Below, one piece after another: positions 1 through 64,000 of a stretch of DNA of 64,000 nt; positions within the stretch are counted from its first letter, which is position 1; every line of letters begins with the position of its first letter. The notes under the pieces were generated by a model, which saw only the letters and a program-made list of their open reading frames with translations, was not told where the DNA came from and ran no database searches. This stretch comes from the human T2T-CHM13v2.0 reference genome, Homo sapiens, in NCBI RefSeq assembly GCF_009914755.1, contig NC_060929.1, one strand, 5' to 3'. The position numbers were made by a program, and so were the translations under genes.

Positions 1-2830
<2,830 letters not shown>

Positions 2831-2885
2831 AAGTCCATCTTCCTCTTGTACTCCCTGCACCTCTTTTATAAGGTCAGTACTCCCT

Positions 2886-3033
2886 GCACCTCTTTTATAA
2901 GGTCATTGATCCTACTCAAGAGAGGGCTGCCCTCATGACTTATCACCTCTTAAAGGCCCCATCTCTTAATATTATCACATTGGTGATTAAGTTTCAATAT
3001 ATGAATTTTGGGGGTACACATTCAGACCATAGC
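2886..3033 (-). mobile_element. MaLR LTR fragment (MST/MLT1A-like)
   Basis: ccctcatgacttatcacctc...cacattcagaccatagca matches the MST-family terminus. Confidence 0.75.
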
Positions 3034-3075
3034 AATCACTGAATGTTTAACTGTATTAGCTCTGAATTTACCCAT

Positions 3076-3614
3076 GTGGTAGATTGTTTAATGACCCCAA
3101 ATCACCTCCCTTACCTCCCAATTCCAGTTATGCACTCCTCTTTATAATATGTCTTTGCTTCACATCCCATCCAGAGGTGGTGTCCATTTCTCCAGCCCCT
3201 TGAATTTTGGCTGACTTTGTTTGCTTTGATCAATAGAATGTGATAGAAGTGAGGTTGTTTGAGTTCCTGAGCCTAGGTATCAAGTAGCCTCGAAAGTGCT
3301 GCTTTCACCTCTTGGAACACTGCTCAGAACTGCTAAGTGAGGAAGCTAATCTAGTCTACAGGAGACTGGAAAGCCACCTGGAGAAATATCGAGGCACTCC
3401 AGCCAGCACCAACTGCCAGACATGTGAATGAGGCTATCTGAGCCCTCCAGCCAGATAATCATCCAACTGCATGGAGCTACTTAAGAAAGCACAGGCTAAA
3501 CCAGCAGAGAAATTGCCCGGCCAACTCACAGAAGTATGAGAAATGATAAACTGTTGCTGTTTTAAGACACTAAGTTTTGGGGTGATTTGTTACATAGTAA
3601 TAGATAGCTGACAC
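3076..3614 (+). mobile_element. MLT1-family MaLR LTR
   Basis: Begins tgtggtag and ends ttaagacactaagttttggggtgatttgttacatagtaatagatagctgacaca. Confidence 0.8.
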
Positions 3615-3974
3615 AGCCTGTCATAATCTTTTAACCTGTAATTATATTACAAGAGCTTATTTCATTAAGGGAACCTTTTACAATTCCTCTGCATTCTTGC
3701 ATTGTTCCTCATGCAGAGAAATTCTCTCTGTAATGAATGTTATTTGCCTGCCTAATAAGAGAACACTCTGAACTTCGAAGGTTAGTAGAGGAAGGAGAAT
3801 CTCATATGCGGAGTGCTACTTCTCCCTTTCTTCTCATCACCATCACCACCCTGGCATGGATATAGACCCAGCTCCAGGTGAAGTTGGACCTACCAAAGAC
3901 TTGGGAGTAAGTGAAAGGAGAAAATACACACACACATACACATGCACTCACATAAACACACACACATGGTACTA

Positions 3975-4013
3975 TATTCGTGTTCTCCAGAGAAACAGAA
4001 CCAATGGGAGGGG

Positions 4014-4050
<37 letters not shown>

Positions 4051-4468
4051 AAAGAGAGAGGGAGAGAGATTATGAGGAATTGGCTCACATGATTATGGAG
4101 ACTGAGAATTTCCACAACCTACCATCTGTAAGCTGGAAACTCAGGAAAGCAGGTGGTATAATTAAGTCCAAGTCTGAAGACAGGGAGACAATGACATAAG
4201 TCCCAGTCTGAGGGCAAGAGATGACATGTTCTAGCTCAAGTAGTGAGGTAGGAAAAAGGGGTAACTTCCTCCTTACTCCACGTTTTATTTTCTTCAGGCC
4301 CTCAACAGATGGGGTGACACCCACCCACACTGGGAAGGGCAATCATCTTTACTAAGTTCACCAATTCAAATGCTGCTGTCATCTGCAACACCCTCACAGA
4401 TCCACCCTGAAAAAATGTTTACTCTGGATATCCCATGGCTCACTCAAATTGACACTTCAATTAACATA
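3975..4468 (-). mobile_element. MLT2 (ERVL) LTR with internal (GT)n
   Basis: ttctccagagaaacagaaccaat...gaggaattggctcacatgattatggag...aaattgacac. Confidence 0.85.
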
Positions 4469-4554
4469 TATATCATTATATACTATAGTAACCATTATAT
4501 ATCATTATATTATAATGTAATATATAAAAAATATATCATACACACATATAGAAA

Positions 4555-4650
4555 ACCCAAGGTCACAAAACCAGTAAAGAGAGGAACTAGGATTCGAACC
4601 CAGCAGTCTGGCTTCAGAGTCTGTGCTATTAACAATTGCACTCCACTGCC
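4555..4650 (-). mobile_element. MIR fragment
   Basis: The reverse complement matches the MIR head (gccagactgctgggttcgaatcc...tgtgaccttggg). Confidence 0.75.
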
Positions 4651-5527
4651 ACAAAGAGTCATATGTGTGACTTCTAGATGTGGCTATTTTAGGAGCCCCC
4701 AGGTACCAATCCATTGTAATGGGATTTTCTGCTGCACTGGCTCCTTATCTAACTGCAGCCTGCCTCCTTGGGCCAGACACTGTTCTTCCTCCTTTACCTA
4801 GGGACACCCTCTTGTCTAAATTTTTAGAGTCCAGGCCCAAGGGTGGGAGCTCCTTCATCCCAGATGTGTAATATGGGGAATTCCCATTCCCTTTAGGGTT
4901 TGGCAGATACTGTAAATTGCCTTTCTAATTTCATTTAGATTTTAGCACCTTTTCTAATTTCATTTCAATTTTCCTTCTTATACTATGCAGGCTGGAATGC
5001 TACAACTACATTCTCCAAGACTACCTTGTAGCTAGTTTCTGCATGTGACCTAGCTATCACCAAGAAGACATATTGCTTGAGACTAGGAGGCAGAGATGCT
5101 AAATGTGAATGATAGCTCTGCAGAGAGAGAGATCAGATCTTGCAAGTGCAGAGAACAAGACACCTGGATTTCCTGGGACAGCTGCTCTGGGGATTTTGGA
5201 TTCCAAAGGCCAGTTCTCTTGTCTTTCCAGAAATTCTTACAAGGTACCTACTACTGTTTAATGAATTATTCTCTGCTTCAACTAGATAACATGGATTCGG
5301 CTGTCTACAGTCAAAAATCCTGACAAATACAGGATGATACTGCACCCCCAACCATAGGAGTGGTCCCTACAAATGAAGCACATTGGAATACAGTAGCACC
5401 CTGACTTCCATATGAGTAATCTCAAGGTTTCCCTTTGATTCCAATTTCACCTGTAGGCTCCAATGTAACAGTGGAAAAGCAGAGGTCATGATGGAGAGAA
5501 TAGGAGTGAGCCCATAAAACCTGGTTT

Positions 5528-5838
<311 letters not shown>

Positions 5839-6465
5839 TCAATGATCAAATATTGAGTCAGGGATAGGCTAAGCCAGCAACAAAATCAACCCACAGGGAC
5901 TTCAGGCCTCAGCAGAATGAACAAGGGAATCTACATTTGGAGATCAAGATCAAGTTGGTTTGAGAAGAAAAGCCAGGACACCAGGTCTAAATTGAGTTCC
6001 ATGAACAGTATTTGGCCAAGTCAGAAACCCTTTGTGAAGACCCCTAGCCCCAACCACCCACAGGTGTACATGTTCTCATATATATAGGACATGAGGACAT
6101 GTCTTAACATTTAATTGGTGACCTTTGCCCCTGTGGTATGAGAAAATGGTATCTCCTACTCAAATATCAGATATTTTGGTTTAAAATGTAAAATGAGTCA
6201 GAGTTAATTTGTCTCAGTCAGCCAACATGTCATAAAAATATTTTAATTCCAAGTATTGCCATAGTTTATCTTATACGTAAGATAAAGTAGAGCCAATAGA
6301 AAGATGCAAAAGCAAACCAAAGTTAGATTATTGCTTCTGATGGGACAAACCCTGTCCAGGAGAATTGTGGGGCCTTTCTTTGATTGACAGGTAGATTTGG
6401 GAGTTTTTAGAGGGGACCAAGCCTTTTGGGGCAAGGGAAGATGCAGTTGCAAAATACCGCTTGCT

Positions 6466-9400
6466 GGTTCTTTGGAAAAAAAAAATAACAAAATCTATAG
6501 ACCACTAGCTAGATTAACCAAGAAAAGAGGAAAGAAGATCCAACTAAGTTAAATTAGAAATGAAACTGGAAACATTACAACCAACACCATAGAAATACAA
6601 AAGATCATTTAAGACTACTATGACAACTTTATGCACACAAACTAGAAAACGTAGAGGAAATTGATAAATTCCTAGGGACATACAACCCTCCTAGATTAAA
6701 TCAGGAAGAATTAGAAACCTTGAACAGACCAACAACAAGCAGTGAGATTGAATTAGTAATTTTAAAATTGCCAACAAAAGAAAGCCCAGGACCAGATGGA
6801 ATCACAGCTGAATTGTACTGGACTTTCAAAGAAGAATTGGTACCAATCCTACTGAAACTATTCCAAAGGATTGAGAGAGAGGAAATCCTCCTTAAATCAT
6901 TCAATAAAGCTAGTATCACCCTGATACCAAAGTCAGGAAAGGACACAACAAAAAAGGAAAACTACAGACCAATTTTCCTGATGAACACAGATGCAAAAAT
7001 CCTCATCAAAATACTAGCTAACTGAATCCAACAGCACATCAAAGAGAATTCATCATGATCGAGTTTCATCACAGGGATGCAAGGATAGTTTAATATATGC
7101 AAGTCAATAAATGTGATCTATCACATAAACAGAATTAAAAACAAAAAACCATATGATCACCTCAATAGATGCAGAAAACGCATTTGAAAAAAAAAAATCA
7201 GCATCCCTTTAGATAAAAACTCTCAACAAACTAAGCATAGAAGGGGCCTACCTCAAAATAGTAGAAGCCACATATGATAAACCCACAGCCAACGTCATAC
7301 TGAATGGGAAAAAGTCGAAAGTATTCCCCCTGAGAACAGGAACAAGACAAGAATACCCACTTTCACCCCTCCTATTCAACATAGTTCTGGAAGTCCTAGC
7401 CAGAGTAATTAGGCAAGAGAAAGAAATAAAGGGCATCCAAATTGGAAAAGAGGAAGTCAAACTACCACTGTTTGCAGATGATATGATTATATAACTATAA
7501 AATCCTAAAGACTCCTCAAAAAAGACTCTTAGATTTGATAAATGAGTTTGATAAAGTCTCAGGTTACAAAATTGATGTGTACAAATCAGCAGCACTGCTA
7601 TTCACCAACGACCAAGCTGAGAATCAAAATAAAAACTAAATCCCTTTTACAACAGCTGCAATAAAATAAAATAAAATACTTAGGAATATACTTAACCAAA
7701 GAGGTGAAATATCTCTACAGGGAGAATTATAAAACATCACTGAAAGAAATCATAGATGACACAAACAAATGGAAACGCATCCCATGTTCATGGATTGAAA
7801 GATTCAATGTTGTGAAAATGACCACACTACCCAAAGCAGTCTACATATTCAATGAAATTACCATCAAAATATCAACATTTTCATGGAATTAGAAAAAACA
7901 ACCCTAAAATTCATATGGAACCAAAAAAGAGCCCATATAGCCAAAGCAATCCTAAGCAAAAAGAGCAAATCTGGAGGCATCATGTTGCTGGACTTCAAAT
8001 TCTACTACAAGGCTGTAGTTACCGAAGTTATACCAGCATGGTACTGGTATTAAAGTAGTCATGTAGACCAATGGAACAGAGTGGAGAACCCAGAAATAAA
8101 ACCAAATATGTACAGCCAACTGATCTTCCACAAAGCATACAAAAATACACATTAGGGAATGGACACCCTGTTTAATAAATAGTGCTGGGAAAACTGGCAA
8201 GTCACATATAGAAGAATGAAACTGAATCCGTATCTCTTGCCTTACACAAAAATCAACTCAAGATGGATCAAAGACTGAAATAAGAGCTGAAACTATAAAA
8301 ACCCTAGAAGACAACATTGGAAAAAATTTGTAGACATTGGCCTAAGCAAAGAACTCATGACTAAGACCCCAAAAACAAATGCAACAAACACAAAAATAAA
8401 TAAATGGGACCTAATTAAACTAAAAAACTTCTGCACAGCAAAAGAAATAATCACCAGAATAAACAGACAACCCACAGAATGGGAGAAAATATTTGCAAGC
8501 TATGTGTCTGACTAATATCCAGAACCTACAAGAAACTCAAACAAATCAGGATGAAAAAAAAATCTCATTAAAAAGTGGACAAAGGACATAGACATTTCTC
8601 AAAATAAGATATACAAATGGCCAAAAAACATGAAAAAATGCTCCATGTCACTAAGCATCAGGGAAATGCAAATTAAAACCATAATGAGGTACCACCTTAC
8701 TCCTGTAAGAATGGCTATTATTAGGCCAGGTGTGGTGGCTCATGCCTGTAATCCCAGCACTTTGGGAGGCCGAGGTGGGTGGATCACTGAAGGTCAGGAA
8801 TTCGAGACTAGCCTGGCCAACATGGGGAAACCCTGTCTCTACTAAAAATACAAAAGTTAGCCAGGCGTGGTGGCAGATGCCTGAAATCCCAGCTACTTGG
8901 AAGGCTGAGACAGGAGAATCACTTGAACCTGGAAGCAGAGGTTGCAGTGATCCAAGATTCTGCCATTGCGCTCCAGCCTGGGTGACAGAGTGAGACTCTG
9001 TCTCAAAAAAAAAAAAACAAAAAAAAACAAACAAAAAAACAAAAAAAGAATTGACTATTATTAAAAAGTCAGAAAACAATAGATGTTGGTGTGGATGTGG
9101 GGAAAGGGGAACACTTTACACTGCTAGTGGGAATGTAAATTAGTGCAACCTCTATGGAAAACAGTATGGAGATTCCTTAAAGAGTGAAAAGTAGATCTAC
9201 CATTCAATCCAGGATTCCCATGGCTGGGTCTCTATCAAAGGGAAATATGTCATTATATGAGAAAGACACTTGCACACATATGTTTATAGCAGCACAATTC
9301 ACAATTGTAAAGATGTGAAACCAACCTAAGTGCCCATCAACAAATGAGTGGATTACGAAAATGTGGTATATATGCACCATGGAATACTACTCAGCCATTA

Positions 9401-9732
9401 AAAGGAACAAAATAATGTATTTTGCAGCAACTTGGATGGAGCTGGAGGCCATTAGTCTAAGTGAAGTAACACAGGAGTGGAAAAGCAAAAACCATATGCT
9501 CTCAATTATAAGTGAGAGCTAAGCTATGAGCATGCAAATGCATACAGAGTGATATAATGGACTTTAAAGACTCAGAAGAGGGAGGGTGGGATGGGAGATA
9601 GGGATACAAAAACTGCACATTAGGTACAATGTACACTAATCGGGTGACAGGTGCACTAAAATCTCAGAATTCACCGCTATATAATTCATGTAACAAAATC
9701 CACTTGTACCACAAAAGCTATTGAAATAAAAA
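6466..9732 (+). mobile_element. 5'-truncated LINE-1 (L1PB-like), ORF2 through 3' UTR
   Basis: ORF2 remnants (SPGPDG...[16 protein letters not shown]) and a 3' end with aataaa. Degenerate TSD aaataccgcttgctggttc / aaacacagcttgttgatttc. Confidence 0.93.
8724..9046 (+). mobile_element. AluS inserted in the L1
   Basis: Full Alu with A tail; TSD aagaatggctattatta / aagaattgactattatta. Confidence 0.95.
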
Positions 9733-10249
9733 GAAACACAGCTTGTTGATTTCAGTGATCCATTGAGCCCCAGCTCAATCCCCATGGCATCCACCATGGC
9801 ACAAGTCCAGGCAGTTCACCATTGGAGAAGGGTCTCTTCATGTCATGACTGTTATTAGCTGCATATCCCTAAAGGCAGAATTCCCAAACTTGGAGCATTT
9901 TATTTCCTGGAGTTTCCTCTTTTTCCTCTTTGTCCATAACATGAATCAATAATAAGCTTCTTAAGACTGCTCTTGTATTAGATAATCATTTTTATTCTAC
10001 AAAATTGTTGGAACTTACATCATCCACAAATTAAAATTCTTTTTCTTTCCTCCCCTGTTTTTCAACCCTTTTTTCCTTTTAAAATTCATAACCTCTGGTC
10101 ATTACTTTGTGGTTTTTATCTGACATAAAACCACTTTAGCTGATTAAGGTGGTTATTTGTGAAAGTACCATAATTATCTTTATTACATATTCTTGAGTTA
10201 TATGCTTCATATAATTAGCACAAATATCTATAATAGAGTAGAAAAAACA

Positions 10250-13420
<3,171 letters not shown>

Positions 13421-14824
13421 GATGTAAAGAAAGGGGAAAAAAGGACTCATGGTCCAGTTATATTCTACCAGTAACTAGTTACATGACCCTGGGCAAACCC
13501 TTAACCATAGAGGATAACAGGGTTCTGGACTGTTGTATGAAGAAAGTTCAATTATTTCAAGTTAAAAATCATTGATTCTCTGATCAGACACAGGCTTATT
13601 TATTTTTTCAAACTTTGTCTTTCATTACTTTAAATTTATGTGTCTAAAAGTCCAAAACTATTTCCAGATTATCAAATTGCACTGACTAGAAAGGTAATTT
13701 TCAATGAGGATAACTTTAGCTGTTTATTTCACAAAAATTTGCACATGTACTCAGATTTATCTTCCTCACCATCCAACAAGAAAACCTGGTCTTCTAGATT
13801 CCTAGTCTCTAACATGGAAAAAAATATGGAGCACGTGGAACAAAAATAGCTCGAATGTAGGATCACTTGGGGAATAACTTGGACTTACACAGTTACATGA
13901 AAAATCTCCAAAGTCATATTCGCCAGAATTACATCCAAGAACAACGTTTTATTTAGCAGCTAACTGAGATGAATAGCAGCTTCAGTAGCTCTAAGCAAAG
14001 GCTCTATTCATCAAATTTAAGGACACAGGCAAAGGAAATTGATTCATTTCTGGACCTGATTGAGTTTCCACAGTTAGATGCATTGGAGGGAGACACGACC
14101 TGAATGCTCCAATTCTGTGGTTAGTGCCTGCATGTAATCTGGTCTGGAGCACCCCACCCTTGTGTCCTCAAGTCCAGCCAGGCTCACCACATGGAAGACA
14201 CTCTTATCGCCATGCTACTTTTGGGATAACCAATGAAATCTTTAACAAAACGTGTGATCTTTCAGCGAAAATACAACTTTCCCTAGGAGACGCCTGTATA
14301 TATGAAATAGGAGATGCATGAAATATTGGAATATCTTATGAAGAGCAGGGCTCAGCTTGGTACCTTGCACTTTGTTGGTGCCCTGTCATGCTTGTTGACT
14401 CAAAGGCGTCTTGTTAAATGTATTGTTTGCCACTGTTACAGGATTTATTTTCACCTTCCTCCCCATAATCTTGAAAATCTAGTTGAGAGCCAGAAGTTTC
14501 TTCTCCCGTGGCATGTTCTCACCACCACTTCTATAGGTCTTTAGAGCCACTTGATCACTGGTTCAGTGTCTTAACCAAACTGTTAGAGTCTAAGCTCTGT
14601 GAAGGCACGGGACAAGTCTGTCTCATTCACACTCCGTAAGGCAAGGCCAATAGCGGTTGCTTAGAAAATACTTGTTAGAGGAGCATTCATCCACCCTGCA
14701 ATCCAGGCTTGGTTCTGGTTTTCTATTCTCAACATCCAGGAGACTTGCTTGATGTTGGGATGCTAGGTTCCTTAGTTAAGTCATTAATTTTGGTGTTTAA
14801 GCCTTGTCCTTAAATTCAAAGGGC

Positions 14825-15052
14825 ACTGGGTTTGAGCCACAATTTGACCAATTAGCAATGGGACCTCAGACAATTTACTTAAACTCTGTGAGCCTTAGTA
14901 TCTTCATCTCTAAAAAGGAGGTGATAATAACACCTTCTTCACAAGATTTTGGTGATAATTAAATAAGATTTTTATATTTATATATGTGCCAGAACCATAT
15001 ACATAGTGTCTAGGACAGAATCTAGCATATCATAAGTACTCAATAATGTTAG
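14825..15052 (+). mobile_element. MIR
   Basis: Core ttacttaaactctgtgagccttagtatcttcatctctaaaa...taagtactcaataatgttag. Confidence 0.75.
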
Positions 15053-15374
15053 ATCTTTTCTGTTTACTACCCAAGTTACTGATGCATATAATTCCTTGGA
15101 CATAGTAATAAAGGGCTGAAAACTATTTTTAATAGTCCAAAAAGACTAATAGAATTATTATATTTACTTACAATAATATTAACTAAAATGTTAAGTTATT
15201 TTGGGAAATGTATTAACATATCCCATGCTTGCAAGCAGTCTTTCTTGGTGCATACACATCTTAGATTAATTAAAAATAGGAAAATGAACTATTTATATAT
15301 GTAACTTGGTATATAAAAACCCAGATGTGGAGTTCATGAGGTGTCCTTGGTTACTTAGGATTCCAAGAAGTCCG

Positions 15375-15527
15375 TTTTTAAATTTTTTATTTTATTTTAG
15401 ATTCAGGGGTACATGTGCATGTTTGTTACATGGATGTGTTACATACTGGTGGTGATTGGGCTTCTGGGGTGCCCATTACCCAAATAGTGAACATTGTGCC
15501 CAACAGATAATTCAACCCTCACCCTCC
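15375..15527 (-). mobile_element. Short L1 3'-end fragment (old L1PA/L1PB)
   Basis: ttttagattcaggggtacatgtgcatgtttgttacatgg...cccattacccaaatagtgaacattgt. Confidence 0.85.
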
Positions 15528-16316
15528 TTGGTTATTTCCAACCACCTGTTTTGACCCTGGCTTCCAACTCCAGAATCGTGATGGATTTACAGAATTTTGG
15601 GGACTGACGTGTTTGCTACTGGACAATTGTAGTGTGTTTAGTAATAAAACAGAACCAGTATCATAACAATAACATTACATATTCTGAATGGACTGAACTA
15701 TTATAATTTTGCCTGAAACTCATGACAACTGCATATATTTAGTCTGTGTTCAAGAATTTTATTGCTAATTACCAAATAGTACAAAATGAATAATTGTTAC
15801 CAAAAAAAAAAAAATTTGCCAGGTGCAGTAAGGCTTTGGTTATTAGATGGCAAGAATGTTACAGTGGCATGAAATGACTATGACATTATCAAGAAAAATG
15901 GATTTATATTTGAATAGTCTAGACTACTTGTAAAATCCTATAAAACCCTCAACTCTCTTGTATTTTACCCTAAAAAGTATTTCAAGAAATTATCAGCTAG
16001 CATACTTTGGAGAGATAGTATAGAGATATAAAGTCAGAGAAGAGTAACTACTTACCAGTCTCATAAATATGCTATAAAACTGTAATTATTTCATCAGACT
16101 TTACTTCTTTATAACCAAATTTCTTTGAGACTGCTTATGTTATTCAAGAAACAAAGAGAGAAAGAGAAACTTGATCTTTTGTTAGTATTTCCTAACTAAA
16201 CATTAAGCCATTGCAACCATGGAGTAAGTCCTATTTATGTTTTCTTAAACTAAAGATGTTTTAATATCCCCCTGTATTTTTATCATTACTTTGTTGAAAA
16301 TATTGTGAAAACCTGC

Positions 16317-16682
16317 TGTATTAGTCCATTTTCACACTACTGATAAAGACATACCTGAGACTGGGCAATTTACAAAAGAAAGAGGTTTATGGGACGTACA
16401 GTTTCACATGGCTGGGGAGGCCTCACAATCATGGTGGAAGGCAAGAAGGAGCAAGTCAAATCTTCCATGGATGGCAGCAGGCAAAGAGAGCTTGTGCAGA
16501 GGAACTCCTCTTTTTAAAACCATCAGATCTCACGAGACCCACTCACCATCACAAGAACAGCATGAGAAAGACCCACCCCCATAATTCAATCACCTCCCAC
16601 TGGGTCCCTCCCAGAATACATGGGAATTGTGGGAGTTAAATTCAGGATGAGATTTGGGTGGGGACACAGCCAAACCATATCA
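16317..16682 (-). mobile_element. THE1 (B/C-like) solo LTR
   Basis: TG...CA termini, THE1 consensus blocks, and a perfect 5-bp TSD cctgc at 16312-16 and 16683-87. Confidence 0.95.
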
Positions 16683-16941
16683 CCTGCTTCAAGGAGAACT
16701 TATACACCACAAATACTCATGTGTCACTTGTGCCTGTTGGGCATAGAAAATGACTCACATTTCTGTCACTCATATGTAAAGAATTTATGATGTATGTTTT
16801 AATCTTCCTTGCCTAAGATCACTTCTACAGTGAGACTTGACATTATAGATGAAATTTTTTAAATGCTGCCTTCTTGTCTGAATAAAAGTGATCTATTGCA
16901 ATCCTTTGATTACAATATATAAATTAAAAATAGAAAGTTGT

Positions 16942-17238
16942 GGCTGGGTGTTGTGGCTCACGCCTGTAATCCCAGCACTTTGGGAGTCTGAGGCAGGAGG
17001 ATTGCTTGAGTTTGGAAGTTCAAAACCAGCCTGGGCAACATAGCAAGACCCTGTTTCTACAAATATATATAAAACTAGCCAGGTGTGGTGGTGCACATCT
17101 GTAGTCCCACCTACTTGGGAGGCTGAGGCAGGAAGATCGCTTGAGCTCAGGAGTTCGAGGCTGCAGTAAGCCATGATTGGGCTACTGCACTCCAGCCTGG
17201 GTGACAGAGTGAGATCATGTCTCAAGAGAAAATGAACA
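16942..17238 (+). mobile_element. AluJ
   Basis: J-type diagnostics (ggattgcttgag, gttcgaggctgcagt) and a degenerate TSD. Confidence 0.92.
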
Positions 17239-17349
17239 AAATAGGCAGTTGTGAGTACACTTATCACAACTTGGATTTTGTAAAAGTATGAAAGGGAGCT
17301 TTCAGTTTTCTTACTGAGTATACATTTTAATGACTATTAGCTCAATAAT

Positions 17350-17570
17350 GATAATATCTAGCATTTTATATCACTTTTACATGACATAATTATACCAAAC
17401 AATATCTCATCTTTTTCCTACAATAATCATATGAAGCAAGTGGTACAAATATTATTAGTCTTGCTTTGCGATGAGGAAATTGAGACTTGGAATTTAAATT
17501 GCTTGCCTATAGTGAAGTGGCTAATAAGCACTAAAGTCAGGACTCAATGTCTGGTCCTCTTACTCCTAGT
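17350..17570 (-). mobile_element. MIR
   Basis: gatgaggaaattgagact...ttgcttgcct...caggactcaa. Confidence 0.6.
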
Positions 17571-17584
17571 TCTGTAATTTTCCC

Positions 17585-18470
17585 CTTTTTAAAAAAGACT
17601 GAGATGAAATTCACATAACATAAAATTAACCATTGTAAAATGTACAATCCAGTGACATTTAGTATATTCACAATATTGTGCATTCATGACCTCTATCTAG
17701 CTCCAAAACATTTTCATCATCCCTAAAGAAAACTCCATACCCATTAAATAGTCATCTCCCCATCCCCTTTCTCTGGCCCCTGGTAATCACAAATCTGCTT
17801 TCTGTTTCTATGGTTTTGCCTTTTCTGGATATTTCATAAAAATGGAATTATATAATATGTGACCTTTTGCATCCGGATTCCTTTACTTAGCAGAAGGTTT
17901 TCAAGGCTCATCTACACGGTAGCATGTATCAGTACTTCATTTCTTTTTATGAGTGAGTAATATTCTATTTTATACATGTGTACATATCACACTTTCTTTG
18001 TCCAGTGATGAACATCTGGATTGTTTCTAGTTTTTGGTTATTGTCAACAGTGCTGCTATATACAAGTATTTGAGTGCCTGTTTTTTGTTCTTCTGGGTAG
18101 AGTCCTGGGGTAGAGTTTCTGAGTCATTTGGTAATTCTATCTTTAACTTTTTGAGGGACCACCAGCCTATATTCCATAGTAGCTACACCATTTTACATTC
18201 CCACCAGAAATGGATGAGGGTTCCAATTTCTCTAAGGCTCACCAACTTGTTACTTTGCATTTTGTGTGTTTAAAAAATTATAGCCATCCTAGTGCTTGTG
18301 AAGTTCTATCTCATTGCATTGTAGTTTTGATTTGCATTTCCCTGTTGACTAATGTTGATTATCTTCTCATGTGCTTGTTGGCCATGTGTGTATCTTCTTT
18401 AGGGAAAATGTCTATTTAAGCCCTTTGCTCATTTTTTATTGGGTTGCTGTATTTCTTTTTTTTTTTTTTT
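17585..18470 (-). mobile_element. L1MB-type 3' region
   Basis: gagatgaaattcacataacataaaattaaccatt...ttgcatttccctg...gcttgttggccat. Confidence 0.88.
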
Positions 18471-19749
18471 TAAAGAAATTATATTTTCTCCTCCTAAAAT
18501 TCCACAGTGTGCCTTTGGAAAATTTACCTTCTTGCTCCATAACTGTATAGTTATGCAAGAAAAATGTAGTTATCACATTCTTGAGATTCTTTGATATTGT
18601 AGAGCTCTGTGTGTGTGTGTGTGTGTGTGTGTGGTGTGGTGTGGAGTTATCTTTATCTATGAGTAGATATAGAAATTACCACAGGAGGTGAGTTCCATGG
18701 GCGGAATGGATAACCTAAGATGCAAAGGGTGAGATTATCCATTTGTCCATCATGGTGGTGCTGTCCTTAGGCTGGGGAAGTCGCTCAGATGACAAGCCAG
18801 GCTGAACGGCAGGGACAATGGCAGGTGTGAGAATGTGGGCGCTATTTAACTTGGGCCAGGAGGAAGAGGAGTTGTCTGATGTGCTGCCCTGTGTCAGAGA
18901 ATAACGTGGCACCTGCTTTGGAGTAAAAGGTAAGATGCAGGTGTCAGTGGGAGTGAGAGTAAGGGAGAAAGCCAGACACACTACTAGCTGGAACAGCCTC
19001 CTTGGCCAGAGAGTATGATCTTGGGCCAGACAATTCTCTAAGGAAGTCTTAATAATTTTTATGGTGTTTGTATTTTGAGTAACAATTTCCTTTTTGTCTG
19101 TCTTGGCACTGAGTACTGCTCTTTGTGAAAACACCAGTCTGTCTCAGGTATGCTAGGGAGAATACAGAAAAGGGTTCTGGGCAATATTTGGTAGTGGGGA
19201 GGCAGGATGCTCCCAGAGCCAAGTGAGGGGGTGGCTACAGTGGAAATAAGGATGAGAAGACACCAGAGGAAGGAAGAGATTTCCTCTGGGACCCTCCCTG
19301 ACATCCTTTATGTTTGGCCCTCAGAAGGTTGGATGTTCTTTTGCAAATGTGACTGGACAATACTTTGAGATGGTAATTTACAGACTTTTCTCTTCCCATA
19401 TTTCCCCTCTTTGCCTCCTTCCTTTCAATCAGATAGTTGGCAGTCATCCATAATCTCAGGAGAAGACAGCAAACTGGCCAAAAAGCAAAAGCAGATGGTA
19501 AGTTACTTGTTTTGTGCTCTAAATGCCTATATCTTTAGGGACACAATAGATTCTGGGTTTGAACAGAATGTTTGGGAGAGGGAGGAGCTTTCCTCTAAAC
19601 GTGAAAAAGATTTTCCTGGGTCACGGTGGGGTAGAATTAAGGAGGTACATGGGTGTGAATGCAGACAGAAGTGGAGGTCCAAAAGGGGCCTTCACCATGC
19701 TTTCCAGTAGATCCTGGATGCAGTGAGGCCCCAGGGAGTAAACGGGTGT

Positions 19750-20105
19750 GTGGGAGGTGCAAGGACAAATGGTCCCCCCAAAACGTTCACGTTCTAATTC
19801 TCAGAACTGTGTTACCTTATGTGGCAAAAAGAGACTTTACAGATGTGATTACGTGAAAGATCTTGAGGTGGGGAAGTATCCTGGAATACCCAGATGGACC
19901 TGATGTGATTCCAACGCCCCTTATAGGAGGGAGGCTGGAGAGCAGAATCAGTGAAGGAGTCGTGATGATGCTGCCCTGCTGGCTTGAGGGGTTCCAGCCA
20001 AGGAGTGCAGGTGGCCTCTAGAGGGTGGGAAAAGCAAGTTAAACGGATTCTCCTCTAGAGCTTCCAGAAGGAACCAGCTCTACTGACACCTTAATTTTAG
20101 CCCAT
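19750..20105 (+). mobile_element. MLT1C/D-like MaLR LTR, 3' truncated
   Basis: gttaccttatgtggcaaaaagagactttacagatgtgatt...ctagagcttccagaaggaaccagc. Confidence 0.8.
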
Positions 20106-20387
20106 AGGACCCATAAAGAAGTAATCGTTCTTGCACACTGGGCTTGGGGGCTGAAATTCCTACTCTCTACACACCAATGTTTTCACTTCTGCTTCAGGGG
20201 AGGGCATCCACTGTGGGCCACATGCTTTATACATGCTTGTTCTAGTTCATCTTCACAACCCAATGAGGTAATATCCCCATTATCAATTTAATTTATTCCT
20301 GAAAATGTGCCAGATAGAGCATTATTGGAATGGGCTTATTCAAAAATAAATTGCAATCAATTTGGTCCAATTATCACCAAACGTCTC

Positions 20388-20692
<305 letters not shown>

Positions 20693-21129
20693 ACCACCAA
20701 ACATCTTAAACATCTATGTAACAATCCACCAAGGATTTCCACATCATATTAAAGTATTCAGAACACCCATCATCTAATTATTAAATACATCAGTGAGTAT
20801 TTTGTGGGTATTGTACTATATAGTATTAATACCAATTAAATTTTTCTTCTACACTGTAGAGAATTGTAATGCAGACTAACAACATGCATGTATGTTAAAG
20901 ATACACAACAAATGCAAATAACACAAACAAAATGCAGTTCTCTAGGGAGAATGGCTGAGCTACAACTATGATGTTTTCTACTTCCTCTAGCTTAGGCTCC
21001 TGTGTGAAACATAAACTTTTTCTCTGTTGTGCCCATGAGAATTCCTTCAAACTTGGGTGACCATATAATTCACGGTCAAGTTGGCACAGTTTTTGTGAGT
21101 GAAAGGAGAGCAGTTAGTAATTACATTGC

Positions 21130-21765
21130 GGCTGAGTACAGTGGCTCACCTCTGTAATCCTAGCACTTGGGAGGCTGAGGTGAGAGGATAGGATAGCTTG
21201 AGGCCAGAAGTTTGAGACCAGCCTGAGCAACATAGCAAGACTCTTGTCTCTACAAGAAAGAAACAAAAGAAAACAAAAAAACTCACCGGGTGTGGTAGTG
21301 TGTGCCTGTAGTCCCAGCTACTCGGGAGGCTGAGGTGGGAGGATCGCTTGAGTCCAGGAGTTCTGGGCTATAGTGCACTTTGTTGATCGGGTATCCACAC
21401 TAAGTTCGGCAACAATATGGTGACCTCCAAGGAGCAGGGGGCTCCCAAGTTGTCTAAGGAGGGGAGAAGCAGCCCAGTTGGGAAACAGAACAGGCCAAAA
21501 CTCCCGCGCTGATCAGTAGTGGGATTGTGCCTGTGAATAACCATTTCACTCCAGCCTGGGCACCATAGCAAGACTGCATCTCTAAAATATAAAAAAAATA
21601 AAAATACTTAGCCAGATGTGGTGACATATGCTTGTTGTCCTTCCTAGCTACCGGGGAGGCTGAGGTGGGAGGATGGCTTGAGCCCACGTTATGAGGTTAT
21701 GGTGCGCTATGGTCATGCCACTGTATTCTAGCCTGGGCGACAGAATGAGACCCTGTCTCTAAAAA
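21130..21765 (+). mobile_element. AluJ (left arm 21130-21280, right arm 21610-21765) enclosing a 7SL copy
   Basis: Two Alu monomers separated by the 7SL sequence. Degenerate outer TSD agttagtaattacattg / aattaataattaccttg. Confidence 0.85.
21285..21583 (+). pseudogene. Full-length (299-nt) 7SL/SRP RNA retro-pseudogene
   Basis: Contains the S domain absent from Alu (gttctgggct...cactaagttcggca..aatatggtgacctcc...taaggagggg...aaaactcccgcgctgatcagtagtgggat). Shows CpG decay and an A-rich tail. Confidence 0.93.
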
Positions 21766-22004
21766 TTAATAATTATTGATTAATTAATAATTACCTTGGT
21801 ATAATAGCTGAAACTGGAATTGTCTAGGGCAAAGTGGGATGTTAAGGAATTTGGAAGATTAATATGTCTTTATGCATTTTGCTCTCACCTTGTTTTTGCC
21901 AGATCCTAAACTGTGAAGTCTTCTCTTTCCTTTTCCCTAACTTTAAAAAATTTTACATTTTCTAAAATGCAATATATTCTTGTCATTTAAAAAAGCCATG
22001 TTTT

Positions 22005-22168
22005 GTTTTCACCACACACAAGAAAGGTTACTTGTGAGACAATGAAAGTGTTAATTAGCTTGATGGTGGTAATCACTTGACGAGGTATACATATATCTGA
22101 TCATCACATTGTACACCTTAAATATATACAAGTTTTATTTGTCAATTATACCTCAATAAAACTAGGGG
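22005..22168 (+). mobile_element. L1MA/MB 3'-end fragment
   Basis: gttaattagcttgatggtggtaatcac...ttgtacaccttaaatatatac...cctcaataaa. Confidence 0.8.
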
Positions 22169-24984
22169 GGAAACCCCACATCTAGCATGAGCCAGATACC
22201 TTGTACATTACTTAATTTTCCTGACTTGGTGAAGGACCCGTCCAGATACTGTTGTGCAGTCTACCCTTGATAGTCACTAGACTGTGCACACCTTTGAGCA
22301 AGTGCTGCTCCTATTCATCTTGGTGACCCTGTATCTCAGAGTGCCAGGCACAGAGATGGTACTCAACCACATGTTTGTTGAATGAGGGAACACCATATGT
22401 GAGAAAGAGACAAATTTCACCTCCTTTACTAATTGGATGTGCTAATCTACTTTAGAATGTTTCCTTTTTCTCTCTAGATTGCCACATGGAATTACATATT
22501 TTTTCCTAATATTGCCTTGGTAACCTCTGCTGGTACCTGTTCTAATATGTTAGCATGTGGCTCATCCTTCTATCTAAAGCTGTGGCTACTCTGTGGACCT
22601 TATAACAAAGAGAGTGTGAACTTCACATTAAATGTGATTCGAAGCTTCTAGATTCCATGTACATATTCAGCTATAGAAGCACCTCCTAAACATGGATGGA
22701 AATGCCTTAACACATGTCAGATGAGATTACAGCTCAGATTCCATGCAGGATCAACACACTGCCCTGCTATCTGGTGAAACTGTGCTAGTTTTTATAGTAA
22801 GAAAATAGTCTAATGAAGCTCTTGATCCATGAAGAGTATAAGTGTGCTCTACGAAGAGAAATTGTGAGTAATTCATGACCCAAGTCTAGGATAAAATATG
22901 GATCATTAAAACCAGCATGCCTCAATCTGAGCTTTCAATACTTAGAACTTTGGAATCACAAATATTGGATCGTTATCATTTTTGAGCAAGCAAGCTTTAA
23001 GCATTTCTAATCCTAGTTTTTCAGGGGAATTGTTTATAGAAAACTCCCTCTTAACTTTGCTAGGTAATTGGATGTGCTAACCTACTTTAGAATGCTTCCC
23101 TCTTCTCTCTAGGCTACCATATGGAATTCTAAAGACACACATTCTCCTTTCTCAAATCTCTCATTTTGCCCACCATTAATTTAATTTTGATGGTAGAGGT
23201 CTACCCTGAATATTATATAATATGTATTGCATTTCAATACAGACAAAGAGGTGAGGATGAAGAATTTCAGCTCATTTTTTTTTAAATCTGAGGCTAAAAT
23301 AAAAACAAGAAAATGTCAGAAGGACCATTAAAGACTTTCTTTCTGTCAAGCTCATAGATGCTTGAATAGCCTCTATCCGTCTCAAAGACCCTAGATGGGG
23401 AACAGTTATGTAGCATGTTTGTTGGTACTTCAGATGGAAAAGAAGGACACTCATTTAGGATGCCTTAAACAGCCCTGCCCCACCGAGGCTAAAATGTCTT
23501 TTAAGAAACAACTCTAGAGAATGGGACACCTTATTGTTTCTTCAAGAGCTGGCATCTTTCTATGCCTCACTTTTCTACTGTGCTACTATGAGGTGCGTCA
23601 ACTTCTTGCTTTCTTCTTCCAAAGAACCTGCTCTTATGGACCCAGAGACTCTATCCCCAAATCACATTACCCAAGAGAAAAAATCTGATTGGTCAGTCAA
23701 TCCCCGCCAGCACAGAGTTTGCCTCTAGGCAGAGATCTTAGACAAGGTCACCTAGTCATGTGTAGATAGTTGTGATTGGGTTAACCTCCCATTCTTGGTC
23801 AACTTAGCTGTGGCCAGTGTACTGGTTTTAAATGATACACTTATATGTTACACCTGCTGGTAACAAACTCCTCACAAGGGAGGCCATGGGAATGGTAGGC
23901 ACACTGAAGTTTCCCAGCCCCTGGCATTCTGTTCCTTTGGATAAGTGAGAGGAGTTCTTTGATTTTTGTCACCACTCATTTCTTTCTTCATTAAACTTCC
24001 ATCTGCCCTGGTCTACCATATTCCCCACTCCACTCCAATCCCATAACATCCAGTGGTGAAGCTTTCCCTTCTGAGTGTGTATATTTGTTCATGTTTGACT
24101 CAGAAATCTGGAAATTGAGTGTATTAAATAAATAAAAGTTTCCTCCATTCTTCCAGGAGCTGATGTAGCTTACGTTATTTCCAAACTCTGTATTCCATGT
24201 AGAATTCATGAAAGCCATGTAGTTCAAAATTAATTTGATTACTCTCTCAGGTTATCTGGGGCTTTGCTAGGACCAGCCAAGTTCCCATTTCTTTCATTTG
24301 TGTCGATCAGATCACATAATGTTTTATACTTTCATTTCTTGGCCCCATGATTACACACCATGGAGCTCATTTAGAATGTCCTGGCGTTGCTCCTGTGTGA
24401 GATATGAGTGCATTCTGCGAGTCCACAGACGTGTGCTGGCATTTCTTATTAAAGAGAAAATGGACCACACACTTCTGGCTTGTGCTTACAAGGTCTGAAT
24501 GGAAATTATTAGACCATAGGGAAGACTTGCAAGAGATAATGGTAATGTAGTAATTTTATCAGTTCATTCCATCTGAGAGGAAGAATCTCTTAATTTTCCT
24601 TCCTTCATTGGAAGAACTGTTTATGAACGTATAGTTCAATGACTCCAAAGAGCTGTGTGAGGGCTCCATGGGGGTCTCACGGGCAGAAACCCTTAGCTTC
24701 AGAAAGGACTTAGGAGTATAAACAGACACTAATGCAGAAATAATTCAATGTGTAGCTATTTATGACTGGCATCAGGAAAGACAGTGAGCCCTGTATACAT
24801 AGGCAGGGTGCAAGAATGCACTCTCTTAAAACACAGAGGGCAGGTGGACTCAAACTCTCTAGGTTGCCAGCTCCACCCTCTAGCCCTGTCATAGTCTCTG
24901 AACTACAAGCCTCCTGTTGGCTTTAACTCTCTGGGTTTTGTCTGTGACAAACCTCCATGTGGTAGGAATTTGGGGTAAATGCAT

Positions 24985-26496
<1,512 letters not shown>

Positions 26497-26942
26497 TAGG
26501 TTTGCATGTGTAAATTTGAATCAAACAGGAATTGCCAGTGAGAGATATCCTTTTGTGCAGTGGCTTATTTAAAAAGGGGAATGTATTGGCTCACATAGCT
26601 CAGGGCAAGAGGGAGGATTTAATGCACAACTTCAGTAATTTCATATAAAGTTGACGACAATCACTTTTTCTTGTTCTTTGACTAAGGTTCACATAACTCA
26701 CATATTTAACATATTACATAATCCTTAAATATTTAGCACCACTTACATGTCCAAATTCCCATAGATGATTTTAGAAAAGAACAAACTACAACAGATATAA
26801 TAATGCAATAATAACACTTACATAGTACTATATGCTGGGCACTCTCATAAGCACATTATGTTATTCATATAATCCTCACAATAACCTTATCAGATAGGTA
26901 CTAGTATTCACAATTTTTAAAAATGAGAAAAAGGCCCAGAAT

Positions 26943-27352
26943 GTCTTAATACATTTTGTGTTGCAATAAGGGAATACTGAGGCTGGGCAATTTACGAAGA
27001 AAATAGGTTTATTTGGCTCTCAGTTCTCTGCAGGCTGTACAAGAAGCATGATGGCAACATTTGCTCAGCTATTGGTAGAGGCCTCAAGCTGTTTCCACTC
27101 AGGGCAGAAGGTGAAGGGGAGCTGGCTGTGTAGAGATCACATGGCTAGAGAGGAGGCAAAGGGGTGGGAGGGAGATGCCAGGCCCTTTTTAACAACCAGC
27201 TCTCTCAGGAACACCTGCCCTCCAGAGAGGGCATTAATCTATCCATGAGCAGTCTACCTCCATGACCCAAACACCTCCTATTAGGCCCTACCTCCAACAC
27301 TGGGGATCAGATTTCAACACAAGGTTTTTGAGGACAAACATCCAAACTGTAG
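26943..27352 (-). mobile_element. MSTB-like MaLR LTR inserted into a MIR (MIR parts at about 26800-26942 and 27370-27450)
   Basis: ctgaggctgggcaattt...gcaggctgtacaagaagcatg...catgacccaaacacctcc...caaacatccaaact. Confidence 0.85.
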
Positions 27353-29135
27353 GAGGGAGAATTTTATACATCTAATAAGTTGTACAACTTGGATTCAAAC
27401 CCAGTCATTCAGACTCCAGAGTTCATCCTCTTAACCACTATACTTCTACTGATAGTAAAACTTGACAGATGTCTCAAGAAAATTACAAATTAACATCCCT
27501 CAAGAGTATAGATGAAAAAATTTCTCAAAATACTTCAAACCAAATTCAGGATGAATTATTTGATAAATAATTCCGGGCTGTTCATCAAGACCAAATGGAT
27601 TTATCCTGGGAATGCAAGGGTGGCTTAACATTTGAGACTTGAGCAACACAACACAATGTATTACAGAATAAAGGACAAAATCACATGATCATTCCAATAG
27701 ACCAGAATATACATTTGACGAAATCCAACATCCTTTCATGGTAAACAAAATAAAATAAAATAACTGGGAAAAAACAAAACTGCATCAAACTGATAAAAGC
27801 TATGTTTGAAAAATTCACAGCTAACCGTGTAGAAGACTGATTGCGTTTTTCCCTAAGGTTAAGAAGAAGGACAAGATTGTCTCCTCTTGCTACTTCTCTT
27901 CAATATTGTACTGGCTCTAGCCAGGGAAATTAGGCAATAAAAAGAAACAAAAGACATCCAGATCAGCAAACAAAAAGTAAAATTACTTTTATTCACAAAT
28001 GACATGATCTTTTATGGAAAATGCTAATGAATCCACAAAATAACAAATTTTAAATGATAAAGTTCAGCAAGGTTGCAGGATACAAGGTCAACACACAAAA
28101 ATCAATTGTATTTACATATACAACAGTGAACAATGCAAAAATGAAATTAAGAAAACAACTTCATATATAATAGTATCAAAATAATACAATACTTAGGAAT
28201 AAATTTAACAAAAAATGCAAGACTCGTAACTGAAAACTACAAAACATTGTCAAAAGAAATTAAAGAAGACAAATAAATGAAAACACATCTCATGTTAATG
28301 CCTCAGATGACTTAATATTGCTAAGAATATAATACTCCTTGAATCGATCTACAGATTCAACACATCCCTATAAAAATCTCAGCTAGCTTTTTTTGCAGAA
28401 TTTGACAAGCTGTTCCTAAAACTCATATGGAAAGTAAAGAAGTTCAGAATAGCAAAGAAAAAAATATTGAAAAAGAAGAGCAAAACTGGAGAACTCCCAC
28501 TTCATGATTTCAAAACTAACTACACAGTTGCAATAATCAAGGCGGTGTGGCGCTAGTACAAGAAGAGATATATGTCAGTGGAATAAAATTGAGAGTGCAG
28601 AAATAAGCCCTTACATTTATAGTTAATTGGTTTTTCGAAAGGATACCAAAACTACTTAATGGTGAAATAATAGTCATCTCAAGAAATGGTACCATGACAA
28701 CTGAATATGCAAAAGGGTGAAGTTGGACCCCCAACCTCATATTATCTACAAAAATTAACTCAAACTGCATCATAGACCTTACTATAAGAGTTAAAGCTAT
28801 AAAACTCTTAGAATAAAATACAGGAGTAAATCTTAATGACCTTAGTCATAATATGACCCTAAAAGACCAGTGGGGAAAGAAAAAATAGGTAAACTGGACT
28901 GCATGAAAACTTAAAACTTTTGTGCTTCAAAGAACACCATCAAGGAAATGAAAAGACAACGCACAGTTTGGGAGAAAATATTTGCACATTATATATCTGA
29001 GAGGAAACATATCCAGAATACACAAAGAATTCTTAGAACAACAAAAACACAAATAACCTAATTTAAACATGGGGAAAGGAATTAAATAGACATTTCTCCA
29101 AAGAAAATTTACAAGTGCCCATGAGACACAAAAAG

Positions 29136-29494
<359 letters not shown>

Positions 29495-30199
29495 CTATCA
29501 GAGAAATACAAATAAAAATCACAATGAGAAACCTGTATCAAAAAGAATGGGTTTCTTTTTGAGGTGATGAAAATCTTCTGTAACTGGATAGTGCTAATTG
29601 TTGCATTACTCTGCAAATATACTACAAATCATTGAATTGCACACAGTTAAAAGGAAAATTTTATAATATGTAACATATTTCAATAAAGCTGTTATTTTTA
29701 AAAAGCATGAGAGAAAATATTGATAAAGGTAGTTACAACAAATTTAAATAGCAAACAAAATTCTGGAGAGAAAAAAAATGGGCTACTCATAACCCAGAAC
29801 CCAAAGAAGGCTAACTGTCTTAACATAAAAGGAGCTTTTACAAAACAAAAACAAAAAACAAAACCACACACAATCTAAAGGGAAAAATAGTCAAAGGATA
29901 TAAATTGAGTTTTTTAATAAAAAGAAAACTCAACATATAAAAAGTTGCTAATTTCCAATAATAAGTGACATAAGTATTACAACCTCACAGAGAAACCAAT
30001 TTCAACCATCAGATTAGCACAAATCAACAATTTTGATAACACTGTGCTGGTGAGGATTCAGGAAAAACTTTATAAAAGTTTTTGCCTATAATTTTTTTCT
30101 CCAGAATTTTGTTTTCTATTTAAATTTGTTATGGCTTTTGCAATGCAGATTATTCAAAGCTTTTTATGTAACTAAATAAAATAAATGAGGGGCAATTTG

Positions 30200-30240
<41 letters not shown>

Positions 30241-30364
30241 ATTGCACATTCACATACCCTTTGACCCAGCAATTCTACTACTGGGAAGGTATTCAGTGGG
30301 AACTGTAAATACTTAACAATCAATTCGCCCCACAAAAAAGGGTAATGGAAGCCTTTTATTTGTA

Positions 30365-30497
30365 GACTTTGCCAATTTTAGTGGTGTAAGTAGTTCCACC
30401 ACACCAATTTCAAGCTACTGTCCTAACATCAACTGATATCAGAATTCCTGAACTTTTCACAAATGGCTGTCACAAACCCATCTTAGCACACCATTGA
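30365..30497 (+). mobile_element. MER63-like hAT fragment
   Basis: ggtgtaagtagttccacc...atttcaagctac...agcacaccattg resembles the MER63 terminus. Confidence 0.5.
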
Positions 30498-31099
30498 ATA
30501 TTCATCAGGAAATGCAAAAGGATATATGTGCCAAATTGCAAAATTATGTGTAATAGTAAGAGATTTGAAACAATCTAAATGGCTATCAATGAAGAACTGC
30601 TTATTAAAATACAGATGGCAGAGAAACAAAGTAGACAACTGCTTAAATTAATTGGAGCATAACATTATAAAAACAAATTGAAAATCATCTTTATTTACAA
30701 GTATATAACAATCTCTAAGCTATATTTTTAAATGGAAACAACTAAGATGCAGAGCAGTGTATCATACAACATTTGAGGAAAAGGTATAACTATATATGTA
30801 CAGAATATCTCTGGAAGGATATTTAAGGTACTAGAATCATTTATTTCCTCAGGAGAGGAGAAATGGGTGACTCATCCACATACCTGATCAGCATGCTGCT
30901 GAACACTCTCCAGGACTCTGCGACTATCTGGACTATCCTCTTGAGTCCTCTGTTCTGCACTCTAGCCACCTTGGCCTCCCCAGAATCTTGGCTCCATCTC
31001 CTAGACTCAAGAAGTTGCTGGTCTCCACCTGGTTTCCTCCTCCTTGTGCCATGTCCTGAAGGCTGTTTCAATCTGTGTGGCTTGGTTAGGGCTCAGGTC

Positions 31100-31487
31100 C
31101 AGACCTGGCCAGTCAATGTACTCTATTTCCTTGGCTGTAATGGCTAGTTCAGGGATAATAGGGTGACCATATCAGTCTAAGACTCAATTCCAGAATTTCT
31201 GTTGGAAGTTTTTCTTCTGGGATTGCTATCTTATTCTAGAAGAATAAGGTGGAGGCAACCACATGAAAGATTCTGCCTGACATTAAATTCAGAACAGAGG
31301 AAGGCAGAATGAAGAGACTAAGAGACTGAGACTTCATGATGTTGTTTGAACCTCTGAATGCATCTATACCCAAAACCCATAACCTGTTTTTTTTTTTAAT
31401 ATTTGAGCCATCAAATCCTTTTTTTCCCAGTCGAGATCAGTTCAATTTAATTTCTGCCACCTGCAGTTGAACGAGTCCTCAGTAATA
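31100..31487 (+). mobile_element. Old MLT1 (J/K-like) LTR
   Basis: cagaggaaggcaga...ttgtttgaacctctg...ttctgccacctgcagttgaacgagtcct. Confidence 0.6.
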
Positions 31488-34400
31488 TAGCTGAACTAGA
31501 TCAGCCCTGCTTCTTTTTAACACCCTTCTCAAACTCTGGGGATAAATCACAGTGGTCCTCTGTCTTCACGCACGCGCGCGCACACACACACACACACACA
31601 GTCACTCACAGACTCACACCAACTTGATCCTCTCCTTTTTCATCAAGGAGAAGGGAGCGGAGGACTCATACCACCCATTCTGTATCTGGCAATGAAAAGA
31701 CAAAGAGTGCCAATAATCATGTCACAAGTAAAATGGCATCTACACAAATGAAATGCAACATTGCTAAATGTGAATGTACTTCCAATTCATTTTTACCAAG
31801 AAAAAAGTCATTTAAGAAATGCTTGCACTCATCTTAAAAAATCATTTTTTGGGGGACTAGCCCTGTAAAGCAACTCATGGAAATCTGTAAGAGAATGAGA
31901 CCAACAGAAGATCTTGAAGGTGACAGAATAGTAGTGACAGTCCTAAGCGAGGAGCTTACTGGAATGTTTGACCTTCTCTACTGGCTCCAAGACAAACATT
32001 TGTTTTGAGGAAACAATTGTGAAAAATGCTTCTGTTTGAAAACATTAGCTTACGGAGCAAACAGTTGATTTAAAAATCTATACTTAAACTATTAGGTTTC
32101 TGCCAAATAAAACACTTGTCCACCCAAACATATGTTTCAATGAAAAATGCTTGCCATTGTAGACAGAGCAGAAGGAAATGCCCAAAATATGGTCAAACTT
32201 AGCAATAGTTTAAAAATCAAGTTGTTAACCACTGAATTGTCAAGATGGTAATTTTCCAATCAATGTTCCAGTATCACTTGTCAATTATTGTACTATAAAA
32301 ATAGACTAAGGATGTATTTTATGATTATTCATCTTTTAAAACATTCTATTTAAGAATCTGGCAGTCTTATCAATGCAAAAATAGTTTTTTTTCTTTGAGA
32401 GTCAGGAATCCTAAGTTGCTTTTTTGCAATTTCTTCTTCTTCTTCTTCTTCTTTTTTGAAGGGAGGTTAACTATATAACTTGGAGTCTTCCCAAAGATCC
32501 TTTCCTTACAGATTAACCTTACAGATTGGCACTCTTTGTCTCTGTTGTTTCATTCCAGAATACAGAGTAGGAGCCCCTCCACTCCCTTCTCCCTTACAGA
32601 AAGAAGACCAAGTTGGTGTAAGTCTGTGAGGGACTGTGTATGCATGTGCATCTGTGTGTATGTGAGGTTAGTAGACCGTGGTCATTTGTCCCCAAAGTCT
32701 GCGAGAGAGGCATGTTAAAAAGAAGCAGGGCTGATGCAGTCTAGCTATATAACTACGGTTAATCTGTAAGGATCTTTGGGAAGTGTATTTGTTTATTCTA
32801 AAACATTTTCCTACATGGTCTTTACCTCAGATGTATCTGGATCACTAGTCTTTTAAACTGCATTTCATTCCTTTTTTTTGTTGTAGTTCTTTATAGTTTA
32901 AAAAGAGCAGCTCAGAAAATCATAGTGTGTGCCATCCAGAGCTAGGAAATGGCATTGCCAAGCTCACCAAATCACAGTCCAGGAGAATATGTGCTGTACT
33001 GATGGCTTTATCCTGGAGCCCTGAACTGTTTTTCAGTTTCCCTAATTGTGAGTTGATTCTCAGACTTAAGCCTGAGCATATTTTAGGTCACAACATTCTC
33101 ATAAAAGCATCTTTCAGAATCTATGGAATGTGACTTCAGGACCCCCAGGGAGATGAGGTCCTGGTTCTTAAGGAGGGCAGCCAGCCATCCAGTTTTTCTC
33201 GTGAATGGAGGAAGAAAAGTCACCTGGGCCTCTCAGACTGTGTAGGGACCAGTCTTCGGGTTTTTGCTCAGGCAGCCCCCGTCCTGGAACACTTTTCCTC
33301 AGTTCCTCCCTACCCACCTGAATGCACACAATCTTTATGGCCCATCTCGTTTGTGAAGCTTTGCTTGATTGTCTCCTAAAGGGATGGCTTTCTCTTCTGA
33401 ACTCTTATGCCACTTGTCAGCTCTTGAACCCGAGCATTAGAGAGAGAAACTAGGTCTCTGAAAGATTTCCACAGTAGAAGATTATGGAAGGCAGGGGTAC
33501 CACAATTTACACACTTTTGGTTTTCCTCACAGTGACCTGCACAGTGTCTTTATTTTGGTTTAAAGACAAGTTTTCCAGTTTCAAAAGGAAACGGAGAATA
33601 GGTTATTTTTTTCTTTGAGAGGCTGTTACATAGAGAACATAGACTCACCGGAAACAATCCAATAAAAACAAGCCTTAGTGTCACCCTCTGACACCCCAGC
33701 TCAGAGGAGGGTAAAGGCATGCAGCCAGACAGGAAAGTGTATGATGAGGGAGGCAGACAGGCTTCCTCAGGTTCCTCTAGGTATATGTAAGAGCCGCTGT
33801 GAGAATATGCATTCTCTTTCCTCAACCCGCCCTGGGAGGGGGGAAGTCTCAGGAACCCCCTCATTTAGAGGGTAGCTGGAAGCTGCTCCTAGAGACTGTT
33901 GCTGGGCACTCAGGGGAACCTACCATGCACTAGGAACTGCCAACCCTCAGAAGGTGAATCAACCATAGCATATGTTTCTAATTCGAACAGATGTACTGTA
34001 ACATGCTTACCTCATCCTGGTTATGACTGAAGTCCTATAAGCTTCAACTAATTTAAGCAACAATCTGGTGACCAACAGAAGACTGTGTCTGAACCAGGTA
34101 GCATTTGCTAGAAGAGCTTCAAAGAAGATTGTCCCAGAGATCCCTACCAATAGTCTCGTGCACACAGTATGTGTTCATTAGATATTCTGTACAGCTGTTA
34201 AATTGTAGGTAACTATAATTGGGTTTGTCTATTCTTACAGATACTTGGAAAAATATAAGATTAAATTCCTGGGGAAAGGGTGGGATGGGAAGGAGATAGT
34301 GAAGGGAATTTGTGAGTTTCTGAAGGGATAGCTATTCTTGTCTAATCATTTCTCTTTTCCTTGACTTGTCAAGACAAAAAAAAAAAAAAAAGGAGTTGTT

Positions 34401-34534
34401 TTTCACCCAGTTGCTATTCATTAAATCTTTATGGGACTGAACTGCCACCAATATGTTTTAAACTCACGAGACCTTTGCAAATTATAATAGCTGATTTCCC
34501 TGCAAACGGAAAGGATATATTTAGAGGCTTTCCT

Positions 34535-34831
34535 GGGAGAATGAACTGGCCCCAGGGATTCATAATGGACTGCAGAGCCTTTCACCTCAAGGTCAGTAGG
34601 TCAAATCCAAATCAGGCCTGAGGTGGCTGAGAGGCATCGTTTGACTGGCAGCTGTTGGGTGACCAGGGTGAAAGGAACTGGAGGCTTCGGCTGCATTTCA
34701 AGTAACGTGAATAGGTGCTGTCTGCCAGGGTCCTGGCGGAGGATGAAAGAGAGTGGTCACAAATCTCCTGGGCTTGGTCTCCCGGACCCAGAGGCCATTT
34801 TTGACCTGGCAAAGTGAGGAGCTGAACTTCC
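34535..34831 (+). mobile_element. LF-SINE-like ancient tRNA-derived SINE relic
   Basis: Colinear blocks match my recollection of the LFSINE_Vert consensus: cagggattcataatggactgcagagcctttcacctcaaggtc, gctgttgggtgaccagggtgaaaggaactgg and cagaggcca...gagctgaacttcc. Confidence 0.72.
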
Positions 34832-37800
34832 AAGTACTTTTGTGAGAGGAGGAAAGCTGAGGGAAGGACATGTCTAAATTGCCAAGGCCTCAGAAGAGGA
34901 GGGTATGTCAGATGAATGGCGAGGCACCTGCTGCATCACCTGAGGCCAGAGCTGGCTTCTGTGTGCTAAGCATTTCACTGCCTTCTACCTCCTCTGCCTC
35001 ACTCCTCGCACCCTTTCTTTCCAATGGTGGCTGGCGCTGTCTTCTGTCACTAAGTAAGGATGAACAAGTGAAGATGCAAAGGGATCAACGGGCAGACTGC
35101 AGTGATTAAAATTAATGGTGAGGGTTTTCTAGTTTTTAGTTGGGCAATACATTTTACACCCTGCTCATCTTAGACTCACAGCATGCAGGAGTAGGGTATA
35201 AAATATGTAATAGGGTGGGGGGTCAGAATTCGGTAGCTGCTTCATAAGAGCTTAGGACAGAACACTGCATTTGTCCTGCCTCTTCTTTGGACTGTTGAAG
35301 AAATTGAGGTCCAGATAGTTGGAGGTCGGTCACCGTGTCAGGGTCTAAGTTACCAGCAAGTTAGGCGACTCCAGTTGATGAGAACAGTCAATGGAGGTAC
35401 TGAAAGAATATCGAGTAGTACACAGCAGCTTAAGGGAAGCAAGTGTGGCCAGTAGCGAGGAGGCAAATCCTTGACAGTTCTTCAGGAGAGGCCCCTTTTA
35501 CTGCTTTAGCCACTGGCTATAGGTTAGGGCAGGGAATATCCCGCTCTGGACAGAAAACTGGCATCTTCTTGCTTCAAGTCTCTATTTAAATTTCACTTTC
35601 TAACAGAAGCTTTCCCTGGCCACTATATGTAAAACAGTAACTCCTTCCACCTACATGCACTCCCTTTCCCTCTATCCTTTATTGCTTTCCATAGCACTTA
35701 TTCCCATCTAACCATTACTGATTTATTACTTACTATTTACTTTCAGTCTCCGCCTCCAACCCCCTTCTCCATGATCCCATTTCTGAGGGGTGGAGTGTCC
35801 TCCAAAAGTTGCCTGTGCCCTCAGGAGAGGAGGTTCCCTTAGATTCCAAGTCTGGGCAAGTTTCAAAGCTCCTCCCTTGGGAACCTCATAGGGATGGGGG
35901 TGGGGTCCTGTTTTTTTCTCAGAGCTTTCCCTTTTGCCTGCAATCCAAGATCCTCAGTGAGAAGGCTCCTCCCTGGTCCCAAACCATGGAGGAAAGGAGC
36001 TTTCTAAACAAGCGAATGAACAGGTATGGAAGGAAAAAGGGCCACCGCAGGCCAGAGTCTCTGTGCTGTTTAGATACCACATTTTCAACCAAGTTTTTGC
36101 TGGCAGGCTCAAGGGACCTGTCTGCTAATACGGCTCAGCAAAGATTCCTCCTAGCTACATCCAGCCTTTCCTTCTCCTCCCGCCCCCCTCCTTTCACCTG
36201 CAGCCCACCCCCCACCCCCATCCATTTCCTAGGAAAATAAATCTCTGGGAGGAGGCAGGAAGAGTGGATCTCAGCGAACCCTTCTGAATAAATGTCTATA
36301 TTAATGAATTATTAACTCAGCCACCCGTGACCTTAAACCTACTAGAAGCAGGAGCACCCAGGGCAGAGCGGAGAGCTGCTGAATCCTTTATTGGAGTCCT
36401 GTCAAAGGCAACCGACCATTTGTTCCACTCCCCCATCAAGAAAAAATAATATGAAAGGCAAACTTTTGAATTGTATGTCAAACGGAATCAGATAGAGGGT
36501 CTCCTGGACAGAACCCCCTTCTCTCCTCCTACCCCTTCTGCTGCTCCCTCCCTACCCTGGCCTCCAGCTACATCCTTCCCCTCCCAGCTCAGGGTACAAT
36601 GGGCTTCCCAAGGATAATTTTCGGGGCGAAAATGCTCGAGAAAATGATGAATTTGGGTAATTTATCGATCCTGGCTCCTCTTCCCACTTGTTTTATTTTA
36701 GAGGTCATTAATCAATGAAGAAAAACACCACCGTGTCCCCCCGTTTGCATTTAATACACTCAAGGCTCCTCATTTATTCCTCTGGAACAAATTCCCAGCA
36801 AATATTCACCCATCGATTTGGGAGCGATGGATTTTTATAAAGGTTTGATCGCTTTCTAAGTGGTCGAAGTGATTTGTTTCCGTGGTCTTCTCAGTATTGA
36901 AGGGGGTGGGGGAAGCGGATTTGAGGGGGTGCATGTCCTTGCCGTCGGTGGGCTCACTTTCTAAAAACTATTGAGATGCGCCAGGGTGGCCGTGACCAAG
37001 CGGGCCCAGGGTCAACTGTGTGAGGGGGAAGCGCCCCTCAGAGCGCGCGCAGCGTCGGGGGTCCAGCTTACGCCGCTGCGCGCCCTTGTGCGCACCGGGT
37101 GAGGATGCCGAGCTCTGCGGGCATCCCGGAAGCCGCGGTGGAGGCAGGGGCCCCGCTCGGCGCAGTGGGCCTGCTGGGGAGGTGCAGGGGAGGTCCTGAC
37201 TCCTGGTCTATTCGCTTCCAGACTTTTTCGTTCGCTCCCGGACCTTCAGGGCTCTCCCTCAAACTTTCTCCTGCCCCCTTCACGGGAGGTTCCTGTAGCC
37301 TCTGGGCCTTAGGGTCCCGTAAGCCTCGGGATCGACTTGTGCCCGGGGTGGGTGTGGCGGAAGCTTGAATCGGATTACCCAGGTACGCCACCTGTAGACG
37401 TAGTGGGCGAGGGGGACTTTGCTACCTTCTCAGCTTCTTCCCTGGACCCCGCAGCGAGGGGAACCAAATCTCTCCCATGATAGCCCCTCTGGCGTCAGTC
37501 TGGACCGAGTGGCTACAGGTTGGACTAGGGTAGGCAGAAGATGCACTTGGCACCTTACCGAACGGTATTTGAATCCGTCTCCATTACTCATTAATGGCGT
37601 GACCTTAGGCAACCCATCTAAACTTTCCGAACCTCAGCGGTCCCCATCTACAATATGGGGGTTAATGATAATGCCTTCTCCGCATGTAGGTGGATTAAAT
37701 GGACATAAAGCGCCTACCCCCGCCCGGCACGTCCAAAACTCTCATTAACAGGTCAGCTAATCTTATTACGAGAGGAACCCTCCCTCCTCCGCTTCCCAGA

Positions 37801-39587
37801 GTGTGGGCGGCATGAGGCCACGGAAGCAGCTGCTGCAACTAGCATTTCAAAATCCAGAGACTTTCTAATGGTGGCAGGGGGTGAAAGGGTAGGGGGGAGG
37901 CGGGGTTGGGACAGGTAGAGGTAGGTTCTTTGGGACTTCCAGTCTTGGGGACCAAGCGCTTGGAACTAGCTGGGTTTGGGCAGAAACAAGAAGGCAAATG
38001 ACGGGACCGCCGCAGGAGTCCGGACTTCCATCCCTGGAGTTCACTGTCTCTCCCAGGGAACAGAGGAGTGTCCTGGTTTCTCAGCAATGAACCAGGAGAG
38101 TGTGAGAAAGAGCATTTGTTTCTTCTCCCGTGGCCCGACAAGCCACTCTTCGGCAGTTCTGCGAGCAGATTAATTGAAACGGGCCTGGAACTTCATCCTC
38201 TCCTCCCGATGGAGTTGCTGGAGGTCTGCGGACACTGCCTGGTTAGCCTCCGGGACCACAGCGCCGTGGGCTTTCCCTCGTGGTGTCTGCTTTAAACTTG
38301 GGTGCTATCAATCTATCCAACAATGACGGATGACCTTGTCATAACGACGCCAGTCAAAACATTTTCGGTCTAACTCTCTTCCAACCAACATCGAAGCATC
38401 CTGAATGAGACCCGGATGAAGTCTGAACAGCACGTTTCCCAGGTTCAGAAAACTTGAGTGGTGGGAAGAGAAAAAGAAACAAGCAGAAATCAGGAAAGAA
38501 TGGCTATTAATTGCTCAGACTGGCAAGTGCTAAATAAGTTAGGTTGTTTGGAAAAAGATAAATGCCGTTTCTTCTCTTTACGGTATGGCCAGAACCCCGG
38601 CGATGGGAAAGTACCTCCTGGGTCGGTCAATTTCACACACCCTGCCTGTGCCCTCTACCATCTACTACCGAAAATGCCAGGAAGAGCTGGGGGGCAAGTG
38701 CCTCCTTCGTGGGTGCGAGACTGCATCGAAGGGCTGCCCTGGCACAAAGTCTGGGGAGAGGACATGGTGGAGGTGGGGCTGCACTCCCACCCTGCCCCTC
38801 TAACACCAGGTTTTCGGTAGAGAAACCTATGCGTGACCTCCTGGGGCAGCCGCAGGCAGCTGACTGCAAACAGCCTCGCCCGTGTCCCGGAGCAGTTGTG
38901 CCACCAGACGTAACACTGGATACTTGTCTCCGGGCCCCAAGAAGGAGAGGGAAAGAGCCCTCCAGAAGACAACCCGAGAGGGGGTCAGCAGAGCGCTGGG
39001 TGGAGTGCAGACTCCATTGCAGCCGCCTCCCAGCCCCACGGCCAAGCTTGAGTCCCTCCAGGACCAGCTGCTCTCGGTCTCAGGACCCTCGGTCCTACGC
39101 CTCCCTGCACCGACAAGCCTCCCTCCTGGGCTGCAGACAGAGGGTTTCACTGCAGCGCGCAACCCGTCCCGCTCCGCCCCCAACTTTTCTCCCCGGAGGA
39201 TTTATGTTAGAGGTTGCGTGGCGGGCGAGTGGACTCTGGCACCCAGAAGCACTTCAGGAAAAACTGAGCCGGGCAAAAGTGCAAACCCGGTCCTGGCGGC
39301 GCGGGCTTGCTCCAGCGCGGACACCACAGCGTGTGCGGAGATGCATTCCGGTTGCCGCATTTCCACTGCTTTCAAGATCAGGGCACTGAGCTGGGACCCA
39401 GAAAAGACATATCATGGGCAGAAAGAGACAACAGGCTAGCGGCAGACGTCACGCCAAAAAAACAGGGGATGGGAGGGCGGAGGAGTTTGTGCGGGAAAGG
39501 CGCTCTGGCGATGTGGGTCGGGCCGAATTAGAACTTCCTTCTTCCCTCTCCCCTCCCCTTCTTCTGGCCTGCCTCCCCTCCCCCCTC

Positions 39588-39590
<3 letters not shown>

Positions 39591-39678
<88 letters not shown>
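39591..39678. repeat. Compound microsatellite (TC)25(AC)19 at the PRDM6 core promoter
   Basis: Read directly: TC repeats at 39591-39640 and AC repeats at 39641-39678. Confidence 0.97.
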
Positions 39679-39681
<3 letters not shown>

Positions 39682-39699
39682 ATTTTGTGCTGTCGTAAA

Positions 39700-40002
39700 A
39701 CCCACGTGTCCAGCCGGGAGGCTGCCAGAGCGTGGAACCAAGGAGCCAGGACGCGGCAGCGGCCAAGCGCAGCAGCCCACGGCGGTTGAGTCGGGCGCCC
39801 AGGTCCGTCCGCACTCTCGCGCCCTCCGCGGGCCTCCCAATTTTCTCGCTTGCAGGTCGGGAGGTTTCCGGGCGGCACAATCTCTAGGACTCTCCTCCCG
39901 CGCTGCTCAGGGGCATGTAGCGCACGCAGGGCGCACACTCTCGCGCACCCGCACGCTCACCGAGACACCCGCACGCACCCACCGGCAGCACCGAGTTTTC
40001 AG
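39700..40002 (+). other. PRDM6: PRDM6 exon 1 (non-coding 5' UTR exon); 5' boundary/TSS approximate
   Basis: CpG-rich segment directly after the (TC)n(AC)n microsatellite. It ends in a strong donor CAG|GTAAGG at 40002/40003, 480 nt upstream of the exon 2 acceptor. Confidence 0.8.
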
Positions 40003-40497
40003 GTAAGGTGAGGCTGGTCTGGGACTTAAGAGTCTAGGGCTTGGTAGATAGGAAGGTTGGTGGTCCTAGGTTGGGGGCGGGCGGCGAGACTGTTCTGCCT
40101 CCTGGCGCCTGAGGCCAACGCGGCTCGGGCGCTGCGCCACGCCGGCTCGGGTCGGCTCCGGGCGCTGGCTGAGGGCGGGGGCTGCGTCCTGCAGCCGAGT
40201 TCTACGGGGCAGCGCCCTCCTGTCGGGCCCCAGCATTGCTGGATGGGAGCTGGACGCTGCGATCGGGGAGGCAGAGCAGGGTGCACACAGCTCCCTCTGT
40301 GCGGCGCCGCAGCTTCGGAGTAAACTTTGCGCCCAAGCGGAGTTGGGAAGAGGGAGCCGCGGAACCGGGCGGCCGCCGGCTGAACCACCGGCTCGGGCAC
40401 TTTCTCCAGGGTCCCAGTGGCCCTCTTCCCGGCCCCTTTCGCCCAGCTCACGCGCCCCCTCTTCCCTGCCCTCTGCCCCCAGTTCGAGGCGCCGGAC

Positions 40498-41098
40498 ATG
40501 CTGAAGCCCGGAGACCCCGGCGGTTCGGCCTTCCTCAAAGTGGACCCAGCCTACCTGCAGCACTGGCAGCAACTCTTCCCTCACGGAGGCGCAGGCCCGC
40601 TCAAGGGCAGCGGCGCCGCTGGTCTCCTGAGCGCGCCGCAGCCTCTTCAGCCGCCGCCGCCGCCCCCGCCCCCGGAGCGCGCTGAGCCTCCGCCGGACAG
40701 CCTGCGCCCGCGGCCCGCCTCTCTCTCCTCCGCCTCGTCCACGCCGGCTTCCTCTTCCACCTCCGCCTCCTCCGCCTCCTCCGCCTCCTCCTGCGCTGCT
40801 GCGGCCGCTGCCGCCGCGCTGGCTGGTCTCTCGGCCCTGCCGGTGTCGCAGCTGCCGGTGTTCGCGCCTCTAGCCGCCGCTGCCGTCGCCGCCGAGCCGC
40901 TGCCCCCCAAGGAACTGTGCCTCGGCGCCACCTCCGGCCCCGGGCCCGTCAAGTGCGGTGGTGGTGGCGGCGGCGGCGGGGAGGGTCGCGGCGCCCCGCG
41001 CTTCCGCTGCAGCGCAGAGGAGCTGGACTATTACCTGTATGGCCAGCAGCGCATGGAGATCATCCCGCTCAACCAGCACACCAGCGACCCCAACAACC
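40498..41098 (+). CDS. PRDM6: PRDM6 coding exon 2 (exon starts 40483 with 15 nt of UTR): N-terminal low-complexity region [28 protein letters not shown]...[15 protein letters not shown] with poly-Pro, Ser/Ala, poly-Ala and poly-Gly tracts
   Basis: Acceptor cttccctgccctctgcccccAG at 40481-82, ATG at 40498, and phase-1 donor C|GTACGT at 41098/41099. The translation (ORF 40417..41106) matches the PRDM6 N-terminus as I know it. Confidence 0.96.
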
Positions 41099-44000
41099 GT
41101 ACGTAGCCGCAGCCCGCGCGCTCTCTCCCGGGGCGCCGGCGCCGGCGGGCGCGGGTGCCTGTCAGGGAGGCGGGTCGGATAGGAGTGACACGGGGCCGGG
41201 TGGGTGGGGAGCACCTGGTCCTGGCCGCTGGCCCGCGCCTCCCCGATCTCTGTGACAAAAGTTTTCTGGCGTTGGAGAAGGAAAGAGAACGGATGGGACG
41301 GCCGGTGGCACTTTGGGGTTCCCTCTCCCTCCCTCTCCTCACCTGCTTCACAGTCCCAAGTGTTTGGGGCCGGAGTCTACCGTGGACCCGGCCTAACAGA
41401 CCTCTGCCCTCCCGCCGGACAGTGCCCGGGGCCAGGCGGGTACTGGCAGCGTGTGACAGGGGGTGTCTGGGTCAGGCCCTGCCTGGCCTTAGCCGGGACG
41501 AGGGAGGGACCCTCAGCGTCTCTGGGGAGCACGCAGACCAGGGCTTGTTTTTGCTACTCTCCACCCCACCTCTGGAGGGGTCATTTTCGGGCCGCGGGGT
41601 TGTGGGGGAACCGGCGGGAGCTGTTCGCTGGCCAGGCCTCACTGGAGTAGGAATTTTAGATGAAACTGAGTCCGTTTCTCCTTGAAGGCAGGCAGTATTC
41701 TTAGATCTACTATTCATTTAAAAAGAAGGAAAAGAAAAAAAAATGACTGCTACTTACTGAGAAGAAAATTTCTGTTCTCCTCCGATTCCGCTGATCCCGC
41801 TTTATCCGCGCACCTTTGACCCCGCAAACATTCATAACCCATGTTGGTTTATGTATTTATTTTTAGAAATTAGGGTGACTGTAATTTAGTAAAAGACGCT
41901 TACTCCCCTCTTCCTCCAAGTTAATAGCAAATGCCTAACTAAACATCAGAATTCCTGTAGCTTCGGTTTCTATATTCACAATTTGAAACGCTTATCACAA
42001 GTACAGTTCCATTTGGCGGTTTTGAAGCAAAACTCTAAATGAAGATCAAGCAATATGTACTGCTTTATACCTGCTTCTTTTTGATAATTTCAGAAGTTAT
42101 ACTGTGTTTACACCTATACTGTGTTGGGAGTGTTAAACGTGCTCCCAGAGACTTCTGGAGATAACATTAAAGTGTGTTAAGAGCGTCAGATTGAAAGCAA
42201 TACAGGATTTGAAAGATCAGCATTCATTCAGCTATTTTCTTCATCTCATTCCTTCGTCTGGCTTCTGTATGAGTAAAGTTAATTTAAAACATTTATTTTT
42301 ATTCAATTTTGAATAAGTTGCTTCTTGCAAAATGTCTACCGCTCTGTGAACTTCTTAATTCGTTGTAAAAGCAAAATAAGTTCAGTTATAGCTCTTTAAA
42401 GGATTCCCTAAGTCGTTGATTTGATGAAAAAAAAACACTGGGCAACTGCCTCGTGGTTGAGGTCTATGAATATTTTCATTATGTTGGACATAGCTGTGAT
42501 GGAGATAATAATTACCAACAGAAAGAGCAATCGTATTTACTTTTTTCTTTATGAAGTTTGAGAGTAAAGCACTGGCTTAAAATAGTGGTTTCAACTCTAA
42601 TTTTGCTGTGCAGTTGAGAAGACTTGTATTTCAGAGTTTCAGAAAGTTTTACAACATTATACTCTCCCAACAGATTTCAAAAAATACTTATCTCCTACTG
42701 AATTTCTTGAATGTGTGTTTTTGAAGCAAGTATTTTAAATTATGAAATAAAAAGATTTTTAAACTGCCTTGGAAAAGGTATGTCTTACTGCTAAGTGAAA
42801 TATAGCCATTGCAGGCTGAGAATGCTTCATCAATCTTGCAATTTCACTTCTGAATTAAATATATGCTAGAGAAGTCACCAGCAGTACACCCCAAATCCCT
42901 GGCTGTGTGCTGAGCTCCTGTACTGTTTACAATGCAGTCTGGAAAATTAATACGTTTTCACCAGAGAAAACAGACTAATTCGAGAAAGAATTAGGATAGA
43001 TTCCTAATTAATATATGGGTATTGAACCAGTTTATTGCCTGGGTAACTTTTTTCTCTGGTTGGAGAAAATAAATTACAATTTTATTTAAATAATTTATAT
43101 TGTGTTAATCTTCTGGTATCTCCTTTTGAGCCAACTGGATTGTTTCAGTGTTTGAAGTGCAGGGGAAAAGACAGAAGGGAAAGAAAATTAGATTGTCCTA
43201 TTAGAGTTACACCCCACGTTGCTCACTAATTAAAGGGCAATTGAGAAAGAAAATAGAAAGCTGAGATAGCGCTGTGTAATGCTGGGAGACGAGATCTCCC
43301 ATTCTTCCAGGAACTTCTCTGGACAAGCAAGCTTAGGCACTCATTTGAAGCCATGGGATGTACTTTTACAAAGATGAAACGTGATTGAGTTTAATCTAAG
43401 TAGGGGCTTAAAACAAGTCAGAAATGCAAATAGTGGGAAACTCGTTTCCTTTGGCAGGGGAAGTTGGCATAATGGTTATTGAAAGGCTGTGAAAAACAGA
43501 AGCTTCTCCTCATTCTCGAGTTGTATGTGAGTGGAGGTGGAGTGAAAGGAAGGGTGGAGGCAGAGGGAAGCTCCTATTAATTTATCATGTATAGATTTCC
43601 CTAGTTTTTCTTTTAGTTTTTTTACCATCTCCCTCTAAAAGAATTCTGTGAAGTGACCACTTAGCATTGCTTCATTTTGTCACTTCGTACTTAAAAGGAT
43701 AGGTATTGAGTTGTTTTCTCTTTTTCTCACAAGGCGAAATAAAAAGGGCGGGATGCGGGGGTGCCTCCTTACTTCTCCCTTCCCTTTAGCAAAGTAACTT
43801 TTTGCCTAGGATCAGCAATACATATCATTGCTCTGTAAGAAAAGAACTTAGGAACACTAGTTTCACCTTGAAACTTTATTGGCATCTATGGTAAATGTCA
43901 CAGTGATGGGGCTTGTAGCTCTCTTTCGTTCTAAAAGATTTTAAAACAGCAGAAACTGCAAGCTACCCGGGTGAGCTTTTCCAGTATGTTCCTAACTCCG

Positions 44001-44913
44001 TATCAGTTTACCCTGTGACTGAAGTACAGTTTCCACCGAAGCTCTGAATGCTTTGCTGTTGCTGCTGCTGCCGCCTTCTCTTAAAAATCAAGTGGTGCCT
44101 CCTGCGATATAAATGGGGGATGGGGCCCTTCCTTCCCCGTCTAATATTACTGCCCTCATTTGCTGCTGGGCTGCCTGAAGCCATTGATTTAGTCAGGCTC
44201 CATCGGAGTGGCCTCTTCCCGGGTTCTGGGAGCTGGTGCGTTGCCTGCTCTTGAAAAGTAGAGAGAGACAGTCACAGGGCGCGCCTGGCGTTTCTGAGTA
44301 GCATCCCGGCTGTTCTCTCAGCACAGCCCATTAGTTTTTCAGGCCTTTTTTGTAAAGATGTGCTTCCCTAGGACCTGGGAGGGAGGCGGGAACTGAGCCA
44401 CTTTGGGTGTCTCGGGGGAGAGTTGGACCACTTTGCAAATTCCCCAGTTGGGGGAGGGGTCTCTGTCCCCTCCCGATTTACTGGAACCCTCCTGCGCAGG
44501 GAACAGGCTGGAAACAGCGCCGGTGTGTGCATGGGTGTGGGAGCGGGGCTTGAGGCTTCCTTGTTGGGAACACCAGGCTTTCCAAGGGTTTAGGGAGAGG
44601 GGCTGGGGAGAGAAAAGGGAGTCTGGGCCTAACACTGGTTTGTCCGGTTGCTTGCTAAGGGGTCAAGGAAAGAGACAAAGGAGGGCGAGTGTTTTCTGAC
44701 CTTCCCTAATCCCTTCCCACCCAGGTGGAAAACGCAGGTCCTGTTTGGGCAACTTCGAGCCCAGTGGCACACCAGCAGGCTTTTTGTGCAACCGAGGAAC
44801 ATCCACTGCGCCCCTTCTGCCCTGCGCCTCCTCTGTCAAAGACCAGCGAGCGCCTTAGATTGCAGACCTGGTCCGGGTGGGAGGGAGCTTTGGCTTCAGT
44901 GCGTGGGCTTTTG

Positions 44914-44916
<3 letters not shown>

Positions 44917-44952
<36 letters not shown>
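44917..44952. repeat. (TC)n microsatellite in intron 2
   Basis: Read directly. Confidence 0.95.
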
Positions 44953-44955
<3 letters not shown>

Positions 44956-45199
44956 GTGTGTGCAAGCCCAGCCTCATCCCATAACACACATGATTTAGCT
45001 ATTTTACATCTTTCGTTATCTAGCGCCCTGAAACCGAACATACAGCCATATATTAGATTGAGGTTAGAAGAGGTGGCGACTGTTTATTCAAGGTGATAAA
45101 ATGGTCCATCAGCAGTAATCTCCATCGATATGTGCCACCAGGAGATGAAGGATGAGGGGACAAGCCACAATTAATTGCCCTATAGTTTTGTAGGAGAGA

Positions 45200-46350
45200 G
45201 TGGAGCCAGCCCAGACCCGCTTCGATCTCCTCTCGCGGCTCCTATTCATCATCTCCGCATTGTATATGGCAGCCTCGCAGGGGCAGGGGCCGGCGAGGTT
45301 TATCTCTGCGCAATATTCTCTCACCCTCACAAACTGGCGCTCCCATTTAATTTATTAATACAGTCATCGGAAGACAAATAAGACCCACATTTTCTCCCTC
45401 CCACCTTCTTGCTCTCTTCTTTTTGTCTCTCCCTCTTGGTCCCAGGGTCAAGCCCGCAGCCAGGCAGGGCAGAGAACGCCCAGAGCTTTTGCGATTCGCG
45501 GGGAGCTTTAAACTCGCGTAGAGGGAGAGTTCCTGAGAGAATTCCCAGGAGCTGGGCCGCCCCGCAGGGTCGAGACTGAAATCAATTGGCTCCCCTTCCG
45601 GCGGCCAGGCAAACCTGCCTCGCCTCTGGATCTGCTTCTAGACCCGCTCCCGGGGCTTGGAAGACCCCTGCCGGGTAGAGGAGGAGGGCCGGGTGGGTGG
45701 CGGGGTGCAGTGGGGACGTCGGATCGTGGGTGGTGTCGGCGGCCACGCCTCATGTCAGAAGAGAGCCTTTCGTGGGCAGGAGCGGGGTGGGACCTTCAAA
45801 ACTCAGCCTTCGGCGCTGAGGCCTGGGCGCCCCACCCCGCCCATCGCTCCCTTTCAGCCATCCCATCTAGCCTATAGCTCGAGAAGGCAGTGGGGGGACC
45901 GCAGGCTGGAGCCCCGGGGGCGTGAACCCCACGCGAGAAGTTCGGGCCCGGATGCTCTGCCTGCCGGCCCTCTGCCCGGCTCCCCAGCCCCCACGCCCCT
46001 CCCCGCCTAGGGCGCACGCGGCACTGCCAGCAGGCGGCACTCCCGGGTCCTAGTCGCCGGGCTGGGATCGATGGGCGCCGGCCCCTCGGGTCTCGGCCTG
46101 CGAGACTGAGGGCCGCGACCTTGGCGGCGGTAGGGGAGGATTTACAGCCGGGGTGGATAGTCGCGCCCAGGCGGGGAAGCAGGCTTTTCACCTACTCCTT
46201 GCTTTCCTATATGCAGGGCGGGTGAGAGCCAACGAAGGCGTCGGGCAGGTACTGGGGAGTGAAGATGTGATGTAGCTCTCACTCCCCACGCGCCTACACA
46301 TGACTGTTGGCCTCTCCACACACCAAAAGCCCGGAAGCGTTTTATATTTC
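45200..46350. promoter_or_regulatory. Intragenic CpG island in PRDM6 intron 2
   Basis: Abrupt GC- and CpG-rich block within an AT-rich intron. Confidence 0.8.
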
Positions 46351-46640
46351 ACCTTTCCTAGAACGAGAAATGAAATTCCAGAAAAGAAAACCATGGCCTG
46401 CTTTGCCGCCTTTACCTTAAAATAGATATATTGTAAAGATCTATTGCACTTTAAAGACATTGAAACAACACAGAAGGATAGGAAATGAAGAGTGAAAGTC
46501 TGCTCTTAACTGCACTTGGCCTGGCCTTCTGATGCCAGGAGGCGAACAAGTCTGTAACCTAATGACAGCACCTTCCTTTACTCAGAGACGCTTAGACAGG
46601 AGCATTGACAGATTTACTCAAGATAGAAGAGTATTTATGA

Positions 46641-46840
46641 ATAATTGTTATTCATAAATAATTTTTTACGTTTGTGAGAGATACTTTCATATGCTCTAAG
46701 CAACACACTTTGAAATGCCATTTTAGCATTAGGTGTCTCTTATATTACCTAATGCTAAAATGGCATTTCAAAGTGTGTTGCTTAGAGCATATGAAAGTAT
46801 CTCTCACAAACGTAAAAAATTATTTATGAATAACAATTAT
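46641..46840. repeat. Perfect inverted repeat: 94-bp arms (46641-46734 and 46747-46840) with a 12-nt spacer GTCTCTTATATT
   Basis: Checked block by block; the arms are exact reverse complements. Confidence 0.98.
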
Positions 46841-48849
46841 GAACTTGTACAAAAACTCTTCCCCTGATTTTAAGAGAAAGTATGAACATTTACTTGCTTC
46901 CTTGTTAGGAACCTAAGTAGTTGTATTATGTATTGCTTGGCTTGGAATGCTCTGTGTGTGTATATATAATATAATGACATATATTATATACATTTATACA
47001 TAGTTTGGTCCTCTCATATAGCCTGCTTCTCTTTCAAACCTTTTCATGTAGGTGTTTATACTCTGCTAGAATGTTTGTCTTCTTAAGCATATTTGTCAAT
47101 CCCAAGAAATGTTACTTGTTTTTAATATCCTCAAGCTACCCTGAGACTCAGACATAAGTTAGAACCCAAATGTTTCAGCTGGGGGATTTTGTGTATTAAA
47201 AAATAACATTGGAATATAACATGTATCTTGATGGCAGTTGGTCAACTTTTCTGGCAGAATATTTTGATATAGCATGAAGTGGTTCACAAATTAAGAAGAC
47301 CCCTGTTGGGTGGACTAATTAAAGTTGATTGACTTTGTCTAGCCTGCTGTGGACCTAACACACAGATAGTCTTCTAGATATTGGGAGAGCCTCAGTTTTT
47401 CACTTTTAATAGTAGCATAATGCTACTATTAAGTTTTTCAACTCTTTATGGAGACAAATGAAACAATAAGTTGAAGACGGCTTTAGAGGACTTCTTGGAG
47501 AAAGGCCTTAGCCACAGTTTTATTATCATGCATTACAAATATTAGAAGTGTGCTTTTTGTCTATGGAGGTAGTGGCTGGAGTTGGTACCTATGCTGATGT
47601 CGTTGATGGGATGACACGTGTGGAGAAGCATGTTGGAAGTTGACTGTCTCTGGCACAGGCTGCTAGGGAATGAAAACTAAACACTCTTCTGACCATTTGC
47701 ATCATTGAGTCAAGCAGAAAAAAAAATCAGTTAAGTAACTCCCTGGAGTGACTTATTTCTATTTCCATGGGCATATTGCCTTTGCTTATTGTCATTTGCT
47801 TTTAGCTATTTTTGCAAAGGTGCTGAAAGGCTGTCTCTGAAGTCAGACAGTAACATTCAAAATTATAGACATTATCTATGTATTTTCCTATCCAATCTCT
47901 TACTTTAATGTCCGAAAACACAAGAGTGTGGGAAAGAGAGAAACCTCTATAACTCAATCATGCTACAGCAATTTTCATGGCCCCCAAAGTTACTTCAGTG
48001 AAATATTTCAATTCAATTGAGTCATGAGTTTGAATGTTAAATTTCCCCAGCTTTCATTAGTCTTTTAAAAATCTCTGGGTTTAGAGGCCTTGCAGTCAGG
48101 CAGCCTTGACTGTGAATCCTTTCTCTGCCACTTTCTAGCTTCTGGTTCTTGGTGGAGTAGTAGTGCTTGGGAATTGCTTTATCTGCAGAATGGGAATCAT
48201 GATACTTAGATAATATGCTGGTTTTTGGTTCTAGACAGGTGTCTGACACATGGTATGCACTGTAATTGTGTTTATTGTCTTTCATGTAATTCCCAAAATG
48301 TCTTGAAGTTTTTATTTTCACAATCAATAAGCTTGAGAGGGTGTGTGAAGTGTGTGTGTTTCAGAGGAGTTGACATATGGATAAGTGTGAGAATACTCCC
48401 ATCCAGGCCCTGGGGTCAAAAGCAGAGTCTGGGAGAATTTTAACAATAGTTTGTGTTGCTGGCAGAGGAAGGACAGAAGAGGGCCTTTGTGCAAGGGAGG
48501 CCCAGCGGCATGGACACTTCTCTGCTTTCCGAAACAAGTTGTTGCTTTTCACTTCAGAGGTCTGGGGACATTTCTGAGAAGCTTGCAGCCCTCATTCTTC
48601 CAGCTCTCTTGGGAGGAGTAGAGGAGTAGCTGCTGACTGAGGCAAAGGTTTGGCTGGCTAGAGCCCCCTCCAGTGAGACAGGAGGCTTACATAGTCAGCC
48701 CTCCTTTGCTGTGAAGCAAATGGCAAATCGAGGGCTCCCTTACCATGCTGGGTTGCGATTAGCTGTTCCTGACACAAACGTTTCATACAGACTCACAAGT
48801 TTCTTGGGCATTTCGGTCATTTCAGCGCAGATAGGGCACATCCAGGGTG

Positions 48850-50780
48850 ATCCAACAGGCCTGGCTGCGGCCAAGGCTGGCGGCGGCAGGTACCCGGGTG
48901 CCCCGAGGGCCACCCGCCGCCCCGCTCTGGCGCATCCATCAGTGGCCAGCTTTCACCGTGTCTGCCAGGCGGGACTCGCCAGGTGTCAGGCTCAGTGCCA
49001 TAAGCCTGACACTTGCGCGGGGTCGCCGTGGCTCCTCAGGGAAGCTGGGCCAAGGAGGCTGGGTCGCGCCGGCGGGCGCCGAGGCCACCTTCTCGGGGCA
49101 GGCCATCCGCGCTGAGGCGCAGACACGGCGGCTCCTCCAGGCCCATTAATAACCCGGAGGGCGCTGCGATCCGACAGCGCAGTCGCCACAGGCTCTATTT
49201 CCCGTGGCCGCCTGCCTCCTTCCAGCCCAGTTCGAGTGGAGGGATACTGGGCGCCCACTACCGCCCGGCCCGGAGGGTGGGGGTCCCTCTCGCGCAGGCT
49301 GCTTTGGAGAGTGTCGGAGAGAGACAGCTTTATCTACAGCTTCACCCATTGTATAGCACAACAGAATCGCATTTAGCCTGGAGAACAGCCGTCGGGGCAG
49401 GAGTTGGTGCCTTCTCTAACAATTAGGCTGATCGTTAAATTTGCTATTCCTTTCTTCCGGCGTCTAGGGAGAGCGTGCACACCAAACCCTCCAGAACAGC
49501 ACCCCGGTCCCCCACCCCGCCCCACCTGTCCCCGCCCTGCTTCAGTGCCTGGAGGGAGAACTGACTGGTCGCTTGAGGGACCCCATTTCGGGCGCGCCCT
49601 TGGAGTCCTGGGGCTGCGGCTCCTGCTCTACCGGGCTGCAGGCTTGCTCTGCCCTGTCCCGTGGCGTTTGGGAGGCAGTCGAGGAAGCCTCCGAGTCTCT
49701 GGGTCGAAGGAAGTGCGAATGGCACCCGCGATAGACTGGCCATCTCCCCCACCCCGCCCCGTCTGGTGATTTTAAATCGTCTCCTGTGTAATTGTAAAAA
49801 GAGGAAAGCTGAATACCCAGACGACCAGTATAGAATCTCTTCGAGACAGCAGATTGGGCAAGAGACGGGCTTTTTTTCGCAATACAAGGATAAACACATC
49901 CTGAAACTCCAGATAGAAACCTCAGGAATGGGCGAGAGGGTCAGAAGGAACGAGAGACAGTAGGGAAGAGAGAGAGAGAGACAGAGACAGAGGGAGAGAT
50001 GCAGAGAGACTGAAACGGGAGGAAGAAGCCTGGAACTGTCGGTTCCGTGGAGAGCGGACATGCTATCTGCGCCCAGATCCGAAGGCTTTTTGGGGAGCCT
50101 AGAGTCCTGGCCCGGTACCAGGCAGATCTGGGTGCGGCGAATTCCAAGGGAGCGGCGCGGGTTCTCTTCTCCTCCTCCTCTGAGTTGCTTCGGTGCCCCC
50201 AAGGCATCACCTTCCTCGAAGGTGGCTTACCCAGGCGGGCGGTGATGCTGTTGTCTCGGGAGTTTACTCAAAGATGGGCCGGTCGGGGCGGCCGGATTAA
50301 CCCGCTCCCTTCCCTTCCTCCTTCTTGTCTCCCGCAGGTTGCGACATGTGCGCGGACAACCGCAACGGCGAGTGCCCTATGCATGGGCCACTGCACTCGC
50401 TGCGCCGGCTTGTGGGCACCAGCAGCGCTGCGGCCGCCGCGCCCCCGCCGGAGCTGCCGGAGTGGCTGCGGGACCTGCCTCGCGAGGTGTGCCTCTGCAC
50501 CAGTACTGTGCCCGGCCTGGCCTACGGCATCTGCGCGGCGCAGAGGATCCAGCAAGGCACCTGGATTGGACCTTTCCAAGGCGTGCTTCTGCCCCCAGAG
50601 AAGGTGCAGGCAGGCGCCGTGAGGAACACGCAGCATCTCTGGGAGGTAAGTGGCCGGCTGCACAGCGCCTCCCCACCGAGCAGGAGCCTTGGCCAGCAGG
50701 GAGCCTTGGCCGGCAGGGAGCCTGGCCTTTGGCTGTGGCAACTGCGAAGAGAGCCTCCCTTGGCCCCCAGAGGGTAGCGG
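48850..50780. promoter_or_regulatory. Intragenic CpG island spanning the end of intron 2 and exon 3
   Basis: High CpG density beginning about 1.5 kb upstream of exon 3. Confidence 0.82.
50338..50645 (+). CDS. PRDM6: PRDM6 coding exon 3 (308 nt): PR zinc knuckle C-x2-C-x7-C-x2-H ([15 protein letters not shown]) and N-terminal part of the PR/SET domain (LPREVCLC...[19 protein letters not shown]...HLWE)
   Basis: Polypyrimidine tract plus cccgcAG at 50336-37. It joins exon 2 in frame (C|GT = Arg) and ends at phase-0 donor GAG|GTAAGT at 50645/50646. The WIGPFQG motif is typical of PR domains. Confidence 0.96.
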
Positions 50781-53700
50781 AGAATAGATTTCTCTGGTCC
50801 TGTAGATGCCTGGTGTCTGAAGCACCTGCAGTAAGGAGGCTGACAGAGCTGGGACTGACACAATAGCAACCCAGCCAGGGAAACAGCCTACAGGTGTCTG
50901 AAGACAGAGTCACCTTAAGCTGCCTCCATTCCAGCTGGAATGGATTTGACCGTTGGTCTCTGTGAATTTTGAGAAAAAGAGAAAACAGCTGAGGAGATGG
51001 AGCAGCGGAGGGTGGGCATTAGAATGTTTGAGCTGGGTGACCTTTATGTCCCATTCCAAGCACTTCCAGTGTGTTTCTGTGTAGTGAGCAGAAAGGAACA
51101 GAAGCATAGAGGGGAGGAAGGAGAGGCTGGCCCCTTTTCTCAGATAAAAACAATTTTGTCAAAGTTGAACGTGAGAGATCACATGTTTCACAACTTTCAA
51201 AGGGCCCAAAGTAAGCAAATTATATTGGGAATCAAAGGGCCCAAATTAAGCAAATTATATTGGGAATCAGAAATCGCAAATTCTGCTGCTTCTCTGATGA
51301 ACGGAAATTATGTAATCTTCATCAATATGGAAAATCAAAACATGGGAACAGTGTGAGCACTTTGGTGTAACCCAATTGAGGGTAATACTTTAATGGCACA
51401 ATCTTACCTGAAGCAATTATTTAAAAATAACCTATTTGAAAAATGTCAGCCTGAGGTTTCTCCCAAAACATCATGGTGGATTATTGAGGTTCACTTCTGA
51501 AGAGATAGATGCCTATCATTAGGTCATCCCCCTACCAATCTTAGCCACCTCCATCCATGGAAAGTTGCTTATGTAATACAAGATGACAGAAGTCATACCC
51601 TTAAACAATATGTAAATCTGACTAACTGGGCAAGTGGTATAATAAAGTAGGAATAGCTAGAAAATAAAGTTTCTTAAATGCCAGGGGTCAGGTTGACATG
51701 AACCCCTGGGCTCCATTAATGCATCGTTTCTGCAAGAGATTGCCTCTCATACTTGGCTTGCTGGCCTGTCAAAATGATCTTTTTCACTGTGAGCTGCCTT
51801 ATATTCACTAAATAAAGCTCATGGGACTCATTAATCCACTCAAATTTTTGATGAGTGCCCACTCTGGCCAGCACTATATTAGGCCATGGAGATACAGTAT
51901 GAAAAACAGACCTGGTATCCGGAACCCTCCTGTGACTGTTGGGGATGGGGTCCTGAGGCCTGTGTCTGCAAAGCCTCTTTTGATGGAGGAGGAGCTGAGT
52001 GTATGAGTCTACAGCCCAGCAGCCCAAAATGAGGACGTGGAAGCCAATGAACTACCTACCCTATAGTTATCTGCTGGAGTGCCCCGGCTCAAAGCATCTG
52101 GTTTGGAAACATTTTGGTTTTTGTTTCTGACTAATTAATTGTAACCTCCAATGTGGTTTAAAGTTTATAAAACACTTTTAGGTACTTCTCATGTTCCAGT
52201 AGTGTTATTAGGAACTCTAATATCATATAGTTAAAGGTCTGCCAATATTTTTCTAAGAAAATCGTACAGCAATTGTTCAATAGTACAAATTTACTCTACC
52301 TGAAAATGTTAAAACTGAACACTATTATATTGCCCTTTGATGCCTATCTATTTTTAGAGTGCCAGGGGACAAAGACATAAACATGAACAAAAATCTCATA
52401 GTTCATTGTGGGTTTTTTCCCCCCCAGAAGGCTTTGAATGATTGGGATGTTGGCAGGAGGCCACTACACATATAGACTATAACAATGCATATTAACACTG
52501 AAAACTATGAAACCTTTCTTTTCTACCTTTACTTGTACTTGATGAAGTTAAAATTTTGTTGTAGTAAAGAGACTGGGGAATTTAGTCAGTGTTTTTCTTT
52601 TTCTTGATACTTCAGTAGATATAAAGTGAATTTTATCTATTGTTCAGGGCATGTGAGTTGAGTGTGCTGGGATGGTTCTTAGAGTTGGTTCTCTGTTAGA
52701 AAAAAGACTTGCTGGGTGTATGCTTGGATGATCTACAGGATCCAACTCCTAAATTCAGGACATAATCTATTTTTTTTAATTATCTGTAACAACAGTTAGA
52801 ATAAGGTACATTTGGGAATTGAAGGGATTTTAAAACTTTAGCCATACAAAATGTGTCAGTCTCCTGGGAGATCACGTGAAATGCGACTAACTGGGGCCAG
52901 GTAACTTAGTGCCAATATCCATTTGTAAAATAAAATACTTACTTTATAAAATAGGTTTCAGATTTTTATTAGCATAATGATTTTTAAGATATAGAATATG
53001 AGTTTAAAATTTTTAAGCATTATGATTTATTTTTATGAAACATGACCGTTTGAATTGTTACATTTATAATACAATATTCCAAATGTTAGATTGTTCCTTA
53101 AATTTTAGTTCTTTCTTTCAAAGCTAAATTTTCTTCTGAAATTTAAAAAAATCATCATATTATTCACATTAGAATCAGTAAGTAGAATACATTGTAGGTC
53201 TATCGGAAATGTTTGGCAATAATTGTTTAATGACTCATGTAATAATTATCCATTTCAAAAACTTATTCTTTTAGATGTCTTCCAGAATAGCAAGTCAACA
53301 AAATGTATTAAAAAAATTAAAAGCAGTTGAATCATGATTATTTTATTTTAAAAGGCAACTGTAATCATTTCTCTTCCTCACATTTTTTCAAGTCATTTGC
53401 TGATGAAGAAATGTCTTTTTATTTCAAGTTCAATACTCAGGTCCTGATGGATCTTACCAGGGTTACTTATCTTTATTTCAGTACAATAAATGGATTGCTA
53501 ATCTTTTCCTGTCACTATTTCCAAGTAGATGATGGATTTTTGTTTCAGTTTACACTTCATTGTTTTTAGTATGGTTGTACTTTATTATACACATGAAGGC
53601 TTATTACAGAAACAATCAGATTCACCTTAGTTACTCCTTTTATTTAATCATTAGAAGCTCTATTTTCTTTGTAGAAAAATGACTTTTTGTTATTTAACAT

Positions 53701-56700
53701 ACATCAGCCATGGAGAGCTTGTTTGGTTTGTAAGCATGCAATCATTGTTTTAGTTAATATTTTCTTTGTGTATAATCATAGTTCTTCAAAATACAGCAAT
53801 TTAAAGGAAGTTAAATATCATTTCATTATATTCAGTACATTTTGACTCTTCTGGGTATTTATGGGAAATTCCAAGAGAGTTGTTTTTTCTCTTTTTGCAA
53901 TAAGCCAAGGTAATTTTTTATTTTTTATAGTTTAAGAAGATTACAAGCTAAAAGCCAAATAATTAGTCATTTATTTTTGCTAGTTTCTTTTAGAATCAGA
54001 ATTTTAATGTGTTTTTTAAACAATAATAAATTCAGATACTTTAAAACAAAACATTACAAGGTGCATCAGACAATGACTTGCCTTGGTTATATATATTTAT
54101 TCCAAGACTTGGATGCATGATACATTTCTAGCTATTTGGACATCATATGAAATAAAATCTTTCTCAATGTTTTCCAAAGAAAACAATCTTTCTCAGCAAT
54201 TAGGTCTTATTGATGAGAATGAGATAATTTTATCCTAATGTGTTTTCCAATAAAGAAGTGAAAAGGCACATTTGATTCCAACATTTATGAAAACATTATC
54301 TCAATTATTAATGTGCCCCCTTTCTCTTGAGATAAATTAATCTAGTTGCACACGGTTTCCTCTTTCTGCTTAACATCAGAATTTAATATGACTGGACCTG
54401 AGGAATGTACCCAGTGTATACTTAAAATTCTACTGGAATAAAATACGGAAGTTTAAAATAAGGTTACAGTTTAAGATAGGCTAGAATTACTCAGGCCTTT
54501 CAACTCAGTGCCTGACTTGACAAGAAATTTTAGCAAGAATGACAAAATAAATTGCACTTATTTTCACCCTAGAAAAATTATCCTGCTAATTGAAATAATG
54601 TAGTGACTTGTTAGTAATACAGTTAAGATACTAGAAAGGGCTTTAATTTTACAGAACCTGTCTTCTCTTTGCCTGAGTAAATTTGAGTGTCTCGTTTTCA
54701 TTTGCACTATGTGGAAACCTTCATTATTTTTCTTCAGAAAATCAAGGGGGATAACATAATGTGAGCCTTTTTGTGATTTGGTTTTGTGCCATAATATTTT
54801 AGATTTAATAAGAGTTTTGCTGTTAAGCAAATGGTCTATTTTTCATCATTACTGCTTAGCTTAAGTCAAAATATATTAATGAAAACCAATATTAAAAATA
54901 TATTACACATTGCTAAATGTTTATATTTCAAAACCATCATAGGTAATTGGTTCTAGAAGAAAATGAATTGATTTCATATTTTAAATATATTATGTATGTT
55001 TCTATAAATGACTCAATTTCATATATACAGTACTATACCCACTTATATGTATTTAGATGTTGAAAAAATTATTTTAAATTAATCATTTTCAATTAAATTA
55101 GAATCACTTAAAAGTTGTCGCAGTGATAGTACTGTAATTATATATTCCATATTCTGCTTTATAGACTTTGGCTCATTTTGGCGTGATTCACCAAGACACT
55201 AGGGGATAGAATTATGTAGCTGTCGCAGTTATATTGAAGTAAAAATCATGTTTTTCAGCAATTTATCATTTAATATAATAGTCTGCCTGTCAGTTTGGTT
55301 TTGAATATGTCAAATTTGTGAAATTCAAATAATTTCTCCTTAAAAATAAACCATAGTAATGCTACTATTATGTTTTAAATTATGCAGAGTAACAGCTGGT
55401 GTATCTCTCTGGCTTTGCCTCATTTGATTTGAAGATGTCTTTTATAGTGGTGCCTATTTGATAGAGTGTGAGCATTTTGTAGTTTTACATAAACTGTAAA
55501 ACCATCTGCCACCTCTTGGAATGGTTTCCAGCATTGTGTTAAAAGTCAAAACTTAGTACTTTAAGTTGCTTTGAAAATGTCCATTTAAAGTTCTGGTCCT
55601 TTTGGTTTATGTATCATGCTGCACAGTGCCACCCTTGGTTTTCTAAGTCCGAGAATAATTCTGCTTTAAAAAAAATTATAACAGCCATTTGGACATTCTC
55701 ACATCAGTGAGGTTTAATCCCAACATGCATGTGACACTACAGTGCTTTAGCTGCAAACACTTTATAAAGACTGATGAGTTCTGTATCCACCGGATTATTT
55801 TTCTCATTAGTTCAGTTTATCTATTTTTACAAATTGCTTCTTTTATCAATAGCATTTTCTCAATATGAAGAAAATAATTCACAAATATTTACTGGTCCAT
55901 AACTGCATATTTTCTTACACCATGTAATTTTTTTTTCTTTTCCCACACTGACTTAAAAGTAAGGTATAAAAAGAGAAATCAGTATCTCAGAGGTTAGTGG
56001 GTAAATGAAACCTGCCCTCCCCAGTCACTGCCTGGCAGCAAGTGATCTGATGGAAATGTCATACCATAACACTGGTCCCAAGAAGCCTGCAGGGGAATCT
56101 TCTTATTTCACTGTGTAAATTAAAGCAGTTTTAATTTGAGAATATCTATTGTGTTACCCAGAAATCACTTACAGTTGTAGTATAATATGGATTAAAAATT
56201 GTTGTGATTGAATATGAAAAACTACACATTACTCAGCTGGGGAATATGCCTACAATATCAAAGTCCTCTTGTCTCAGAAGATGGATTTAATACACTGGTA
56301 GTATGGGAAAAACCATTTGCTATTCTAAAGAACCCTATATGTAGAACAACTATGAGCCTGCCTCCTTCGTTCTTTTTCTTTCATTCTTTTTTAGGATCGT
56401 ATATACCCCAAGATTTCATTAGTTCAGACATTCCTTGTATATTTACACAGGAAATACAGACTTCGGTATCAGTACTTAGCATAAAAGTCAGAGAAGCCAG
56501 AGCAGAATATACTTTTCCTTGTAAGCATTTGCCACCTCACTCAAATAAGTTACAGAATTCCATTATCCAAATTGTTACACATGTGTGACAGAGGTTGACC
56601 TTTCGTCATGTCAATCCTTTTTGTGTAGGCCCCAGGCTCCAGCCTAATGGCTCAAACCCTGATTTACTCACTGTAATAAGGGCAGGAGGTCGAGCAATTG

Positions 56701-59700
56701 TCAGGCTGCCTGTTCGTACTCTTCTTGGAGCCTGGTTGAAGGCTGTTAACACAAAGCTTTTCAAAGTGAATTTACAACCAGCACCACTGACAGAGGCCAA
56801 TCAGTGCACCATAAATGTCAGGTTAGTGAGATTGAGCAGTAAGTAAAGTACTGACAGCACACTATTGGCTGGAATCAATTGGCCAAGGTTTAACTGAGAA
56901 GAGCAATCTATGTGTGGCGGGCTTAGGGAAAGAGCATAGTGTGCAGCCTGGGTTTCCAGGTAGACTCCATAGATTTACTGGTTAGTGGGAGCATAAGGGT
57001 TGGGACATCACACACATTTGCTTCAGCGCATCCAGCATCATCCATGTTGATGTGATGCACAATCCGGGAGTTCAGTGTGGCCGGGCCTCCTGACTCTGAG
57101 GCTTGGTGGTAAAAAATGGCGCAGCATTAGACAAAAAAGAGAGAGAGAGGAAAACTGTTACAGTACGAGGCTGTCAGAACTGGGGGACACATCCAGTGCA
57201 TTACAGTTCAATGACAGGTAATTTGTTCAAATTCCAAAACTGTAACAGGGATTTCCACAAAGATACAGACACAAATAAGCTTGCTCTTTTGCTCTTCCAA
57301 AGGCTCAGCAGTGTGAAACTTTCATGGAAGTCACTAATGCGTGATTATGGGTTGAGGGTCTGAATATCCATGAGATGTGGTTTCCCCACCAGACGGAATG
57401 TTTTTATCATTTTGTGTAATGACAGCCTGGACAACAATTCATTTAGCTTTGAAGGCATCAGCATGAAAACAGAGGAATCCATTAAAATGCTGTATGCAAG
57501 GATTTATAAATTAGGCAATTTCCTTGATTATTGCAATCATTTACAAAATTGATCATTCCAGTGTGGTATAGACAGATTTCAGCAATGATCATTGACAACA
57601 AGCACATTCCCTGATATCTATAGCTGCTGGTCACTAAACCAGGTTACTCTTCCCCCCACCCTGCTGTTCTTGGTCTCAAGGTCAGGTGGACTTTTCAAGG
57701 AATCTTACAATTATGAAATTTCATTTGTCTTCAGAGGAGACCCACCTAGGCTGTGAGAGCAGGTGCAGATTGTTTTAAAGGTTACATCATTGTTTTTGGA
57801 GTTGAATTGTACTTTTGGGGGAGGGTTTTGATCATACGTATATGCTTCAAATCAGTAGCACAGATTTTGATATGATGCCAATTTAAAAGGAAATAATTTT
57901 TGCAAATTGCACCTGTAAATATTTGTTTGATTGCAGATCTAAAATTCAATAATGTATTTATTTTTGTTGGTATTTAGAATTCTAATTATCCAACAGATAT
58001 ATTGTGGAATCACTGGATTTTAGGTCAATTAATTTTAGAAGGCCTAATACATTGTTACAAGTGTGAAATGCTCAAAATGCTGCAGGTTTTCCTATATAAG
58101 AACATACACACATCAAGTTCACTTGGTGCTTTATCACTAGCCACAAACCACAGAGTTGCTTTTATTCCTGAAATATCAGAAATGGGCATGCCACATGAAT
58201 CTGCAGGGCTCTTTCCAATGAAAGCTAGCCATGTGGTTTATGCTTAGTACAAAGTAACTGACTTTGAGACATTTGTTTCTAATCATCCTTTTGTTTTCAG
58301 TCATCCTTTTCTCCCTTTAAAACTTTAACACAAACTGGGACTTGTAAAATAATAACACTTTAGAAAATTGTTTAACACAGTGTTGGGAATACAAACAATT
58401 TTTGTTCTGATTTTTGTCCTGTTTGTGAATACATAGTAATTTGATCTCAAGGTAGTTCTTTGTTTAAAAGGGGAAATGTTGTATTTCAGGAAGTCCAGTG
58501 GTTTGGTGGCACCTTGCCTTTATTTGCTAATGTTGCCTAAGTCAGAAGTTCATTTTCATTTTTAGTTAGTTGTAAAACTGACTACTTAGAAATTTAGTAA
58601 AAACGTAATATTTTCAGTCAGTGTCTTGATATTATCTCCTCATTTTTAATTAATTTTTTTTCACAGCATTTCTGGTTTCTGTTAAGACTTAAAAGCTGCG
58701 TGGTTAGCTCTGACTTGGGTGAACTGTGATGAGGCACTCAGTATAACACATGCTTTTCCCAGTGCCTCTGTACATTTATTTAGTAAACCAAAATCTATAG
58801 CATGCAATTGTGAAATAATGATATGGGATTTGGCCCATTTTATTAAAATGAGCAGTGTTTTTCACTCTCTGTGGTCATTTTAAATTAAAGCTGCCTCAGA
58901 TAATGAAGTGTCTTCTATAGAAACATCCAGTGTAATCTAATTCAGTAGAAACGTCTTAAGTGCTTTTTAATTGGAATCAAATTAAATGTAGTCAAGTCAT
59001 GTTTTCAATGTCTTGTAAAGCACCAAGAGCTAAATATTGTTAGCACACCTGGAAATATTAATGTTTATCACAAAAGAACAGCATTAAATTATGAGATATC
59101 CATGTATACTTCAAAATGGTAGATAGCTCCTAAACAAATTCAAGGTTAGAATACAATGCTTTTGGAACCTGTTGTGTTTGTCCCAAACTAATATTAAAAT
59201 TTATTTATGATATTAAAATACACAAATAGTTTCTGGGGGTAAGAGTCCTGAAAAATATTGGGCTACTAAGGAAAGCACTTAATTTCAATTTGTTGCAATT
59301 AATTGCAGAGTAAAATTTGACCCAGATAATCCACAAAGTGGAAAATCTCAAAATTAAGCTTAAAAAGCGGAAATTAATTTTTATATTACAAATAATGTGC
59401 TCATTGGAAAGTCGAACTATGTAAGGGTATAAAGCAGTGGTAACCATTGTTGATGGTTTTCATAATGGGTTTTTGAGACATGATTATATAATATATAGAT
59501 TTATTTCATTGAGTCACAGTTTTGGTAAAAGATATTTGCACTATCTCTTTGATACTGCAAAACATCTTGGAAATTGCAACCAATGGCACTGTTTTCACAG
59601 GGTTCCAGTAAATGTTTAAATTTGGCTCACCCATGAATAGATTTTCATTTTGTCTAGTCTTATCCTCTCCACTCTGTATTCTCCTGGTGGAAAATTTTAT

Positions 59701-60957
59701 TAACAGCCTGCAGACCCTTCTGATATTATAAAAACACTTCTACCAATATCTTCATATATTTTATAGCACGTGTCTTTAATAAAAACAAAGCGTTTCTGGG
59801 GTCTATGAGGAGATTATAATGGTCTCCAGGAAAGGAAGGAGAAAATTTCTGTTTCCTTTTTATACATGAAAGTGTTAACAAAAAAAGGATCAAGTATCTT
59901 TGAAATGCTTTTTAAGGTAGGGAGACATTAATTTATCCAGTTGTGGTGAGACATTAGTGAAACAACTTAATTTCTTTATACCTCTTTTTTCCCCACATGT
60001 GAAGGAGAGTAATATTGATGGCTATGTAAATTACAGAGAAAATATTGATGACTTTTGTGTAGTAATTGAGATTTTCCCCCGTTTTCAGTTCGATTTTAAT
60101 GGTAAATTTTGTCTCTAGTGGACTCTGCACATAGATATAAAGAGTATCATTATTTGATAAAACAAAAGATTGTATGTATTAATGGTAGACCATGATACAT
60201 CGTTTGGATTTAATTACTTACTAAAAACTCAAGTTTAAGTAATATTTCAGTGTAAATTTACTTAGCAATGCTTACAAATAAAAAACAATTATGTACTAAA
60301 GGGATACCATGCAACATGGATGTTAAAAAAAACCCCATTGGATGGCTCTCATTTTTAAAACTGTATTTTTAATGGAGGGCAACAAGGATGACTACAAATG
60401 TTGGCACATTTATATTTCCTAAATGTACCTGATTTCAGTAAGCAAAATGCTAGCTGAAAATCCTCACAACAAAGAACCAACTTGCAAGATGAAAATGCGA
60501 GAATTACTCAGTAACATCCAGAAAAATCATAAGGAAGCCCTAACATGTGAAGCCTTTTTGACCACAGACCTCAAATCAGGAGCAATTCATTAGGTAGGTT
60601 TGACACTGGATATTGAATTCTGAATAGAAGATCATCTCAGTGTCCAGCGTATTGTGACCTGTCCATAAATATTAAATGACAACAAATCAACATAGTGGCA
60701 TATTTGGCACTGTCTGTAAAAATGTGTGTGCAGCCATATGTGTACTTGTGAATACAGACATAACAGTATATCATGCAAATTCTGAATATATGTCACTGTT
60801 GACCCTGTGAAAAGCAAGAATTCCAAGTGACACTCTGCAGTTAGAAATTTTAGATGAAAAAATAAACATAATTGCCAAAACATGTCATAAAGAACAAAAA
60901 TTTTGACTAAAATTAATATTTTTCCTGATATATATTTATTTCATATTAATCATTTCC

Positions 60958-61234
<277 letters not shown>

Positions 61235-61237
61235 TAC

Positions 61238-61546
<309 letters not shown>

Positions 61547-61759
61547 AGTTTTTACTTTTATGGCAACCTAAGCAGGGGTGATACTCAAACTATGTCACGA
61601 CCAATCCAGGTTAGTCCCTGAGCCTCACATAATCCTAGATTCCCACAGTAATATCTGTGCCCCATGATCTGCATATCAGCTCTGAATCTAGGATAGCTGG
61701 CTGAACTTCAGCAAAGCTATTCAACAAATTAACAGTAATAATAATAATATATATTATGT

Positions 61760-61910
61760 GTAGGGTTTCAGATATGCAAGATGAAAACATTCTGGAGATT
61801 GGTTGCATAACGATGTGAATAGACTTAACAGTACTAAACTGTACATTTAAAAATAGTTACAATGGTAAGTTTTGTGTTAGGTATATTTATTTTGCCATAA
61901 TTTAAAAAAA
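61760..61910 (+). mobile_element. L1MB 3'-end fragment
   Basis: gcaagatgaaaacattctggagattggttgcataacgatgtgaat...ctgtacatttaaaaatagtt. Confidence 0.8.
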
Positions 61911-62099
61911 TCTATGTTTTCAATGACTTTCCTGCAGCTCAGTAGGTCTCAACCTCTAGCAGGGAGTCAAGCATAGTGCAGTCTGGGGACCTGCCCCTAA
62001 ATGATTTGGACTCAGTGGTCCTGAATTGGGGGTCAGGAATCTACTTTGTTAACAAATGTCCCAGGCAGTCCTGAAACTATCCTTAAGAAACAAAACGCC

Positions 62100-62398
62100 G
62101 GCAGGGCGCGGTGGCTCACGCCTGTAATCCCAACACTTTGGGAGGCCGAGGCGGGCGGATCACGAGGTCAGGAGATCGAGACCATCCTGGCTAACACGGT
62201 GAAACCCCGTCTTTACTAAAAATACAAAAAATTGTCCGGGTGTGGTGACGGGCGCCTGTAGTCCCAGCTACTCGGGAGCCTGAGGCAGGAGAATGGCGTG
62301 AACCCGGGGGGCGGAGCTTGCAGTGATCCAAGATTGCACCGCTGCGTTCCAGCAGGGGCGACAGAGCGAGAAAAAAAAAACAAAACAAAACAAAAAAA
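62100..62398 (+). mobile_element. AluY
   Basis: Y diagnostics (gagatcgagaccatcctggctaacacggtg, gagaatggcgtgaacccggg, gagcttgcagtga), most CpGs intact, TSD aaacaaaa(c/t)gcc. Confidence 0.95.
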
Positions 62399-63461
62399 AA
62401 ACAAAATGCCAGTCTCGTCCTTTCTCTTCCTTGCCCCTTGTGGTTGTTTGCCCCGCTTCCTGCCTCTTCCCTTGTCTTTGCTACTCTTGAGCTCACCTGG
62501 CCTCTCTTCTGCTTCAGGTCCACAGTTGGTTTAGTTCTGTTAATAATCCTGTGTTAATTCCAGTCTCTACCTTGCCTTCGCCCCTGCTACATCTTGGCTA
62601 ATCTCCTGTGGACATTTCCAATCTCCTCCCTTATCACCTCTCCCACCTCCCCAGATATAGATAGATGATAGATGTACATATTAAAGAACTACTAACAGAC
62701 AGCAAAATGAACTCCCATGACTTCCATCTTTCTGTATTTCAGAACTCCGCCTGGCTAAGCATAAGGAGGCAGCCAAAAGGGCAGAAAACACTGCGTGTAA
62801 ACTGCTGTGTGTAATTAGCTCCTAAGTAATCAGGGTGTACTTCCAGAGGAAGTGGCCCACTGGAAGGTGTTTGGCAGTGTACAAAGGGCCTGGGTTCTAG
62901 CTCTCACTGGGTGTGAGCTATGTGACCACCTGCAGCACACCTTAAGTCCCTAAGCTCTTAGCAGTGCTGCATCCAGCGACACTGGCCTTTCCACTTCTCC
63001 TGCCAGCCCCTTCAGTGCAGTCCTATATCATATGGAGAACCCATATGTTCCTTGCATGACATTTGTGATTTGCAGTCTGTTAATTTTCCATATGCCAGCT
63101 TTATCTGCTAATTTGCTGATCTTTTTCCCTCCTCGGCTTCCCATTGCTGCTGTTGATGGAAGTCATCCGAGCATGTAGCCTGTTTTCTGTTCTTTCTCAC
63201 ACCCGGAGAGCTCACCTGTTCTTCTTGTTTCAGTTGCTCCCCAAAAGCGATGCTCTCAGATTCAGTATCCCGCACTGATCTGTCTTAAATCTTATATCGT
63301 TAGTTGTGAACATCTCCATCTGAAAGTCCTGACATTGTTTCAAACTGAGTTCACTAACTGCTGGCACTCACATCTCCCCTAATCTTTATCCTTATCTTTA
63401 ATTTATGGTGCTCTCTTAGTCCTTTTTAACCTGTGAACCCAACATTTTAGAGTTACTCTAA

Positions 63462-63499
<38 letters not shown>

Positions 63500-63704
63500 A
63501 TGCTGTATTCTTCTTTTATTTCATGTGTGCAAATTTAAATTTATGAAGTCAATCATTAGTGCCACAACTATAGCCTGACAATTTAAAATTTGGTTCACTT
63601 TTATAGTAAACAACATCTCAATCTAATGTTTAGACATTTAGCTGATTGTTAAACATTAGCTAAAATGGATCTTTTCCTGAAACAGTGTTGCCAGGTTTTA
63701 AAAT

Positions 63705-63962
63705 ATTAATAGACATTATGTTGTACACTTTTGAATTAACATAAAAATTGAAGGACGTTAGTGCAGAAAGTTCTCATATCCCTTCCCCACTAGTTTTTTT
63801 TCTTTTAATCACATCTTCCATTGGTGTGGTACATTTGTTACAATGACTGAACCAATACTGATGCATTACTATGAAGTAAAGTCCAGCGTTTACATTATGG
63901 TTCACCCTGGTGTTGTACGGTCTATGGATTTTGACAAACTCATAATGTCATTTATCACCATG
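63705..63962 (-). mobile_element. L1MC-type 3' fragment
   Basis: gtgtggtacatttgttacaatgactgaaccaatactgat...tctatggattttgacaaa. Confidence 0.75.
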
Positions 63963-64000
63963 TAAAAGCTTTTTCTAAATGTTTATATTCCCAGCAGCCA

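What the first reader, a model, noticed from the sequence alone, without database searches (positions are those of the whole stretch)
46632..46840. Perfect 200-bp non-transposon palindrome (94-bp arms, 12-nt loop) in PRDM6 intron 2, with a nested fold-back and flanking direct repeat
Seen: 46641-46734 and 46747-46840 are exact reverse complements (no mismatches, about 28% GC), and I recognise no repeat family in them. The left edge carries a second hairpin, tatttatgaataa-ttg-ttattcataaata (46632-46660). Its 13-mer recurs as a direct repeat at 46821-46833, 189 bp away. Established: long perfect palindromes with short spacers extrude cruciforms, are fragile, and are often deleted during E. coli cloning; long perfect dsRNA is a substrate for ADAR, Dicer and PKR. 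Inference: the structure arose by serial template switching and is either very young or kept homogeneous by arm-to-arm conversion. It may be a presence/absence variant collapsing between the 13-bp repeats. Every PRDM6 pre-mRNA, or an antisense transcript, would carry a 94-bp stem, so it is a candidate hairpin-RNA/endo-siRNA source or structural regulatory switch lying between two intragenic CpG islands.
Basis: partly seen in the sequence, partly recalled or inferred. Interest (0 to 1): 0.85.

Follow-up and report, generated by a model that had tools for sequence, protein, structure and literature searches.

The report
Perfect 200-bp palindrome in PRDM6 intron
A real, single-copy, perfectly symmetrical 200-base hairpin-forming sequence sits in an intron of the human PRDM6 gene; it looks like a DNA-copying accident, an inverted duplication, not a transposon or a known RNA gene, and nothing here shows that it has a function.

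Summary
Positions 46641-46734 and 46747-46840 are exact reverse complements: 94-nt arms, a 12-nt spacer, 27.5% GC. In 30 simulated windows the longest perfect arm was 10-14 nt. The arm has no other copy in the T2T-CHM13 genome, whereas two control repeats gave 3786 and 4494 candidates. There is no target-site duplication, no pairing beyond the arms, and no Rfam family at its threshold.

The 13-mer "flanking direct repeat" is not independent evidence. It follows arithmetically from the nested 13-nt hairpin plus the large palindrome.

Best reading (about 0.65): a local inverted duplication made by a strand or template switch during DNA synthesis. This is the "1-4-3-2/3-2-1-4" type known from human-chimp comparisons. 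Its 94 nt lies near the top of lengths reported for human template-switch events. A second small switch probably built the nested hairpin at the left edge.

Perfect arms alone fit any age up to about 30 My. Dating, polymorphism, RNA editing and small RNAs could not be tested, because no other human or ape assemblies or expression data were on hand. Function is unshown and a priori unlikely.

The parts
46641..46734 (.). Left arm of the palindrome (94 nt)
   Evidence: exact reverse complement of 46747-46840; its only genome matches are itself and the other arm.
46735..46746 (.). Asymmetric 12-nt spacer GTCTCTTATATT (hairpin loop)
   Evidence: unpaired in the DNA fold. In the RNA fold one extra G-U pair leaves a 10-nt loop.
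46747..46840 (.). Right arm of the palindrome (94 nt)
46632..46660 (.). Nested hairpin at the left edge: 13-nt perfect arms (46632-46644 / 46648-46660) with a 3-nt loop TTG. It straddles the arm boundary at 46641.
   Evidence: Outside a simple tract at 30203-30237 it is one of only two hairpins with arms of 13 nt or more and a spacer of 10 nt or less in the 64-kb window.
46821..46833 (.). Second copy of the 13-mer TATTTATGAATAA (direct repeat of 46632-46644, 189 bp away). It is a necessary consequence of the nested hairpin plus the palindrome, and a possible slippage substrate for a 189-bp deletion.
   Evidence: (D1); the logic follows from the sequence.
46626..46636 (.). Possible outer remnant of a once longer left arm. 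GAAGAGTATTT matches the reverse complement of 46851-46861 at 10 of 11 positions (7 perfect: 46626-46632 with 46855-46861).
   Evidence: Marginal: 30 of 1000 random loci score as well with 40-nt flanks, and 139 of 3000 have a 7-nt perfect complement in 30-nt flanks.
46841..46861 (.). Right flank. 14 nt (46841-46854) have no counterpart on the left; then ACTCTTC pairs with 46626-46632.
   Evidence: No nearby copy of the 14-mer was found; the best was 10 of 14.

Best explanation
This is a local inverted duplication: a mutational product, not a mobile element or a gene.

Proposed origin. During DNA synthesis (replication, or repair synthesis after a break), the growing 3' end left its template near the present spacer. 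It copied about 94 nt of the adjacent sequence from the complementary or nascent strand in the reverse direction, then returned to the original template. This is the '1-4-3-2 / 3-2-1-4' template-switch class. One arm is therefore ancestral unique intron sequence and the other is its new inverted copy.

A second, small switch at the left edge probably replaced a few bases with an inverted copy of 46652-46659. That made the nested 13-nt hairpin and cut off a slightly longer original palindrome.

What is shown: the anatomy, the single-copy status, and the lack of transposon hallmarks. What is inferred: the mechanism, the order of events and the age.

Expected consequences, all inferred:
- A hairpin on single-stranded DNA at replication, giving a risk of deletion between the 13-nt direct repeats.
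- Little cruciform extrusion at physiological salt.
- In transcripts that start at PRDM6 exon 1, a 94-bp perfect RNA duplex that ADAR enzymes would probably edit heavily in the nucleus.
- No dedicated function.
For: - Exact 94-nt arms end abruptly. Positions 1 and 2 outside the arms do not pair, and only 10 of 40 outer positions pair, which is chance level.
- There is no direct repeat of the immediate flanks, so no target-site duplication.
- The arm and the surrounding 1.3 kb are single-copy in the complete genome. Only the two arms hit each other, with 1-2 first-look candidates. Two masked repeats from the same window gave 3786 and 4494 candidates at 84-90% identity. The duplicated material is therefore local unique DNA.
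- No match in prokaryote genome contigs or viral contigs or in phages. Plasmids gave only a 36-nt AT-rich chance hit, E = 5e-3.
- Passages read in Loytynoja & Goldman 2017 (PMC5453318): type 1-4-3-2 and its mirror 3-2-1-4 create an inverted repeat and make up 31% of high-confidence human-chimp events.
- Passages read in Loytynoja 2022 (PMC9435742): 872-1121 high-quality events per person in unmasked DNA, mean length 11.56 bp, per-person maximum 97-180 bp, and a longest event in complex sequence of 90 bp in variant databases. So 94 nt is rare but within range.
- Passages read in Monttinen et al. 2023 (PMC10710096): a single switch can make perfect pairing for a whole hairpin without a pre-existing repeat, and such hairpins are common in introns.
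- Second event: the 8 nt 46633-46640 that interrupt the outer complementarity have a perfect inverted copy at 46652-46659. The 14 nt on the right side have no nearby source.
- A 13-nt hairpin lying exactly on the arm boundary is improbable by chance. There are two such loci in 64 kb, so my rough estimate is about 0.2% for a 60-nt target.
Against: - No outgroup or second human haplotype could be examined. The ancestral state, which arm is the copy, and whether one or two events occurred are all untested.
- 94 nt is about eight times the mean length of reported template-switch events.
- No microhomology can be read at the switch points, because the event itself erases it. The immediate flanks show none.
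- The outer 7-11-nt complementarity that supports the two-event version is only marginal: 3% with 40-nt flanks, 15% with 80-nt flanks and 47% with 150-nt flanks.
- The genome search skips very common words, and its sensitivity to repeat families more than about 20% diverged was not calibrated. Both controls matched at 84-90%. An old, low-copy element homogenised between its arms is therefore not strictly excluded.
- No Dfam or RepeatMasker run was possible.
Confidence: 0.65

Rival explanations
1. It is an older palindrome (tens of millions of years) whose arms are kept identical by arm-to-arm correction, that is, intrastrand hairpin formation with template-switch or mismatch-repair homogenisation. 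It is not a recent event.
For: The classic template-switch mechanism converts near-perfect inverted repeats into perfect ones (passages in PMC5453318). The outer flank shows a possible diverged extension, as expected if only the inner part is homogenised. Both CpG sites (46669, 46811) are retained.
Against: Zero differences in 188 bases needs no conversion for ages up to about 10-25 My. The outer complementarity is of marginal significance. No comparative data were available.
Confidence: 0.12
2. It is a non-autonomous DNA transposon (MITE) or another inserted hairpin element.
For: Terminal inverted repeats are trivially present, and the total size of about 200 bp is MITE-like.
Against: No second copy exists anywhere in the genome, although the same search finds thousands of candidates for the control repeats. 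There is no target-site duplication. Perfect arms have a probability of 0.02 at 40 My, whereas human DNA transposons are, from recall, older than about 37 My. The stretch is not among the hub's masked stretches, a list that reaches down to 180 bp.
Confidence: 0.04
3. It is an assembly artefact, or a private or cell-line mutation of CHM13, absent from other humans.
For: Only one assembly was seen. Palindromes are hard for sequencing and cloning (passages in PMC4057610). Template-switch events are often polymorphic or singletons.
Against: The structure has unique sequence on both sides and an asymmetric spacer. That is unlike read-level fold-back chimeras, which would not survive consensus (general knowledge). 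A private variant would still be a real inverted duplication, so this rival concerns frequency, not nature.
Confidence: 0.1
4. It is a functional element: a source of hairpin RNA (endo-siRNA, or a miRNA-like or ADAR-edited dsRNA), or a cruciform-forming regulatory switch for PRDM6.
For: It lies in a transcribed intron, on the sense strand of PRDM6, about 280 bp from a CpG-rich stretch. The RNA stem is extremely stable. Template-switch hairpins in introns have given rise to miRNA genes (PMC10710096).
Against: Of 21 Rfam matches with E up to 10, none reaches its gathering score. The best is a plant family, MIR4208, at 60.4 bits against 140, and matches fall on both strands as for any hairpin. 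No miRNA is annotated here in the hub table. A 94-bp perfect stem is not a canonical Drosha substrate, and human somatic Dicer handles long dsRNA poorly (general knowledge). PATRR17-long, of similar size, showed negligible cruciform extrusion at physiological salt (PMC1851657), and this element also has a 12-nt spacer. No expression, editing or small-RNA data were available.
Confidence: 0.05

Closest known systems
Template-switch mutations (four-point model, type 1-4-3-2 / 3-2-1-4; Loytynoja & Goldman 2017, Loytynoja 2022, Monttinen et al. 2023)
   Same: They make an inverted copy of immediately adjacent unique sequence and give perfect pairing in one step. They leave no target-site duplication, are often intronic, and sometimes occur as adjacent or serial events.
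   Different: The mean event length is 11.56 bp, so this 94-nt copy sits at the upper end: per-person maxima are 97-180 bp, and the longest event in complex sequence in variant databases is 90 bp. The ancestral state that defines such an event was not observed here.
PATRR17, the palindromic AT-rich repeat in an intron of NF1 (17q11)
   Same: It is an intronic, near-perfect palindrome of about 187-190 bp with no homology to other palindromes. It undergoes hairpin-mediated deletions of about 100 bp in E. coli, and its alleles are polymorphic through deletion (abstract and passages of PMC1851657).
   Different: PATRRs are described as having more than 90% AT and no spacer, and are defined by translocation breakpoints (PMC4940405; PMC7999016). 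This element has 72.5% AT, a 12-nt spacer, its most AT-rich part at the outer ends rather than the centre, and no known rearrangement.
Inverted Alu pairs and other repeat-derived long intramolecular dsRNAs (ADAR substrates)
   Same: Both are intronic inverted repeats that fold into long RNA duplexes. [quoted passage not shown]
   Different: This duplex is non-repetitive and perfect. In the dsRNAscan preprint (PMC11838218, passages) non-repetitive predicted dsRNAs are sparse and have a median of 14 contiguous base pairs (30 if edited), against 94 here. The arms are also a third of an Alu in length.
MITE-derived hairpins (for example MADE1-type palindromic elements that gave miRNA genes; recalled, not from a call)
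   Same: A short palindromic unit that folds into a hairpin when transcribed.
   Different: Those are multi-copy, carry target-site duplications and are diverged. This element is single-copy, has no target-site duplication and is perfect.

Membership tests
Template-switch mutation product (inverted-repeat-creating type) | The new segment is a reverse-complement copy of sequence lying next to it | tested here: met
   exact 94-nt inverted copy 12 nt away; no other source in the genome.
Template-switch mutation product (inverted-repeat-creating type) | The ancestral or alternative allele lacks the inverted copy, and the difference is explained by a single switch-and-return | not testable with these tools
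   No ape or other human assemblies are held. The Monttinen 2023 spreadsheet and the Walker 2021 files contain no PRDM6 entry. The coordinate prefixes I searched were recalled approximations. PDFs and the file were unreadable.
Template-switch mutation product (inverted-repeat-creating type) | Length within the range reported for human events | tested here: met
   94 nt, against a mean of 11.56 bp, per-person maxima of 97-180 bp and a longest of 318 bp (PMC9435742). It is within range but extreme.
PATRR (palindromic AT-rich repeat) | More than 90% AT | tested here: not met
   72.5% AT. Criterion from PMC4940405 and PMC7999016.
PATRR (palindromic AT-rich repeat) | Near-perfect palindrome without a spacer, several hundred bp long | tested here: not met
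   The arms are perfect, but there is a 12-nt asymmetric spacer and a total of 200 bp. The size equals only the smallest member, PATRR17 at 187 bp.
PATRR (palindromic AT-rich repeat) | Lies at a translocation breakpoint and shows size polymorphism | not testable with these tools
   No population or cytogenetic data. No paper holds PRDM6 together with 'palindrome' or 'inverted repeat'.
MITE / non-autonomous DNA transposon | Multi-copy family | tested here: not met
   only self matches. Controls gave 3786 and 4494 candidates. Sensitivity for families more than about 20% diverged was not calibrated.
MITE / non-autonomous DNA transposon | Target-site duplication flanking the terminal inverted repeats | tested here: not met
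   Left flank ...ATTTATGA, right flank GAACTTGT...: no duplication of 2-8 nt in register.
MITE / non-autonomous DNA transposon | Match to a curated consensus (Dfam/Repbase) | not testable with these tools
   No repeat library is on hand. The hub's list of masked stretches, which reaches down to 180 bp, does not include this 200-bp stretch.
miRNA / hairpin-RNA gene | Match to a curated RNA family at its gathering score | tested here: not met
   21 matches with E up to 10, none at threshold. The best is 60.4 bits against a threshold of 140.
miRNA / hairpin-RNA gene | Small RNA products or processing | not testable with these tools
   No small-RNA or RNA-seq data are available.

The most novel reading that the evidence does not exclude
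The palindrome is a hominid- or human-specific, possibly still polymorphic, 94-bp perfect hairpin. It is kept perfect by self-correction and matters biologically in one of two ways. It may act as a hyper-edited nuclear dsRNA or small-RNA source in PRDM6-expressing vascular cells. Or it may act as a replication-stalling fragile site whose presence or 189-bp deletion alleles alter PRDM6 expression at a locus linked, from recall, to blood-pressure and cardiac traits.
Probability: 0.04. Interest if true: 0.7.

Novelty: new member of a known kind. Interest (0 to 1): 0.3.

Why it matters
If it is confirmed in other haplotypes and dated with ape genomes, this would be an unusually long, clean example of a template-switch or fold-back inverted duplication in unique human DNA. 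It would carry a built-in record of a second small switch at its edge.

It would be useful as a test locus for several things: how long perfect hairpins persist, whether arms self-correct, and whether a 94-bp perfect intronic duplex is edited or processed. It would also serve as a benchmark for assemblers and variant callers, since PCR and E. coli cloning handle palindromes of this size poorly (PMC4057610; PMC1851657).

It does not open a new category. Palindromes of this size (PATRR17) and hairpins made by template switching are already described.

Tried and rejected
- Repeat family. Genome-wide DNA search with one arm and with 1.3 kb around it found only self matches, plus one 53-nt, 85% hit on another chromosome to the TA/TG-rich stretch 46950-47002. 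The two positive controls worked.
- Rfam. Only generic sub-threshold hairpin matches.
- Foreign origin, or independent copies in other collections. A 32-nt arm pattern gave 0 hits in prokaryote genome contigs and 0 in viral contigs. Plasmids gave one 36-nt AT-rich hit, E = 5e-3, taken as chance. Phages gave none.
- Extension of the palindrome. None in register. An out-of-register 10-of-11 match is marginal.
- Literature. 0 papers for PRDM6 with 'palindrome'. 0 for PRDM6 with 'inverted repeat'. 8 for PRDM6 with 'intron 2', none about this by title or abstract listing. 0 for the 32-mer.
- Supplements. The Monttinen 2023 spreadsheet had no PRDM6, chr5 or 12309 entry; its PDFs are unreadable here. 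The Walker 2021 files had no PRDM6, 12309 or 12243 entry; those coordinate prefixes came from my recalled approximate GRCh38 and hg19 positions, so this is a weak negative. The Loytynoja 2022 file could not be searched. These unseen files could list this locus.
- Papers not held. The two NF1-palindrome evolution papers (Lewis 2005, Inagaki 2005) are not held, so the evolutionary history of PATRR17 is not cited.
- Left out. Sampling about 2 Mb of the genome for a base rate of such palindromes: too small to bound a rare class.

Full report
**Observation.** The window sequence and the repeat finder show that 46641-46734 and 46747-46840 are 94-nt arms with 100% complementarity, separated by 12 nt. 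A script confirmed exact reverse-complement identity, the spacer GTCTCTTATATT (not self-complementary), and 27.5% GC.

Pairing stops abruptly. The first two positions outside the arms do not pair, and only 10 of 40 outer positions pair in register, which is about chance.

In the whole 64-kb window there are 59 perfect inverted repeats with arms of 10 nt or more and a spacer of 100 nt or less. The largest is this one. The next are 17 nt, inside a simple tract at 30203-30237, and then 13 nt. In 30 first-order Markov simulations the longest arm was 10-14 nt.

As RNA the region folds at -158.8 kcal/mol, against -44.3 +/- 4.4 for 200 shuffles (z = -26.1). As DNA it folds at -109.4 kcal/mol (z = -26.8).

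**Nested hairpin and direct repeat.** The hairpin 46632-46644 / 46648-46660 has 13 perfect pairs and a 3-nt loop. It extends to 21 nt at 86%. The 13-mer at 46821-46833 is not independent. The right half of the small hairpin lies inside the left arm, so its reverse complement must occur in the right arm, and that equals the left half of the small hairpin.

The small hairpin itself is notable. Outside the simple tract at 30203-30237, the window has only two hairpins with arms of 13 nt or more and a spacer of 10 nt or less: this one and 47406-47432. One lying exactly on an arm boundary is therefore unlikely by chance (my rough estimate is about 0.2%).

**What it is not.**
- One arm searched against the window's own complete genome (held as G000, 3.12 Gb in 24 contigs) matched only itself and the other arm, with one first-look candidate.
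- A 1301-nt query around it matched only itself, its own inverted image, and one 53-nt, 85% hit to the TA/TG-rich stretch 46950-47002.
- As positive controls, two stretches that the hub lists as masked repeats (12808-13005 and 6625-6804) gave 3786 and 4494 first-look candidates. The 40 scored in each case had 84-90% identity.
- The search therefore sees interspersed families of that divergence. Sensitivity to much older families was not calibrated.
- No target-site duplication flanks the arms.
- Rfam gave 21 matches at E up to 10, and none reached a gathering score. The best was a plant miRNA family at 60.4 bits against 140, and matches fell on both strands, as any long hairpin would give.
- A 32-nt arm pattern is absent from prokaryote genome contigs and viral contigs. 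Phage records gave nothing, and plasmids gave one 36-nt AT-rich hit at E = 5e-3.

**Most likely origin.** The duplicated material is local unique DNA in inverted orientation with a short asymmetric spacer. This is the outcome of the '1-4-3-2' (mirror '3-2-1-4') template-switch type. [quoted passage not shown]

Passages of Loytynoja 2022 report 872-1121 high-quality events per person in unmasked DNA. The mean length is 11.56 bp, per-person maxima are 97-180 bp, and the longest event in complex sequence in variant databases is 90 bp (PMC9435742). A 94-nt copy is thus rare but within the known range.

Monttinen et al. 2023 state that one switch can produce perfect pairing for a whole hairpin without a pre-existing repeat, and that such hairpins are enriched in introns (PMC10710096). 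Fold-back priming during break repair would give the same product. I cannot tell the two apart.

**A possible second event.** Both folds pair GAAGAGT (46626-46632) with ACTCTTC (46855-46861) outside the arms. A local alignment of the left flank with the reverse complement of the right flank gives 10 of 11 matches (46626-46636 with 46851-46861). With 40-nt flanks, 30 of 1000 random loci score as well. With 80-nt flanks it is 149 of 1000, and with 150-nt flanks 473 of 1000. A 7-nt perfect complement in 30-nt flanks occurs at 139 of 3000 random loci. This is suggestive only.

If it is real, the palindrome once reached about 115 nt per arm, and the two sides now differ in one block: 8 nt on the left (46633-46640) against 14 nt on the right (46841-46854). 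The left 8 nt are a perfect inverted copy of the adjacent 46652-46659. The right 14 nt have no nearby source; the best match is 10 of 14.

That is the footprint expected of a small later template switch on the left side. It would have turned the mini-palindrome ATAA-TTG-TTAT into the 13-nt hairpin.

**Age.** The arms total 188 bases. I assumed 0.5e-9 substitutions per bp per year, which is general knowledge and does not come from a call.

| Age | Chance of no arm difference |
|---|---|
| 6 My | 0.57 |
| 12 My | 0.32 |
| 25 My | 0.10 |
| 40 My | 0.02 |

The 95% bound is about 32 My. Each arm keeps its CpG (46669, 46811). Perfection therefore does not require a human-specific origin or gene conversion. 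It does argue against an element as old as human DNA transposons.

**Likely consequences (inferred).** Reviews read in passages state that longer arms, higher identity and shorter spacers raise hairpin-driven instability. [quoted passage not shown]

The closest solved case in size is PATRR17-long (187 bp, NF1 intron). It formed cruciforms only weakly at low salt and negligibly at physiological salt. It also suffered same-sized deletions of about 100 bp in E. coli, attributed to slipped mispairing at a hairpin (PMC1851657).

The present element has 72.5% AT rather than more than 90%, carries a spacer, and is most AT-rich at its outer ends (90% AT in 46641-46660 and 46821-46840, against 60-70% for most of the inner bins). 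I therefore expect even less extrusion. The realistic risks are replication hairpins and a 189-bp slippage deletion between the 13-mers.

In RNA, transcripts from PRDM6 exon 1 would carry a 94-bp perfect duplex. In the dsRNAscan preprint, non-repetitive predicted dsRNAs have a median of 14 contiguous pairs, or 30 if edited (PMC11838218), so this is an outlier and a probable ADAR substrate. It is intronic and probably short-lived. The hub's table lists other transcripts with exons at 49177-50221, downstream of the palindrome, so 'every pre-mRNA' is not established.

**Context.** The palindrome lies in intron 2 (hub table). It is about 280 bp downstream of a CpG-rich stretch at 45141-46360 and 1.9 kb upstream of another at 48721-50630.

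**In print.** No held paper combines PRDM6 with 'palindrome' or 'inverted repeat'. Of the 8 papers with PRDM6 and 'intron 2', none concerns this by title or abstract listing. The 32-mer occurs in no held paper.

**Verdict.** This is a real, striking, but explicable structure: a new instance of a known kind of mutation product. No evidence of function was found, and the decisive comparative and expression tests remain to be done.

Noticed in passing
window 47406-47432: A second perfect small palindrome (13-nt arms, 1-nt spacer: TTAATAGTAGCAT-A-ATGCTACTATTAA) lies 566 bp downstream of the large one. Outside a simple tract at 30203-30237, it and the nested hairpin are the only two such hairpins in 64 kb. 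This may be another template-switch product or a locally raised switch rate.
   Followed up: partly
window 45141-46360: A CpG-rich stretch of 1220 bp (62% GC, 83 CpG) lies inside PRDM6 intron 2, with no exon or functional element in the hub table. It ends about 280 bp upstream of the palindrome and could be an unannotated promoter or a Polycomb-type island.
   Followed up: no
window 51197-51266: Two head-to-tail copies of a 35-nt unit at 97% identity, just downstream of exon 3 (family D14).
   Followed up: no
window 39584-39655 and 49929-50022: A long (TC)n tract near the PRDM6 first exon and a (GA)-rich tract near the alternative exons are complementary over 40-64 nt at 70-86%, about 10.3 kb apart. 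These are low-complexity tracts that could form triplex or long-range RNA pairing.
   Followed up: no
window 46950-47003: A TG/TA-rich quasi-palindrome (24-nt arms, 75% complementary). It is the only part of the 1.3-kb neighbourhood with a match elsewhere in the genome: 53 nt at 85% on contig C2.
   Followed up: no
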